This document shows positions 1-64,000 of a stretch of DNA of 64,000 bases, piece after piece. Positions within the stretch are counted from its first letter, which is position 1; each line of letters starts with the position of its first letter. The notes under the pieces were generated by a model. The model was given only the letters and a program-made list of their open reading frames with translations, was not told the DNA's origin and did no database searches. The position numbers and the translations under genes are program-made. Source of the stretch: Ilumatobacteraceae bacterium. Lineage in GTDB: Bacteria; Actinomycetota; Acidimicrobiia; Acidimicrobiales; Ilumatobacteraceae. Location of the stretch: positions 8,070-72,069 of the forward strand of contig JAEMQQ010000001.1 of assembly GCA_016463775.1 (NCBI GenBank), given 5' to 3'.

Positions 1-1111
1 GAGCGGAATAACCGGTGTAGGTGAGCGACAGCAGACTGTCGGCCCCGATACGACGGGCCAGAGAACTGGCGGCTGCCGTGACTGCGGCAGTTTCGGGATT
101 GGCGTCGGCGAAGATGACCGGCAGGTTGACGTCGCGTTCGGCTGCCTCACAGATCGCACACATCACTTCGACGGCGCGCACGGGGTCGATGCCGACCGCA
201 GTTTCACCCGACAACATCAGTGCATCGAAACCGTCACGTACCGCACCCGTTACATCGGCAACCTCGGCACGTGTTGCCCGCGACGATGACGTCATCGACT
301 CCAGCATTTCAGTGGCGCACACCGATACGACGCCGTTGCGCAATGCCGTTCGGGCAATCTTGTGCTGTGCGGCGGGCACGATTTGGAAGGGCAATTCAAC
401 GCCCAAGTCACCGCGAGCTGCCATTACCCCGTCACTCACCCGACAGATGTCGTTGATTCGCTCGAGTGCCTGCGGACGCTCGATCTTGGCGATGATGTGT
501 GCGGTGGGGCCGAGAATCGCCCGCACTTCCTCCACATCGCTCGGGCGTTGCACGAACGACACCGCGACAATCTCCACATTCTCCCGCTTGGCGACTTCGA
601 GGTCGGCGCGGTCCTTCTCGGACAGAACGCTGCCCGACACTTCGGTATCCGGCAGGTTGACACCCTTGTTCTTGCGTAGCTCGCCACCGTGCGTGACCTG
701 CACGGTGACCGTATCCCGATGGTCGCCCGACGTGCCGTCACCCAGATGCTTGATCATCATTTCGATTCGTCCATCGTCAAGCAGGATTCGTTGGCCCGCT
801 CGCATCCCCGACTTCTCACCGCTGCGCGCTTCGGGGAGGCCCAATTCGACGAAGGTAAACGAGGTTTCGTCACCATCACGCAACACGCGCGGCTCCCCCG
901 CGTAGCGCAGCTTGGGCCCCTGAATGTCGACGAGGATCGCCACCGTCGGGCGCACCGTGCGAATCAGGGCAATGCGTTCAGCAAGTGTTGCAGTGCTCAC
1001 ATGCGAGCAGTTGATGCGCAACACATCCGCACCGGCATCGACCAGGGCCCCGATCATCTGCGCGTCTGACGACGCCGGCCCGATGGTGGCGATGACTTTC
1101 GTGCGTCTCAT
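1..1111 (-). CDS. pyk: pyruvate kinase, N-terminal ~370 codons (3' end lies beyond the window start)
   Basis: Absent from the ORF track because the frame stays open to the window edge. My reverse-complement translation from ATG (complement of 1109-1111) reads MRRTKVIATIGPASSDAQMIGALVDAGADVLRINCSHVSTATLAERIALIRTVRPTVAILVDIQGPKLRYAGEP, a typical pyruvate kinase N-terminus. The 21..905(+) ORF is its antisense shadow. Confidence 0.85.
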   Translation of the reverse strand, partial: MRRTKVIATIGPASSDAQMIGALVDAGADVLRINCSHVSTATLAERIALIRTVRPTVAILVDIQGPKLRYAGEPRVLRDGDETSFTFVELGLPEARSGEKSGMRAGQRILLDDGRIEMMIKHLGDGTSGDHRDTVTVQVTHGGELRKNKGVNLPDTEVSGSVLSEKDRADLEVAKRENVEIVAVSFVQRPSDVEEVRAILGPTAHIIAKIERPQALERINDICRVSDGVMAARGDLGVELPFQIVPAAQHKIARTALRNGVVSVCATEMLESMTSSSRATRAEVADVTGAVRDGFDALMLSGETAVGIDPVRAVEVMCAICEAAERDVNLPVIFADANPETAAVTAAASSLARRIGADSLLSLTYTGYSA

Positions 1112-1153
1112 TACCGAACAGTCTCGCCGTTGCAGGTGACAAACGGGTGTTTT

Positions 1154-1240
1154 TGGTGTCGAAGGGGGGACTTGAACCCCCACGCCCTTTCGAGCGCCAG
1201 CCCCTCAAGCTGGTGCGTCTGCCAATTTCGCCACTTCGAC
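1154..1240 (-). tRNA. tRNA-Leu (anticodon GAG), long variable arm, CCA encoded
   Basis: Reverse complement: GTCGAAG-TG-GCGAAATTGGCAGACGC-A-CCAGC-TTGAGGG-GCTGG-(variable arm CGCTCGAAAGGGCGT)-GGGGG-TTCAAGT-CCCCC-CTTCGAC-ACCA. The 7-bp acceptor stem is perfect, the T-loop is TTCAAGT, and the anticodon loop TT-GAG-GG gives GAG. Confidence 0.9.
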
Positions 1241-1305
1241 AAGAAGTGAAGTTCCCAAACTATCGGATGATTGCCAATGTGTGAACGGCGACGTAACCGC
1301 CCGTC

Positions 1306-1542
1306 TCAACTGAGCAAGATACCCAGCGCAGTCACCGTGAGGAGCCACACCAGCGCAAGCACGGTGGTGATGCGACTGAGGTTGCGTTCGGCCGAAGCCG
1401 AACCAAGCGCTGCTGCCCCGCCGCCACCGAACATGTCGGACAAGCCGCCGCCCCGACCACTGTGCAGCAGTACGCCGGCAATGAGACCGACCATCGACAC
1501 CACATTGACCACGACCGCAACAATGGTGACGGTCGAACGCAT
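1306..1542 (-). CDS. secG: preprotein translocase subunit SecG
   Basis: 78 aa with two hydrophobic helices flanking a Gly-rich loop (GRGGGLSDMFGGGGAAALGS). Size and layout are typical of SecG. Confidence 0.8.
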   Translation of the reverse strand: MRSTVTIVAVVVNVVSMVGLIAGVLLHSGRGGGLSDMFGGGGAAALGSASAERNLSRITTVLALVWLLTVTALGILLS

Positions 1543-1568
1543 TTGTTTAGCCTACCGACTGACGCGCC

Positions 1569-2555
1569 TCACACTTCGGGGTGATGGCAAGCCGAAAGTT
1601 GTCCGTGCCCACGAATCTCCAGTGTGGGCTCCTGCATTGCGCACAGTTCGGTGGCCTTCCAACAACGCGTCCGAAACCGACAGCCCGACGGTGGGTTGAC
1701 CGGCGAGGGAATCTCGCCCTCCAGCATGATGCGGCTGCGTGCTCGCTCGACGCGCGGATTGGGCAGTGGTACGGCAGACAACAATGCCTTGGTGTACGGA
1801 TGGGTTGGATGTTCGTACACCGCTGCGGCAGGCCCGATCTCCACGATCTTGCCGAGATACATGACGGCCACCCGATCGGCGATATGGCGAATCACCGAGA
1901 GATCGTGGGCAATGAAGATGTACGACATACCGAGGCGCTGCTGTAGGTCGCCGAATAGGTTCACGACCCCGGCCTGAATGCTCACGTCAAGTGCCGACAC
2001 CGGCTCATCGAGCACGATGAGCGCAGGATCGAGGGCCAACGCCCGTGCCACACCGACTCGCTGGCGTTGTCCACCGGAAAATTCATGGGGAAAACGTCGT
2101 GCATGATCAGCAGACAAACCCACGAGTTCGAGCAGGCTCACCACTTTGTCTTCGTGGTTGCCGTCGATGCCCTGCACCACGAGCGGCTCGGCGATCGAGG
2201 CGCCAACGGTCATCTTCGGATCAAGCGACGCATACGGGTCCTGGAATACGATCTGCATCTTGCGGCGAACCTGACGCAATTCTTCGAAGTTGAGCTGCGC
2301 CAAGTCGACACCGTCGAACGCCACCTGCCCGGCAGTGGGCTCGATGAGCCGCAACACACACCGACCGACGGTCGTCTTGCCGGAACCCGACTCACCAACG
2401 AGACCCAAGGTTTCGCCTCTGTGGACGTCGAACGAAACATCGGTGACCGCCTGCACGATGCGCTTCCTGCGCCCTGATCTACGCATGGCCTTCATCTGAA
2501 ACTCTTTGACCAAGTGGCGAACACTGAGCAGCGGACTCGTCGTTGGGCTGTTCAT
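1569..2555 (-). CDS. peptide/nickel-type ABC transporter ATP-binding protein (OppF/DppF-like)
   Basis: Walker [10 protein letters not shown], signature FSGGQRQRV, Walker [13 protein letters not shown], and the C-terminal oligopeptide-ABC tail [11 protein letters not shown]. Start overlaps the upstream stop by 4 nt. Confidence 0.9.
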
Positions 2556-3526
2556 TTTCGCCCCATCAGTTCGGATGCGCGAATGCAGGCGCTCTCAGAC
2601 TCCCCGACCGGCACCAGCGGTGGGATGGCAGAACCACACGCTTCGACCGCATGATCGCACCGCGCACGAAACGCACAGCCGGAGGGTGGCCGCAACATAT
2701 TCGGTGGGAAGCCGGCAATCGGCACCAGGCGTTCGACACCGGTCTGGGGCAGCGATGCCAGCAGACCACGGGTGTACGGATGGGTTGGCTGTTCGAAAAT
2801 ACCGTGGACATTGCCCCGCTCCACGAAACACCCGGCATACATCACGTTCACGCGCTCACACACCCGCGCGACCACACCCAAATCGTGGGTGATCAGCACG
2901 ACCGCCGTTCCGAATTGAACCTGCACCCTTTGAATCACCTCCAGAATTTGCGCCTGCACCGTGACATCGAGTGCCGTGGTCGGTTCATCGGCGATGAGTA
3001 CCTTCGGACTATTTGCGATTGCCATGGCAATGACCACGCGCTGGCGCATGCCACCCGAGAATTCGTGCGGATATTGCATCGCGCGATCACCAGGTTGTGG
3101 AATTCCGACGATCTCCAGCAATTCCACCGCACGTGCATTGGCTGCCCGCTCGCTCATCTTCGAATGGGCCCGCAACATCTCGGTGATCTGTGCCCCGACA
3201 CGATGCACCGGGTTGAGTGCCGACAGCGGATCCTGGAAGATCATCGACATCAAACGACCGCGTACCGAGCGCATCTGCTTGGGGCTCATACCGACGATTT
3301 GCTGGCCATCCAGCAGTACCGAGCCGGTCACGGTTGCCGACCGCGGTAGCAGACCCATTGCCGCCAAAAAGCTGACTGATTTGCCCGAGCCTGACTCGCC
3401 GACGACGGCCAGCATCTCGCCAGCGTGCACGTCGATGTCGACCCCGCGAACTGCGACCAACGGGCCGACTGGCGTATTGAAGGTGACCTGCAAGTTGCGG
3501 ATTTCCAGGATTGGTGTAGGCATCAC
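2552..3526 (-). CDS. peptide/nickel-type ABC transporter ATP-binding protein (OppD/DppD-like)
   Basis: Walker [10 protein letters not shown], signature FSGGMRQRV, Walker [14 protein letters not shown]-terminal [11 protein letters not shown]. Confidence 0.9.
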
Positions 3527-4446
3527 GCGTCCTTCACCATTCGCGGATCGGTTGCATCGCGCAGTGCATCACCGATGAAGTTGATCGACAGCGCAATGAT
3601 CACCAAGGCAAGACACGGGAATACTGCCAGCCACCAGAAACCGGTGTTGACGGCACCTTTGGCCTGTCCGACAAGGATGCCGAGCGATGTAGCGCCAGCG
3701 CCTGCCTGTGGTCCGTAACCAAAGAATGCCAAGGTGGATTCGCTGAGTATCGCCCCTACGACGGAGAAGGTGAGTGCCACCATGATCGGGCCGATGGAAT
3801 TGGGCAACAAGTGTCGACGCACGATGTACCAACGACTGGCGCCGACGGCACGTGCTGCTTCGATGAACTCGCGTTCTTTCAGCGCCAGAACCTGACCGCG
3901 AACGATGCGCGCGACACTCATCCAACCGAAAATTGCGAACAGCACGATGATGAACCGCACCGACGACAGGTCTCCAGTGATCGGCCGCAACCACGTAATG
4001 GCGCCGAGCATGTTGCGCATCACAAGCAACGTGACGAGGAATGGAAACGCCAGGAACAAATCCGTGATGCGCATGATGATGTCGTCGAACATGCCGCCAC
4101 GAAACCCCGCCACGGCCCCGATCAGACAGCCGAGGAACACCGAGATGACCGCCGAGAAGAACCCGATTACGAGCGACACTCGCACCCCATAGATGAGTCG
4201 GCTGTAGAGATCGCGACCGATGTCGTCGGTACCAAGCCACGCATTCGCCCGGGGTGACAAGAAGTAATTTGGGGGTGCCTGCACGGCCTCGTTGACGCCA
4301 TAACGAGCGGTGAACGGCGACAGTGCCACGAAAACCACGAGGATTGTCAGCACAAAGACGCCCACCACTGCCCCGCGGTGGCTGACAAAACGCTCGTACG
4401 CCATGCGCCGTGGCGACTTGGCGGGAACTACGACATCGTCATTCAA
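3523..4446 (-). CDS. ABC transporter permease (OppC/DppC-like)
   Basis: Multi-TM protein with the binding-protein-dependent permease loop EAARAVGASRWYIVRRHLLPN. Overlaps both neighbouring genes. Confidence 0.85.
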   Translation of the reverse strand: MNDDVVVPAKSPRRMAYERFVSHRGAVVGVFVLTILVVFVALSPFTARYGVNEAVQAPPNYFLSPRANAWLGTDDIGRDLYSRLIYGVRVSLVIGFFSAVISVFLGCLIGAVAGFRGGMFDDIIMRITDLFLAFPFLVTLLVMRNMLGAITWLRPITGDLSSVRFIIVLFAIFGWMSVARIVRGQVLALKEREFIEAARAVGASRWYIVRRHLLPNSIGPIMVALTFSVVGAILSESTLAFFGYGPQAGAGATSLGILVGQAKGAVNTGFWWLAVFPCLALVIIALSINFIGDALRDATDPRMVKDA

Positions 4447-5413
4447 GGCGAATCCTCGGATCTAACCAGGCGTAGGACACGTCAGCCAACAAGTTGAACA
4501 ACAGAACCGAAAAGACGATTAGCACCATCCATGGCATCAACAATGGGAAATCGCCTTCACCAAAAGCCGAGAGAAAGTACTTGCCCATCCCCGGATAACT
4601 GAAGATGTTTTCGGTGATGATCAAACCACCCACGATGCTTCCGACGTCCAACGCAGCAATGGTCACCACGGGAATCAGGGCATTACGCAGGCCATGTTTG
4701 AACAGCACGCGACGCTCGCTAATACCTTTCGAGCGTGCTGTTCGCATGTATTCACTACTCAGCACGTCGAGCAGAGATGAACGCATGTAGCGCGCATACA
4801 CGGCGATGATCTGGATGGCAACGACCATCGTCGGCAACACCATATGCCTGATCATGAGACCGAGATTGAAGCCTGTTTGTCCGGGTGGGTAGACGCCCGA
4901 GGTTGGAAACAGAGTCGAGCCGAACCAGCGACTCCAATACACGGCGAAAAAAAGCTGGAACAGGATCGCCGAAACGTAGGGCGGGATGGAAATTCCGACG
5001 AATGCTGCCGTGTTGACCGCAACGTCACGACGCCCACCAGGTCGCAAGGCCGCAAAAATGCCGAGTAACAAGCCGACAGTGATGCCAACGACACTCGCTG
5101 CGGTACCGAGCCGCAATGTGTTGGCCAGCGCGTCCTTCAGGGCTGGCGCTACTTCGCGGCTGCCCTTGATGCTGCGAGGCCAGTCAAGGGTGATGAAGTT
5201 GACTAGCCAACGAAAGTACCCCCGTACATAATTTGGATCGAGACCATTGACATCGATGTATTGGGCAATTTTTTCCGGTGAGGCGCGGGGGTTGATTCGC
5301 TTGTAACTCTCTACGGGGTTCGTACCGATTCGTAGTGCTACGTAGACGAGGAATGTCACGAAACACAAGGTGGGAATCGACCATGCCAAACGACGCACGA
5401 CGTATTTCAGCAC
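4439..5413 (-). CDS. ABC transporter permease (OppB/DppB-like)
   Basis: N-terminal MLKYVVRRL... typical of OppB/DppB, and permease loop YMRTARSKGISERRVLFKHGLRNALIP. Confidence 0.85.
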   Translation of the reverse strand: MLKYVVRRLAWSIPTLCFVTFLVYVALRIGTNPVESYKRINPRASPEKIAQYIDVNGLDPNYVRGYFRWLVNFITLDWPRSIKGSREVAPALKDALANTLRLGTAASVVGITVGLLLGIFAALRPGGRRDVAVNTAAFVGISIPPYVSAILFQLFFAVYWSRWFGSTLFPTSGVYPPGQTGFNLGLMIRHMVLPTMVVAIQIIAVYARYMRSSLLDVLSSEYMRTARSKGISERRVLFKHGLRNALIPVVTIAALDVGSIVGGLIITENIFSYPGMGKYFLSAFGEGDFPLLMPWMVLIVFSVLLFNLLADVSYAWLDPRIRLE

Positions 5414-5505
5414 CCCGTCAAACTATCCCGTCACTGCATCAAACCGAAATTACAAATCTTTCTGCTCCACACTCCTGCGCCACGAAATGTGCCGGAAACG
5501 ACGAC

Positions 5506-5543
5506 GGCGCGCGAGCCTCACCATGTGGTGAGACTCGCGCGCC
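5506..5543 (-). promoter_or_regulatory. GC-rich intercistronic stem-loop between the binding-protein gene and the first permease gene
   Basis: ggcgcgcgag-cctcacc-atgt-ggtgaga-ctcgcgcgcc: a 10-bp perfect outer stem, a 6-7 bp inner stem and a 4-nt loop, read directly from the sequence. A second 7-bp hairpin, gtcgttg-aaaa-caacgac, lies at 5552..5569. Neither is followed by a U-tract on the minus-strand transcript. Confidence 0.55.
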
Positions 5544-5577
5544 GCGCGAGTGTCGTTGAAAACAACGACCTTCGTAC

Positions 5578-7317
5578 TTACTTGAGGACGACCGTTGGTT
5601 CGCCGACGAGCAGGTTAGTAACCACGTATGCACCATCGTTGGTGGTGGAGAATGCTCCAGGCATGACCTGATTCAGCGTTGTCCAGACCATCCACGAAGA
5701 GTTCGCACACTCGGTGACGGGGTTCAAACATTCCGGCCACTGCTCGGCACCGATGACAATCTTGCCATCGCCGTCGAGGTCGGTCCAGAGGTGGTTGTTG
5801 ATGAACGAGGTGTAGTTACGCAACTCGGTATCAACCGGTCCACCCACCTTGTCCGTGCGCCAGAAACCCGACTTGGGGAACTGGAACAACGGCAGCATCA
5901 CGCTGTCGGTGGCCATGAGCTTGAGCGCACTCTTGATGAGCTCTGCACGCTTGGCTGCGTCCGGTTCGTAGTCGGCATTGTGGAGCAGGTCCGACGCTTC
6001 TTTGTTGCACCAACCCTGGCTGTTTTGGCCAACGTTGTTGTTTGCTGCAGTCGGAATCTGGTCACAAGTGAAACCTGGCGTGAGGTAACCCGGGTCCGGC
6101 GGAGCGGTCGAGATATACATCGCCATGTCGTAGTCAAGGGCCGGCAGACGTTGCTGGAAGTAGCAGGCTGCGTCACAGTTGTCTGCGCGCACTTTGAAGC
6201 CCGATGCATTGAGCAGTGGGATCAAATATGCCTGGGTGTTTTCGCGACGGGTGTTGCCCGTGTTGATGATCCAGCGGATGTCTGGGGCTGCTCCGGTCGT
6301 TGGATCAATCCAATAACCATCGGCGCCCTTCGTCCAACCGTTCTCCGTGAGGAGAGCGTCGGCAGCTGCCGGATCGTATGCGCCAGCGAATTCGTCGCCG
6401 TTGCAGAACGGACCAGGGATCATCGGGCCACACTCCAGCGGCGCTTCGCCACCGAGTGGAACGTAGATCTGCGCAAACAGCGCATTACGGTCGATCGACT
6501 TGGAGAATGCCGAGCGGAAGATCGGGTTGGCAAACGGGCCACACTTCTGTTGGAAGTAGAAACCTTCGTAGTCGCCACCGAATTCTTTCTTCAGCGTGAT
6601 GTTCGGATCGGTAAATGCCTCTTCGATACCACCGAAGAACTGTGGGTACACGAAGTCGACTTCTCCGGCCTTCAACGCTGCAGACTCGGTATCGCTGTCA
6701 GCCAGCGGCACCATGACGAGTTGCTTCGTGACAGCCTTGTCGGTACCCCAATACTTGTCGTTGGGAACGTAGACGACCTGGCTTGGGCTCCACGACTTCA
6801 TCTTCCACGGACGACCCGAGAAACCGATGAAATCTGCAAAGTCTGTCGAAATGTCTTTGGCGTTCTTCACCGATGCTGCTTTGATGAGACCACCAAAGAG
6901 ACCCTTGTACGGGCCGTACACCGACTTGAACTCAACGACAACTTGCTTGTCACTTGAACCGGCGGCGATCGTCGTGATTTGGTCGTAACCAACCGTCGAC
7001 AACGAGCCGGGGGTGTTCATGGCAGCTTCGTACGTAGCAGTGAAGTCAGCAACGGTGATTTGCGAACCGTCTTCCCATACTGCGGTCGGAGCGATGTCGT
7101 AGGTCACCGTCATACCAGCACTGGCTGGTGGCGTGTAGGTGTAGTCATATGCAACATCGGCACATTCAGCGAGCGTTGGATAAGCAACCGGTTCAGCGGT
7201 TGGTTCTGCTGCTGTGTCTTCAGTTACGGCTTCGTCGCCACCACCACATGCAGCAGCGATCAACGAGATCGCGAACAACGCTGCAGTGAGACGGATTACC
7301 TTGCTGTGTTTCTTCAT
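5578..7317 (-). CDS. ABC transporter substrate-binding lipoprotein, family 5 (peptide/nickel type)
   Basis: Signal peptide plus lipobox MKKHSKVIRLTAALFAISLIAAAC-GG. The ~580 aa size and its position at the head of the permease/ATPase genes fit. I prefer ATG 7317 (preceded by GGGGAGG) over the track start at 7353. Confidence 0.8.
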   Translation of the reverse strand: MKKHSKVIRLTAALFAISLIAAACGGGDEAVTEDTAAEPTAEPVAYPTLAECADVAYDYTYTPPASAGMTVTYDIAPTAVWEDGSQITVADFTATYEAAMNTPGSLSTVGYDQITTIAAGSSDKQVVVEFKSVYGPYKGLFGGLIKAASVKNAKDISTDFADFIGFSGRPWKMKSWSPSQVVYVPNDKYWGTDKAVTKQLVMVPLADSDTESAALKAGEVDFVYPQFFGGIEEAFTDPNITLKKEFGGDYEGFYFQQKCGPFANPIFRSAFSKSIDRNALFAQIYVPLGGEAPLECGPMIPGPFCNGDEFAGAYDPAAADALLTENGWTKGADGYWIDPTTGAAPDIRWIINTGNTRRENTQAYLIPLLNASGFKVRADNCDAACYFQQRLPALDYDMAMYISTAPPDPGYLTPGFTCDQIPTAANNNVGQNSQGWCNKEASDLLHNADYEPDAAKRAELIKSALKLMATDSVMLPLFQFPKSGFWRTDKVGGPVDTELRNYTSFINNHLWTDLDGDGKIVIGAEQWPECLNPVTECANSSWMVWTTLNQVMPGAFSTTNDGAYVVTNLLVGEPTVVLK

Positions 7318-7452
7318 GAATTCGACCTCCCCGTCGAATAGGTGGGGCGTCACACCCAGGTTGATGACATCTGAACACTACTCGGCTTCTGTGACAATGG
7401 GCTCATCACCAATTGTCTCTCCCCCCGTGCCCGCATGGAGAAAACGGGGTGG

Positions 7453-8238
7453 TTAATAGGTTTGGCGGCGGTATTGCACGATGCGGGCGAATTCAGTGGA
7501 GTCGAGGCTGGCACCACCAACGAGCACACCGTCAATGTCTGGTTGGCGCATGATGTCGGCAATCGTGCCCGCTTTGACGCTTCCACCATATTGAATTCGA
7601 ATCGCCGCCGATGCCGGGCGTGACGTCACCGCTGCCACTTCTTCGCGAATCGCGGCGATGACCTCTTGGGCTTCACCTGGCAACGCATTCTTGCCGGTGC
7701 CAATCGCCCAAATCGGCTCGTAGGCAACGACCATCGACTTCACCTGTTCGCTCGTGCGTTTGTCGAGGGCCGAGCGAATTTGTCGGCGAATCTTGTCGAG
7801 GGTGAGACCCGCCTCGTGTTCATCGAGGGTTTCACCGACGCACAGGATCGGCGTCATCCCATACTTCTGCACCGCGGCAACCTTGCGGGCGACGAATTCG
7901 TCGGTTTCACCGAACAACTCGCGGCGCTCACTATGCCCGACGATCACGTAGTGCACACCGAGTTTGGCAAGGAACGCCGGCGACACTTCCCCGGTGAAGG
8001 CCCCGCGGTCTTCGGCGTGACAATTCTGTGCACCGAGCTTCAGGCGGAGTTGGTCGGCATCGATGAGTGTCTGGATGCTGCGCAAATCGGTGAAGGGTGG
8101 ATGCACCGTGACCTCGACGGCATCAAAGTCGTCCTTCTGCAGGAGGTACGACAGTTTTTGTACGAACTGAATCGCCTCAAAGTGATTCTGATTCATCTTC
8201 CAGTTGCCACTCACGATTGGTGTTCGTTCACCCGCCAC
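7453..8238 (-). CDS. tpiA: triosephosphate isomerase
   Basis: Motifs SGNWKMN, VGHSERR, AYEPIWAIGTG, YGGSV. Confidence 0.95.
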   Translation of the reverse strand: MAGERTPIVSGNWKMNQNHFEAIQFVQKLSYLLQKDDFDAVEVTVHPPFTDLRSIQTLIDADQLRLKLGAQNCHAEDRGAFTGEVSPAFLAKLGVHYVIVGHSERRELFGETDEFVARKVAAVQKYGMTPILCVGETLDEHEAGLTLDKIRRQIRSALDKRTSEQVKSMVVAYEPIWAIGTGKNALPGEAQEVIAAIREEVAAVTSRPASAAIRIQYGGSVKAGTIADIMRQPDIDGVLVGGASLDSTEFARIVQYRRQTY

Positions 8239-9340
8239 GTGGTGCCTCCCTCAGTGCTTGCAAGCCAGGGAGATCGCCATGCTCGAGAAACTCGAGCGCA
8301 GCACCGCCGCCAGTCGACACGTGGTCAACTTCGTTGGCGAATCCGAATTGGGCGAGCGCAGCAGCCGAGTCGCCCCCGCCCACGACGGTGAATGCCTTGG
8401 TGTCTGCCATCGCCTGAGCCACCGTACGTGTTCCCTTGGCGAAACGCGCGTCTTCGAACACACCCATCGGACCATTCCACAGCACCGAGCGGGCATCCAT
8501 GATTGCATCGCTGAACGCAGCAGCGGTACCTGGGCCAATGTCCATGCCCTTTGCCCGCTCCGGTAGACGGCGACCGAAGGTGGCGTACACACCGTCGGCG
8601 TCGACCCCGATGATGTCCTCGGGGAGCATAATCGACGGGTACTTGGCGAGCAACTGTCGGCAATGATCTACTTGCTCGCGCTCGCACAGCGAGTCGCCCA
8701 CCGAGTGCCCCGCGGCCGCCAAAAAGGTAAAGCACATCCCACCACCGATGAGCAGTTGATCCACCGTTTGCAACAACGCGGCGATCAAGCCGAGTTTGTC
8801 GCTGACCTTTGACCCGCCAACCACTGCGACGAACGGCCGTTTCGGCGCGGTTCGCAAACCATCGAGCACTGCAACCTCGTGTTGCACCAGCCGGCCGGCA
8901 GCCGAACGCAACAAGCGGGGCGGCCCGACGATCGAGGCATGGGCCCGATGGGCGGCACCGAATGCGTCGTTGACATAGAGGTCCATCCCCTGCACCAAGT
9001 CGGCAACGAAGCCCGCGTCATTGCCTTCTTCGCCTGGTGAAAACCGCAGATTGTCCCGCAACTTCACACCGGGTGCCAGCTCGGTGAGGCGCGCCCGCAC
9101 GGCATCCATCGAATACTTGGCGGTCACCACACCTTTCGGGCGTCCGAGATGACTTGCGCACACCACGTTGGCACCCCGTTCGGTCAGCCAATTCAGGGTC
9201 GGCAGTGCGGCACGAATACGAAAATCGTCGGTGATTTCTCGGGCATCATCGGCACCGGACATCGGCACGTTGAAATCGGTGCGCACGAGCACGGCGGCAC
9301 CACGCACATCACCAAGATCTTCGAGTACCGGAAGTTTCAC
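8228..9340 (-). CDS. pgk: phosphoglycerate kinase
   Basis: Motifs VRTDFNVP, ASHLGRPKG, VVGGGDSAAA, VSTGGGAALEFL. Overlaps the tpiA start by 11 nt. Confidence 0.93.
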   Translation of the reverse strand: MKLPVLEDLGDVRGAAVLVRTDFNVPMSGADDAREITDDFRIRAALPTLNWLTERGANVVCASHLGRPKGVVTAKYSMDAVRARLTELAPGVKLRDNLRFSPGEEGNDAGFVADLVQGMDLYVNDAFGAAHRAHASIVGPPRLLRSAAGRLVQHEVAVLDGLRTAPKRPFVAVVGGSKVSDKLGLIAALLQTVDQLLIGGGMCFTFLAAAGHSVGDSLCEREQVDHCRQLLAKYPSIMLPEDIIGVDADGVYATFGRRLPERAKGMDIGPGTAAAFSDAIMDARSVLWNGPMGVFEDARFAKGTRTVAQAMADTKAFTVVGGGDSAAALAQFGFANEVDHVSTGGGAALEFLEHGDLPGLQALREAPRGG

Positions 9341-9350
9341 GAGTGCTTGA

Positions 9351-10358
9351 TCAGGAAAGAGTTCGGCCGATGTGCACCGTAATATCCGCCAGGCGGCTCG
9401 AGTAACCCCATTCGTTGTCGTACCAACCGAGAACTTTTACGAGTGAACCCATGCTCATCGTCAAGTCGGCGTCATAGATGCAACTATGCGGGTTGCCGAC
9501 GATGTCGCTCGACACGATGGGGTCCGTGCAGTACTGCAGCACCCCCTGCAACCGCCCGTTCGCCGCCGACTTGAACGCTGCGTTGATCTCGTCGACCGAT
9601 GCAGGTTGTTTCAGGTTGGCAACGAAATCAGTAATCGAACCAGTCGGTAGCGGCACGCGCAATGCCGTGCCGTCGAGTTTGCCCTTCATCGCCTCCATCA
9701 CGAGGCTCGTGGCGCGCGCTGCACCCGTGGAAGTCGGTGTGATGTTGATTGCCGCCCCACGGGCGCGCCGCAGGTCTTTGTGCGGCCCATCAACCAACAT
9801 CTGGTCGCCGGTGTACGAGTGCACGGTCGTCATCATTCCGTTGACGACACCGAAAGCATCATCGAGCACCTTGACCAGCGGGACGAAACAGTTGGTCGTG
9901 CAACTGGCATTCGACACGACCTGGTGTTTCTTAGGGTCGAAATCGGTGTGGTTGACACCGTAAACGAAAGTGGCATCGGCGCCGGTGGCCGGCGCAGAAA
10001 TGATGACCACCCGCGCTCCGGCCTCGAGGTGCGCCGCAGCTTTGTCACGCTCCGTAAAAAAGCCGGTCGATTCGATGACGACATCCACACCCAGCGCCTT
10101 CCAGGGCAGGTTCTTCGGGTCTCGCTCGGAGAGCACCCGCAGGGTTTTACCATTGACGACAATGCCGTCATCCGATGCCGAAATCGTGTCGGGGAGCACG
10201 CCCATGATCGAGTCGTACTTCAACAAATGGGCCATCGTCTGTTTGTCACCGAGGTCGTTGACCGCAACGATCTCGATATCAACGTTGTTCTTGCGAATGG
10301 CGCGCCAGAAGCTGCGCCCGATACGACCGAAGCCGTTGATACCCACCCGTACGGTCAT
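9351..10358 (-). CDS. gap: type I glyceraldehyde-3-phosphate dehydrogenase
   Basis: Motifs GINGFGRIGR, active site SNASCTTNC, WYDNEWGYS. Confidence 0.95.
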   Translation of the reverse strand: MTVRVGINGFGRIGRSFWRAIRKNNVDIEIVAVNDLGDKQTMAHLLKYDSIMGVLPDTISASDDGIVVNGKTLRVLSERDPKNLPWKALGVDVVIESTGFFTERDKAAAHLEAGARVVIISAPATGADATFVYGVNHTDFDPKKHQVVSNASCTTNCFVPLVKVLDDAFGVVNGMMTTVHSYTGDQMLVDGPHKDLRRARGAAINITPTSTGAARATSLVMEAMKGKLDGTALRVPLPTGSITDFVANLKQPASVDEINAAFKSAANGRLQGVLQYCTDPIVSSDIVGNPHSCIYDADLTMSMGSLVKVLGWYDNEWGYSSRLADITVHIGRTLS

Positions 10359-10368
10359 GCCCGTGAGC

Positions 10369-11226
10369 CTAGTTTTTTTCGATGTCGCGATGCGCCACGC
10401 GGGCCTCGACCCCGCGATTGGCCAACCGCGAACTCAACGCCTCGGCAATCGCCACCGAACGATGGCGGCCACCCGTGCACCCGACCGCGATGGTGAGGTA
10501 ACTCCTGCCCTCGCTGCGATACGCCGGGATCAGCGACTCGAATAAACCCTCGATTCGATCCAGAAAATCCTGGGTGGCCCGCTGTTCGAGCACGAACTTG
10601 CGGACGGGTTCGTCGAGCCCCGAGAGCGGTCGCAACGCCTCGTCATAGTGCGGGTTCGGGATGAATCGCACGTCGAACACCGTGTCGACGTCGAGCGGCA
10701 AGCCGTGCTTGAAACCGAACGACACCACCGAAACCTGCAGCGTGTCGGCGAGATCTTCGAACGAAAAGAGTTCGGTCATCTGGGTCTTGAACTGGGCAAT
10801 CTGCAGCGTGCTCGTATCGATCACCTTGTCGGCTACTTCACGAACTTGTTCCAGCAGGTCACGCTCATGCTCGATGGCCTCCGAGACCGTGCCGGTTTCG
10901 GTGCGCAGCGGGTGTTTCCGGCGTGATTCGGTGTACCGCTTGACCAACGCCGGCGTCGAGGCTTCGAGGAACAAGATCCGCACGTGGTGACCTGCGCTGC
11001 GCAACCGTGGCACCGACTTGACGGCGTCGGTCTGTTGCGACGCCACCCCGATGACCAACGCCAGACGTGACGACTTGTCGACCGAAACGCCGGCGAGTTC
11101 GACGAACTTGTCAACCAATTCAACGGGCATGTTGTCGACGACGAACCAGCCGAGGTCTTCGAGGGTGTCAGCTGCCTGCGAGCGCCCGGCCCCGGACAAG
11201 CCGGTGATGAGCAGAAGTTCTGCCAC
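10369..11226 (-). CDS. rapZ: RNase adapter / P-loop NTPase RapZ (YvcJ family)
   Basis: N-terminal P-loop ITGLSGAGRS, DNMP motif, C-terminal GCTGGRHRSV. The position directly after uvrC matches other Gram-positives. Confidence 0.88.
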   Translation of the reverse strand: MAELLLITGLSGAGRSQAADTLEDLGWFVVDNMPVELVDKFVELAGVSVDKSSRLALVIGVASQQTDAVKSVPRLRSAGHHVRILFLEASTPALVKRYTESRRKHPLRTETGTVSEAIEHERDLLEQVREVADKVIDTSTLQIAQFKTQMTELFSFEDLADTLQVSVVSFGFKHGLPLDVDTVFDVRFIPNPHYDEALRPLSGLDEPVRKFVLEQRATQDFLDRIEGLFESLIPAYRSEGRSYLTIAVGCTGGRHRSVAIAEALSSRLANRGVEARVAHRDIEKN

Positions 11227-11235
11227 GGTGTGAGG

Positions 11236-13104
11236 CTACTGAGGCGGGTGAAAGCGCTGATGTACGGCGTCGGCAACCTTGGCCGGCAGCCACGACAACT
11301 CCCCCAGACGTTCGCGTGACACGTGCTTGATGGCGGCGATGCCGCCCAGTTCTTTGACCAGTCTTTCCCTGCGCTGCGATCCGAGACCGGGCACGCCGTC
11401 CAATTCGCTGGCGCGCATGCGCTTCGCGCGTCGCTCGCGGTGGAAGGTATTGGCAAAACGGTGGGCCTCGTCGCGAATGACCTGCAGCATGTACAGCGCC
11501 TCGCTGCCCCGCGGGATACGCACCGGGTCGCTCTGGTCGGGCACATACACCTCCTCGAAACGTTTGGCGATTGCCGCAACGTTGATCTCATCCTCGAGGC
11601 CGAGTTCACGAACCACATCAATCGCCACATTCAGCTGACCCTTGCCGCCGTCGACCAGCAACAGTTGTGGTGGATACGCAAATCGACCCGGTCGTTCACC
11701 GCGCTCGGCTGCCGGCGCATCACGCTCGGCAACATAGGCAGACAGCCGCCGTGTCAGCACCTCACGCATGGCGGCGTAATCATCGTTGCCCTTCACCTCT
11801 TTCACGTTGAACTTGCGGTACTCGCGCTTTTGTGGCAGGCCGTCCTCCAACACCACCATCGAGCCGACATAGTCGGTGCCGTGCAGGTGGGCCATGTCGA
11901 AACACTCGATGCGCAGCGGTGCCTGTGTCAGTTGCAGATGGTCCTGCAATTCTGAAATTGCCCGACTGCGCGCGTTATGGTCGCTGGCCCGGCGCATCTT
12001 GTGGCGCACGAGGGCATCGCTTGCATTCTTGGCCACCGTCGCCATGAGCTCGCGGCGATCACCCCGCTGCGGAACCCGAATCTCCACCTTGGAACCGCGA
12101 TAACGACTCAACAGTTCCTCACAGACCGCAATGTCCGTCGGGTCGCACGACACCATGACTTCCTTCGGCCAACCGAGTGCCGGCTCCTCGGCGTAGAGGT
12201 CGACGATGACCCGACGCATCAGTTCGGGCAGTGACAATGCCTCTGCTTTGTCGACGACGTATCCGTTGTTGCCGAGCACCCGACCCTTGCGCACATAAAA
12301 GACGTGCACACTGGCCTCGAGTTCTGAGTCGCCGAGGGCGATGACGTCGAAGTCTTCGCCACGCTCACCGACCATGAGTTGACGTTCGAGGGCGCGATCG
12401 ATCGCACCGAGTCGGTCGCGTAGGCGGGCGGCGTCTTCAAACGCCTCATTCTGCGATGCGAGCGCCATCGCCGACTGCAATTCTTCGCGAATGGCGTCGG
12501 TGTCACCACCGAGGAAGCGGATGAGACCCTGCACGTGTTGTTGGTACGTGTCGCGTTCGACCGCCCCCACGCACGGCCCGGAACATTTCTCGATGTGAAA
12601 CAACAGGCATGGTCGGCCGAGTCGTTCGTGCTGGCGAAACTTGGCGGCGGCACACGTGCGGATCGGGAATGACCGCAGCAACGCATCGAGCGTGTCGCGA
12701 ATCGCCCAGGCATGCGCGTACGGACCGAAATATTTTCCACCCTTGCGCTTGCGCCCGCGCGTCACACCGGCGCGGGGCCACTCGTCGTCGAGCGTCACCG
12801 CCAGGAACGGATAACTCTTGTCATCGCGCAATCGCACGTTGAACCGCGGACGATGCTGCTTGATCAGGTTGTATTCAAGGAGCAGCGCCTCTACTTCGCT
12901 GTTGACCTCGATCCACGCAAGATCGGTCGCCGCCGCCACCATCGTCGCGGTGCGGGTATGCAGGGTGGCCGGATCGGCGAAGTAGCTGCCCACCCGTGAA
13001 CGCAGGTTCGTGGCCTTGCCGACATAGATGATGCGGCCGTATTCATCCTTGAATTGATACGACCCCGGCCCGGTCGGGAGCGCCGAGATGTCAGGTCGTA
13101 GCAC
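11236..13104 (-). CDS. uvrC: excinuclease ABC subunit C
   Basis: GIY-YIG N-terminus (GSYQFKDEYGRIIYVGKATNLRSRV), a UVR domain, and a C-terminal endonuclease plus helix-hairpin-helix region (ELDGVPGLG). 622 aa. Confidence 0.95.
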   Translation of the reverse strand: MLRPDISALPTGPGSYQFKDEYGRIIYVGKATNLRSRVGSYFADPATLHTRTATMVAAATDLAWIEVNSEVEALLLEYNLIKQHRPRFNVRLRDDKSYPFLAVTLDDEWPRAGVTRGRKRKGGKYFGPYAHAWAIRDTLDALLRSFPIRTCAAAKFRQHERLGRPCLLFHIEKCSGPCVGAVERDTYQQHVQGLIRFLGGDTDAIREELQSAMALASQNEAFEDAARLRDRLGAIDRALERQLMVGERGEDFDVIALGDSELEASVHVFYVRKGRVLGNNGYVVDKAEALSLPELMRRVIVDLYAEEPALGWPKEVMVSCDPTDIAVCEELLSRYRGSKVEIRVPQRGDRRELMATVAKNASDALVRHKMRRASDHNARSRAISELQDHLQLTQAPLRIECFDMAHLHGTDYVGSMVVLEDGLPQKREYRKFNVKEVKGNDDYAAMREVLTRRLSAYVAERDAPAAERGERPGRFAYPPQLLLVDGGKGQLNVAIDVVRELGLEDEINVAAIAKRFEEVYVPDQSDPVRIPRGSEALYMLQVIRDEAHRFANTFHRERRAKRMRASELDGVPGLGSQRRERLVKELGGIAAIKHVSRERLGELSWLPAKVADAVHQRFHPPQ

Positions 13105-13107
13105 CAG

Positions 13108-15951
13108 CTAACCGCGCAGGGCTTCTGCCAAAAAACGCGCGGTGTGGCTCCCCTTCACCCGTGCCACATCCTCGGGAGTGCCTTCGGCAACGATCAGTCC
13201 CCCACCATCCCCACCTTCCGGACCGAGGTCGATGATCCAGTCGGCGGTTTTGATCACATCGAGGTTGTGCTCGATCACCAGCACGGTGTTGCCTTGGTCG
13301 ACAAGTCGCGCCAACACGATCAACAGACGACGAATGTCCTCGAAGTGCAGACCGGTGGTCGGTTCATCCAACAGGTAGATGGTGTGCCCGGTGCTGCGAC
13401 GGGCGAGCTCACTGGCGAGCTTGACACGCTGGGCCTCGCCGCCTGACAGCGTTGGCGCCGATTGCCCGAGACGCACGTACTCGAGCCCGACGTCCATGAG
13501 GGTCTGCAGATGGCGGGCAATGCGGGGCTGGTTGGAAAAGAAACCAACCGCCTCGCTGATCGGCATGTGGAGGATTTCGGCGATGTTCTTGCCCTTGAAG
13601 CGAATCTCAAGGGTGTCACGGTTGTAGCGCGCACCCTTGCACACCTCGCATGGCACGTATACATCAGGGAGGAACTGCATCTCGATTCGGATGGTGCCGT
13701 CACCGGAACACGCTTCGCATCGACCACCCGAGACGTTGAACGAAAAACGCCCCGGCTGGTACCCGCGCACCTTCGCGTCGGGGGTATTGGCGAACAATTT
13801 GCGAATGTCGTCGAACACACCCGTGTACGTGGCCGGATTCGACCGCGGGGTGCGACCAATCGGCGACTGATCCATGTCGATGACCTTGTCCAACTTTTCG
13901 ATGCCCGTCACACTCTTGTGACGACCGGGCGAATCCTTCGTCTTGTAAATTTTCTGCATCAACGCAGGCAGCAGGATGTCACGGACCAGCGTGCTCTTGC
14001 CACTACCCGACACACCGGTGACGGCGACGAAACAACCCAACGGAATGCGCACGTCGATTTGCTTGAGGTTGTGTTCGCGCGCACCCTTGACGACCAGGGC
14101 ATCCGTGCCGATACTGCGGCGCTTCTTGGGCAGTTCGATTGACCGGCGGCCCGACAGGTATGCCCCGGTGATCGAATTGGCGACTTTCTCGATGCCCTTC
14201 ACCGCACCGCTGTACACGATTTCACCGCCGTGTTCACCGGCACCCGGCCCGATGTCGACGATCCAGTCGCTGGCGCGGATCGTGTCTTCGTCGTGCTCGA
14301 CCACCAACACGGTGTTGCCCAGGTCGCGCAAACGGTGCAGCGTGTCGATCAGGCGATGGTTGTCGCGCTGGTGCAGGCCAATCGACGGTTCGTCAAGCAC
14401 GTACAAGGTGCCGACGAGGCCCGAACCAATTTGGCTCGCCAGTCGAATGCGTTGGGCCTCACCACCAGCAAGGGTGCCCGCCGAACGGGACAAGGCGAGA
14501 TAGTCCAGACCCACGTCGAGCAGGAAGCCCAGCCGGGCGTTGATCTCTTTGGTGATTCGCTCGGCGATGAGTTTTTCCCGCTTGGTGAGGGTGAGGCCGG
14601 CCAGAAATTTTGCCGACTCACCGATAGACATCCCGCAAACCTGCGAGATGGTCAGCGCGTTGACCTTGACGGCAAGCGACTCGGGTTTGAGACGCGCACC
14701 CTTGCAGGTGGAGCAGGGCTTTTCGCGCATGTAACTTTCGTATTGTTCGCGCTGGTTCTCGCTCTCGGCGCTCTCGTGGCGGCGCTTCAACCACGGGATG
14801 ACCCCCTCGAACGCGGTGCTGTACTCGCGCACGCGCCCGTACCGGTTGCGATATTTGACGATGACGTTGTCACCGAGCCCGTACATGACCGTCTTCTGTT
14901 GCTTTGCCGACAACTTGCCGTACGGCTTGTCGGTATCGATGCCCTCTTCCTCGGCGACGGCTTCGAGCATGCGCGTGAAGTACATGGTGTGGGCGCTGCG
15001 CCAGGGTGCGATGGCCCCTGCCGAGATGCTGAGATCAGGATCGGGGATGACCAGTTCGGCGTCGACCTCGTAGGTGGTACCCAATCCGAGACATTTGACG
15101 CAAGCTCCATACGGCGTATTGAAAGAAAAGTTGCGGGGCGCCAATGCCTCGTATGAGGTGCTGCATTTCGGGCAGACGAGTTGCTGGCTGAAATTGAGGA
15201 TCTCGCTTACGGTTTCGCCCTTGCCCATGATCTCGACCGTGGCGACACCGTTGGCGAGGCGCAAGGCCGTTTCCATACTGTCGGTCAGTCGTCGGGTGAT
15301 ACTGCTCTTGCGCACCAAACGATCGACGACCACATCGATGGTGTGCGCCTCGTAACGCGCCAGCTTGGTGCCGCTTTTTTGAAACTCAGCGATCTCCACC
15401 ACCGTGCCGTCGACGCGTGCCCGGGTGAAACCCTGGCTCAACAAGTCGAGGAGCAACGAGTCGTATTCACCTTTGCGACCGCGCACGACGGGCGCCAGCA
15501 CCTGAAACCGGGTGCCCTCCTTCAGTTCCATCACCTGGTCGACGATTTGTTCGGGAGTCTGCTTGGTAAGTTGCGCGTCATCTTCTACGCAGTGCTGGAT
15601 GCCGATGCGGGCATAGAGCAGGCGCAGGTAGTCGTACACCTCGGTGATCGTGCCGACCGTCGAACGGGGGTTGCGTGACGATGATTTTTGGTCGATCGAA
15701 ATAGCCGGTGACAGACCCTCGATGACATCGACGTCGGGTTTGTCCATCTGGCCGAGGAATTGTCGGGCGTATGAGCTGAGGCTTTCGACATAGCGACGCT
15801 GGCCCTCGGCGTAGATCGTGTCGAAGGCAAGGCTGCTCTTGCCGGAGCCTGAAAGCCCGGTCAGCACGATCAATCGGTCACGTGGTAACTCAAGGTTGAT
15901 GTTCTTCAGGTTGTGCTCGCGGGCACCCTTGATGATGATCGAGTCGGCCAC
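13108..15951 (-). CDS. uvrA: excinuclease ABC subunit A
   Basis: 947 aa with two ABC modules ([14 protein letters not shown] and [10 protein letters not shown]; LSGGEAQR twice) and zinc-finger cysteines (CPKC...C, CEACSGDG). Confidence 0.97.
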
Positions 15952-15960
15952 GGCGCAACG

Positions 15961-18006
<2,046 letters not shown>

Positions 18007-18015
18007 TCGGCGAGC

Positions 18016-18654
18016 CTACGACTCGGGTGCGCCAGCCACCCGACCCGCGTCGGCTTGCGCCGGTGGCAGGCAGCACATCCAGGCCCACGCTGCCCCCACG
18101 TGTCGTGCGAGATCGAGTCGAGACCCGGAGTTGTCGATGATCCAATCGGCCGCCGATCGCCGTGTGCTGCGTGAGGCCTGTCGTGCGATTCTCGCCCGTG
18201 CATCGTCGATCGTAAAACCGCGCTGGGCCACCAGTCGTTCCACTGCAATCTCGGGGTCAAGGTCGACCACCAATACTCCGCTCAGTCCGGTGCGGGGGTT
18301 TTCGACCAGCAGCGGTACATCAAGAATCACCACCTTGCTGGTGTTGCGATGTTCGTTGATTCGCCGCATCATCTCGTGACCAACGGCCGGGTGAACGATG
18401 CGGTTGAGGTCGGCGAGTGCCGACGCATCACCGAACACGATGCTGGCCACGACACCCCGATCGAGATGTCCGCTGGCAGCCAGCACCCGGGCGCCGAATC
18501 TTTCGACAATCTGGGCGAACACTTTTTGCCCAGGCAGTTGCAGGTCACGAACGATGGCGTCAGCGTCAACGACCACGGCGCCGTGCGCCGCGAGTTGTGA
18601 CGACACGAGCGATTTGCCCGAACCAATACCACCCGTGAGACCTACGAGAATCAT
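18016..18654 (-). CDS. coaE: dephospho-CoA kinase
   Basis: N-terminal MILVGLTGGIGSGKS P-loop. Short single-domain form (212 aa). Conserved rpsA-coaE adjacency. Confidence 0.88.
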   Translation of the reverse strand: MILVGLTGGIGSGKSLVSSQLAAHGAVVVDADAIVRDLQLPGQKVFAQIVERFGARVLAASGHLDRGVVASIVFGDASALADLNRIVHPAVGHEMMRRINEHRNTSKVVILDVPLLVENPRTGLSGVLVVDLDPEIAVERLVAQRGFTIDDARARIARQASRSTRRSAADWIIDNSGSRLDLARHVGAAWAWMCCLPPAQADAGRVAGAPES

Positions 18655-18691
18655 CGAGGCATCTCGCGCAGACCGGTCGCGGCTACTTTAT

Positions 18692-19999
18692 TTAGGTGTT
18701 CGGCGGGCTTTCGGCCTGGAACAACTCGCCCCATGCCGCTTCCCGAGTTGCATCATCGGTGCCCACCCAGTTGCCTTGTTCGTCGGCCTTGAACTGATCG
18801 CGGTACTCGGGTGCGAGTTCGCCACCCTCGGCGGCTTGCTTGATCGACACACTGATTCGTCGACGGGCAAGGTCGAGGTCGATGATCTTGACCCACAACT
18901 CTTCGCCGGGCGTGACCACTTGCTCGGGTGCTTCGACGTGATGCGTTGACATCTCCGAGATGTGCACGAGACCTTCGATGCCATCTCCCACCTGCACGAA
19001 CGCACCGAACGGCACGATCTTGGTGACACGTCCGTAGACCAACTGGTTGACGGCGTGCGTTTCGGCAAACGACTGCCAGGGGTCTTGTTGCGTGGCCTTG
19101 AGCGACAGGCTGATTCGTTCGCGGTCGCCATCGATTTCCAGGACCTTGACCTCGACCTCGTCGCCGACCTTGACGATTTCGTTCGGGTCGTCGACGTGCT
19201 TCCACGACAATTCAGAGACGTGGATGAGTCCATCCATGCCACCGAGATCGACGAACACTCCAAAGGCCACGATCGACGAGACGCGACCCTTGCGTACTTC
19301 GCCCACCTTGAGGTTGACGAGGAAGCCGTCACGGCTCTCACGCTGGGTTGCTTCAAGTACGGCGCGACGGGAAAGCACCACGTTGTTGCGCTGGCGGTCG
19401 AGCTCGAGGATTTTTGCCTGGATCTTTTGACCGACGTACGGCGCCAGGTCTTTCACGCGACGCAACTCGACGAGCGATGCCGGCAGGAAGCCGCGCAAGC
19501 CGATGTCGACGATCAAGCCACCCTTGACTTCTTCGATGACGAGGCCTTCAACGGTGCCGTCTTCGTTCTTGACCCGCTCGACATCTCCCCAGGCGCGCTC
19601 GTACTGCGCGCGCTTCTTGGACAGCAGCAGACGACCTTCTTTGTCCTCGAGCGTGAGCACGAGCGCCTCGATCTTTTCGCCGAGCGACACGACGGTGTGC
19701 GGGTCGATATCTTGGCGAATCGCCAACTCGCGACCAAGGATGACACCTTCGGTCTTGTAGCCGATTTCCAGCAACACTTCTTCGCGGGTGATACGCACGA
19801 CGGTGCCGGTCACCAACTTGCCTTCCTTGATTTCGACGAAGGTGTTCGCAAATTCATCGGCGAACGACGCGTCACGCTCGGTGACCTTGCGTGGGATGTA
19901 ATTGCCGCTTTGGTCAAATGTGCCCATTGCTGCGGCTGGACTCAGAGTTGTATCAGTCATTGGTTGCCTTCGGTGGATGGAAGAGTAGGGATAGGACAT
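18692..19999 (-). CDS. rpsA: 30S ribosomal protein S1
   Basis: Four S1/OB repeats (G.V..V..FGAFV.L.G..GL.H.SE pattern). The true start may be the internal Met14 or Met25. Confidence 0.93.
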   Translation of the reverse strand: MSYPYSSIHRRQPMTDTTLSPAAAMGTFDQSGNYIPRKVTERDASFADEFANTFVEIKEGKLVTGTVVRITREEVLLEIGYKTEGVILGRELAIRQDIDPHTVVSLGEKIEALVLTLEDKEGRLLLSKKRAQYERAWGDVERVKNEDGTVEGLVIEEVKGGLIVDIGLRGFLPASLVELRRVKDLAPYVGQKIQAKILELDRQRNNVVLSRRAVLEATQRESRDGFLVNLKVGEVRKGRVSSIVAFGVFVDLGGMDGLIHVSELSWKHVDDPNEIVKVGDEVEVKVLEIDGDRERISLSLKATQQDPWQSFAETHAVNQLVYGRVTKIVPFGAFVQVGDGIEGLVHISEMSTHHVEAPEQVVTPGEELWVKIIDLDLARRRISVSIKQAAEGGELAPEYRDQFKADEQGNWVGTDDATREAAWGELFQAESPPNT

Positions 20000-20021
20000 T
20001 TCCCGTCTCGCGACGGACGGG

Positions 20022-22751
20022 TCAGGCTACCTTCGCCGCTGCCCAACTGGCCCCCCACGAGGCATTCACCACGAGCGGTACATCAAGTTGGGCAGCATCG
20101 TGCATGGCGGTAAGCACCAACTCCCCCACCCGGTCGCGTTCCGCCGTTGCGACTTCAACGATGACCTCGTCGTGGACCTGCAACACGAGCCGGCTCGTGA
20201 ACCCGCCCTGTTCGAGCTGGTGGTCGATGGCCACCAGCGCCATCTTGAAAATGTCGGCCGCCAAGCCCTGGATACCTGCGTTCATCGCCATCCGGGTGGC
20301 CCCGGCCTCGACCTGGCGAATCGGGCTGTGGATGCCCTCGATGTTTCGACGGCGGCCGAACAACGTGGTGGTGTAGCCATCCCGTTTGGCGGTGGCAACC
20401 GCTTCGTCCATATATCTCTTCACCTGCGGGAAGGCCGCGAAGTAGGCGTTCAGGATCTCCCTTGCTGCACCGACGTCGATGGCCAAACGTTGACTGAGCC
20501 CGTAGGCCTCCATGCCGTAGGCGAGGCCATAGGCCACCATCTTCGCCGTGCCGCGTTGCTCACTCGTCACCGCTGCAACGTCGATCCCAAACACCTGGGC
20601 CGCCGTCACGCGATGGACATCGACGCCGTCTTTGAACGCCTGCAGCAGACCTGGGTCCTTCGAGAGGTGGGCGATGCAGCGCAATTCGATCTGGTTGTAA
20701 TCCGCCACGAGAAATTCGTTGCGTGGTCGCGGCACGAACACCTCACGAAACACCCGACCCGATTCGTTGCGCACGGGGATGTTGTGCAGGTTCGGTTGGT
20801 CGCTCGACAACCGACCGGTGCGGGCCACCGTCTGGTTGAAACTTGCGTGAATTCGCTGGTCGGGGGCGATGGTGGCAAGCAAACCTTGGGCGTAAGTAGA
20901 GCGCAGCTTTTCGACCTCGCGATACTCGAGCAGCGCATCGATGAACTCGGGCCATTCGCCACGAAGTTTTTCGAGTGATGCAGCGTCGGTGCTCGGCGCT
21001 TTCTTGGTCTTGGTTTTCTTGCCACCGGTCAGGCCCCGCTCTTGGAACAACACCGTGGCCAACTGCTTCGTGGAGTTCACGTTGAACTCCTTGCCGGCCA
21101 AACCGTGCAGGGTCGCCACGAGTTTCGTGCTGCGCTGCTGCAGGTCGGTAGCCAAGGTCGTCAGACGTTGGGCGTCAACGGCAATACCGACGTGCTCCAT
21201 CTTGGCCAGCACGCGCACGAGCGGAAGTTCGGTGGCCGCGTACAGCCCCGTGAGTTGCACACTCGCCAACTCGGCCTGCAGCGGCTGGCGGCACAACAGT
21301 GCAACCGCTGCCTCACTGGCCGCCGACTGCACCGACAGGTCGTCGGTGTCGGCAGCGAAGTTCAACTGTCCGGTCGGCGCTGCGCCGTTCACGGCGATTT
21401 CCCGACCGAGCCAGCGCCTGGCGACCGTTGCGACATCGTACGAACCCGAACTTGAGTCGGCGAGGTACGCCGCAATGGCGGTGTCGTACGCCAGTCGGAC
21501 AAGGTCGATGTCAATATCAAGTAGCCCGCGCATGGCATTGCGTGCATCGTGCATCACCACATCGCTGTGACGCAGCAATGCCTCGCGCACCTGTTTGTCG
21601 GCAAGCACTTCGGCGCTGATCGACGCACAGGTGATCGATCCGTTCACTTCGTGGCCGTTCGAGATGAGCAACGCCTGAATGGCGCTGCGCCCAGGCTCGC
21701 CGGCCCATGCGACGGCCAACCCGAGTGGCGCTGCAACAGACAGGAGAGCAACCGCTCGTGGCGCGTCGACCGCATCCACGACCACCGCGATCGGCGCACG
21801 GGCGTCGGGCGTCGTGGTTGGCGCGCCGACATCCGGTGACTCTGATGATGCGGCGGGTACCGAGCGTGTGGTCGTGCCCCCGAACTTGGTGAAGAGCGGC
21901 TTCCAGCGAGTGGCCATCGTCGAGAACTCAAGGCGAGTGAACACGGCGCGCAGTGCCGCTTCATCGGGTTGCGGCACCCAGGCGGCCTGTCGCAGGGTCA
22001 CCGGCACGTCCTTGCGCAAAATCATCAGTTGGGCGTTGCGCAACACGCGCTCTCGTGATTCGTGCAGGGCGGCAGACAATTTGGGTGTTTGCTCATCGGC
22101 ATGATCGAACACCGCAGCGATCGTTTCGTACTTGTTGATCAATTTTGCGGCGGTCTTTTCACCGACACCAGGCACCCCATCGAGATTGTCGCTGGGGTCG
22201 CCGCGCAGCGCGGCATACTCGGCGTATTGTGCCGGGGTCACACCCGTGCGTTCTTTGATGCCTGCTTCGTCGTAGAGGGCATAGTCCGACACGCCGCGTT
22301 TGTTGTACAACACCCTGATGTTCGGGTCGCTCACCAATTGATAGGCATCGCGGTCTCCCGTGACGATGAGCAATTCATCACCCGGCGCGATCGATGCAGC
22401 AACCGTCGCAATGATGTCATCGCCCTCGAATCCGGCGATATCGAGGGTGGCGACACCCGCCGCCACGAGCAGTTCGTTTTTCACGAAATCCAACTGCTGA
22501 TACAGCGAGTCAGGTTGTTTTTCACGTTGGGCCTTGTATTCGGGTGCGGCCTCGTGGCGGAACGTTTTTTCTTTGCGATCGAACACCACGACGAGCGCGT
22601 CAGGGTCATGATCCTTTACCAACGTGACGAACATCGAGCAAAATCCAAAAATTGCGTTGGTGATTTCGCCACGACTGGTCACCATCGTGTCGGGAAGCGC
22701 AAAGAAGGCTCGGTAGACGAGCGAGTTACCGTCGAGGACCATCACCTTCAT
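20022..22751 (-). CDS. polA: DNA polymerase I
   Basis: 5'-nuclease N-terminus (VLDGNSLVYRAFFAL), polymerase motif A ADYNQIELRCIAHLS, motif C LQVHDEVIVE. 909 aa. Confidence 0.96.
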   Translation of the reverse strand: MKVMVLDGNSLVYRAFFALPDTMVTSRGEITNAIFGFCSMFVTLVKDHDPDALVVVFDRKEKTFRHEAAPEYKAQREKQPDSLYQQLDFVKNELLVAAGVATLDIAGFEGDDIIATVAASIAPGDELLIVTGDRDAYQLVSDPNIRVLYNKRGVSDYALYDEAGIKERTGVTPAQYAEYAALRGDPSDNLDGVPGVGEKTAAKLINKYETIAAVFDHADEQTPKLSAALHESRERVLRNAQLMILRKDVPVTLRQAAWVPQPDEAALRAVFTRLEFSTMATRWKPLFTKFGGTTTRSVPAASSESPDVGAPTTTPDARAPIAVVVDAVDAPRAVALLSVAAPLGLAVAWAGEPGRSAIQALLISNGHEVNGSITCASISAEVLADKQVREALLRHSDVVMHDARNAMRGLLDIDIDLVRLAYDTAIAAYLADSSSGSYDVATVARRWLGREIAVNGAAPTGQLNFAADTDDLSVQSAASEAAVALLCRQPLQAELASVQLTGLYAATELPLVRVLAKMEHVGIAVDAQRLTTLATDLQQRSTKLVATLHGLAGKEFNVNSTKQLATVLFQERGLTGGKKTKTKKAPSTDAASLEKLRGEWPEFIDALLEYREVEKLRSTYAQGLLATIAPDQRIHASFNQTVARTGRLSSDQPNLHNIPVRNESGRVFREVFVPRPRNEFLVADYNQIELRCIAHLSKDPGLLQAFKDGVDVHRVTAAQVFGIDVAAVTSEQRGTAKMVAYGLAYGMEAYGLSQRLAIDVGAAREILNAYFAAFPQVKRYMDEAVATAKRDGYTTTLFGRRRNIEGIHSPIRQVEAGATRMAMNAGIQGLAADIFKMALVAIDHQLEQGGFTSRLVLQVHDEVIVEVATAERDRVGELVLTAMHDAAQLDVPLVVNASWGASWAAAKVA

Positions 22752-23326
22752 GGAGTTGGTACGGTCTCGCCCTTCAACACCGACTCGGCGACCACGCGCA
22801 TCGTCAGGCGACCGGCCATTGCCGTCTGCTGAATGAACGTGAACGCATCAGCTTCTTTGAGCCCGTAGGTATCGCCGAGCAGACCTTTTGCCCGATCCAA
22901 AATTTTGCGCACCGCGAGGCGCTCGGTGAGTTCGTCAACCTCGGCGACGAGCGCCCTCGTTTCGGCGTAACGGGCCGTTGCCAGTTCGATGGCTGGCACA
23001 AGATCGGATTTTTGGAACGGCTTCACGAGGTAGGCCACTGCCCCGGCGTCGCGGGCCTGCTCGACGATCTCTCGTTGGCTGAACGCGGTCAGCATCAGCA
23101 CCGCACAGATGCCCTCAGCAGTGATTTGTCGCGCCGCTTCGATGCCATCGAGACCGGGCATCTTCACATCAAGAATCACGAGGTCGGGGCGCAGGTTGCG
23201 CACCAGCTCAACGGCCTGGTCACCACGACCCGCCTCACCAATCACGACATAGCCCTCTTCTTCGAGCAATTCGCGCAAGTCCAATCGAATGATTGCCTCG
23301 TCTTCGGCAATCACTATGGAGGTCAC
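22748..23326 (-). CDS. pdtaR: ANTAR-domain response regulator (PdtaR-like)
   Basis: Receiver domain (IVIAEDE..., DVKMPGLDG) followed by an ANTAR region (ERLAVRKILDRAKGLLGDTYGLKEADAFTFIQQTAMAGRLTMRVVAESV). Its position next to polA matches mycobacteria. Confidence 0.85.
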   Translation of the reverse strand: MTSIVIAEDEAIIRLDLRELLEEEGYVVIGEAGRGDQAVELVRNLRPDLVILDVKMPGLDGIEAARQITAEGICAVLMLTAFSQREIVEQARDAGAVAYLVKPFQKSDLVPAIELATARYAETRALVAEVDELTERLAVRKILDRAKGLLGDTYGLKEADAFTFIQQTAMAGRLTMRVVAESVLKGETVPTP

Positions 23327-23335
23327 GGCTTGACT

Positions 23336-23653
23336 CTACGACTCGGGGGTGTGCAGGCGATCAAGCAGGTTGTCTAGTTCACGTTCGCGCAGGGCGATGG
23401 TGGCCTCCAGATGGGCGAGGTGGCGGGCAATGGCTACATAGTGGCGTTGGGAATCCCGGTTTTCTGCCTCGGCGCTCGGGGTTTCAGCAACGATCGCCCG
23501 CAATTCGGCGTCAGCGGCATCGTCTCGCATGATCGCATGTTGCTCGCGGGTCACCAGCAGGTCGCCACGCAGTTCTTGCAACGTTGCGTTGCAACGGGCC
23601 AGGCGATGGCGCACCAACCGCTGTTCAATACCGCTCGGTAACTGCACGCTCAT
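23336..23653 (-). CDS. hypothetical small protein, predicted coiled-coil (105 aa)
   Basis: ORF 9 nt upstream of pdtaR on the same strand. Third codon positions look GC-rich when read by eye, and the composition is Arg/Glu/Leu/Ala-rich. I recognise no motif. Confidence 0.5.
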   Translation of the reverse strand: MSVQLPSGIEQRLVRHRLARCNATLQELRGDLLVTREQHAIMRDDAADAELRAIVAETPSAEAENRDSQRHYVAIARHLAHLEATIALRERELDNLLDRLHTPES

Positions 23654-23683
23654 GCCTGACTGAGGCTATGACCCCCTACCGAG

Positions 23684-23766
23684 TGCCCGAGGTGGGAGTC
23701 GAACCCACACACCCTTTCAGGCAACGGATTTTGAGTCCGTCGCGTCTGCCATTTCGCCACTCGGGC
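23684..23766 (-). tRNA. tRNA-Leu (anticodon CAA), CCA not encoded
   Basis: Reverse complement: GCCCGAG-TG-GCGAAATGGCAGACGC-G-ACGGA-CTCAAAA-TCCGT-(variable arm)-GTGGG-TTCGACT-CCCAC-CTCGGGC-A. The acceptor stem is perfect and the anticodon loop CT-CAA-AA gives CAA. Confidence 0.9.
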
Positions 23767-23867
23767 AACGCCGTCAGGCTAGTGGGGATCGGAATTGACG
23801 TGTCTCGGGCGGTCAATCATCTGCTCCTAGTCTTGCCCTGCAACCTTGAGCCTGACGAGGAGGTCTG

Positions 23868-25043
23868 TTGCTCGCGTTCATATTTCCGGGACAAGGATCA
23901 CAGCGCCCTGGTATGGGTCGCCCGTGGTTGGACCACGAAAGTTGGGAGCTCGTCGACGAAGCGTCGTCCATCTCCGGTCGCGACATCGGTCGCCTGTTGC
24001 TCGATGCTGATGCAGACGAACTAAAAGACACCCGCAACGCCCAACTCACCACCTTCGTAATCAGCCTCATGGTGCTTGATGCCGTCGAACGACTCGGTGT
24101 CGAGCCGAGTATCTGCGCCGGGCACAGTCTCGGTGAATACACCGCACTGACTGCCAACGGTGCGCTGGGTTTTGACGACGGGGTGCGACTCGTGCTCGAG
24201 CGTGGCGAGGCCATGCACGTGGCGGGTCAGGCTGCACCAGGGGTGATGTCGGCGGTGCTCGGGCTGGACGACGACCTGGTCGAGGTGGCGTGTCGGCGGG
24301 CCGACGACAGCGTCTGGGTCGCCAATTTCAACGCCCCCGGGCAGGTCGTGATCGCCGGCTCGCCGAGTGGTGTGGAAAAAGCGACGGCCCACGCCAAAGA
24401 ACTTGGTGCGAAAAAAGTGATGAGCCTGCCGGTGTCAGGGGCATTCCATACGCCGATGATGAATGCTGCACGCGATCGTCTGCGGGTCGCCCTCGCCGAA
24501 GCGAACCCGCGCGATTCCGACGTGCCGATCGTGTCCAACGTCGACGCGCTCGTTCATCAACGCGGGGATGAGTGGGCGTCGTTGCTCTCGGCACAATTGT
24601 GTTCGCCCGTTCGCTGGCGCCAAGTTCTGCTGGAATTGCAGCGACAGTCGATCGCCGGCTACGTCGAGTTGGGCCCAGGTGGTGTGCTCAGTGGCATGGT
24701 GAAACGCACGATTCCGGGTGCCCGGGTGCTCAGCGTTTCAACACCCGACGAATTGGACACACTGCTCGAATGGGTCAGTCAGGTCAGCCCGCCGAAGGTC
24801 AGTCAGCATGATGGCGAGCATCTTTTCGTCGTTGAGCGTCTCGTCGTGAGCCCCGCTGCCGGGATTTTTTCTCAACGCACCGATGTTGCGGATGGATCCT
24901 TGATCGAGGTCGGCACCGTGCTCGGCCACATTGGGGACGTGGAAGTTCGTTCACCGTTCGCCGGCATCCTGCAGAACTTCATCGCGCACGAAGGCGAGCG
25001 GCTCACGATGCGCGAACCAGTCGCTTGGCTGCGGACCCACTGA
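23868..25043 (+). CDS. fabD: malonyl-CoA:ACP transacylase fused to a C-terminal lysine-less biotinyl/lipoyl-type domain
   Basis: FabD motifs FIFPGQGSQ, GHSLGEY (active Ser), SGAFHTP. TTG start preceded by GAGGAGG at 5-nt spacing. An extra ~80 aa at the C-terminus (about 24816..25040) resembles BCCP: VVSPAAGIF...VGTVLGHIGDVEVRSPFAGIL...GERLTMREPVAWL. Confidence 0.85.
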   Translation: MLAFIFPGQGSQRPGMGRPWLDHESWELVDEASSISGRDIGRLLLDADADELKDTRNAQLTTFVISLMVLDAVERLGVEPSICAGHSLGEYTALTANGALGFDDGVRLVLERGEAMHVAGQAAPGVMSAVLGLDDDLVEVACRRADDSVWVANFNAPGQVVIAGSPSGVEKATAHAKELGAKKVMSLPVSGAFHTPMMNAARDRLRVALAEANPRDSDVPIVSNVDALVHQRGDEWASLLSAQLCSPVRWRQVLLELQRQSIAGYVELGPGGVLSGMVKRTIPGARVLSVSTPDELDTLLEWVSQVSPPKVSQHDGEHLFVVERLVVSPAAGIFSQRTDVADGSLIEVGTVLGHIGDVEVRSPFAGILQNFIAHEGERLTMREPVAWLRTH

Positions 25044-25972
25044 TGGCCGGTGGACGCATCATCGGTTGGGGTACTGCCCTGCCCGACAAAGTCGTCACGA
25101 ACGACGACCTTGCGGCGATGGTGGACACCAGCGACGAGTGGATCACCGAACGAACGGGGATCAAGCGTCGGCACATCGGTGGCTCCACCGCGTCGCTCTC
25201 GATTGCCTCGGGGCACAAAGCGCTATCGATGGCCAAGGTCGACCCAGCCTCGATCGATTGTTTGGTGCTGTCCACGACCACGCCCGATCGCACCGTGCCG
25301 GCCACCTCGGCAACGGTGCAGAACGCGTTGGGTCTGCGCTGCGGTGCCTTCGATGTGAACGCCGCCTGCTCAGGCTTCGTATATGCCTACGTCGTTGCCC
25401 ATGGTCTGCTCGCGATCGGGGCCAAACGCGTGCTCGTCATCGGAACCGACACGCTGTCGCGCATCACCGACTGGAACGATCGTGGCACGGCAATCCTGTT
25501 TGCCGACGGCTCTGGTGCCTGCATCGTCGACGCCACACCCGATGCTGGACAACTACTCGGCTGGGACCTCGACGCTGACGGCTCACTGGAACATTTGCTG
25601 TACGCCGAGGTTGGCGGCTTCCTACACATGGATGGCAAGGAAGTATTCCGACGCGCTGTGCGCATCATGGTGGACTCGGCTAAGAAGTCCCTGCACAAAG
25701 CGGGTCTTACCATCGATGATGTGAAACTGTGTGTTCCCCACCAGGCGAACCTGCGCATCATCGAAGCGGCGTGTCGTCAACTCGGCATTCCGATGGAACG
25801 CACGGCAGTGACTTTGCACGAGACAGGCAACACGTCTTCGGCGTCGATACCACTCGCCCTCTTCGACGCCGCCGATCGCAGTCGTTTGAGCAATGGTGAC
25901 GTGGTATTGCTCGTCGGGTTCGGGGCGGGGATGACCGCGGCAAGTGCCCTCATCGAATGGCGACAGCCGTGA
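25043..25972 (+). CDS. fabH: 3-oxoacyl-ACP synthase III
   Basis: Motifs NAACSGF (active Cys), VPHQANLRI, GNTSSASIP. I prefer the ATG at 25043, which overlaps the fabD stop (TGATG); the track start at 25025 is a TTG. Confidence 0.9.
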   Translation: MAGGRIIGWGTALPDKVVTNDDLAAMVDTSDEWITERTGIKRRHIGGSTASLSIASGHKALSMAKVDPASIDCLVLSTTTPDRTVPATSATVQNALGLRCGAFDVNAACSGFVYAYVVAHGLLAIGAKRVLVIGTDTLSRITDWNDRGTAILFADGSGACIVDATPDAGQLLGWDLDADGSLEHLLYAEVGGFLHMDGKEVFRRAVRIMVDSAKKSLHKAGLTIDDVKLCVPHQANLRIIEAACRQLGIPMERTAVTLHETGNTSSASIPLALFDAADRSRLSNGDVVLLVGFGAGMTAASALIEWRQP

Positions 25973-26673
25973 GTCGTGTCGTGCTCGTCACCGGTGGCAG
26001 TCGTGGCATTGGCTTGGCCACCGCCCAGCGCTTCGCCGCACTCGGCGACAACGTCGCGATCACCTACAACACGACCCCACCGTCGGGTGATTTTTTTGCC
26101 GTGCAGTGCGATGTCACCAAGCAGGCCGACGTTGAGCGCGCATTCGCCGAGGTGGAAGCCAAGTTCGGCCCGGTGGAGATCCTGATTTCCAACGCTGGCA
26201 TCACCCGTGATGGTTTGTTGCTGCGCATGAAAGAAGCCGACTTCGCCGAGGTGATCGACGCCAATCTCACCGGCGCATTCCGGGTTGCCAAGCGCGCCAC
26301 GCAGACCATGTTGCGGGCCCGCAAGGGTCGGATCATCTTCGTGTCGAGCGTGGTCGGCCTGCTTGGTCAGGCGGGTCAGGCGAATTATGCAGCGTCGAAA
26401 GCCGGTCTCGTGGGCTTTGCTCGATCACTCGCCCGTGAACTGGGCAGTCGCAGTATCACGGTGAATGTCGTGGCGCCGGGGCCCGTCGACACCGACATGA
26501 CGCGCACACTCGGTGCAGAAAAATTGGCGGCGTTCGCCCAGCTCGTGCCCCTCGGTCGTATCGCGACAACCGACGAGATTGCTGGTGTCATTACGTTCCT
26601 TGCGTCGACTGATGCGGCGTACATCACGGGGGCAGTCATTCCGGTTGACGGCGGTCTCGGTATGGGTCATTAG
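25957..26673 (+). CDS. fabG: 3-oxoacyl-ACP reductase
   Basis: SDR motifs VTGGSRGIG, NAG, YAASKAG, and its position between fabH and acpP. The alternative GTG start at 25969 would overlap the fabH stop (GTGA). Confidence 0.88.
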   Translation: MATAVSRVVLVTGGSRGIGLATAQRFAALGDNVAITYNTTPPSGDFFAVQCDVTKQADVERAFAEVEAKFGPVEILISNAGITRDGLLLRMKEADFAEVIDANLTGAFRVAKRATQTMLRARKGRIIFVSSVVGLLGQAGQANYAASKAGLVGFARSLARELGSRSITVNVVAPGPVDTDMTRTLGAEKLAAFAQLVPLGRIATTDEIAGVITFLASTDAAYITGAVIPVDGGLGMGH

Positions 26674-26718
26674 CCGCGGCTCATTCGGTAGGCTGAGGGC
26701 ACCGAAGGAGGTTCCGTC

Positions 26719-26958
26719 GTGAGCCAAGATTTATTTGACCGTTTCACCAAGTGTGCAGTCAGTCTGTTGTCAGTCGATGCCAGCAAGGTCACCCGCGCGG
26801 CGCGCTTCAAGGAAGATCTCGAGGCCGACAGCCTCGACCTCGTTGAATTTGTGATGGCACTCGAAGAAGAGTTCGGTGTCGAAGTGCCCGAAAAAGAATT
26901 GGAGGGCATCACCACCGTGGGTGAAGCCTTCGACATCGTCGCCGCCAAGACGAAGTAG
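26719..26958 (+). CDS. acpP: acyl carrier protein
   Basis: 79 aa with the phosphopantetheine site DLEADSLDLVEFVMALEEEFG. GTG start preceded by GAAGGAGG (26704..26711). Confidence 0.93.
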   Translation: MSQDLFDRFTKCAVSLLSVDASKVTRAARFKEDLEADSLDLVEFVMALEEEFGVEVPEKELEGITTVGEAFDIVAAKTK

Positions 26959-26967
26959 CCCTCCCCA

Positions 26968-28152
26968 ATGCAGGGAGCGGGACACCGTGTAGCGATCACC
27001 GGCTACGGCGTGCTGGCCCCATGCGGCATCGGCAAGACCGCATTCTGGCAAGGTCTGCTCGGCCCCGGAATCACCGACGCCAAAACGGTGCACATCGCCG
27101 ACTGGGACCCATTGCCGTATTTTTCGAATCCGAAGGAAGTTCGTCGCGCTGATCGTGTCGAGCAATTTGCCCTCGCCGCTGCGCACGAGGCGCTGTTGCA
27201 GGCGGGCCCGTTGCCCTACGAGCTCGGTCGCATCGGCACCATCGTCGGCACAGGAATCGGCGGTCTGCGCACGCTCGAAGACCAGGTGGTCACCCGGGTG
27301 GAAAAGGGCGAACGTCGTGTCTCGCCATTCTTGGTGCCAATGATGATGTCGAATGCCTGCAGTGCGGCAATTTCCATGCGCTACAACCTGCAGGGGCCGG
27401 CCGAAACCATCTGCACTGCCTGCGCTGCTGCCACGCACGCCATCGGTTATGCCGCCCGGCTGATCGCCTGGGGTCGGTGTGATGCCGTAGTCACCGGTGG
27501 TGCTGAATCAGCAGCCACCATCACTGCGGTCGCCGGCTTCGTCAATATGACTGCATTGTCGAGCAGTGGATGCAGCAAGCCATTCGATGCGACTCGCGAC
27601 GGTTTCGTGTTCGGCGAAGGTGCGGCAATGTTCGTGATCGAACGTTACGACCTCGCTGTTGCGCGCGGCGCCGTCATCCTTGCCGAGATCCTCGGCGCGG
27701 CGAGCAACGCCGACGCCCATCACGTGACCGCACCCGCACCTGGTGGGGTTGGTGCGATCGCCTGTATGCAACTCGCCCTCGACGATGCCGGGCTGCAGGT
27801 ACACGACATCAAACAAATCAATGCCCACGGCACGTCGACACCGCTGAACGACCGCGCCGAGGCCGAGGCAGTCGCCAAACTGTTCGGTTCACCAACGCCA
27901 CCAGTCACCTCCATCAAGGGTGTGACTGGTCATCCGCTTGGTGCGGCTGGCGCATTGGAGGCAGCCGCGGTGCTGCTGTCGTTCGAACACGAACTCATTC
28001 CACCGACCGCCAATACGACCACCCTTGGTGATGACGTGCAGTGCGACATCGTGATGGGCGCACCGCGCGCCTGGACACCGGGCCCGACCATCTCGAACAA
28101 CTTCGGTTTCGGTGGACACAACGGCTCGGTCATCATCGCGCCAGTGTCGTAA
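26968..28152 (+). CDS. fabF: 3-oxoacyl-ACP synthase II
   Basis: Active-site Cys in ICTACAAATHAIG, HVTAP, NAHGTSTPLND, GHPLGAAG, FGFGGHN. Confidence 0.92.
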   Translation: MQGAGHRVAITGYGVLAPCGIGKTAFWQGLLGPGITDAKTVHIADWDPLPYFSNPKEVRRADRVEQFALAAAHEALLQAGPLPYELGRIGTIVGTGIGGLRTLEDQVVTRVEKGERRVSPFLVPMMMSNACSAAISMRYNLQGPAETICTACAAATHAIGYAARLIAWGRCDAVVTGGAESAATITAVAGFVNMTALSSSGCSKPFDATRDGFVFGEGAAMFVIERYDLAVARGAVILAEILGAASNADAHHVTAPAPGGVGAIACMQLALDDAGLQVHDIKQINAHGTSTPLNDRAEAEAVAKLFGSPTPPVTSIKGVTGHPLGAAGALEAAAVLLSFEHELIPPTANTTTLGDDVQCDIVMGAPRAWTPGPTISNNFGFGGHNGSVIIAPVS

Positions 28153-28179
28153 CCAGACGCAACCCGATCGGCGCGCCGA

Positions 28180-28608
28180 CTAACGGTCGACGAGCACGAA
28201 CATCAACTCGCATTCGCAGGCCACGGCGCCATTGACGCTCGCGACACCCGTTCCTTTGCCGGCGCGGGCGCTCATTCGCCCGAGTTCCACCCGAATGATC
28301 AACTCGTCGCCGGGCACCACCTGGCGGCGAAAACGGGCAGAGTCGAGCCCACCGAAGAGCGGCAACTTGCCTGCCCGGGCAGGGTCGCTCAGTATCGCGT
28401 AGGCACCGACCTGGGCGATTGCCTCACACATCAGCACGCCGGGCAATGTCGGTCGCGACGGAAAGTGCCCGGGGAAAAACCATTCGTCGCCGTGCAACTT
28501 CCAGCGTCCGACGGCACTGGTGCCGACCACCAACTCATCGATGATGTCGACGAACAAAAACGGCGGACGATGCGGCAGCACCGATGCGGGTAGCGCGAAT
28601 TGCGTCAT
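28180..28608 (-). CDS. fabZ: 3-hydroxyacyl-ACP dehydratase
   Basis: Motifs LPHRPPFLFVD and HFPSRPTLPGVLMCEAIAQ. 142 aa hotdog-fold size. Confidence 0.88.
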   Translation of the reverse strand: MTQFALPASVLPHRPPFLFVDIIDELVVGTSAVGRWKLHGDEWFFPGHFPSRPTLPGVLMCEAIAQVGAYAILSDPARAGKLPLFGGLDSARFRRQVVPGDELIIRVELGRMSARAGKGTGVASVNGAVACECELMFVLVDR

Positions 28609-28612
28609 GTCG

Positions 28613-29065
28613 TCATTTGCCCAGTGCGGCGAGGAAGACCTTGGCCGTATCTTTCGGCGAAACCTTGTACCAGGCGTGCACGATGACGCCCTTACCGTCG
28701 ATCAAAAATGCAGATCTTTCGATGCCCATGTATTCGCGACCGTACATCGACTTTTTTTTCCACACCTTGTAGGCCTTGGCAACGACATGCTCCTCATCGG
28801 CAAGCAGTGGAAACCCCAGCGAATATGTGGCGTCGAACTTCAGTTGTTTGGCGGGCGCATCTGGGCTGATGCCGACGATGACCGCGCGACCGACCTGGCC
28901 GCGTATTTCGCTGAGCAGACACGACTGCTGGGTACACCCCGGGGTGTCGGCCTTCGGATAAAAATACAGCAGGACCTTGCGCTTGGCGAATTCCTTCAGC
29001 GACCGCTTGTTGCCGTGTTGGTCGAGGAGGGAAATTGCCGGTGCCTTGTCCCCTGTTTTCAGCAT
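28613..29065 (-). CDS. bcp: thioredoxin-dependent thiol peroxidase (Bcp-type peroxiredoxin)
   Basis: Motif FYPKADTPGCTQQSC. 150 aa. Confidence 0.85.
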   Translation of the reverse strand: MLKTGDKAPAISLLDQHGNKRSLKEFAKRKVLLYFYPKADTPGCTQQSCLLSEIRGQVGRAVIVGISPDAPAKQLKFDATYSLGFPLLADEEHVVAKAYKVWKKKSMYGREYMGIERSAFLIDGKGVIVHAWYKVSPKDTAKVFLAALGK

Positions 29066-29074
29066 GACAAGAAA

Positions 29075-29869
29075 CTACCCCTCGGTCGTCGTTGCGGGTT
29101 GATCGATGGCCGTCCGCACTTCGGCGATGTAACGACCGACGGCATCAACACCCTCATCGAGCAGTCGGCGCATGACCGATGCACCTTGAATCACGCCGTC
29201 AGCAATCGTGCAGGCTTCGTGTGCCTGGCGGGCATCAGAAACACCGACACCGACGAGAACCGGCAGGTCGGTCACCTGCTTGACCCGCCGCGCAATCGTG
29301 GTGGCACTGGCCGACAGCGATTCGCGCTCCCCGGTGACACCAAGCAAACCCACGGCGTACACGAACCCCCGCGATCGATCGGCGATGCGCGCCAGTCGCT
29401 CGTCGGGTGCGGTTGGCGCCGCCAACATCACCGTGGCGACACCCGCAGCATCAGCTGCGGCACACCAATCAACCGACTCTTCCAACGGCAGGTCGGGCAC
29501 GATGGCACCCCGCACCCCGGCAGCGCTGATGGTCTGGGCAAAACGCTCGTGACCTGCCCGAAACACCGTGTTGTAGTAACACATCACCACGATGGGTACC
29601 TCTACGTCGAGCTCGCGGATGCCGTCGAGAATGCCGTTCAGGGTCGCCCCGCGCCGCAGTGCTTCGCTTGATGCACGCTGAATCACGGGGCCGTCCATGA
29701 TCGGATCGGAAAAAGGGATACCCACCTCGATGGCGTCGGCACCGTTGGCCACCGCCACACGTATCGCGTCGATCCAGCCAGCCGAGAAGCCGGTGATGTA
29801 CGGCACCAGAATTTTTCGACCGCGACTGCGCACCTCGTGCAAATGCTTCGCCAGCAAAACTGCTGCCAT
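29075..29869 (-). CDS. trpA: tryptophan synthase alpha chain
   Basis: Motifs ILVPYITG, IEVGIPFSDPIMDGPVIQ, GFVYAVGLLGVTG. Confidence 0.92.
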   Translation of the reverse strand: MAAVLLAKHLHEVRSRGRKILVPYITGFSAGWIDAIRVAVANGADAIEVGIPFSDPIMDGPVIQRASSEALRRGATLNGILDGIRELDVEVPIVVMCYYNTVFRAGHERFAQTISAAGVRGAIVPDLPLEESVDWCAAADAAGVATVMLAAPTAPDERLARIADRSRGFVYAVGLLGVTGERESLSASATTIARRVKQVTDLPVLVGVGVSDARQAHEACTIADGVIQGASVMRRLLDEGVDAVGRYIAEVRTAIDQPATTTEG

Positions 29870-29875
29870 CGGCGA

Positions 29876-31066
29876 CTACCGTGTCGTTTTGAGCGTCGCG
29901 TCGAGTGTCGGCCCAAGAATCTGCATCATCTGTGCGACATCTTTGTCGCCACGACCGGACAAATTCATGAGCACCGTGGCACCCTGCATGTGCGGTGCTT
30001 CCCTGGCAATCCAGGCCACCACGTGCGCACACTCGAGCGCCGGGATGATGCCTTCTGAGCGGGCCAACAACTGGAACCCGGCCACCACTTCGGTATCGGT
30101 GACACTCGGATACTCGGCGCGACCAATCGACGAGAGGTACGAGTGCTCAGGCCCGACACCCGGATAGTCGAGCCCGGCAGAAATCGAGTGGGCCTCTTGC
30201 ACCTGGCCCTCTTCGTCTTGCATGAGATAGCTCTTCATCCCGTGCACGACACCCGGCACTCCGCGACCGACCGCTGCCCCACCCGCCGGCTCGACGCCCA
30301 CGAGGCGTGCTTGCGTATCGACGAAGCCGCTGAACATACCGATGGCATTCGAGCCACCACCGACACAGGCAGTGACGACGTCCGGGTCGCGGCCCGTGAG
30401 TTCGCGCATCTGCACACGCGCTTCGTCACCGATGACGCTTTGAAATTGACGCACCATGAAGGGGTACGGGTGTGGCCCCATCACCGAACCAAGGCAGTAG
30501 TACGAATCTTCGACGCTGGCGACCCAGTCGCGCATCGCCTCGTTGACCGCGTCCTTCAAGGTGCGACTTCCCGATTGTGCCGACTCGACTTCGGCACCAA
30601 GCAACCGCATGCGAAACACGTTCAGCGCCTGGCGCTCGACATCGACTGCACCCATGTACACCTTGCAGGTGAGCCCCAGCAGGGCGGCAGCCGTCGCTGC
30701 TGCAACACCATGTTGGCCGGCACCCGTTTCGGCGATGAACCGTTGCTTGCCCATGCGTTTGGCGAGCAGTGCCTGGCCGAGCACGTTGTTGATCTTGTGC
30801 GAACCGGTGTGGTTGAGGTCTTCGCGCTTCAAGATCAGACGAATGCCGAGTTGGCGTCCGAGATTATGACATTCGGTGAGAATCGACGGACGTCCGGCGT
30901 ACTCACGCAGTAGTCGGTTGAGTTCGGCGCGAAAGGCCTCATCATTCCAGGCCTCGATGAAGGCCCGCTCAAGTTCTTGGCAAGCCGGAACGAGGGTTTC
31001 GGGCACGTACTGTCCGCCGAATTCACCGAAACGTCCTTGTGCGGTGGGCGGTGCGAGTGCAGTCAC
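29876..31066 (-). CDS. trpB: tryptophan synthase beta chain
   Basis: Motifs [24 protein letters not shown] (PLP Lys), GGGSNAIG. I place the start at GTG 31066, 4 nt after the trpF stop. The track ORF extends to 31213 across trpF. Confidence 0.92.
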
Positions 31067-31070
31067 GCCT

Positions 31071-31688
31071 TTACTGTACAAGTGCGTCGAATGCCGCCAC
31101 CGCACTTTGCACGAAACGACGCACCTTCGTGGCGTCTTTGCGACCAGGTTCACGTTCGACACCGCTACTGACATCGACACCGTACGGTCGCACCCGCGCG
31201 ATGCCAGCCGCAACGTTGTCGGGCGTCAGACCGCCCGAGAGCACGCAGCGAACGGCCGGCGGCACGTTGTCGAGCAGTGACCAGTCGTACGCCGTGCCGG
31301 AACCCGGCTCAGGCGAATCGAATAGCACGAGGTCGGTGCGATACAAATCACACTGGTCGGCCTCGCGAGAACCCGCCACGACGGCCTTCATCACCCACCC
31401 GATTTCTGCCGTGGCTTCATCCACCATCTTCACGGACTCGCGTCCGTGCAACTGCGCGCCGCGCAAACCTGTGTCACGCATGATGCGGGTGATCGTCTTG
31501 AGATCATGATCACGGAACACGCCCACCGTCATGATTCCTGGTGGCAGTCGTTTGACGATGTCAGCAACCTTGCCAACGGCAACCTGGCGCTTCGACGGCG
31601 CGAAGATGAAGCCCAGAGCGGTGGCGCCCATCGCAACACTGAGCAACGCATCTTCTTCGTTCGTGATACCACAGATTTTCACGAACAT
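31071..31688 (-). CDS. trpF: phosphoribosylanthranilate isomerase
   Basis: Begins [14 protein letters not shown] and ends ...GVDVSSGVE. Located between trpC and trpB. Start taken as ATG 31688, 5 nt after the trpC stop. Confidence 0.85.
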
Positions 31689-31693
31689 GATGC

Positions 31694-32473
31694 CTACGAA
31701 GGTAGTGCCACCCGCAATTCTTCGACTGCTTTTGGGCGGTCGCGGGCACGCACGAGGTGTTCGCCGACGAGCACCCCGCGATACCCCGCCGCTGCGCATC
31801 GACGAGCATCGGCGGGCCCCGTGATCCCCGACTCGGCCACCGCCACCACGTCGGTTGGTATGTCAGCCGCCAGCCGCACCGCCCGTTCGGTGTCAACGCT
31901 GAACGAATGCAGATCCCGCTGGTTGACGCCGATGAAGGTGGCCCCCACGGCCAACGCACGCCGCAATTCACCGTCGTCGTGCACCTCGACGAGGGCATCC
32001 AAACCCACCGAGTGGGCAACGTGGTGCAGATGGCCCAACTCGCGATCAGTCAATGCTGCAACGATGAGCAACACGGCGTCGGCACCCATCAACTGCGCGT
32101 CGAGCACATCATGCTCACAGACGGTGAAATCCTTGCGCAAGACGGGCAGCGTCACGCTGTTGCGGGCGGCAAGCAGATCGGCCGTGCTGCCGGCAAAGAA
32201 CTGCTCATCGGTGAGCACCGAAAGACACGACGCCCCACCTCGGGCGTACTCACGTGCTAAATCGGCGGGGTCGATGCTCATGTCGATGTCACCCTTGGAT
32301 GGCGAGCGACGTTTGATCTCGGCGATCACCGCGAGCGTGTCGTATTCGGTCAACGCCCGCACGAACCGACCCGCTGGCGCAGTGCCTGCCTTGGCGCGCA
32401 GGGCGTCGAGGTCACGGGTGTCGTTTGCGGCGCGCTGGCGATGATGGGCGATGATGCCGTCGAGGTACGTCAC
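31694..32473 (-). CDS. trpC: indole-3-glycerol phosphate synthase
   Basis: Motifs IAEIKRRSPSKG, LSVLTDEQFF, LRKDF, LVEVH, IGVNQRDL. Confidence 0.92.
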   Translation of the reverse strand: MTYLDGIIAHHRQRAANDTRDLDALRAKAGTAPAGRFVRALTEYDTLAVIAEIKRRSPSKGDIDMSIDPADLAREYARGGASCLSVLTDEQFFAGSTADLLAARNSVTLPVLRKDFTVCEHDVLDAQLMGADAVLLIVAALTDRELGHLHHVAHSVGLDALVEVHDDGELRRALAVGATFIGVNQRDLHSFSVDTERAVRLAADIPTDVVAVAESGITGPADARRCAAAGYRGVLVGEHLVRARDRPKAVEELRVALPS

Positions 32474-32478
32474 GGGAA

Positions 32479-33786
32479 TCAGAAACCAAAACGTGTCAAA
32501 AAATATCCAAGCAGACCATCGATGGGCACCCGCTCTTGGGTGGTCGTGTCACGGTCGCGGACCGTCACCGCGTTGTCGTTGAGCGTCTCAAAGTCGACGG
32601 TGACACAACATGGTGTTCCGATTTCATCCTGACGGCGGTAACGCCGGCCTATCGCCTGGGTTTCGTCGAAGTCACACATGTACCGCACCGCCAGCGTGCG
32701 AAAGACCTGTTCGGCCACCGGTGACAGCGTGTCTTTTTTGCTGAGCGGCAAGACGGCGATCTGGTACGGGGCGATCCGTGGATGCAGGCGCAACACCGTG
32801 CGTGTCTCGTCATTGACCACGTCTTCGTCGTACGCCGCCAACAAAAACGCGGCCATCGTGCGGTTGACACCCGCGGCAGGTTCGACGACGTACGGCACAT
32901 AACGCTCGTTGGTCGTCGGGTCGAAGTAGTCGAGGCGTTGGCCCGACTGTTTGGCATGTTGGGTGAGGTCATAGTCGGTGCGTTGCGCGATGCCCTCCAG
33001 TTCCCCCCAGCCCCAGGGAAACATGAATTCGATGTCGCAGGTACCCGCCGAGTAATGCGACAACTCGTCTTTGTCGTGCTCCCGCAGGCGCAGCATTTCG
33101 CGCGGAATACCGTGCGTCACGTACCACTCGAGGCGTTCGCTCTTCCAATAGGCGTACCACTGCGCGCTGTCTGCTGGTGGTACGAAGAATTCCAGTTCCA
33201 TTTGCTCGAATTCACGGGTGCGGAAGATGAAATTGCCCGGCGTGATCTCGTTGCGGAATGACTTCCCAACCTGGGCGATTCCGAACGGAGGCTTCTTGCG
33301 ACTCGTGGACAGCACGTTGGCAAAATTGACGAACATCCCCTGTGCCGTTTCCGGACGCAGGTACACGTCGGCACCCGCCCCCTCGACGGGCCCGGCCTGG
33401 GTTTTGAACATCAAATTGAAGGCCCGTGCAGCGGTGAACGTGCAACCCTGCATTTTTTCGGGACAATCACGACTCTCGAGTTGATCTTCGCGGAAGCGTC
33501 GCTGGCACACGGTGCAGTCCACGAGTGGATCACTGAAGTTCGCCAAGTGACCACTGGCCTCGAAGGTCTGCGGTGGGTTGAGAATGGCGGCGTCAATCAG
33601 TACGACATCGTTGCGGGTCTGCACCATTGCGCGAATCCAGGCTTCTTTGACGTTGCGCAGCATCAGCGCCCCGAGTGGGCCGTAGTCGTATGACGAGCGG
33701 AACCCGCCATAAATCTCGGCACTCGGGAAAGCGAAGCCCCGACGCTTCGCCAAGTTGACGATTTGCTCGAGATCCTTTGCTGGCAT
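32479..33786 (-). CDS. glyQS: glycine--tRNA ligase (single-chain dimeric type)
   Basis: N-terminus LAKRRGFAFPSAEIYGG...YDYGPLG, class II core FRNEITPGNFIFRTREFEQMELEFF, and a C-terminal anticodon-binding region. Confidence 0.9.
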   Translation of the reverse strand: MPAKDLEQIVNLAKRRGFAFPSAEIYGGFRSSYDYGPLGALMLRNVKEAWIRAMVQTRNDVVLIDAAILNPPQTFEASGHLANFSDPLVDCTVCQRRFREDQLESRDCPEKMQGCTFTAARAFNLMFKTQAGPVEGAGADVYLRPETAQGMFVNFANVLSTSRKKPPFGIAQVGKSFRNEITPGNFIFRTREFEQMELEFFVPPADSAQWYAYWKSERLEWYVTHGIPREMLRLREHDKDELSHYSAGTCDIEFMFPWGWGELEGIAQRTDYDLTQHAKQSGQRLDYFDPTTNERYVPYVVEPAAGVNRTMAAFLLAAYDEDVVNDETRTVLRLHPRIAPYQIAVLPLSKKDTLSPVAEQVFRTLAVRYMCDFDETQAIGRRYRRQDEIGTPCCVTVDFETLNDNAVTVRDRDTTTQERVPIDGLLGYFLTRFGF

Positions 33787-33803
33787 TGCGTAGATGCTAC
33801 TCG

Positions 33804-34535
33804 TCAGCCAAGTTGCGGGGTTTCAAATAGTGACGACGAACGAATGCGGCGTTCGAGATGATGCTCCATCGCGCGGCGCCCGATCGCGACAACTTCGCGC
33901 ACCACCGAGTCTGGCGTGTCGACACGTCCCAACGTCACGGCAATGCGCCCACCGAGCACGTCCTGTATCACGACGAGCGCCTCCGCCGACACCGTGCCAC
34001 CCCGACGGTGCGCCAGACACTGTGCACCACCGGCGCTCACGTCATAGGCGACCAACTCTTGCGATACGCCACACACGACGCAACGATCGACGCACGGCCC
34101 GACGCCTTCTTCTTCGAGGAGCCGAAACTGCAGGGCCGGCAGAATCAGCGGCTGATAGTGCACGTTCAGTTGCCTGAGTGCACCGACCAACATGCGGTAC
34201 AAATGTGGACTGGGCGACCGATCGTGGGACAACTGCTCGACGATCTCGCACATTGCCAAACCGTCGGTGCTCGCCTCGAGGTTCGCCCGGGTGGAGGTGG
34301 CGATCTCCACCAACTCCACCTGATTCACGATGTCGAGTTCGCGGCCGCGGTAGAGCTGCACCTGCACGTGGCTCATCGGCTCGAGGCGTGACCCGAAGCG
34401 CGAACTCGTCTTGCGCACGCCCTTGGCCACCGCGCGCACCTTGCCCGAGTCTTGGGTGATGAGCGTGACGATGCGGTCGGACTCGCCCAATTTATGGGTG
34501 CGCAGCACCACGCCGACGTCGCGATACACCGGCAT
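33804..34535 (-). CDS. recO: DNA repair protein RecO
   Basis: N-terminal OB region (GVVLRTHKLGESDRIVTLIT...GKVRAVAKGVRK) and zinc cysteines C..C...C. The start ATG shares 1 nt with the upstream stop (TAATG). Confidence 0.88.
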   Translation of the reverse strand: MPVYRDVGVVLRTHKLGESDRIVTLITQDSGKVRAVAKGVRKTSSRFGSRLEPMSHVQVQLYRGRELDIVNQVELVEIATSTRANLEASTDGLAMCEIVEQLSHDRSPSPHLYRMLVGALRQLNVHYQPLILPALQFRLLEEEGVGPCVDRCVVCGVSQELVAYDVSAGGAQCLAHRRGGTVSAEALVVIQDVLGGRIAVTLGRVDTPDSVVREVVAIGRRAMEHHLERRIRSSSLFETPQLG

Positions 34536-35134
34536 TATGAATCAACACCACCGAAACGGCGATCGCGGCGCGTGTAGTCGTTGATCGCCATCTCCAGATG
34601 CTCGGCATCGAGGTCGCGCCACGGAGTATCAAAGAACACGATCTCGGCATAGGCCAGTTCCCAGACGAGGGATTGGGGCATCGTGTCCGGTGGGCCGAGG
34701 ATGATGACGAGGTCGGGTTCTGCGGGTGCCGGCGCGCTCAGGGCGGCGGCCAGTCGGTCTTCGGTAATTTTCGTCACCTGCGCCACCCGCGTGGCTGCGT
34801 CGACCAGACGCTGCTTGCCGTCGCTGTTGAGATCGACGATCACGGTGACTCCGGCGGCCAGCACCACGACGCGCTCGGCATAGTGCACACCACCGCACGA
34901 ATCAACGAGCAGCGACCGCACATGGTCGGCAGACGACGGGCTCACGGTGTCGGGGCTGGCGGTGTCGGGGCTGGTCGTGGCCGGAATGATCGTCACCCAC
35001 GCAGCCCCACCGGTCTTGACGGCTTGCGCAACCACGGCAATCCGTTGTTGCCAGTCGGCAACCGACGAATTCGCCCAATCGCGCAACGAGCCGGCACACA
35101 ACATCACGTGCGACAGTGTCGAGGATGCAGTCAC
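34535..35134 (-). CDS. cis-prenyltransferase (UPPS)-fold paralog with a degenerate active site and a retained C-terminal RFGG tail
   Basis: Aligns with the UppS fold. SHVMLCAGSLRDWA replaces H.A.IMDGNGRWA. DLVIILGPPDTMPQSLVWELAYAEIVFFDTPWRDLD...DYTRRDRRFGGVDS replaces DL.IRT.GE.R.SNFLLWQ..YAE..F....WPDF...RERRFGG. GTG start with GAGGA 7 nt upstream. Confidence 0.7.
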   Translation of the reverse strand: MTASSTLSHVMLCAGSLRDWANSSVADWQQRIAVVAQAVKTGGAAWVTIIPATTSPDTASPDTVSPSSADHVRSLLVDSCGGVHYAERVVVLAAGVTVIVDLNSDGKQRLVDAATRVAQVTKITEDRLAAALSAPAPAEPDLVIILGPPDTMPQSLVWELAYAEIVFFDTPWRDLDAEHLEMAINDYTRRDRRFGGVDS

Positions 35135-35166
35135 CTCTCCATCCTCGCATTTGCAAGTAGTTTCAG

Positions 35167-35874
35167 TTGCACATCATGGGTGTATCTGGCGTCGCCCCAC
35201 CCATCATTGGCCCGCACGTGGCGTGCATCATGGACGGCAACGGTCGCTGGGCCAAACGGCGTGGTCTGCCCCGCACAGCCGGCCACACCGCCGGTGAAGA
35301 AGCGCTTGCAATGACCGTGCGTAATGCAGCACAACGCGGCGTCGGCTGGCTGACAGTCTTTGGTTTCAGCACAGAAAACTGGGTGCGTCCGGCATCCGAG
35401 GTGCGTCACATACTTGGTTTGCACCGCAAGTTATTCGGACGTATTAAAGACCTGAATGAGAACAACGTCCGTGTCAATTGGATCGGGCGGCCGTTCGATG
35501 AGCCCGGATCTCGCACACCGAGCGCGATACAAAAGGCAATCGCGCAGGCCATCGACGACACGAAGCACAACACCGGCATGATGCTCACCGTGGCGTTCGA
35601 CTACGGCAGTCGTGCCGAGATTACCCGTGCCGCACGACGCGCCGCCGAACACAACGACCCGATCTCCGTCGCGACGCTGGCCGACGAACTGTACGACTCG
35701 CGACTTCCCCCGGTTGACCTGCTCGTGCGCACTTCGGGTGAAAGTCGCATTTCGAACTTTCTGTTGTGGCAGTCAACGTCGGCCCGCGTGTACTTCACCG
35801 ATTGCTCGTGGCCCGACTTTGATGCCCACCAGTTGGATCAGGCTCTGGCACTGCTGCGGCGTAGCCCCGCATGA
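35167..35874 (+). CDS. uppS: isoprenyl transferase (undecaprenyl/decaprenyl diphosphate synthase family), catalytic copy, no C-terminal RXG
   Basis: Motifs HVACIMDGNGRWA, FGFSTENW, RTSGESRISNFLLWQ, YFTDCSWPDFD. The protein ends ...ALALLRRSPA. The real start may be ATG 35176 (the track start is a TTG). The stop overlaps the dinG start (ATGA). Confidence 0.9.
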   Translation: MHIMGVSGVAPPIIGPHVACIMDGNGRWAKRRGLPRTAGHTAGEEALAMTVRNAAQRGVGWLTVFGFSTENWVRPASEVRHILGLHRKLFGRIKDLNENNVRVNWIGRPFDEPGSRTPSAIQKAIAQAIDDTKHNTGMMLTVAFDYGSRAEITRAARRAAEHNDPISVATLADELYDSRLPPVDLLVRTSGESRISNFLLWQSTSARVYFTDCSWPDFDAHQLDQALALLRRSPA

Positions 35875-37757
35875 CGCCAGCCGCCCAAAAAGCGTCCGGC
35901 CTACTCGAACGAGTCGTCGCCCTCCTGCCCCACGCCGAGCAGCGTGATGGCCAAACCGACATGGTGCAGCATGTCGCCGATGCCATTGACACCGGTTCCT
36001 CGGTCGTCGTGCAGGCCGGTACTGGTACGGGCAAGACGCTCGGTTATCTGGTGCCGATACTGGCCGCCGGTCAGACGGCGATCATCGCCACCTACACCAA
36101 GGCGCTGCAAGACCAACTCGCCAGCGTCGATCTGCCGCTGCTGCAGGCTGCGTGCGCAGCAGATGACGACTTGGCATTCACGTGGGCGGTGTTGAAGGGT
36201 CGCAACAACTACGTCTGTCGTCAACGTGTGTCAGAAATCGAAACCGGCCATGACCAACTACCGCTGACTGACGTACCGCGCGACGTCGCGCGCGAAATTC
36301 GTCAACTCGTCGAATGGACGGCGACCACCCCGAGCGGTGAGATCTCCGATGTGCCCTTCATCTTCGGGGATGCAGCCTGGCGCAAAGTGAGCCTCGGTTC
36401 CGACGAATGCCCGGGGGCCAGCAAGTGTCAATTCGGTGAGACATGCTTTACCGAACGGGCGCGTGAAAATGCCGGGAATGCCAACGTGGTGGTGGTCAAC
36501 TTCACGCTGTACGGGCTCGACCTCGAACAAGAGCGCCGGTTCCTCCCCGATCATGATGTCGTCGTGTTCGATGAGGTCCATGAATTGGAGGACGTCATCA
36601 GCGACACGTCGTCGGCCACGATCACCGCCCGCATGCTGGCAGCGGCCGCCGAAACTGCGCGGGCCGCCATGACCAGCCAAAAACTGCCGAACGCACTCAA
36701 CAAATCCGCCAAGGAACTCGACGAAGTACTCGGTCGATATGCAGGTCAACGCCTGAGCCAACCATTACCGACCGACATCGACGGCACGTTGCGTAATGCC
36801 AACACCCAATGCGGGGAGATTCTCGAGAAGTTGCGGGCCGCCACCAACGAAACACCCGAGCAGCTCCGCGCCGCCTCAGCCATCGGGCGAATGGTCGATG
36901 CGCTGAACAAGGTGCTCATTCCCGGCTCGAACGTGGTTGCCTTCGTTACCGATGTGCGGGGGGCCCCGCGACTGACGGCAGCACCCAAACGTGTCGACCA
37001 TGTGCTGAGCTGCGTGTGGGCCGATACCACGGCGATTCTGACGAGTGCCACGATTCCGCCAGGGCTTCCCCAGCGCCTCGGTCTGCCTGTGGCTGCCGAC
37101 GACATCATTCGGTTACCGAGCCCGTTCGACTACAAGCGCCAGTCGCTGCTCTACCTCGCCGACGATCTGCCGGTGCCGAACGCACCCGACCGCGGCCCGC
37201 GACTCCAGGAACGAATTCGTGAACTCATCACGATGTCCGACGGGTCGGCACTGGTCTTGTTCACCAGTTGGACGGTGCTGCGCGATACGGCGGCCGCCCT
37301 CGACGGTCAACTGGGTGACGGCATCACGATGTACGTGCAGGACGACATGCCCAAGAAAGCGCTGCTCGATGCGTTCCGTACGAACACCAAGTCGTGCCTG
37401 TTCGCCACACGCGGCTTTTTTCAGGGCGTCGACGTTCCTGGTGACGCGTTGCGTTTGGTGATCATCGACAAGGTGCCGTTCCCGGCGATGAACGACCCGT
37501 TGCTCGACGCCCGACGCGAGGACGTCGGCGACCGATCGTTCATGGTCATCGACGTGCCGATCGCAGCAGCGGCACTCGCGCAGGCTGCCGGTCGATTGAT
37601 TCGAACGGCGACCGACCACGGGGTCGTTGCGATACTCGACCCACGGTTGTCCCAGAAGCGCTACAAGAGTGCCGTACTCAGCGGCGTGCAGCATTTGCCC
37701 GAGACGAGTCGTCTCGTGGAGGTCGAGGATTTCTTCGCCAAGCGGTCAGTTGCCTGA
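35871..37757 (+). CDS. dinG: ATP-dependent DNA helicase, DinG/XPD family
   Basis: Walker A VQAGTGTGKT, DEAH-like VVFDEVHELED, four Cys consistent with the XPD-family Fe-S insert (YVCRQR...SDECPGASKCQFGETC), and C-terminal helicase motifs (FFQGVDVPG, QAAGRLIR). Confidence 0.82.
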   Translation: MTPAAQKASGLLERVVALLPHAEQRDGQTDMVQHVADAIDTGSSVVVQAGTGTGKTLGYLVPILAAGQTAIIATYTKALQDQLASVDLPLLQAACAADDDLAFTWAVLKGRNNYVCRQRVSEIETGHDQLPLTDVPRDVAREIRQLVEWTATTPSGEISDVPFIFGDAAWRKVSLGSDECPGASKCQFGETCFTERARENAGNANVVVVNFTLYGLDLEQERRFLPDHDVVVFDEVHELEDVISDTSSATITARMLAAAAETARAAMTSQKLPNALNKSAKELDEVLGRYAGQRLSQPLPTDIDGTLRNANTQCGEILEKLRAATNETPEQLRAASAIGRMVDALNKVLIPGSNVVAFVTDVRGAPRLTAAPKRVDHVLSCVWADTTAILTSATIPPGLPQRLGLPVAADDIIRLPSPFDYKRQSLLYLADDLPVPNAPDRGPRLQERIRELITMSDGSALVLFTSWTVLRDTAAALDGQLGDGITMYVQDDMPKKALLDAFRTNTKSCLFATRGFFQGVDVPGDALRLVIIDKVPFPAMNDPLLDARREDVGDRSFMVIDVPIAAAALAQAAGRLIRTATDHGVVAILDPRLSQKRYKSAVLSGVQHLPETSRLVEVEDFFAKRSVA

Positions 37758-38435
37758 TTTGAATCGATAGCCAAGACCCCGCGCAGTCGTGATGAACACC
37801 GGCTCGTTGGGGCTGTCCTCCAGTTTTACGCGCAGTCGGCGAATGTGGGCGTCGACCAACCGACTGTCACCCAGATATTCGTAGCCCCAGACGCGTTCAA
37901 GTAGTTGATCGCGGCTCAACACCACGTTGGGGTGATCGGCAAACTCGATGAGCAATCGCAACTCGGTTTTGGTGAGCGCCAGTTCGACACCACCCTTCAG
38001 CGCGATGCCGGCCTCACGGCGTAATTCGATGTCGCCGAATCGCGAGATGTCCGGCATGCGTCCCGAGGTTTCCCGCACGAGACGCCGCAATGAAGCCCGA
38101 ATTCGCGCCGCGAGTTCTTTCGTGTTGACGGGCTTCGTCAGATAGTCGTCCGCCCCTGCCTCGAGACCCGCCACCAAATCGTGGGTGTCGGCCTGCGCCG
38201 TGACCATGATGATCGGCACGCTGCTCTTCAGGCGGATCTCACGACAGACCTCGAACCCGGAGAGATCGGGCAGTCGCAGGTCGAGCAGCACCAGATCTGG
38301 TTGCTCGCTGAGCACCATTGCCAACCCGACCCGTCCGTTCGGTGCCGCCACCACGTCGTAGCCCTCATCTTCGAGCGCCAACCCGAGCGCCACCCGAATG
38401 CTCGGGTCGTCTTCGATCAACAGAATCTTTGCCAT
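37746..38435 (-). CDS. OmpR/PhoB-family response regulator (MtrA-like)
   Basis: Receiver MAKILLIEDDP...LLDLRLPDLSGFEVC...TAQADT..., and winged helix ...VDAHIRRLRVKLE...FITTARGLGYRF. Start taken as ATG 38435. Confidence 0.9.
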   Translation of the reverse strand: MAKILLIEDDPSIRVALGLALEDEGYDVVAAPNGRVGLAMVLSEQPDLVLLDLRLPDLSGFEVCREIRLKSSVPIIMVTAQADTHDLVAGLEAGADDYLTKPVNTKELAARIRASLRRLVRETSGRMPDISRFGDIELRREAGIALKGGVELALTKTELRLLIEFADHPNVVLSRDQLLERVWGYEYLGDSRLVDAHIRRLRVKLEDSPNEPVFITTARGLGYRFKSGN

Positions 38436-38522
38436 ACCCGTGCAGTCTGCCAAGTTCGGCGGCTTTGTTACACAAAACGCACAGGTTCAGCACCGGTACG
38501 TCAAACGCATGGGGCATTCTTG

Positions 38523-38571
38523 CTCTGAGCCGGCGTGGGTCATGCTCCCCCTTGATCCCGCCGGCTCAGAG
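38523..38571. repeat. 13-bp perfect inverted repeat (ctctgagccggcg / cgccggctcagag) with a 23-nt spacer, in the divergent regulator/kinase intergenic region
   Basis: Read directly: 38523..38535 is the exact reverse complement of 38559..38571. The repeat ends 17 nt before the kinase ATG. Confidence 0.75.
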
Positions 38572-38588
38572 TTTCCCCCCAGTGACAG

Positions 38589-40028
38589 ATGCGGGTTCTG
38601 CGCCATGCTGTAGTGGTGTCCGACCTGGTCAAACCACCCTCGGCAAGTTTGCGGTTGCAGGCTCTGCGCCCCCGCCTGCGCACCCGAATCATCGCGTATT
38701 TTTCGCTGGCGACGTTCGTCGGTGTGGTGATGTTGAGCATCGTGACCTTCGCGGTAACGCGGAATTATCTTGTCGACACCGCAACTACGTCTGCCCGGGC
38801 CCAGGCGATCACGAATGCCCAGCTCGTTCGCTCGCTCATCGGCACCTCGCGAACCGATACCGGTGAAGTGGTCACCAATCTGCGCACCGAGTCCGGCGGT
38901 TTTGCCGTGCTGCATCTCGGCACCGAGGATTTGTTCTATGCCCAAGCCCCGTTGCGTTTCACACAGTCGAACCTGCCGTCGGACTTCGTGCGCAACGCCA
39001 TCGCCGGTACGAGCGGTGTGCAGCGGGTGAGTTTTTCGGGGCGTCCCTACGAGGCAGTAGCAATCTCGATTCAGGCGATTGATGCGACCTACTTCGAGGT
39101 GTTTCCGATCAGTGATGTGGCCGACACGCTGGGCACGATTCGCTCGACACTGATCGCCACCGTTCTGGCCATCACGCTCGTGGCGGGTGGATTGGGATTT
39201 TTCCTGAGCGGCAACGTGTTGTTGCCACTGCGCCGCGTCACCCAGGCAGCCAGCACGATTGCCGGCGGGGCGTTGGCTACACGCCTCTCGCCCGAAACCG
39301 ATCCCGACCTGCAGCAATTGGTCGCCAGTTTCAACGGCATGGCTGATGCCGTGCAAGAACGAATCGAGCGAGAAGAGCGGTTTGCCAGCGATGTGAGCCA
39401 TGAATTACGTTCACCGATCACCTCGCTTGGCGCTGCGGTCGGGGTGTTGCAAGGGCGTGCCGAGGAACTCTCCGAGCGCAACCGCACCGCGTTGGAAATC
39501 ATCGCCACACAGGTTCGCCGCTTCGATCGCACGGTGATGGACCTGCTCGAACTCAGTCGCCTCGACGCGCGGGCCGGCCAGGACCAGCCCGAGGAGACCC
39601 ATCTGATGCAGCTCGTCGAACGAATCGCCGTGCGTCACGGCTACGGCGAGGTGTTGGTGGTGTCCGATCTCGGCACGGACGATGTCATCGTGGTCGACAA
39701 ACGACGCATCGAACGGGTGCTCCTCAACCTTCTGGACAACGCCCGCGATCATGCCGGTGGTGCATCGGACATCCTGCTGAGCAGCAACGACAACGAAGTG
39801 CTGATCATCGTCGATGACAACGGTGCCGGTATCGGTGTAAGTGAACGAATTCGTATCTTCGAACGTTTCGCCCGCGGTACGGCGTCACGTAATTCGATCG
39901 GCAGCGGATTGGGACTCGCCATTGTTTCTGAACATGCGCGCGCCATGGGTGGTCGTGCGTTCGTCGACACCTCCCCCAGCGGTGGTGCGCGCTTCGTCGT
40001 GACCATCCCGCGTGCAGACGAGTCATGA
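38589..40028 (+). CDS. sensor histidine kinase (MtrB-like): two TM segments, HAMP, HisKA, HATPase
   Basis: H-box SHELRSPITSL, N-box LLNLLDNARDHA, G1 DDNGAGI, G2 GSGLGLAIV. An N-terminal TM, an extracytoplasmic segment, a second TM and a HAMP-like linker precede them. Confidence 0.9.
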   Translation: MRVLRHAVVVSDLVKPPSASLRLQALRPRLRTRIIAYFSLATFVGVVMLSIVTFAVTRNYLVDTATTSARAQAITNAQLVRSLIGTSRTDTGEVVTNLRTESGGFAVLHLGTEDLFYAQAPLRFTQSNLPSDFVRNAIAGTSGVQRVSFSGRPYEAVAISIQAIDATYFEVFPISDVADTLGTIRSTLIATVLAITLVAGGLGFFLSGNVLLPLRRVTQAASTIAGGALATRLSPETDPDLQQLVASFNGMADAVQERIEREERFASDVSHELRSPITSLGAAVGVLQGRAEELSERNRTALEIIATQVRRFDRTVMDLLELSRLDARAGQDQPEETHLMQLVERIAVRHGYGEVLVVSDLGTDDVIVVDKRRIERVLLNLLDNARDHAGGASDILLSSNDNEVLIIVDDNGAGIGVSERIRIFERFARGTASRNSIGSGLGLAIVSEHARAMGGRAFVDTSPSGGARFVVTIPRADES

Positions 40029-40038
40029 AGTGCCGTTC

Positions 40039-40656
40039 ATGAAGCGCCGGCAACTGGTCTGCGTGCTCGTCACGCTGGTTGCGACGTCGTGTGGCCTACC
40101 AGATGAAGGTCGTTTCATCGCGCTGCCTGCCAGCGAAATTCCCGATGCGTTGATTGCGACGACGACGACACCAACGACCTCCGTGCCATCCGACGATGCA
40201 GCAACAGCCACCACGATCACCGAGACGTTGTACGACACCGTCGAGTTCTATTTCGTGAGTGCGAATCGCGTGGTGCGAAGCGAACGTTTGATCGTGAGCC
40301 CCGCCACCCCGACACAGGTCCTCGACACTTTGCTGGCCGGTCTCGACGCTGGAAGCGAAACTGCCGGTTTGCGTAGTGCACTGCCCCGTCGTCTCAGCGC
40401 GACGATCGAGGTGCGCCGCGGCGTGGCCCGGGTTTCGTCGACTGCCCCATTTCTTTCCGACCTTGAACCGCTCGATCAACGATTGGCGATCGCCCAGCTC
40501 GTGCTGACCTTGACGCGACGACCCGGTATCGGCCAGATTATTTTTGTCGTTGACGGCAAGGAGATTCCCGTACCACGTGGTGGTGGAGACCTCACCACTG
40601 CGGGTGCTGCCGTGACGTACGACGACTACCTATCGGTGCTCTCGACCCGCGACTGA
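40039..40656 (+). CDS. GerMN-domain lipoprotein (short LpqB-like)
   Basis: Signal peptide plus lipobox MKRRQLVCVLVTLVATSC-G, a Thr-rich linker, then a GerMN-like region (YFVSANRVVRSERL...TPTQVLDTLLAG...GIGQIIFVVDGKEIPVP). It lies immediately downstream of the kinase, as lpqB does after mtrB. Confidence 0.65.
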   Translation: MKRRQLVCVLVTLVATSCGLPDEGRFIALPASEIPDALIATTTTPTTSVPSDDAATATTITETLYDTVEFYFVSANRVVRSERLIVSPATPTQVLDTLLAGLDAGSETAGLRSALPRRLSATIEVRRGVARVSSTAPFLSDLEPLDQRLAIAQLVLTLTRRPGIGQIIFVVDGKEIPVPRGGGDLTTAGAAVTYDDYLSVLSTRD

Positions 40657-40695
40657 TATTTTTTTGGTGACGACGGTGCCGTGCACGTCAACTGT

Positions 40696-41538
40696 CTAGT
40701 AACCGAGGTGCGCGATCCGATCGGGTCGTTGCTGCCAGCTGTCATCCACCACCACGACCAGTTCGATGTGGGCACCTTTCGCCAATTGCAGGCGCACGGC
40801 GGTTCCCACTTCTTTCAGCACCTGGCCACCCTTGCCGATCACCATCCCTTTTTGGCTGTCACGCTCGACGACGATTTCACAGCGAATGCGTGGCCATTCG
40901 TATTCGGTGACCCGCGTGGCGATGGAATACGGAAGTTCGTCGTGCATCCGCCCGAGTAGTTCCTCGCGCACGAGATCAGCGACCCACAAGATGTCGGGGG
41001 TTTCCCGCACCATCTCGGGTGGATACAACGGCTCACCCGCTGGCAGGCGGCCGGCAATCCAGTCGAGCAGCACGGGGAGACCTTCGCCCGTCCTGGCCGA
41101 CACCGGAAAATACGCAAGGGCATCGAGGCTGGACACGGCCAGCAGCTGTTTCATCACCTTGGCGCGGGAAGTGGCGTCGATTTTGTTCACGACCACGAAT
41201 GAGTTGTGGATGTCGATTCGATCAGCGACGAACTGGTCACCGCGACCGAACGGCATGGTGGCATCGATGACCAAACCGGTCACGTCGACCTCACGAACCG
41301 CCTCCAGTGCGGTGGCGTTCACCCGTTTGCCGAGTTCGGTGACCGGTTTGTGGATGCCGGGTGTGTCGACGAACACGATCTGGGCATCCGAACGGTGCAG
41401 CACGGCGCGCACCCGTGTACGGGTGGTTTGTGGCTTGTCCGAAACGATGGAAACCTTGCGCCCACATGCCGTGTTGATGATGCTTGATTTACCGACGTTC
41501 GGTCGCCCAACAAGACTGACGAACCCGCTCTGCATCAA
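40696..41538 (-). CDS. era: GTPase Era
   Basis: G1 GRPNVGKSS, G3 DTPG, G4 NKID, and a C-terminal KH domain (VERDSQKGMVIGKGG). Confidence 0.93.
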   Translation of the reverse strand: MMQSGFVSLVGRPNVGKSSIINTACGRKVSIVSDKPQTTRTRVRAVLHRSDAQIVFVDTPGIHKPVTELGKRVNATALEAVREVDVTGLVIDATMPFGRGDQFVADRIDIHNSFVVVNKIDATSRAKVMKQLLAVSSLDALAYFPVSARTGEGLPVLLDWIAGRLPAGEPLYPPEMVRETPDILWVADLVREELLGRMHDELPYSIATRVTEYEWPRIRCEIVVERDSQKGMVIGKGGQVLKEVGTAVRLQLAKGAHIELVVVVDDSWQQRPDRIAHLGY

Positions 41539-41591
41539 CTCACAACGCTACTGAGCCCCGCCACAGCCCCGCGCACGGCGTCTGGCAGACT

Positions 41592-42014
41592 TTGGGCATG
41601 CTCAATCGTCGCAAGTGGATCGACCGCATGCAGCCACAAACCTTGCAGATTGCGACATGGCTGCTCTATATCAACGGGTTCTTTGCGCTCGTTAAATTGA
41701 TCGACGGCGGTGGGGTGCTGCACTACTTCCGCCAGCGATACACGTTCGGCTTCCTGCTCGGTCTGGCGGTCGTGGCGCTGCACGTGGCCGGAGCATTCTT
41801 GATGGCCAACGAACGCAAGTTCGGCTGGAAACTCTCGGTTGTCGCCGCCGTATCCCCCTTCGTATTGACCTTCGTTGCCTACACCCAGCTCAATGCCCCG
41901 ATCCGCTACCGACTGTTCGGTGCCAGCCTGATGTCGTTTGCCTTTGATGTCGCCGTTTTGGCCCTACTTTTGCACCCCCAAAGCAAGGAGCACCAGCGCA
42001 TCTGGTATCAATAA
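41592..42014 (+). CDS. hypothetical integral membrane protein (about 4 TM)
   Basis: 140 aa with four hydrophobic segments. I recognise no motif. Confidence 0.5.
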   Translation: MGMLNRRKWIDRMQPQTLQIATWLLYINGFFALVKLIDGGGVLHYFRQRYTFGFLLGLAVVALHVAGAFLMANERKFGWKLSVVAAVSPFVLTFVAYTQLNAPIRYRLFGASLMSFAFDVAVLALLLHPQSKEHQRIWYQ

Positions 42015-42017
42015 GGC

Positions 42018-42479
42018 ATGGCAAAAACAATCATGAAGGGTGCCGATGGCGCCAAGGCCCATGTCGGTCAGCATCTCGGCTACAGCGAGTACCTCACCGT
42101 GACACAAGAAATGGTGAACACGTTCGCCGATGCCACCGGTGACCATCAATGGATTCATGTCGATGTCGAAAAGGCCAAGCTTGGCCCGTTCGGTGCACCG
42201 ATTGCCCACGGGTATCTGACACTCTCGCTCGGCCCGACGATGCTCCCGCAGATCTACGGGGTGGAAGGTGCGGTCATGGGCGTCAATTACGGCACCAACA
42301 AGGTGCGCTTCATGTCGCCCGTGCCGGTTGGTTCACGGTTGCGTGTCGGGGCGAAGTTGTTGGCGGTCGACGACGTCGCCAACGGCATTCAGATGACGCT
42401 CGAGGCAACCTTCGAGGTTGACGGCGCCAAAAAACCGAGTTGTGTCGCTGAATTGGTGTTCCGTACGTACTTCGCCTAA
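42018..42479 (+). CDS. MaoC-family dehydratase (hotdog fold)
   Basis: Motif ATGDHQWIHVDVEKA...GAPIAHGYLT, typical of the MaoC/(R)-hydratase hotdog family. 153 aa. Confidence 0.8.
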   Translation: MAKTIMKGADGAKAHVGQHLGYSEYLTVTQEMVNTFADATGDHQWIHVDVEKAKLGPFGAPIAHGYLTLSLGPTMLPQIYGVEGAVMGVNYGTNKVRFMSPVPVGSRLRVGAKLLAVDDVANGIQMTLEATFEVDGAKKPSCVAELVFRTYFA

Positions 42480-43444
42480 CGAAACTGTTTGGCGACGGCG
42501 GCAAACAGGTCGAGTGTCGTCGTCTCGGGGTAGTCGGCACACCACGGCACGAAGCCGACGCAACCAACCGCCAGATACTGCGCGACTTTTTCACTGACCT
42601 GCTCGGGTGTACCGACCAGTGACGTCGACTTCCATTGCTCGAGCGAGTGACCCCACAGGCTTCGTGCACCTGCGGCGTCGAGTTCTTTCTGTGTTTCGCG
42701 CATGAACACCTCGGGCGACCAGGTCAATTTGATTTCGTCGAAGTCCCGGCCCACTGCCGTGCAGTGGTCGGCCAAAATCTGTTTCTTGCGCTTGAAATCC
42801 TCGAAGGTGCCGCCGAAGTTTGCGTAGTCGGCATGGCGCGCGACGACACGCAGCGTGAGTTGTTCGCCACCACCACCGATCCAAATTGGTGGACGGGGCT
42901 TTTGCACGGGCTTGGGGTCACAGTTGCCGCGCTCCAGCTGGTAGTACTTGCCGTTGTAGGTGGTTTCGGTTTCTGACCACATCGACTTGACGATTTCGAC
43001 GCATTCACGCAGCATGCCGATGCGGTCCTTCGGAACCGGAAATTCATAACCGTAGCCACGGCACTCGTTTTCGTACCAGCCGGCACCGATGCCCCAGTCG
43101 AGTCGCCCACCGCTGATGACATCGACCGTGGAGGTGATTTTGGCCAACAACGCCGGCTCGCGGTACAAATTACAACCGACCATCTGACCAAGACGGATTT
43201 TGGTGGTGCGTTGACTGATTGCTGCGATCGTGGTCCAGCATTCGAACACCGCCTCGTGGGCGGGCTTCGGCACGTTGTGAAAGTGGTCGTACACCCAAAT
43301 TGAGTCGTAGCCCAACTGCTCGGCACGCACGGCGATCTCGACGGCTTTCGCCCACTTGGCCTGATCGTCGGGGATGCCCTTCAATTCCATCTTCCAGCCC
43401 TGCGGCATGAAGACGCCGAAGATTGGCGCGGTCGAATCGCTCAT
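42476..43444 (-). CDS. luciferase-like (LLM class) flavin/F420-dependent oxidoreductase
   Basis: Motifs ...AEQLGYDSIWVYDHF... and GRLDWGIGAGWY. The length and pattern fit LLM-class F420-dependent oxidoreductases, which are common in Actinobacteria. Confidence 0.75.
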   Translation of the reverse strand: MSDSTAPIFGVFMPQGWKMELKGIPDDQAKWAKAVEIAVRAEQLGYDSIWVYDHFHNVPKPAHEAVFECWTTIAAISQRTTKIRLGQMVGCNLYREPALLAKITSTVDVISGGRLDWGIGAGWYENECRGYGYEFPVPKDRIGMLRECVEIVKSMWSETETTYNGKYYQLERGNCDPKPVQKPRPPIWIGGGGEQLTLRVVARHADYANFGGTFEDFKRKKQILADHCTAVGRDFDEIKLTWSPEVFMRETQKELDAAGARSLWGHSLEQWKSTSLVGTPEQVSEKVAQYLAVGCVGFVPWCADYPETTTLDLFAAVAKQFR

Positions 43445-44661
43445 AACGGCAGGTCACCCGTGGCGGATTTGGTGGTGCCGTGATCTTTGTACGCCGCAAT
43501 CGTGCGTTGCGCGATACGCATCTGATGAATTTCGTCGGCACCATCGGCAAAACGGCTCCAGCGGGCCTGCTGCAACATGTGCGCCAACGGTGTGTCATTC
43601 GAATACCCGAGGGCACCATGCACCTGAATTGCCCGGTCGACGATCTGCCACAGGCTGTTGGCCACGAAGTGTTTGGCCATCGACACTTCGGAGGTGAATG
43701 GCAAACCCTTTTCGATTTTGTAGGCGGCGTGCAACACCATCAACTTGCACTGGTACAACTCCATCGCCGAGTCGGCGATGAGCCACTGAATCCCCTGTTT
43801 TTCGGCGAGGATCGAACCATGTGAGTAACGCTTCAGCGAGCGGTCGACCATCATGTCGAGGGCCGTCTCGGCCTGACCGATCCAGCGCATGCAATGGGCG
43901 AGTCGCGCCGGCCCCAGACGATATTGCCCGAGCAGATGGCCTTGCCCCCGCCCACCCAACATCTGCGAATTATGCAGACGAAGATCCTTGATTTCGATCT
44001 CGCAGTGGTTGTGACCACCCGACATCGTCTCGATATCGCGCACGATATTGAAACCTTCGCTCGGGATGTCGACGATGAAGCACGAATTTGCGGCCTGTGG
44101 CAGCTCGGGGTCGTCTTCGGTGCGGGCAACGAGCAGCGCAAATTGTGCCCCGCGCGCGCCAGAGATGAACCATTTGTGACCGTTCACCACCCATTCGTCG
44201 CCGTCTTGATAGGCGTTGGTGCGAATCAGCGTCGGGTCGCTGCCGGCCACTTCGGGTTCCGTCATGGCGAAACATGACCGTGCCGTGCCCTCACACAACG
44301 GACGCAGGTACTTTTCTTTCTGTTCCGGCGTCGCCCAGTGCATCAGCGTGTGCTGGTTGCCTTCGTCGGGTGCCTGGGCGTTCAATACGAATGGCCCGAT
44401 GCTCACCTTTGCTGCTTCGGCGGACACCGCCGCCATTGCCGTCGGACCAAGGCCCATGCCACCCCACTCAGCGGGCATGTGTGGCAGCCACAATTTCGCC
44501 TCGTTCCGGGCGGCACCGCGCAGTGCGACGATTGCCGAGACCAACTCCTTGCGGTTGGACTGGTCGGTTGCATCCCAGCGCGGTCGCACGACATCGTCCA
44601 TGAATTCACGGACTCGCAGACGAACGTCTTCTACCTCGGGAGGAAAAGTGAAATCGATCAT
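43441..44661 (-). CDS. acyl-CoA dehydrogenase
   Basis: Motifs CFAMTEPEVAGSDP, ...KWFISGA..., and C-terminal ...QVHGALGYSNDTPLAHMLQQARWSRFADGADEIH. 4-nt overlap with the LLM gene. Confidence 0.88.
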   Translation of the reverse strand: MIDFTFPPEVEDVRLRVREFMDDVVRPRWDATDQSNRKELVSAIVALRGAARNEAKLWLPHMPAEWGGMGLGPTAMAAVSAEAAKVSIGPFVLNAQAPDEGNQHTLMHWATPEQKEKYLRPLCEGTARSCFAMTEPEVAGSDPTLIRTNAYQDGDEWVVNGHKWFISGARGAQFALLVARTEDDPELPQAANSCFIVDIPSEGFNIVRDIETMSGGHNHCEIEIKDLRLHNSQMLGGRGQGHLLGQYRLGPARLAHCMRWIGQAETALDMMVDRSLKRYSHGSILAEKQGIQWLIADSAMELYQCKLMVLHAAYKIEKGLPFTSEVSMAKHFVANSLWQIVDRAIQVHGALGYSNDTPLAHMLQQARWSRFADGADEIHQMRIAQRTIAAYKDHGTTKSATGDLPL

Positions 44662-44681
44662 ACGTCTAGTGTGCCTCAGAA

Positions 44682-45437
44682 TTGACCGGGAACACGAAGC
44701 AGGGTCACCGTAGCCTTGCGAACGTGAGTGAACCTGCCCGGAGCAGTTGGGACACCGAAAAGTTGCCGACGGGCACGCAAAAGGCCGTTGCCGTGCAACA
44801 GATGTTCGACCGAATTGCCCCCCGCTACGACCTCGTCAATCGCATCATGACGTTCCGACTCGACGTCCGGTGGCGGCGACTGACCGTGCAATCCCTCCAA
44901 CTCGCACCGCATTCACTCGTCGTCGACCTCGCCAGTGGCACGGGGGATTTTTGTCGTGAGCTCCTGCGCCAAAACCTGCGCGCACTGTCGTTTGATTTTT
45001 CCTTCGGAATGTTGGCTGCCGACACGAGTCGCGTGCCGCGCACACAAGCCGATGCACTGTGCCTGCCCCTGCGCGATGCGTTCGTTGACGGGGTCACCTG
45101 CGGCTTTGCCCTGCGTAACTTCGTCGACCTGCCTGCTTTTTTCACCGAGCTGGGCCGGGTCGTGCGACACAACGGACGAATTTCGCTGCTCGATGTATCA
45201 ACCCCCACCAACCCGTTCATTCGCCGAGGTAACGCCGTATATTTCGGCCAAATCGTGCCGCGCATCGGCGCCGTGCTCTCTGATCGGGCGGCCTACCGCT
45301 ACCTACCCCGCAGTGTTTCGTATCTTCCGAGCCCGGCAGAACTCTGCGCGATGCTGGGTGTTGCTGGTTTCGTCGACGTCGAGCATCGTCAGCTCTCGGG
45401 TGGTCTCGTGCAACTCCTCACCGCTACCCGCGGGTAG
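44682..45437 (+). CDS. menG: demethylmenaquinone methyltransferase (UbiE/MenG family)
   Basis: Motifs VQQMFDRIAPRYDLVNRIMTF..D..WRR and SAM motif VVDLASGTGD. An in-frame GTG at 44724 is an equally plausible start. Confidence 0.82.
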   Translation: MTGNTKQGHRSLANVSEPARSSWDTEKLPTGTQKAVAVQQMFDRIAPRYDLVNRIMTFRLDVRWRRLTVQSLQLAPHSLVVDLASGTGDFCRELLRQNLRALSFDFSFGMLAADTSRVPRTQADALCLPLRDAFVDGVTCGFALRNFVDLPAFFTELGRVVRHNGRISLLDVSTPTNPFIRRGNAVYFGQIVPRIGAVLSDRAAYRYLPRSVSYLPSPAELCAMLGVAGFVDVEHRQLSGGLVQLLTATRG

Positions 45438-45439
45438 CA

Positions 45440-46645
45440 ATGTCGCACTTCATTTCGCGACCGCTCGCTGACTTCATCGATCCCGTCATCGATCTCAACG
45501 ACATCGCCGCGCAGCATGGTGTGCTGTTCGTGCGGGATGGTGTCGGCTTTGCCGGCGTCGGAATTGCCGCTCGCTTGAACCTCGACGAAATCACAGAATA
45601 TTTCGGCGCGAGCACCGTGGATGATCGAGTTGGTGCAGTGGGTGCAACCGGTGTCGCACTTGGTTGGCAGCCCTTCAACGGCATTGGCGGTCAAGCGATC
45701 GTGCCGCGCATCTGTGTCGGCAAAAATGCCGAGCACCCGCCCTGGGTCACGTACCTCGCTGGTGACGAAGGGCAGGTTGCCACCACTCTCACCGCGCCGC
45801 CATTGCCACAGCCAACCGCCAATGCATTCAGCGTTCGCCCGGGCGTCGCCATCGATCAGTATCTCGCCGCAGTCACGACGGCACGAGACGCCGTGCGCCG
45901 TGGCGACATCATCAAGGCGGTCATCGCCCGCGACATCTTCATCGAATCATCGGTCCCGATCGACGTACATGCACTGTTGCACCGGTTGAAGGCGTCGTTC
46001 GGGTCGAGTTATCGCTACAGCATCGACGGCTTCGTCGGGGCGTCGCCGGAATTGTTGGTGGCACGCAATGGTGACGAAGTGCGAAGTTTGCCACTCGCCG
46101 GTACCGCACCGCGCACCGGCAACCCCGTGACTGATGCACGACTGGCCGCCGACCTACGGGCCAGCAACAAGAATCAAATCGAGCATCGGGTCGTCGTCGA
46201 CATGGTGCATGACACGCTGCTGGCGTGGTGTTCGTATCTCGATTGGCAGCCCGAGCCGGATGTCGTAGCCGTGGCCAACGTGCAACATCTCGGAACACTC
46301 ATTGAAGGTCGCCTATCGGCACCGTACCCACACGTGTTGGAACTTGTCCGTGCCCTGTCACCGACACCTGCGCTCGGCGGCTACCCGCGTGAGGCCGCAT
46401 TGCGTCTGATCGCACAACACGAAGGGTTCGAACGCGGTCGCTACGGCGGTGCTGTCGGGTGGTGTGATCGTGACGGCAACGGCACCTGGGCTGTGGCAAT
46501 TCGTTGTGCAGAGTTAAGTGCCGACCGCCGACAGGCCCATCTGTTTGCTGGCGGTGGCATCGTCGCTGAAAGTGAACCACTCGCCGAGCTTGCCGAAACA
46601 CAGGCCAAGTTTCAGGCGATGTTGGCCGCCATCCTGCGCCCCTAG
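45440..46645 (+). CDS. menF: isochorismate synthase
   Basis: Chorismate-binding C-terminal core (SPELLV..., LAGT.PRG, E...LLAS.KN..EH..VVD, PTPALGG.P, E...RG.Y.G.VGW, AIRCA, FAGGGIV..S.P..E..ET..K), in a men-cluster context. Confidence 0.78.
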   Translation: MSHFISRPLADFIDPVIDLNDIAAQHGVLFVRDGVGFAGVGIAARLNLDEITEYFGASTVDDRVGAVGATGVALGWQPFNGIGGQAIVPRICVGKNAEHPPWVTYLAGDEGQVATTLTAPPLPQPTANAFSVRPGVAIDQYLAAVTTARDAVRRGDIIKAVIARDIFIESSVPIDVHALLHRLKASFGSSYRYSIDGFVGASPELLVARNGDEVRSLPLAGTAPRTGNPVTDARLAADLRASNKNQIEHRVVVDMVHDTLLAWCSYLDWQPEPDVVAVANVQHLGTLIEGRLSAPYPHVLELVRALSPTPALGGYPREAALRLIAQHEGFERGRYGGAVGWCDRDGNGTWAVAIRCAELSADRRQAHLFAGGGIVAESEPLAELAETQAKFQAMLAAILRP

Positions 46646-48321
46646 GGGCGAACTGCGTCGATCACTGCCTGATTGATGGCATCATGCACCCGAACGTTGT
46701 CATCCCGCTCGGTTCGCGCAATGATCACCCGTGGCCCACCCTGCTGCAGCGCGGCACGCAACTGCCCGGTTGCAGTGACGACCTCGTGCGCGATGCCGTG
46801 GGCACCGGCGAGAGCCCCCAGATCAGCCGAGTGGGGTGTGCCGAACAGCCGCTCGAATCGCGTGCCACCCAACGTCGTGCGTTGTGGCAGGAATGAAAAG
46901 ATGCCGCCACCACGGTTGTCGACGACGACGATTCGCAGGTCGGCGCGCCGCGTTCGCAGTTCGAGCAGACCGTTGGTGTCGTGCATGAAGGCGATATCGC
47001 CGATCAGCAACGCAGTCGGCGCACCCGATGCAACGGCCACACCCACTGCGGTCGACACCACGCCGTCGATGCCGTTGGCCCCGCGGTTGGATTGCACACC
47101 AAGATGATCGGTGGCTCCGGCATACCATTCGACGTCCCGAATCGGCATTGACGACGAAACGACGAGCCGCGCCCCGCTGTGCAGGGCAGCCACCGTCGCG
47201 CGCGCCGTACCGGGCTCTGTGAGTCGTGTTTCGTCGTCAAGCAGGCGGGCAATCGTGGCGCGGGCCTGTGCTTCGGCACGTTGCCATTGCCCACCCCAGA
47301 CAACATCGCAGGCCGACGACACCGACACCAGATCGGCACAGAACGAGTTCGGATCACCGACGACATGCAGTGACACCCGCCGATCAGGGTCAATCAAAAA
47401 CGGTGAGGTACTCACGGCAATGATTTCAGCTCCGCAGTCACGCAGCCAACCGTTGACCACCTTGGAGGCCGGCAACGTACCGAACCGCAACACCACCTCG
47501 GGGGTGAACGTTCGGGCGAGTTCAGCGTCGCGCAACCAAGCATCGGCATGACGAATCGCCATGGGATTGTCCGACCGTGATCCACCGAGTGGGTCAGCCA
47601 ACACCGGCCAACCAAGTTGCACTGCCAATGCGAGGATGCTCGCCGGATCTGCACCGCGGGAGCCGGCGATGATGACCCCACGCTTGCCGCTGCAACGCGT
47701 CGAGAGACGTGACAACAGTTCGGTGCCGAGCGGCTTCGGCGCGCGCGGCGCAGTGACCGCGCTACGCACGGGCAATTCACCCGACTCACCGACCAGCGGT
47801 TCGCGAAACGCCAGATTGACATGCACGGGGCCGGGGCGCTCACCGACCGAGGTCGCAAAAGCACGACGCGCAAGACGGCGCCAATCGTCGCGTCGCTCAT
47901 CGTCAGGCACACCCGCGTCGATGAAACTTCGAGCCGCTGACCCGTACAACTGCTTCTGGTCGATCGTTTGCGGCGCACCAAGGCCCTGCAGTTCTGGTGG
48001 TCGATCAGCCGTCAACACGAGGAGTGGCACCTCACTGTGGGACGCTTCGATCACCGCCGGATAAAAATTGGCAGCAGCCGTGCCCGACGTGCACAACAAC
48101 AGGGTCGGCAGTCGTGTGTTCGTCGCAATACCCAAGGCGGCAAAGGCGGCACTGCGCTCGTCGTGGAATACCTCGAGCGACAGGTCGGCGGCGGCCAAGA
48201 GCGCCAACGCCATCGGTGTCGACCGAGATCCGGGGGCGACCACCGCGTGGCGCACCCCGAGCTGCACCCACTCGTCGACCAGCGTCGAACAAAACGTGGC
48301 GGTCACGTCGGCTGATTGCAT
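46642..48321 (-). CDS. menD: 2-succinyl-5-enolpyruvyl-6-hydroxy-3-cyclohexene-1-carboxylate synthase
   Basis: Begins MQSADVTATFCSTLVDEWVQLGVRHAVVAPGSRSTPMALAL (ThDP enzyme N-terminus typical of MenD) and carries a C-terminal ThDP motif GDIAFMHDTNGL...VVVDNRGGGIF. The track ORF continues upstream to 48900, but that stretch is low-complexity and antisense to the DsbA-like gene. Confidence 0.88.
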   Translation of the reverse strand: MQSADVTATFCSTLVDEWVQLGVRHAVVAPGSRSTPMALALLAAADLSLEVFHDERSAAFAALGIATNTRLPTLLLCTSGTAAANFYPAVIEASHSEVPLLVLTADRPPELQGLGAPQTIDQKQLYGSAARSFIDAGVPDDERRDDWRRLARRAFATSVGERPGPVHVNLAFREPLVGESGELPVRSAVTAPRAPKPLGTELLSRLSTRCSGKRGVIIAGSRGADPASILALAVQLGWPVLADPLGGSRSDNPMAIRHADAWLRDAELARTFTPEVVLRFGTLPASKVVNGWLRDCGAEIIAVSTSPFLIDPDRRVSLHVVGDPNSFCADLVSVSSACDVVWGGQWQRAEAQARATIARLLDDETRLTEPGTARATVAALHSGARLVVSSSMPIRDVEWYAGATDHLGVQSNRGANGIDGVVSTAVGVAVASGAPTALLIGDIAFMHDTNGLLELRTRRADLRIVVVDNRGGGIFSFLPQRTTLGGTRFERLFGTPHSADLGALAGAHGIAHEVVTATGQLRAALQQGGPRVIIARTERDDNVRVHDAINQAVIDAVRP

Positions 48322-48339
48322 GCCTCTATCGTGGCAGCA

Positions 48340-49008
48340 ATGCGGGTCGAAGTGGTTTCTGATGTCGTGTGCCCCTGGTGCTACATCGGTAAGCGCCGCT
48401 TCGAACGGGCACTCACCCACCTGGCAAGTGAGGGCGTGACACTTGACCTGCAGGTTCGCTATCGCGCCTACCAGCTCGACCCCACTGCCCCCATGTCCAG
48501 CTCCACGTCTCGGGCCGCACCCGTGCGTGAGGGCTATGCCGAGAAGTTCGGGGGTGTGCAGCGCGCCGATGACATCCTGGCCAACGTCACCGCGATCGCC
48601 GCGAAAGAAGGCATCACGTTCCACATGGATCGCGCGCTGCGGGCCAACACGATGCGCGCCCATCGTCTGTTGAAACTCGTCGAACGAGATGCACCCGAGT
48701 TGCAGGCAGCGGTGAATGAATCGATCATGCAGGCGTACTTCACCGAAGGAAAAGACATTGCGGATGTCGATACCTTGATCGCGTGCGCGAGCCGTGCCAC
48801 CTACGATTCGCCGGCAATCGAGCAACACCTCGTGAGCAACGACCCCGCCGACACAGTCGCTCTGGCCGTTGCCGATGACCTGCAGTGGGCCGCCGACCAC
48901 GACATCACCGCCGTACCGACCTTCATGATCAACGGTTCATTCGCCGTGCCGGGCGCCCAGGACACCGAGACCTTCGTGCGACTGCTGCGGAAAATCGCCG
49001 ACGAATGA
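48340..49008 (+). CDS. DsbA-family (FrnE-like) thiol:disulfide oxidoreductase, no signal peptide
   Basis: N-terminal MRVEVVSDVVCPWCYIGKRRFE (CPWC redox motif at the position typical of FrnE / 2-hydroxychromene-2-carboxylate-isomerase-like DsbA proteins) and C-terminal ...GITAVPTFMING.... The stop overlaps the menH start (ATGA). Confidence 0.8.
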   Translation: MRVEVVSDVVCPWCYIGKRRFERALTHLASEGVTLDLQVRYRAYQLDPTAPMSSSTSRAAPVREGYAEKFGGVQRADDILANVTAIAAKEGITFHMDRALRANTMRAHRLLKLVERDAPELQAAVNESIMQAYFTEGKDIADVDTLIACASRATYDSPAIEQHLVSNDPADTVALAVADDLQWAADHDITAVPTFMINGSFAVPGAQDTETFVRLLRKIADE

Positions 49009-49775
49009 ATTCCGTGCTCGCCCATGAGGTCATCGGCATGGGCGATGACACCGTCGTCTTCGTTCACGGCTTCACCCAGACGCGCGCTTCGTGGCGAGTC
49101 GTCGCCGATTTGCTGGTTGCCCGCGTGCCCAACGTGCGATGTGTGCTGGTGGATTTGCCGGGCCACGGCGAATCCCGTGACGTCTCGCTCGATCTCGTCG
49201 AGACCGCCGCGCAAGTCGTGTCGTTCACCGCACGGGCCACCTACGTCGGATACTCCCTCGGTGCCCGCGTGGTGGCTCAGGCCGTCGCCCACCATCCGGC
49301 CCGTGTGGTGCGCGCGGCGCTGGTGAGCGGAACGGCCGGCATCGAAGAATCGAGCCAGCGCAGCGAGCGGGCCGGCGCCGATGATGCGCTTGCTGAACGA
49401 ATCATCCGCATTGGTGTCACGGCGTTCCTCGATGAATGGCTTGCCCAACCATTGTTTGCCGACCTCTCACCCGCGGTCGCCCAACTCGTCGAGCGACGAA
49501 GCAATACCGCACCCGGACTTGCCGACAGCCTGCGGCGCTGCGGGCAGGGTCAACAAGCACCGCTCTGGGATGAACTCGCGCGATCGAGCGTGCCGTTGTT
49601 GGCGATCGCCGGGTCACGGGATGTGAAATACGTGCAGTTGGCTCGCCGACTTGCCGCCAACACTCCCCACGGAACCCTGCGCATCATCGATGGTGCCGGC
49701 CACAGCGCACATCTTGAGCAGCCGCAGACGGTCGCCGAAGAACTCCGCTACTGGATGACCAATCCGACGACGTAG
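49005..49775 (+). CDS. menH: alpha/beta hydrolase, probable SHCHC synthase
   Basis: Motifs VVFVHGFTQTRASW, nucleophile elbow GYSLGAR, C-terminal GAGHSAHLEQP. men-cluster context. Confidence 0.65.
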   Translation: MNSVLAHEVIGMGDDTVVFVHGFTQTRASWRVVADLLVARVPNVRCVLVDLPGHGESRDVSLDLVETAAQVVSFTARATYVGYSLGARVVAQAVAHHPARVVRAALVSGTAGIEESSQRSERAGADDALAERIIRIGVTAFLDEWLAQPLFADLSPAVAQLVERRSNTAPGLADSLRRCGQGQQAPLWDELARSSVPLLAIAGSRDVKYVQLARRLAANTPHGTLRIIDGAGHSAHLEQPQTVAEELRYWMTNPTT

Positions 49776-50629
49776 AGACCCCCGATGATGAGTTGCGCAC
49801 GTGCCGTCATACCGAGTGCACGAACCAGTTCGGGTGCCGTTCGTGCGTTGCGCACGGTGGAGATTGCAGGGAGCGCGGCCAACAAGCCGACGATGCCGAG
49901 CAAGGCGAGGGGCTCGTCGAAGGCCGCCACCACGATGGCCACCGCCACACAGATGTAGACAGCGACATACAAGTGTCGCGAGCGCCGATCACCCAGACGA
50001 ACGGCGAGCGTTTTTTTGCCACTGACACGGTCATTCTCGATATCGCGGATGTTGTTCACGACGAGCAGCGCAACCGCCAGAAAACCGGCCACTGCCCCCG
50101 ACACAACGGCCAATCGTGGGAGGCGCTCGGTAATCACGAACGCCGTTCCGGCGGTGGCAACCACACCGAAGAACACGAAGACGAACACTTCGCCGAGCCC
50201 GACGTAACCGTACGGCTTTGGTCCACCGGTGTAAGTCCAGCCAGCGATCATGCTGACGAGCCCGACCGGTATCAACCACCAGGTGGTGAGCAGGGCAAGC
50301 ACACCACCCGCCACCGCTGCCACCGCGAACGCCAGGAGTGCTGCATTTTTCACCGCCCGCGCCGGCGCCACACCCGCAGCCACGAGCCGCAGCGGCCCGA
50401 CCCGTTCGTCGTCGGTGCCGCGCACACCGTCGGAGTAGTCGTTGGCGTAATTGACGGCTATCTGCAAAGCGAGGCTGACCACGAGCGCCAATCCCCCGTG
50501 CACCGCGATGCGCGTGACCGCAATATCAGACTCACCCGCAACGACGGCAATACCGATCGCCACGGGTACGACGGCGGCCGGCAGCGTGCGGGGTCGGGCA
50601 CCACTCACCCACTGCGCGACATTGGCCAT
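49748..50629 (-). CDS. menA: 1,4-dihydroxy-2-naphthoate polyprenyltransferase
   Basis: UbiA-family membrane protein with the MenA-type N-terminus WVSGARPRTLPAAVVPV and Asp-rich motifs NDYSDGVRGTD and NNIRDIENDRVSGKKTLAV. Confidence 0.88.
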   Translation of the reverse strand: MANVAQWVSGARPRTLPAAVVPVAIGIAVVAGESDIAVTRIAVHGGLALVVSLALQIAVNYANDYSDGVRGTDDERVGPLRLVAAGVAPARAVKNAALLAFAVAAVAGGVLALLTTWWLIPVGLVSMIAGWTYTGGPKPYGYVGLGEVFVFVFFGVVATAGTAFVITERLPRLAVVSGAVAGFLAVALLVVNNIRDIENDRVSGKKTLAVRLGDRRSRHLYVAVYICVAVAIVVAAFDEPLALLGIVGLLAALPAISTVRNARTAPELVRALGMTARAQLIIGGLYVVGLVIQ

Positions 50630-50683
50630 CGCTTCGCACGATAGTAGGAACCAACGCAATCCGGCGCTCGTTCACGGCATAGC

Positions 50684-51817
50684 GTGACGAGCGTGTCGGC
50701 CGCACCGAGGCTCATCGCCCTTGATCTTCCGGTGTCGATGCGTCTGTGCGAAGAAATCAGCCGCATCTGGGATGCCGGAGACGTCGTGCTTCCTCTCGAC
50801 CAACGCATGCTGCCTGCAGCACGACGTCGTCTTGCCGATGCGCTTGGTGCCGATGAAATCGTGCGTGTCGATGCAACCGAACGACTCGCAGTCTCGCCAT
50901 CGGCAACGCTCGAACCGCTCGTCGCCGGTGACGCATTGGTGATCGCCACGAGTGGTTCGACCGGGGCACCGAAAGGGGTCGTGCACACCCACCACACGCT
51001 GCGCACCCATGGCGAGATGGTCGGACGACAACTCGGCTTGTCGACCAGCGACCATTGGTGGTTGTGTCTGCCGGCGGCCCACATCGGGGGGTTCGGTGTG
51101 ATTGCCCGTGCGTTGCAATTTGGTTCCGTACTCAGTTGTGCAACGAGCGTTGACGACGACGTCATTCGCGCAGCACTCACCGGTGGCGCCACCCACACGG
51201 CAATCGTGCCGACCCTGCTCATTCGGCACAATTTCATCGATTGGAAACTGGTGCTCGTCGGTGGTGCACGAGCACCGGTGCTACCGGCCAATGCGACGGG
51301 CACGTACGGGCTGACCGAAACGTGTGGCGGGGTCGTGTACGACGGCAGCCCACTGGCCGGGGTGGAAGTGCGGGTCGACGCCGGGCATGTGTTCATCCGC
51401 ACCCCGACACGGGCACGCACGTACCGCCACGCGCCGTTGACCCTGAACGATGGTTGGCTCGACACCGGTGACGTCGGTGCGCTGCTCGACGGACGTCTGC
51501 ACATCGAGGGTCGACGCGACGATCTCATCATCACGGGTGGCAACAAGGTCTGGCCGCATGTGGTCGAGACACGCTTGCGCGAACATCCACTCGTTGCCGA
51601 TGCGGTCGTGCGCGGGGTACCCGACGACGAATGGGGTTCGATCGTCTGTGCGTGGATCACCCCGGCTTCGGCAACGCTCGTGCCGACCCTCGAGGCTCTG
51701 CGCAACCACGTGCGAGAAACCTTGGCGTCGTACTACGCGCCACGCAAGGTCAACATCGTCGCAGCCATCCCCCGCACGCCGCTCGGCAAAGTGATCGTGA
51801 CGGACCTACCCGGATGA
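50684..51817 (+). CDS. menE: o-succinylbenzoate--CoA ligase (short actinobacterial form)
   Basis: AMP-binding motifs ATSGSTGAPKGVVHTH, YGLTET, DTGD...L.I.GR.DD.I..GG.KV and C-terminal PRTPLGKV. GTG start. 377 aa. Confidence 0.8.
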   Translation: MTSVSAAPRLIALDLPVSMRLCEEISRIWDAGDVVLPLDQRMLPAARRRLADALGADEIVRVDATERLAVSPSATLEPLVAGDALVIATSGSTGAPKGVVHTHHTLRTHGEMVGRQLGLSTSDHWWLCLPAAHIGGFGVIARALQFGSVLSCATSVDDDVIRAALTGGATHTAIVPTLLIRHNFIDWKLVLVGGARAPVLPANATGTYGLTETCGGVVYDGSPLAGVEVRVDAGHVFIRTPTRARTYRHAPLTLNDGWLDTGDVGALLDGRLHIEGRRDDLIITGGNKVWPHVVETRLREHPLVADAVVRGVPDDEWGSIVCAWITPASATLVPTLEALRNHVRETLASYYAPRKVNIVAAIPRTPLGKVIVTDLPG

Positions 51818-53070
51818 GCGAGGCGCATTCGGCGAAGGACAAACTCCCCGCGGCGTTCTGGCGGCACTTCGGTGCGTCGACGACATCAAATCTCGGCGAC
51901 GGTCTCGTGGCTGGTGCAGCACCCCTCCTCGCGCTCACGCTCACCGACGATGCCCGGCTGCTGAGTGCGATCAGCGTTGCGGCGATGCTGCCGTGGTTCG
52001 TCATGTCGTTGCCGGTCGGTGTGTTCATCGATCGACACGAGCGTCGTCGCATCATGGCAACCGCCAACGCGATACGCGCGGTCATCTTCGTATTGGCAAC
52101 GACGGCCATCATCGCCGAAGTGATGACCATCTGGCTTTTGTTCACGGTCGTGCTCGCGCTCGCCGTCTGCGAGGTGTTTTATGACATGTCGGCACAGGCT
52201 TTTTTACCCGCCATCGTCGATGATCATCTGCTTGAAAAAGCGAACGGCCGGCTGTACGCCGCGGAAGTGGCGGCCAACTCGTTCGTCGGGCTCCCGCTCG
52301 GCACGTGGTTGTTCGTGCTGGCAGCTGCTGCCCCGTTCGGTGCGCAGGCCATCGCCCTGGTGATCGCTGCATTCCTCATTGCTTCGATCAAACCGAAGCG
52401 GGCATTCGTGGCCGTTCCCACGACCGAAAACTATGCCCAAAGCTTGCGGTCGGGCTTTACCTGGCTCTGGCGCAATCCACTGCTGCGCATGTTGGCCATC
52501 ATGCTGGGTGCGGCGAATATGTGCCACATGTTCGCCCAATCAATCTTCGCCAAGTACGTGCGTGACGAACTGGGCCTTGGCCCGCGTGCCTTTGGTCTGC
52601 TGCTTGCAACGGCAGCCATCGGGTCGATCATTGGTGGTCTGATCGGGGCGCGATTGGCAACCTGGCTCGGGCCATCCGTCGCCATCGTTTTGTCGTACAC
52701 GATGTTTGCCGCCCTCGAAATCGTGCCAGCGGTGCTGCCACGAGTGTGGGCTGTGGTGCTGGCCGGGCTGTTGATGGCCATCTTCGGCACGGTGTGGAAC
52801 GTCATCACGGTGAGTCTGCGCCAACGCATCATCCCCCAGGAACTCTTCGGCCGGGTCAACAGCGTCTACCGATTCATCGGCACCGGCACATCGGCTTTCG
52901 GCGCAATCATCGGCGGACAAATTGCGTTCTATTTCGGTTTGCGTGCAACGTATCTGGCATCGGCGCTGACGCTGGGCGTGGTGTTGCTGATTGGCGCGCC
53001 GCGCCTACTGCGACATTCGAAAAACTATATGGAACCCGAACGCACCCCGGCACCGCCGTCGATCACGTAG
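51814..53070 (+). CDS. MFS transporter (about 12 TM)
   Basis: Begins MSEAHSAKDKLPAAFWRHFGASTTSNLGDG..., followed by a D-R-x-x-R-R loop (FIDRHERRRIM) after TM2. The start overlaps the menE stop (ATGA). Confidence 0.8.
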   Translation: MSEAHSAKDKLPAAFWRHFGASTTSNLGDGLVAGAAPLLALTLTDDARLLSAISVAAMLPWFVMSLPVGVFIDRHERRRIMATANAIRAVIFVLATTAIIAEVMTIWLLFTVVLALAVCEVFYDMSAQAFLPAIVDDHLLEKANGRLYAAEVAANSFVGLPLGTWLFVLAAAAPFGAQAIALVIAAFLIASIKPKRAFVAVPTTENYAQSLRSGFTWLWRNPLLRMLAIMLGAANMCHMFAQSIFAKYVRDELGLGPRAFGLLLATAAIGSIIGGLIGARLATWLGPSVAIVLSYTMFAALEIVPAVLPRVWAVVLAGLLMAIFGTVWNVITVSLRQRIIPQELFGRVNSVYRFIGTGTSAFGAIIGGQIAFYFGLRATYLASALTLGVVLLIGAPRLLRHSKNYMEPERTPAPPSIT

Positions 53071-53774
53071 GTCTCACCGGTAATCCAACTGGCCTTGTCA
53101 GACGCCAGGAACAGCGCGAGATTGGCAATGTCGTCTGGTTCACCGATCCGACGCAGGGGCAGTTGGTTTGCCAGCCGCTCCCCGAAGTTTTCGATGAGCA
53201 CCGAAGCAAAATCGGTCCTCACCAAACCTGGTGCAATCCCAACGACGCGCGTTGGCCCGATTTCGCCCGCCAGTTGCCGTGTCATATGAATGAGGGCCGC
53301 CTTCGTGAGGTTGTACACACCGAGTGCGCCTTCGGCGCGCAGGCCGCCAACCGACGCGATGTTGATGATCACCCCGGGGTGTTGCTTCAGGTGGCTCTCC
53401 CAGGCGGCTTTGCACCAGAACAATGGCCCACGCAGGTTGACCTGGAACGTTTTGTCGTAACGCGATTCGTCGACTTCGAGCGTCGGACCCATGTAGGGGT
53501 TCGTGGCGGCGTTGTTGACCAAAATGTCGAGGCCACCAAAGCGTTCGATCGTTGCCGAGACACAGGCCTTGCCTGCTTCGACGTCACCGGAGTTTGCGGC
53601 AAAAATCTCGACGTCACCCACCATGTCTTTGCGGGCCTCGCGCAACGCATCTTCCTTGCGCGACGAGATCATGACTTTGGCACCTGCCGCGGCGAACTGC
53701 GTGGCGATGGCCTTACCGATACCACGCGAGGCACCGGTGACGAGTGCCACTTTTCCGTGCAATGAAAGTTCCAT
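53025..53774 (-). CDS. SDR-family oxidoreductase
   Basis: Motifs VTGASRGIGKAIA, NNAA, YNLTKAA (Y-x-x-x-K). Its 3' end overlaps the convergent MFS gene by 46 nt. Confidence 0.85.
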   Translation of the reverse strand: MELSLHGKVALVTGASRGIGKAIATQFAAAGAKVMISSRKEDALREARKDMVGDVEIFAANSGDVEAGKACVSATIERFGGLDILVNNAATNPYMGPTLEVDESRYDKTFQVNLRGPLFWCKAAWESHLKQHPGVIINIASVGGLRAEGALGVYNLTKAALIHMTRQLAGEIGPTRVVGIAPGLVRTDFASVLIENFGERLANQLPLRRIGEPDDIANLALFLASDKASWITGETYVIDGGAGVRSGSI

Positions 53775-53784
53775 GCGCCAAACC

Positions 53785-55098
53785 CTAGTTGGCGGACGGA
53801 ACGCCGCCAGCTGAAGGAACGCCGCCAGCGCGAGGCACGTAACGCACGAGGGTCACCCGTCGGCCGTCCAGTTCTTCGACACTCAGGCGAAAACCCGTGG
53901 CGTCGACACCGTCCCCGATACGGGGCATCCGGCCGATCATGCCGAACACGTAACCGCCGATGGTGTCGTACTCCCCGTTGCTGATGGTGATGCCCAATCG
54001 AGCGTTGACATCGTCGATGCCCACCGAACCTTCGACGAGCACGTCACCACCCGGTGCAGTGTGGAAACGAGAGTCGACATCATCGTGCTCGTCGACGATT
54101 TCACCGACGAGTTCCTCGAGGCAATCCTCCAACGAAACGATGCCACTGAATGCACCATATTCATCGGCGACGATGGTCAGGTGATTCTGGGTTCGTTGCA
54201 TCTCGCGCATGAGTTCAGCGACCGGTTTGCCTTCAGGAACGACATGGGCCTCGCGCATCAGGCCCTTCACGGGCTCGTCGCCACGGCCCTCTCTTTCGAC
54301 TCGCATGAGGTCTTTGGTGTTGACGGTGCCGGCAACGTCGTCGATGTCGTCGTCATCAATCCGGATGACGGGCATCCGACTGAATTGGTGTTCGATTGCC
54401 ACGGTCAATGCCTGCGAGACCGTCACCGACTCGTTTACGGTGATGATCTCATGGCGGGGGCGCATGATTTCTCGCACGACGGTGTCACCGAACTCGATCA
54501 CCGACTCGATCAGTTCCTGTTCTTCGGCTTCGATGATCGAGTCCTTGGCGGCTGCCTGCACGATCCCGAGGAATTCGGTCTCACTGATGAACGGGCCTTC
54601 CTTCAGGTCCTGGCCCTTCACGATCAGGTTGGTGATTCGAATCAGCAGGTTGGACACCACGCGTAGCGGCCAGAAGGCCGCGAGGGCCGACACGATCGGC
54701 GCAGTCGCCGTGGCGCCACGCACCGGATACAGCACCGCATATGTCTTGGGCACCGCTTCGGCCAGCACGAAAAAGACCACGACGTTCAACGCCACACCGA
54801 TGACGATGCCCGGTGCGCCAAAAACCCGGTTGGCAACCACGCCCGTGAGCGTCGCCTGCAGGGTTTGCAGGATGTTGACGGTGAGCAACAGCGGATTGAC
54901 CCAGCGTGTCGGATCGCTGGCGAGGCGCACGAGCAGGCGCCCACGCTTGAATCCATCGGCGAGCAACGCCTCGGCTTTTTGTTTCGTCATTCGCGACAGC
55001 GACATTTCAGCAAGCGACAGCAGCGTCAAAACGACCAGCAGCACACCGATGCCAACGAGCATCCATGTGTCGGCGCTGGTCAATGCGGCGGAAAACAT
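53785..55098 (-). CDS. CNNM/CorC-HlyC family membrane protein (DUF21 + CBS pair + CorC_HlyC)
   Basis: N-terminal TM region with LSLAEMSLSR, a central CBS pair (VREIMRPRHEI...), and a C-terminal transporter-associated domain (DTIGGYVFGMIGRMPRIGD). Position after ybeY as in other Actinobacteria. Confidence 0.85.
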   Translation of the reverse strand: MFSAALTSADTWMLVGIGVLLVVLTLLSLAEMSLSRMTKQKAEALLADGFKRGRLLVRLASDPTRWVNPLLLTVNILQTLQATLTGVVANRVFGAPGIVIGVALNVVVFFVLAEAVPKTYAVLYPVRGATATAPIVSALAAFWPLRVVSNLLIRITNLIVKGQDLKEGPFISETEFLGIVQAAAKDSIIEAEEQELIESVIEFGDTVVREIMRPRHEIITVNESVTVSQALTVAIEHQFSRMPVIRIDDDDIDDVAGTVNTKDLMRVEREGRGDEPVKGLMREAHVVPEGKPVAELMREMQRTQNHLTIVADEYGAFSGIVSLEDCLEELVGEIVDEHDDVDSRFHTAPGGDVLVEGSVGIDDVNARLGITISNGEYDTIGGYVFGMIGRMPRIGDGVDATGFRLSVEELDGRRVTLVRYVPRAGGVPSAGGVPSAN

Positions 55099-55101
55099 CG
55101 G

Positions 55102-55686
55102 TCAGTAGCCCTGGCTGAATATTTCGGGCGCTGGCGCCTGCCAGTGCAACTCTTCCAGCAGGGCACGTTCGCGTTGACGCATCTTGCCGGCATTCGCGTC
55201 ATCGTCGTGGTCGTAGCCGAGCACGTGCAGGATTCCATGGGTCACCAGCAACGCGATTTCGTCGTCGAGATTGCCGGCGTGCGACGATGCTTGCTCACTC
55301 GCAACGGCAGGACAAACCACCACATCCCCCACCAGCAGGGGCAATTCCCCGCCCTCGACTCGCGCCACGACGGGTGTTGCCGACCGTGCCGTTGGCCCGG
55401 CGGCGCGCGAATTGTCGACCATGTCGATCGGAAACGCCAGGACGTCGGTGGCATCGTCGATACCCATGTGCACCCGATTCATTTCCGTGATTGCCTCGCG
55501 CGAAACAAAGAGCAGCGCCATCTCGGCTTGACCTTTCACACCTTCAGCAGCGAGCACGCGCATGGCGAGTTGTTGCCAACGCCAGGAGTCAACCAGAACG
55601 TCACCTTGTTCGTCAGAGACGAACACTTCGACAAGCCCGTCACCACCGGAGCGATGCGGCGCAGCAGCTCGGGGACGCTCAATCAC
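55102..55686 (-). CDS. ybeY: rRNA maturation endoribonuclease YbeY
   Basis: Motifs TDVLAFP and the zinc site HGILHVLGYDH. The start is uncertain: GTG 55686 overlaps the phoH stop, and GTG 55626 is also possible. The track start at 55779 lies inside phoH. Confidence 0.85.
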   Translation of the reverse strand: MIERPRAAAPHRSGGDGLVEVFVSDEQGDVLVDSWRWQQLAMRVLAAEGVKGQAEMALLFVSREAITEMNRVHMGIDDATDVLAFPIDMVDNSRAAGPTARSATPVVARVEGGELPLLVGDVVVCPAVASEQASSHAGNLDDEIALLVTHGILHVLGYDHDDDANAGKMRQRERALLEELHWQAPAPEIFSQGY

Positions 55687-56668
55687 GATGTTTCGTGTCG
55701 CGCAATTGTGTGACGGCCTTGTCACCGGCGCGCTCGTACGCCGCCACGATGTCGGCGACGATTTTGTGTCGCACGACATCGGAATACTCGAGATGCACGA
55801 AGGTCAAACCGTCGACGTTGGTCAGCATGCGCTCCAGGCCGCTGAGCCCGCTGCGCCCACTCGGCACATCAACCTGCGTGGTGTCACCGGTGACGACCAC
55901 TTTTGATCCGAAACCAATTCGGGTGAGGAACATCTTCATCTGTTCCGGGGTTGTGTTCTGGGCTTCGTCAAGGATGATGAAACTGTTGCTCAGCGTGCGA
56001 CCACGCATGAAGGCCAGCGGTGCAACCTCGACCATGCCGCGTTCGAGATATTTCTGGGCGTTCTCGGCACCCACCATGTCATGCATCGCGTCGAACAGGG
56101 GGCGTAGGTACGGATCGATCTTGGCCATCAAGTCGCCGGGCAAAAAGCCGAGACGTTCACCCGCCTCTACCGCCGGGCGCGTGAGGATGATGCGCTGCAC
56201 CGATTTGCTCTGCAGAGCCTGGACGGCCATCGCCACGGCCAACCAACTCTTGCCGGTGCCGGCTGGCCCCAGCCCGAACGTGATGATGTGCTCGGCAATC
56301 GCATCGACATACCGACGCTGACCCGCGGTCTTGGCCCGCACCGGGCGTCCCTGGCCGACGCGCACGATGTCGGACGTCAGCACACTGCTCGGGCTCACGT
56401 CGTTGCGCACCATGTCGATGACACGACTCAGAATCACGAGGTCGAGCTGCTCGCCACGTTGCAACAACTCCGACAGTTCCTCGAACAAGCGACGAGCGAT
56501 CGCTGAATCCGGCCCCGACACATTGATTTCGTTGCCGCGCACCACGATGTTGGCCCCGGGGAATGCCTGTTCGACGTGGCGCAACAAGTGATCGCGCTCG
56601 CCGAGCAACGCCGCCATCAAATGTGGGCCGGGAACGACGATTGTCGCAGCGAGAGGAGCAATACTCAT
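55679..56668 (-). CDS. phoH: PhoH-family ATPase
   Basis: Walker A GPAGTGKSWLAVA, plus FLPGDL..K..PYLRPL.DA and IILDEAQN. Confidence 0.9.
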   Translation of the reverse strand: MSIAPLAATIVVPGPHLMAALLGERDHLLRHVEQAFPGANIVVRGNEINVSGPDSAIARRLFEELSELLQRGEQLDLVILSRVIDMVRNDVSPSSVLTSDIVRVGQGRPVRAKTAGQRRYVDAIAEHIITFGLGPAGTGKSWLAVAMAVQALQSKSVQRIILTRPAVEAGERLGFLPGDLMAKIDPYLRPLFDAMHDMVGAENAQKYLERGMVEVAPLAFMRGRTLSNSFIILDEAQNTTPEQMKMFLTRIGFGSKVVVTGDTTQVDVPSGRSGLSGLERMLTNVDGLTFVHLEYSDVVRHKIVADIVAAYERAGDKAVTQLRDTKHRD

Positions 56669-56704
56669 CTGGCGGAGAAGTAGCGATCAGTAGTCATGTA
56701 GCGA

Positions 56705-57313
56705 TCATGTCGCAGGGGTGCCCATGGCCTCTTTCATAGTATCCCCGTCGTCGCGTACGATGCCCGAGCGTGCACGTGTGAAATCGAGCGCATAATAACG
56801 TTGCGCTGCCAGCGGCACGAGTTCGACATCACCAACCATTTGCCCCATGCGCAGCATCAACTCTGCTGCCCCACCATCGTCAGCGGGTTGCTTTGCCTCG
56901 GGCAGGTCGAAAACAAGCAGCGCGCCATCGCGGGCTTCGACGGCAAGTGCCTCTTTGGCCAACGCAATATTCGCCCCCCGAATCGCCACTGCTGCATCCA
57001 CCACGACCCACATCACATAGTGCACGAGGCCCTTGCGCATGCGCTCGGTGTGATAGCGGCGAAAGTAATCGGCATTCAACCAACGGGTGGTCGTGATGTC
57101 CGTGGCAATCAACGTCATGACGATCGGCTGGTTGTCCTCCCACACCACCCAAACTCGATTGGTGGAATTCAGCAGAATTTCGTCGAACTCTGGCCGCGTG
57201 ACGATCTCTGAAAATGGCAGCAGCGGGTTGTCGGCGTAGGCGCGACGGTAGAACTCCCACAGGCGATCGCGCAGCACGGCATCACCAAGACGCGTGTGAC
57301 GAGAAATGAACAT
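56705..57313 (-). CDS. hypothetical protein (possibly a degenerate acetyltransferase-like fold)
   Basis: The ORF has plausible coding composition. I prefer ATG 57313, preceded by GGAGAC. The alternating beta-like segments (VWVVWEDNQPIVMTLIATD, VHYVMWVVVD) are only suggestive, and there is no clear AcCoA motif. Confidence 0.45.
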   Translation of the reverse strand: MFISRHTRLGDAVLRDRLWEFYRRAYADNPLLPFSEIVTRPEFDEILLNSTNRVWVVWEDNQPIVMTLIATDITTTRWLNADYFRRYHTERMRKGLVHYVMWVVVDAAVAIRGANIALAKEALAVEARDGALLVFDLPEAKQPADDGGAAELMLRMGQMVGDVELVPLAAQRYYALDFTRARSGIVRDDGDTMKEAMGTPAT

Positions 57314-57427
57314 GTGTCTCCAATAAGGTGCTCGCACACCCGAGGTCATTGACCTCCGCCGACCACAACCTTACCGAATCACGCCCCCGCAATTGGGGAT
57401 TCAGTACCGTGGGGCCGTGGTGTTTGC

Positions 57428-59707
57428 GTGACTGAGCGCGCGCTAGAACGACTTGCCTGGCTGAGTCTGTTTGTCGGTCTCGTCGGATCGATCCTGCACA
57501 TCATCGCGGGCACGGGTGGGGTGGGGTCGTTCATCTATGCCTTGGCCATCGCCGGGGTAATCACTTCTACGGTCGTGTCGGCGCTCAAGAATCAACTTGA
57601 CCGGCGTATCCTTGTCGGATTTTTGTTGATCACCGTGGCCATCGTCGTCGGACAGATATTTTCCGCCGCATCGCGCAGCGCAGCCCAACATCTGGTGGCA
57701 GAGATCGCTTTTTTTGTCGTGCAGTCGACCCTCGTCGGCGGGCTCCTGCTCGTTGCCCAGCGGCGCATCGGACGCGACCCGTTGAGCATCCTCGCCGATG
57801 CATCCATCTTGTCGCTTGGCGCATGGCTCATCGTCTGGATTGCCATCCTGCAGCCGCTGTTTGACACGAGCAACAACGAGCCCTATCTGGTGACCATCAC
57901 CGGTCTGACATTTGCCTTGTCGGCAGTCGTCTTGTTCTTGCTGGCGACACTGTTGTTCGGTGACTCAGAAAATAGCGCCGTGGTGTGGTTGGCAACTTGT
58001 GCGATATTGGCGTCGCTGTGTGGCGATGCATTGTGGGCCCTGCACGATGCCGAAGTCGCCGAGCTCTCACTTGCACTGCGCAATGCACCGTACGTGCTCG
58101 CGCTCTTTGCCGCGTCGGCAACCCTGCTGCACCCGGGTATCCGACACCTCACCGCCCAGGGTTCGTACCAGGCTGCACGCCCGATCGCCGGACGACTCGT
58201 CGTCGTGATCTCTGGCCTCGTCGTGCCGATCGCCATCTTTGCCCTGACCGATGCCCAAGACACCCGCGATCGTGTCGTGCGGACCATTTCCGTGCTGGTG
58301 CTGGCCGGGGTGGTCTTGCTGCGTGTGGTGATGGCGGTGCGTGCCAACGCCGACCTGCAGGCCCAGCTGATTCAACGGGCGCAGACCGACGCACTCACGG
58401 GTTTGCCCAACCGCAGCCTGATGCTCGAGCACGTCGACACGGCCCTGCGAACGGCGTGGCGCGACGGTCGCCAGCCCACGATTCTTTTCATTGATGTCGA
58501 CCGTTTCAAAAATATCAACGACAGTCTCGGGCATGCTGCCGGTGATGATGTGCTCATCGCAGTAGCCACCCGCCTGCGCACGATTCTTTCGACACGTTGC
58601 GTGGTCGGCCGTATTGCGGGTGACGAGTTCGTGGTGCTCGACCCACAAACGAGCGGCCCCGCCGAGGCAATGATGCTGGCCGATCGCGTGCTCGAGTCGT
58701 TCCACGAGCCGCTTGCGTTGCGCCAAGGAGACGTCTTTGTATCAGCGAGCATCGGCGTGTCGACGTACCGCCCGTCGGTCACCAACAGTGCCGACGACCT
58801 GCTGCGCCATGCCGACACCGCCATGTACCGCGCCAAGGAATCAGGTCGAAATTGTGTGGCCATCTTCGACGAGTCGATGCTGGCCAGCGTCACCCAGCGA
58901 CTCGCCGTCGAAACCGCCCTGTACCGCGCACTAGAGCGCCGCGAACTGCGGCTCGTGCATCAGCCGATCATCGATGTCGGTCTCGGCGAAGTCATCGGGT
59001 TCGAAGCACTCATGCGCTGGGATCGCGACGACGGCTCGTCTATTTCGCCTGCCGAGTTCATCCCAATTGCCGAGGAAACCGGCACGATCGTGCCGATCGG
59101 CGCCTGGGCGCTGCTCGAAGCACTCACCCATCTGAGCGAATGGATTGCCGGGGGTGTCTGCCCGCGTGATGCAACGATGTCGGTGAACGTCTCCCCACGA
59201 CAACTCAGTGATCCGAATTTCGTCAACGTGGTGAGTGAGGCGTTGATTCGCGCCCACATACCGGCCCGCCAGTTGTGGCTGGAAGTCACCGAGGGCGTGA
59301 TGATCGCCCAGCCCGACCAGGCCCTCGATGCACTCACCAAGTTGTGCGACCTCGGTGTGCGCGTTGCCATCGACGACTTCGGCACGGGCTACTCATCACT
59401 TTCGTTGCTGCAGAAGTTTCCGATTCATTGTTTGAAGATCGACCGCTCGTTCATCAGTGGTGTGGCCGACAACGCCGACGCCCGTTCACTCGTGCGCACG
59501 ATCATCGCCATGTGCGAGTCGATGGGCCTCGACATGGTCGCCGAAGGCGTCGAGAGTGTGCGTCAACTACAGGTGCTCGGCGAGATGCGCTGTGCAAAAG
59601 CACAGGGGTATCTCATCAGCCACCCGGTGCCGCCTGAATCGATCGCCAGCACCGTTGCAACGATCAACGATCTGGGCCCGTGGCCGCGCACGCGGCGCCC
59701 TGGTTAA
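57428..59707 (+). CDS. membrane-bound GGDEF(AGDEF)-EAL signalling protein with an N-terminal module of about 10 TM segments
   Basis: About 10 hydrophobic segments in residues 1-320. GGDEF domain (DALTGLPNR, FIDVDRFKNINDSLGH, RIAGDEFVVL). EAL domain (GFEALMRW, NVSPRQL, EVTEG, DDFGTGYSSL, LKIDRSF, EGVES, QGY). Confidence 0.88.
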   Translation: MTERALERLAWLSLFVGLVGSILHIIAGTGGVGSFIYALAIAGVITSTVVSALKNQLDRRILVGFLLITVAIVVGQIFSAASRSAAQHLVAEIAFFVVQSTLVGGLLLVAQRRIGRDPLSILADASILSLGAWLIVWIAILQPLFDTSNNEPYLVTITGLTFALSAVVLFLLATLLFGDSENSAVVWLATCAILASLCGDALWALHDAEVAELSLALRNAPYVLALFAASATLLHPGIRHLTAQGSYQAARPIAGRLVVVISGLVVPIAIFALTDAQDTRDRVVRTISVLVLAGVVLLRVVMAVRANADLQAQLIQRAQTDALTGLPNRSLMLEHVDTALRTAWRDGRQPTILFIDVDRFKNINDSLGHAAGDDVLIAVATRLRTILSTRCVVGRIAGDEFVVLDPQTSGPAEAMMLADRVLESFHEPLALRQGDVFVSASIGVSTYRPSVTNSADDLLRHADTAMYRAKESGRNCVAIFDESMLASVTQRLAVETALYRALERRELRLVHQPIIDVGLGEVIGFEALMRWDRDDGSSISPAEFIPIAEETGTIVPIGAWALLEALTHLSEWIAGGVCPRDATMSVNVSPRQLSDPNFVNVVSEALIRAHIPARQLWLEVTEGVMIAQPDQALDALTKLCDLGVRVAIDDFGTGYSSLSLLQKFPIHCLKIDRSFISGVADNADARSLVRTIIAMCESMGLDMVAEGVESVRQLQVLGEMRCAKAQGYLISHPVPPESIASTVATINDLGPWPRTRRPG

Positions 59708-59732
59708 TCGTGTTTCGTTAGCCTGAGTATCG

Positions 59733-60563
59733 ATGCGTGTCGCCAACCTCAACGGCCGCGCATCGTTGATTACCACCGACAATTTGGCGATCGACATCGC
59801 CCAGGCCAGTGGCGGCACACTGCCCCATGACCCGATGCAGATATTCGAACGCTGGACACAGGTTCGCAGCCTGGCGGCCACTGCGCGTGGCGGGGTGCCG
59901 TTTGCTTCGGCCGAGCTCGACGCACCGTCGCCGGCCCCCCGTCAAATCTTTGGCATCGGTCTGAACTACCGCGAACACGCGGTCGAAACCGGCGCACCCA
60001 TTCCCGACACGCCGTTGACGTTCACCAAATTTGCATCAGCCGTGAACAAACCGTTCGGCGACATCATCATCGATGTGCCCACCGCCGATTGGGAGATTGA
60101 ACTCGTGGTGGTCATCGGTGCCGGTGGACGCAACATCCCCGAGTCAGCCGCGTGGGCTGCCGTGGCCGGGCTCTGCGTCGGCCAAGACATCAGCGATCGC
60201 GTGTTGCAACGCGCCACCCAGCCCCCACAATTCAGCCTGGGCAAAAGTCGTGCGGGCTATGCGCCATTCGGGCCGTGGCTGGTCGATGCCGCAAGCGTGA
60301 CGAATCGCAACGCGCTTCCACTTATGTGCACACTCAACGACGAAGTGGTGCAACAGTCGAACAGCAGTGACCTGATTTTCACGATTCCGCAACTCATCGC
60401 GTATCTATCGAGCATCGTTGCGCTTTATCCCGGCGATGTCGTGTTCACGGGCACACCCAGCGGCGTCGGCGGGGCGCGCACACCACCAATGTTCCTGGCG
60501 CCAGGCGATGTGCTGGTTTCAACGATCGACGGAGTTGGTTCAATCACCAACCGTTGCGTTTAG
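59733..60563 (+). CDS. fumarylacetoacetate hydrolase (FAH) family protein
   Basis: FAH-fold motifs GIGLNYREH, E.ELVVVIG, D.S.R..Q, LIF....LIAYLS....L.PGDVVFTGTPSGVG. Confidence 0.82.
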   Translation: MRVANLNGRASLITTDNLAIDIAQASGGTLPHDPMQIFERWTQVRSLAATARGGVPFASAELDAPSPAPRQIFGIGLNYREHAVETGAPIPDTPLTFTKFASAVNKPFGDIIIDVPTADWEIELVVVIGAGGRNIPESAAWAAVAGLCVGQDISDRVLQRATQPPQFSLGKSRAGYAPFGPWLVDAASVTNRNALPLMCTLNDEVVQQSNSSDLIFTIPQLIAYLSSIVALYPGDVVFTGTPSGVGGARTPPMFLAPGDVLVSTIDGVGSITNRCV

Positions 60564-60569
60564 TTGCGT

Positions 60570-61337
60570 TTAGGCGACGGCTGCTTTCAGTTCGGCGACG
60601 AGTGTTGCGAACTCAGCACGTTCGACATCGGTGAGTGCCCGTTCATACACGTTGCTCATCAAGCGGGCAGTCGTGGCTTCGGCGCGCGCCCGCGCTGGTG
60701 CAAGATGCGCCACGTCGGGATACGGCTCCGGATAGCCGTGAATCTTGGCGAAGAAATTGCCGTTCTCACCGGTCAGCACCGCCTCGAGGCCGTTCAAGCC
60801 TTCGGCCACCACCGCGTTGATGTGCAAACAACCGCGCAATTCGCGCAGGTACGTCACCAAACGGTACGTGCGGGCATGCGGGTTGGCCGGCAACGGCTCG
60901 GCGCGCAGACCGGCGAAAAGCGACAAGCCACCGGCATCGACCGAGGCCACCACTTTTTCGGCCAACGCATTGAAGCGGGCAGCCCCAGCGAAACCGGAAA
61001 TGTGGGCGACGCCCCACGCGTCTGCTGCCCCGACGTAACGCGAGCCCGCCTTGCGTGCACCTTCAACCGCGATGCCGCGCTCCCACATCTTGCGCACCAG
61101 CGGCTGATCGAAGAACACGAACGCCGAATAGATGACATCGGCGTCGACATCGCCGAGCACGCCGCCACGACCGGCGAAATAAAACGAGAACGCGTCTGAG
61201 TAGCCGGCCGCCTTGCCGATCTCGGCAGTGGCCGGGTCGAGCATGTATTTGCTGCCGAGGTCGGAAAAAAACGGGCTCAGCGCATCGCACAAAGCAGTTG
61301 GGGTAACGGTGTTGTTCGACGCTGTGTCATTGGCCAT
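60570..61337 (-). CDS. hypothetical protein (255 aa, predicted mostly helical)
   Basis: Start taken as ATG 61337 (MANDTASNN...), because the track extension to 61505 runs across the glycine riboswitch on the other strand. I can assign no motif with confidence. Confidence 0.5.
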   Translation of the reverse strand: MANDTASNNTVTPTALCDALSPFFSDLGSKYMLDPATAEIGKAAGYSDAFSFYFAGRGGVLGDVDADVIYSAFVFFDQPLVRKMWERGIAVEGARKAGSRYVGAADAWGVAHISGFAGAARFNALAEKVVASVDAGGLSLFAGLRAEPLPANPHARTYRLVTYLRELRGCLHINAVVAEGLNGLEAVLTGENGNFFAKIHGYPEPYPDVAHLAPARARAEATTARLMSNVYERALTDVERAEFATLVAELKAAVA

Positions 61338-61407
61338 AGGGCACAGAATAGACCTGCCCATTGCTTCCGTCGTCAGTGGGGTGTGTACTACGCTCAAAGA
61401 GCCATAG

Positions 61408-61590
61408 TTATCTCGGGAGAGTGACCTGCACCGCCAGTGCGTCGTCACACCGAAGGAGCAACCACCCCGGAACCTCTCAGGTACCCGAACCGAGATAATT
61501 GGCAACGCTGGAAAGCGGGGAGACCGACATCTCCTCCACCGACGGGGAAAAGCGGCTCGCCGCTGAAGCTCTCAGGTGCCAAAGACAGCT
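61408..61590 (+). promoter_or_regulatory. tandem glycine riboswitch (two aptamers) in the gcvP leader
   Basis: Aptamer 1 (61408..61498): P1 ttatctcgg/ccgagataa, GGGAGAG, CACCGAAGGAGCAA, CTCTCAGGTA...GAAC. Aptamer 2 (about 61507..61590): CTGGAAAG, GGGGAGA, CACCGACGGGGAAA, CTCTCAGGTGCCAAAGACAG. These match the conserved glycine-riboswitch cores. Confidence 0.88.
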
Positions 61591-61645
61591 GGGGTGCAAG
61601 CGCAGCACTGCGTTGGCATCGACCAGGTCGGCAACCGAGGGATAC

Positions 61646-64000
61646 ATGAACTTCGAATCTCGCCACACCGGCCCCGACGCCCTCGAGCGCGCCGAGATGG
61701 CCCGCCTGCTCGGCTACGCATCCAACAGTGCGCTCGTCGCCGCCGTGGTGCCCACCGAAATTTTGCAGACCGAGCCGCTGGCCTTGGCCCCGGCCGTGAG
61801 TGAAACCGTCGTGCTCGATCAGTTGCGAGCGATCGCTGCGCGCAACACGGTGCGTCGTTGTGTCATCGGTACCGGTTACTACCCCACCGTCACACCACCG
61901 GTCATCTTGCGCAACGTGCTGGAAAACCCCGCGTGGTACACCTCGTACACCCCGTATCAAGCCGAGGTGAGCCAGGGCCGGTTGGAAAGCCTGCTCAATT
62001 TTCAAACGTTGATCGGCGAGCTCACCGGTTTGGACATCGCCAATGCTTCGCTCCTCGACGAATCAACCGCCATTGCCGAAGCAGTCACCATGGCGCGTCG
62101 CACCGCCAAGAGCGAATCGCGAACCGTCGCCCTGCACGACGACACGCACCCCCAACACATCGCGGTGCTGCGCGCCAGATGTGAACCGGTCGGTGTCAAG
62201 GTCGTGGTCGTGCCATTGCATGAACTCGCCACCATCGACGCTTTTTGTGTGGTCGTGTCTCGGCCGTCGTCACGCGGAATCATCGCCGGCGACGCCGAGG
62301 TCACCGCCATCATCGAGGCAACCCACCAGCGCAACGCCGTCGCCGTGTGCGTAACCGACCCGCTCGCCTCCACATTGCTCACCACCCCGGGTGCGCTCGG
62401 GTTTGATATCGCCGTCGGGTCGGCGCAGCGACTCGGTGTACCGATGGGTTACGGCGGGCCACACGCAGCGTTCCTCGCTGCCACCGACACCTTCGCCCGC
62501 TCGCTACCCGGGCGTCTCGTGGGGGTCAGCACCGACACCGCTGGTCGACCTGCATTGCGCTTGGCGCTGCAAACACGCGAACAACACATTCGTCGCGAAA
62601 AGGCCACATCGAACATCTGCACGGCCCAGGCACTGCTGGCCAACATCGCCGGCTTCTACGCCGCTTGGCACGGCCGCGATGGCTTGCAAGCCATTGCTCG
62701 GCGCATCAGTGCTCTCACCCACGCCACGATGTCGGTGTTGCGCGAACACAAGGTTGGCACCATCGCCGACGGTTCGCGATTCGACACGTTGACGATCAGT
62801 GATGTCGATGCCCAGGCGGTGCACTCGCGCGCTTTGTCCCACAACATCGTGATGCGCCACTGTGATGCCCGCACCGTGGGCATCAGTTATGACGAGACGT
62901 CGGATGCCACCCTCGTCGTTGACATCGTCGCCAGTTTCGGTGTCACCGTGACCGTCGACCAAATCGAGGAGCGTGCACTGCAACTGGCCATCGCCGACGA
63001 ACAACTTCGCTCCGACGATTTCCTCGGCCAGGCCGTGTTCCGCCGGTACCGAACCGAAACCGAGATGCTGCGTTACCTGCGCCGCCTCGCCGACAAAGAC
63101 CTCGCCCTTGACCGCACGATGATTCCCCTTGGTTCATGCACGATGAAGCTCAATGCCACAACCGAGATGATCCCGGTGACCTGGCCGGAGTTCGCCAACA
63201 TTCATCCGCATGCGCCCGCCGCCGACACCGCCGGCTATCGCCAACTCATCACCGAACTCGAGCACATGATGTGTGAAGTGACGGGTTACGACGCCGTGAG
63301 CCTGCAACCGAATGCGGGCAGCCAGGGCGAATTCGCCGGCTTGCTGGCGATTCGCGCGTATCACGCCAGCCGTGGTGACACGCAACGCACCATTTGTCTC
63401 ATCCCTGCCAGTGCGCACGGCACCAATGCCGCCAGTGCGGTCATGGCCGGCATGGACGTCGTGGCATTGTCCTGCGATGCGCAGGGCAACGTGGATTTTG
63501 CCGACCTCACCGCCAAGTGCGAAAAAGCCGGCGATCGACTCGCTGCGCTCATGATCACCTATCCGTCAACGCATGGTGTGTTCGAAGAATCGGTCACTGC
63601 AATCTGCGCAAAGGTGCATGCCCATGGGGGCCAGGTCTATGTCGACGGTGCCAACCTCAACGCCCTCGTGGGCGTCGCCAAGCCGGGGCATTTCGGCGCC
63701 GACGTAAGCCACCTCAATCTGCACAAGACGTTCTGCATTCCGCACGGTGGCGGTGGCCCAGGCGTCGGCCCGGTGGCCGTGCGCGCCCACCTCGCTGAAT
63801 TCCTGCCGGGTGACCCGCTCGGTCGCGAACCGCACATCGTCGGACCGGTATCGGGTGCACCATTCGGATCGGCGGGCATTTTGCCGATCTCGTGGGTGTA
63901 CGTGCGGCTGATGGGCCCAGACGGTCTGCGACGCGCCACCGAGCAGGCGATCGTGAGCGCGAACTACGTTTCGTGGCGATTGCGTGAACACTTCCCCACG
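61646..64000 (+). CDS. gcvP: glycine dehydrogenase (decarboxylating), P protein of the glycine cleavage system (N-terminal 785 codons; continues past the window end)
   Basis: Absent from the ORF track (no stop in the window). My translation from ATG 61646 reads MNFESRHTGPDALERAEMARLLGY...GTGYYPTVTPPVILRNVLENPAWYTSYTPYQAEVSQGRLESLLNFQT..., then REKATSNICTAQALLAN, then the PLP site HLNLHKTFCIPHGGGGPG. Confidence 0.93.
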   Translation, partial: MNFESRHTGPDALERAEMARLLGYASNSALVAAVVPTEILQTEPLALAPAVSETVVLDQLRAIAARNTVRRCVIGTGYYPTVTPPVILRNVLENPAWYTSYTPYQAEVSQGRLESLLNFQTLIGELTGLDIANASLLDESTAIAEAVTMARRTAKSESRTVALHDDTHPQHIAVLRARCEPVGVKVVVVPLHELATIDAFCVVVSRPSSRGIIAGDAEVTAIIEATHQRNAVAVCVTDPLASTLLTTPGALGFDIAVGSAQRLGVPMGYGGPHAAFLAATDTFARSLPGRLVGVSTDTAGRPALRLALQTREQHIRREKATSNICTAQALLANIAGFYAAWHGRDGLQAIARRISALTHATMSVLREHKVGTIADGSRFDTLTISDVDAQAVHSRALSHNIVMRHCDARTVGISYDETSDATLVVDIVASFGVTVTVDQIEERALQLAIADEQLRSDDFLGQAVFRRYRTETEMLRYLRRLADKDLALDRTMIPLGSCTMKLNATTEMIPVTWPEFANIHPHAPAADTAGYRQLITELEHMMCEVTGYDAVSLQPNAGSQGEFAGLLAIRAYHASRGDTQRTICLIPASAHGTNAASAVMAGMDVVALSCDAQGNVDFADLTAKCEKAGDRLAALMITYPSTHGVFEESVTAICAKVHAHGGQVYVDGANLNALVGVAKPGHFGADVSHLNLHKTFCIPHGGGGPGVGPVAVRAHLAEFLPGDPLGREPHIVGPVSGAPFGSAGILPISWVYVRLMGPDGLRRATEQAIVSANYVSWRLREHFPT

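Follow-up and report, generated by a model that had tools for sequence, protein, structure and literature searches.

The window analysed here (the whole stretch of DNA, 64 kb) carries two genes of the cis-prenyltransferase fold, A on the plus strand and B on the minus strand, which lie head to head at 34535-35874 with their starts 32-41 nt apart, an arrangement that had been proposed from the sequence and that the coordinates bear out (Table 1). When the 64-kb window was translated in all six frames and scanned with an HMM, no other cis-prenyltransferase-fold open reading frame was found. Each gene runs into its downstream neighbour: the stop codon of A overlaps the start of a DinG-like helicase gene in ATGA (35871-35874) and that of B overlaps the start of recO in TAATG (34533-34537), so that the overlaps originally described exist at the sequence level and are of the kind associated with translational coupling. 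A Shine-Dalgarno-like GAGGA lies 7 nt 5' of the GTG of B, and inspection of the intergenic sequence revealed no obvious Shine-Dalgarno sequence upstream of the A start. The start of A in the public annotation is probably the ATG at 35176, giving 232 aa, and the protein P0073 is 100% identical to A across its 232 aa. A scan of 34800-35500 did not find a sigma-70 consensus site; leaderless or embedded promoters are possible for divergent transcription of A and B across the 32-41 nt gap.

Table 1. Genes, motifs and intergenic region of the A/B locus, in window positions.
Feature	Position	Strand	Details
Gene A, putative catalytic cis-prenyltransferase subunit (UppS-type)	35167 (TTG) or 35176 (ATG)..35874	+	235 or 232 aa
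Gene B, catalytically dead cis-prenyltransferase-fold protein, putative partner	34535..35134	-	199 aa, GTG start
A P-loop codons D23-G-N-G-R-W28	35233..35250	+	read from sequence
B RXG codons R193-F194-G195, within tail R189-R-D-R-R-F-G-G-V-D-S199	34550..34558	-	
Divergent intergenic region common to A and B	35135..35175		32 nt to TTG, 41 nt to ATG
recO	33804..34535	-	Pfam RecO_N + RecO_C
DinG/XPD-like helicase	35871..37757	+	Pfam Helicase_C_2, DEAD, DEAD_2
Glycyl-tRNA synthetase (class II), end of B-recO-glyS string; context only	32479..33786	-	ORF + translation

Gene A has a complete set of catalytic boxes (HVACIMDGNGRWA, FGFSTENW, RTSGESRISNFLLWQ and WPDFD), including DGNGRW, FSTENW and RTSGESRISNF, and lacks a C-terminal RXG motif. 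Its P-loop, comprising the catalytic Asp and the allylic-diphosphate-binding loop and equivalent to D26-W31 of the E. coli enzyme, is invariant from D23 to W28 in 16 aligned representative orthologues, and the motif occurs in all 76 syntenic orthologues of A. The match to Pfam PF01255 (E 6.6e-67) extends over profile positions 1-209 of 219, with the final 10 positions absent, and the protein terminates at +20 from the W of WPDF where the RXG arginine would be expected at +21; the reading of A as a catalytically complete copy without the tail is upheld by these motifs and profile limits. Against TIGR00055, the uppS equivalog model with a curated cut-off of 109.55 bits, A scores 208.1 bits over positions 3-218 of 228, and hence passes by score, yet it does not have the RXG of its own that a homodimeric UPPS requires. 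The closest solved relative is the dodecaprenyl-PP synthase of Thermobifida fusca (7CPN, E 2.7e-55), to which the alignment stops at chain residue 255, ~9 residues short of the RXG region (to ~264). A frameshift was excluded as the source of the truncation, because no stretch encoding RFGG was found downstream of the A stop in three frames over ~230 nt (to 36101), in agreement with what had been noted for this region.

In gene B the counterparts of the A boxes read SHVMLCAGSLRDWA, IIPATTSP and ILGPPDTMPQSL, and the C-terminal end is RRDRRFGGVDS. Gly15 stands in place of the catalytic Asp26, Asn28 varies, Arg30 has become Asp/Glu and neither the FSxENW nor the RTGGExR box remains; what B retains is the C-terminal half of the fold and the RXG tail, whose alignment with RERRFGG of E. 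coli UPPS is exact. Consistent with this, PF01255 matches only at positions 113-219 of 219, the profile end included (E 1.7e-13), and TIGR00055 gives 37.9 bits, under the cut-off. The alignment, the profile match and the C-terminal sequence all agree with the original prediction that the minus-strand copy had lost its catalytic boxes and kept the tail. An AlphaFold2 model of B (pLDDT 86.9) matched cis-prenyltransferase structures over its full length in Foldseek searches, and this, together with the Pfam matches and structural relatives, substantiates the fold assigned to both proteins. The last 9 residues of B have a mean pLDDT of 53 in this monomer model, as would be expected for a segment that becomes ordered on a partner. 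At its N-terminus, B has 8 residues ahead of the first beta-strand of the fold and no transmembrane region.

The complementary state of the two C-termini is conserved. RXG is absent from all 120 of the closest A homologues (73-100% identity) and from 75 of the 76 syntenic A orthologues, so that a normal tail in the relatives' catalytic copy, which would have counted against the proposal, did not appear; the sole exception (L010) ends in ...LVRRGT, with R-R-G four residues before the canonical register. The tail of A in the syntenic orthologues, with a median of 18 residues from the W of WPDF, is variable in both sequence and length. In B, the C-terminal pattern RR.RR[F/Y]G[G/S].D[S/T] is found at constant length in 80/80 orthologues; R190, R192, R193, F194, G195 and G196 are invariant in an alignment of 26 family members, and across 76 species the R, R, R, R, G and D positions of the tail have zero entropy and the tail length is identical. 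A second complementary signature between A and B is the AYAE motif that follows LLWQ. Its Tyr and Glu are retained in 63/63 B proteins, 37/37 proteins of the related family B2 (see below) and 74/74 canonical enzymes; A has lost the Tyr and carries Arg (116/120 sequences) or Lys/Gln (the remaining 4) in place of the Glu. An exhaustive search recovered B homologues in 65 representative clusters at E<=1e-30, and with dN/dS values of 0.00-0.17 for B and 0.01-0.16 for A, B is under purifying selection comparable to that on A. The mean distance is 0.77 for B and 0.31 for A, corresponding to ~2.5x faster evolution of B. In known heteromers the catalytic subunit is highly conserved and the accessory subunit less so (PMC12998183), a pattern that the faster B and slower A parallel. 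In an exploratory analysis of rate covariation, the A-B partial correlation (0.51) was the top value for either protein, and only that of recO-dinG was higher.

Conservation extends to the layout of the locus. The order dinG←A/B→recO→glyS is maintained across Ilumatobacteraceae/acIV Acidimicrobiia. A and B co-occur in 76/76 loci for which the contig reaches far enough on both sides, and also in L081-L084; 73 of the 76 loci with both genes have the tight head-to-head order, even at a B identity of merely 37%. Measured from one conserved His codon to the other, A and B are 77-135 nt apart in 66/73 species, 163-219 nt in 4 and ~2.3 kb in 3, which makes the divergent pair a tight one in almost every species. 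In locus L025 a gene for a 694-aa membrane protein, for which no Pfam match was found, is inserted between A and B. B neighbours recO in 80 syntenic loci, recO having a conserved place downstream of the uppS slot in Acidimicrobiales, and a canonical uppS was not found in the recO-adjacent slot of any of these 80 loci. The DinG-like helicase gene is kept 3' of A in nearly all loci with that flank present. The position of glyS is conserved in 78/80 loci (75-99% identity), the remaining two loci ending earlier, and its counterparts in related loci carry Pfam tRNA-synt_2b and HGTP_anticodon.

In other Acidimicrobiales, as at locus L087, the exact recO slot that B holds is occupied by a canonical UppS, and these same-slot enzymes always have both the catalytic boxes and RXG. 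B, the partly decayed family B2, which is intermediate between canonical UppS and B, and the canonical Acidimicrobiales UppS form a clade with 100% bootstrap support. This grouping of B with recO-linked UppS via B2 indicates, on phylogenetic grounds, that B descends, in degenerated form, from the ancestral recO-linked uppS of the lineage, and A is likewise placed in a different cis-prenyltransferase lineage. The enzyme had originally been called split, which is the wrong term: the pair would result from complementary degeneration of two genes, an ex-uppS and a member of a separate lineage, and not from fission of one. Profile comparisons of B gave E-values of 3e-20 with E. coli UPPS, 2e-5 with NUS1 and 2e-7 with 2VG1. 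Orthology of B with NgBR/Nus1 was rejected on the first two of these values and the 100%-bootstrap clade (archaeal accessory subunits were not compared), and an origin from a short-chain Z-FPP synthase (Rv1086-like) is unsupported given the first and third. No A-type gene was found within 8-10 kb of B2 at eight loci; adjacency is therefore not universal. B2-type genomes include GCA_035547695.1 and GCA_021791845.1, and between B2 and recO lies a gene for a small protein with two transmembrane segments.

The complementary motifs of A and B and their conservation, the purifying selection, the synteny, the fold and the place of B in the phylogeny are observations. They are probably best explained by a heterodimeric cis-prenyltransferase with A as one subunit and B as the other, because published structures show RXG completing the partner's active site in trans: wherever the RXG segment is ordered in solved cis-prenyltransferases, it reaches across the dimer interface to close the other subunit's homoallylic (IPP) site. 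The sole functional active site of such a complex would lie in A, with its P-loop Asp, FSxENW and RTSGExRxSNF. B would not catalyse but would contribute the dimer-forming C-terminal half and the RRFGG tail, donated to A in trans. The product would most probably be a polyprenyl diphosphate of C50-C55, from which the cell-wall lipid carrier is made. Historically, an ancestral uppS upstream of recO may have become inactive stepwise, B2 representing an intermediate stage and B the final one, while a second cis-prenyltransferase lineage, A, would have assumed catalysis and lost its own tail; such complementary losses would lock A and B together. The heterodimer itself, the completion of its active site in trans, the length of the product, essentiality and the dependence of activity on both proteins are inferred. 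Direct evidence of interaction is absent, which speaks against the heterodimer, and the rate covariation is the sole indirect support. The original prediction of a heterodimer survived the in-silico refutation tests that were run and is supported to that extent, while its terms 'obligate' and 'essential' remain inferences.

That the tail was lost by a local sequencing or assembly error in A, or that B is merely an unexpressed decaying duplicate, is suggested by nothing beyond the first impression that lost motifs give. We regard this as virtually ruled out and refuted by the comparative data: the truncation recurs in 120/120 independent homologues of A, and B is an intact open reading frame of constant length with a dN/dS of 0.00-0.17, a tail conserved in 80 species and 65 representative clusters at E<=1e-30. 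B is thus not decaying, a possibility that the original prediction had named as a potential refutation, and its status as a pseudogene was rejected on dN/dS and conservation. A more serious challenge is that A may be a self-sufficient homodimeric UPP synthase without RXG and B a pseudoenzyme that does something unrelated, such as binding polyprenyl/isoprenyl diphosphates, acting as a regulator or fulfilling a recO-operon-linked function. A missing RXG is not by itself proof that a partner is needed, because MM_0014 of Methanosarcina mazei, which lacks RXG and is treated as homodimer-type, is active (PMC8131916). Co-transcription of B with recO rather than with A and the existence of B2 lineages whose dead gene has no adjoining catalytic gene also favour an independent A. 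We nevertheless consider such independence unlikely, since it leaves unexplained why absolute constraint in B is limited to the C-terminal half, presumed to be the dimer-interface half, and to the RXG tail, and why, across 76 species, A has lost RXG and the AYAE Tyr/Glu where B has kept them. Moreover, the tail of A is variable, as opposed to the ordered TLGG tail of MM_0014, and the canonical enzyme in the same slot of other Acidimicrobiales never lacks RXG or its catalytic boxes.

Alternatively, the heteromer may be real but not housekeeping, with C55-PP supplied by a canonical uppS at another genomic location and A/B making another polyprenyl product. Many Actinomycetota have two cis-prenyltransferases with different products, such as Rv1086 and Rv2361c (PMC7839719), and as our scan for this fold covered only 64 kb and not the whole genome, a canonical uppS elsewhere, and with it a different product of A/B, is not excluded. 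This role for the heteromer nonetheless seems distinctly improbable to us: B sits in the ancestral uppS slot by recO, where a canonical gene occurs in 0/80 loci, and A exceeds the TIGR00055 cut-off and has as its best solved relatives long-chain enzymes, not the short-chain Z-FPP synthase. The presumably small size of acIV genomes would also argue against it. Returning to a housekeeping heterodimer of A and B, we regard as evenly poised the fuller proposition that Acidimicrobiia independently re-invented the two-subunit cis-prenyltransferase, with uppS passing through B2 to an RXG-donor B, a tail-less A as catalyst, and A/B as the sole, and hence essential, lipid-carrier synthase of acIV/Ilumatobacteraceae.

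If true, this would overturn the rule given in reviews that bacterial cis-prenyltransferases are homodimeric and that heteromers are eukaryotic and, in some cases, archaeal, and the combination of a catalytic subunit with an RXG donor would be a recurrent evolutionary outcome of the fold and not a single invention. Living genomes of Acidimicrobiales hold a series from a recO-linked canonical UppS through the partly decayed B2 to a dead B with an adjacent tail-less A; the surviving intermediates would form a natural series on the origin of an obligate heteromer by complementary degeneration, which makes obligate-heteromer evolution directly testable by reconstruction and subunit mixing. The carriers of A/B are a widespread group of freshwater actinobacteria in which lipid-carrier synthesis appears to need two different proteins. 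In automated annotation A goes under 'polyprenyl diphosphate synthase', as if complete, and B under 'UPP synthase family protein', and metabolic reconstructions of these abundant bacteria would overlook a dependence of A on B. Finally, UPPS is an antibiotic target, for which a natural variant with one active site per dimer would be a useful comparator.

The arrangement of a catalytic subunit with an inactive, RXG-bearing partner is known in eukaryotes and archaea and appears undescribed in bacteria, as had been supposed. A 2026 review describes every characterised bacterial cis-prenyltransferase as homomeric, and we found no report of a bacterial heteromeric one in the literature, subscription-only papers not being covered. 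Bacterial heptaprenyl/hexaprenyl diphosphate synthases, which are trans-prenyltransferases, need the association of two distinct subunits for activity (PMC13586052), but these have an unrelated fold (DDxxD) and an unrelated small subunit and provide an analogy only.

The two subunits of the eukaryotic dehydrodolichyl diphosphate synthase complex, DHDDS (Rer2/Srt1) and NgBR (NUS1/Nus1), resemble A and B closely. DHDDS is, like A, a catalytic subunit with active-site residues and without RXG, and has very little activity when purified on its own; NgBR/Nus1, like B, has the cis-prenyltransferase fold, has lost the catalytic residues and carries a C-terminal RXG, which in NgBR completes the IPP site of the partner in trans. 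As in B, resemblance of the eukaryotic accessory subunit to cis-prenyltransferases is confined to the C-terminal half (PMC7839719), and its conservation is below that of the catalytic subunit (PMC12998183). B differs in having an independent origin, being nested in Acidimicrobiales UppS with 100% bootstrap, and in the absence of the N-terminal membrane-anchoring region, while A ends directly after the last core helix without the C-terminal helix-turn-helix clamp of DHDDS. The A/B genes, unlike those of DHDDS/NgBR, are adjoining and divergent, and their product is presumably medium-chain and not long-chain.

Further counterparts are the archaeal heteromers of Methanosarcina mazei (MM_1083/MM_0618), M. 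acetivorans (MaUPPS-A/B) and Archaeoglobus fulgidus (Af1219/Af0707). Like A/B, these are prokaryotic and cytoplasmic, MaUPPS-B at least having no predicted transmembrane domain, and RXG is missing in the catalytic subunit and retained in the partner; mutation of the RXG glycine cripples activity. They make medium-chain (C40-C60; 8-12 isoprene units) precursors of glycosyl carriers, as A/B presumably does. They belong, however, to another domain of life, whereas B derives from a bacterial recO-linked uppS, and the archaeal complexes have been demonstrated experimentally whereas that of A/B is inferred. MM_0014 is, like A, catalytically competent without RXG, although for A competence is deduced from motifs. 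In MM_0014 a C-terminal TLGG tail contacts the substrates, whereas the tail of A is short and variable in sequence and length, and A, for its part, lies next to a conserved dead partner that bears RXG.

The homodimeric UPPS enzymes (E. coli UppS, M. tuberculosis Rv2361c and the T. fusca dodecaprenyl-PP synthase) have the same fold and catalytic residues as A, with E-values down to 2.7e-55. They also have the recO neighbourhood in common with the A/B locus, recO and uppS being adjacent in M. tuberculosis. Each subunit of these canonical homodimers carries both an active site and RXG, whereas at the A/B locus the two are divided between two proteins.

The original prediction placed two cis-prenyltransferase-fold genes head to head 32-41 nt apart, with the stop of the plus-strand gene (A) overlapping dinG and that of the minus-strand gene (B) overlapping recO, and the ORF listing and direct reading of the sequence agree on this arrangement. 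The starts are separated by 32 nt (TTG start of A) or 41 nt (ATG), B and recO overlap stop to start (TAATG), with glycyl-tRNA synthetase next after recO, and A overlaps a DinG/XPD-like helicase gene in the same way (ATGA). No third cis-prenyltransferase-fold ORF was found in the 64 kb. A response regulator ORF of the OmpR type runs convergently towards the helicase ORF, their 3' ends overlapping by ~12 nt; a tandem glycine riboswitch and two tRNA-Leu genes also lie in the window.

Coordinates of features in the window and at related loci (L handles) in other genomes
Feature	Sequence	Coordinates	Strand	Remarks
B	window	34535-35134	minus	199 aa; GTG start, GAGGA 7 nt upstream; ORF listing, direct reading
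A	window	35167 (TTG) or 35176 (ATG) to 35874	plus	ORF listing, direct reading
Response regulator ORF	window	37746-38453	minus	
Tandem glycine riboswitch	window	61404-61589	plus	two aptamers vs RF00504, 61.5 and 42 bits
tRNA-Leu, two genes	window	1154-1240; 23683-23766	minus; minus	anticodons GAG and CAA
Inserted membrane protein	L025	3815-5899	plus (the B strand)	694 aa; ~2.3-kb insertion, same in L046 and L056
Small ORF between B2 and recO	L085	8699-8959		
Small ORF between B2 and recO	L086	8771-9058		
Small ORF between B2 and recO	L088	10789-11094		
Small ORF between B2 and recO	L089	10639-10908		
Small ORF between B2 and recO	L090	10642-11013		
Small ORF between B2 and recO	L091	7966-8217		
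Small ORF between B2 and recO	L092	10702-10914		
Small ORF between B2 and recO	L093	10732-10932		

Direct reading also bears out the predicted division of motifs. A has all catalytic boxes (P-loop HVACIMDGNGRWA, FSTENW and RTSGESRISNFLLWQ) but no C-terminal RXG, ending in ...WPDFDAHQLDQALALLRRSPA, and the claimed absence of a downstream RFGG holds for the three frames read, to 36101. B, with the P-loop SHVMLCAGSLRDWA, has lost the catalytic Asp (to Gly), Asn (to Leu) and Arg (to Asp) together with the FSxENW and RTGGExR boxes, and ends in ...YTRRDRRFGGVDS. Pfam PF01255 matched A over profile positions 1-209 of 219 (E 6.6e-67) and B over positions 113-219 only (E 1.7e-13), while A passed the NCBIfam uppS equivalog TIGR00055 (208 bits; cut-off 109.55 bits) and B failed it (37.9 bits); the two proteins share only ~18-25% identity. 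Against solved structures, the alignment of A to the Thermobifida fusca dodecaprenyl-PP synthase stops at chain residue 255, ~9 residues ahead of that enzyme's RXG region, and RRDRRFGG of the B-family profile sits exactly on RERRFGG of E. coli UPPS. B was modelled confidently by AlphaFold2 with 26 family members (pLDDT 86.9), except for the last 9 residues (mean of 53), and over its full length the model matched human NgBR, UPPS and plant NDPS1 (Foldseek, TM 0.5-0.65).

We show that this motif pattern is a property of the lineage and not of the window's contig alone. Searching with B recovered 64 full-length relatives (~190 aa, 37-95% identity), those named being from Ilumatobacteraceae, Acidimicrobiia or Actinomycetota MAGs, and an exhaustive B profile search of 1.84 billion representatives yielded 65 clusters at E<=1e-30. 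Two database proteins, P0065 (177 aa, from a 752-bp contig) and P0287 (220 aa), have the C-terminal end of B behind the N-terminus of an SDR or of RecO, apparently through chimeric assembly or gene calling and not as genuine fusions. Scanning one genome per GTDB species placed relatives of B at 473 sites, an upper bound because the patterns used can also fit canonical UppS C-termini, and the best 80 were taken for context. B leads into recO in all 80, with glyS next in all 78 whose contig reaches that far, and A with dinG downstream lies on the strand opposite to B wherever the contig extends far enough on that side. A and B are directly head to head in 73/76 loci; in three species (L025, L046 and L056) a multi-pass membrane protein without a Pfam match lies between them. 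The proposed check of the A truncation in relatives was met in 75 of 76 orthologues, the exception (L010) ending in LVRRGT, out of register, and RXG was absent from all 120 best A homologues (73-100% identity), which end 17-28 residues past the W of WPDF, W included. All 80 B orthologues end in the tail RR.RR[F/Y]G[G/S].D[S/T], which across 76 species has one length and zero entropy at four Arg, one Gly and one Asp; the A tail past +15 is variable in length, with 2-3 bits of entropy per column. Four distant B-family members (L081-L084) likewise have an adjacent tail-less A.

A second complementary signature follows LLWQ, where canonical UppS enzymes, which have both catalytic boxes and RXG, read x-A-Y-[S/A]-E and A-type proteins x-A-x-A-R. 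The Tyr and Glu are kept in 74/74 canonical, 63/63 B and 37/37 B2 proteins (a second, partly decayed UPPS-like family); A-type proteins lack the Tyr and have Arg (116/120), or Lys or Gln (the other four), in place of the Glu. Both residues thus go together with the RXG tail rather than with the active site. That they support the contribution of the tail-bearing subunit is inferred, not shown.

The divergent genes share only 32-41 nt (window 35135-35175), in which no sigma-70 consensus match was found. In 66 of the 73 species measured, 77-135 nt separate the conserved His codons of A and B; the distance is 163-219 nt in another four, and the 77-80 nt at L003, L014, L021 and L023 imply that hardly any intergenic DNA is left. 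The tiny gap and lack of a sigma-70 match suggest that the transcripts are leaderless or that promoters are embedded in the neighbour's coding sequence.

We provide insights into the origin of B through the Acidimicrobiales family B2, also recovered by the profile search, which appears catalytically dead (P-loop HVAWVAGGxxRW, no FSxENW, partly decayed RTGGDRRVPDL) and has the tail RRDRRYGGLV. Canonical Acidimicrobiales UppS made up 72/120 among the matches listed from the same search, and at L087 one such enzyme (P0450) lies directly upstream of recO->glyS, the slot that B2 occupies (era, dinG on the minus strand, B2, small ORF, recO, radical-SAM gene, glyS). In a neighbour-joining tree, 100% bootstrap supports the canonical+B2+B clade, the B2+B clade, with B nested among B2, and a separate A clade. 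From the tree and common slot we infer that B is a degenerated descendant of an ancestral recO-linked uppS. The separate position of A rules out B as a recent copy of A, and the B profile rules out an NgBR relative (NUS1 2e-5 vs E. coli UPPS 3e-20). A shares only 43-46% identity with canonical Acidimicrobiales enzymes, the same as with E. coli UppS. The product of the small, translationally coupled B2-recO ORF (66-123 aa, without a Pfam match) is a conserved hairpin of two transmembrane segments (..GVV.LG.LCW.AA.G.TA....L.TV.AL.VLVGGGNWL.GRS), in most cases with a proline-rich tail after it. By analogy with the NgBR transmembrane region, it could anchor the dead B2 subunit to the membrane; the ORF is absent from the window.

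Comparison of ten informative species pairs (Nei-Gojobori) gave dN/dS of 0.00-0.17 for B, 0.01-0.16 for A and 0.01-0.09 for recO. These values rule out B as a decaying duplicate, and its codons read as those of a working gene. B evolves faster overall (mean corrected distance 0.77 vs 0.31 for A), with constraint concentrated in the block PDLVxxLGxxxxxPxSLVWELAYxExVF...W and the tail.

A heterodimer of A and B is, in our judgement, probably the best explanation of these patterns, with the interaction inferred from sequence in the absence of interaction data. In published structures the beta-phosphate of IPP is held by the backbone amides of the RXG X and G, and the Arg makes contact with a water bound to Mg; mutation of the glycine cripples the human, Giardia, E. 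coli and archaeal enzymes (10.1101/139675), and without its partner DHDDS shows only very low activity (10.1101/2020.06.03.132209). Given this role, an A2 homodimer would have two incomplete IPP sites and an AB heterodimer one complete site. Distances of A and B had a partial correlation of 0.51 with neighbouring genes controlled, the top value for either protein, which is consistent with a heterodimer; this analysis was exploratory and no significance is claimed because pairwise distances are not independent.

Alternatively, A may be active without any RXG, as is MM_0014 of M. mazei, which is treated as homodimer-type (PMC8131916); MM_0014, however, keeps an ordered TLGG tail, whereas A has no conserved tail. 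The B2 lineages also count against a heterodimer, as no catalytic cis-prenyltransferase gene was found within 8-10 kb of B2 (L085, L086 and L088-L093). Even if A and B do pair, their role as the essential lipid-carrier synthase is unproven because only the 64-kb window, and not the whole genome, was scanned for another uppS.

The claim that no bacterial heteromeric cis-prenyltransferase has been described withstood targeted literature searches, reviews and primary papers agreeing in that they describe no such case. Functionally, the A/B pair resembles DHDDS/NgBR and the archaeal MM_1083/MM_0618 and Af1219/Af0707 complexes, although B does not belong to the NgBR/Nus1 group by descent. The two-subunit architecture is already known; what would be new, as predicted here from sequence, is its occurrence in bacteria, its independent origin and the preservation of intermediates.
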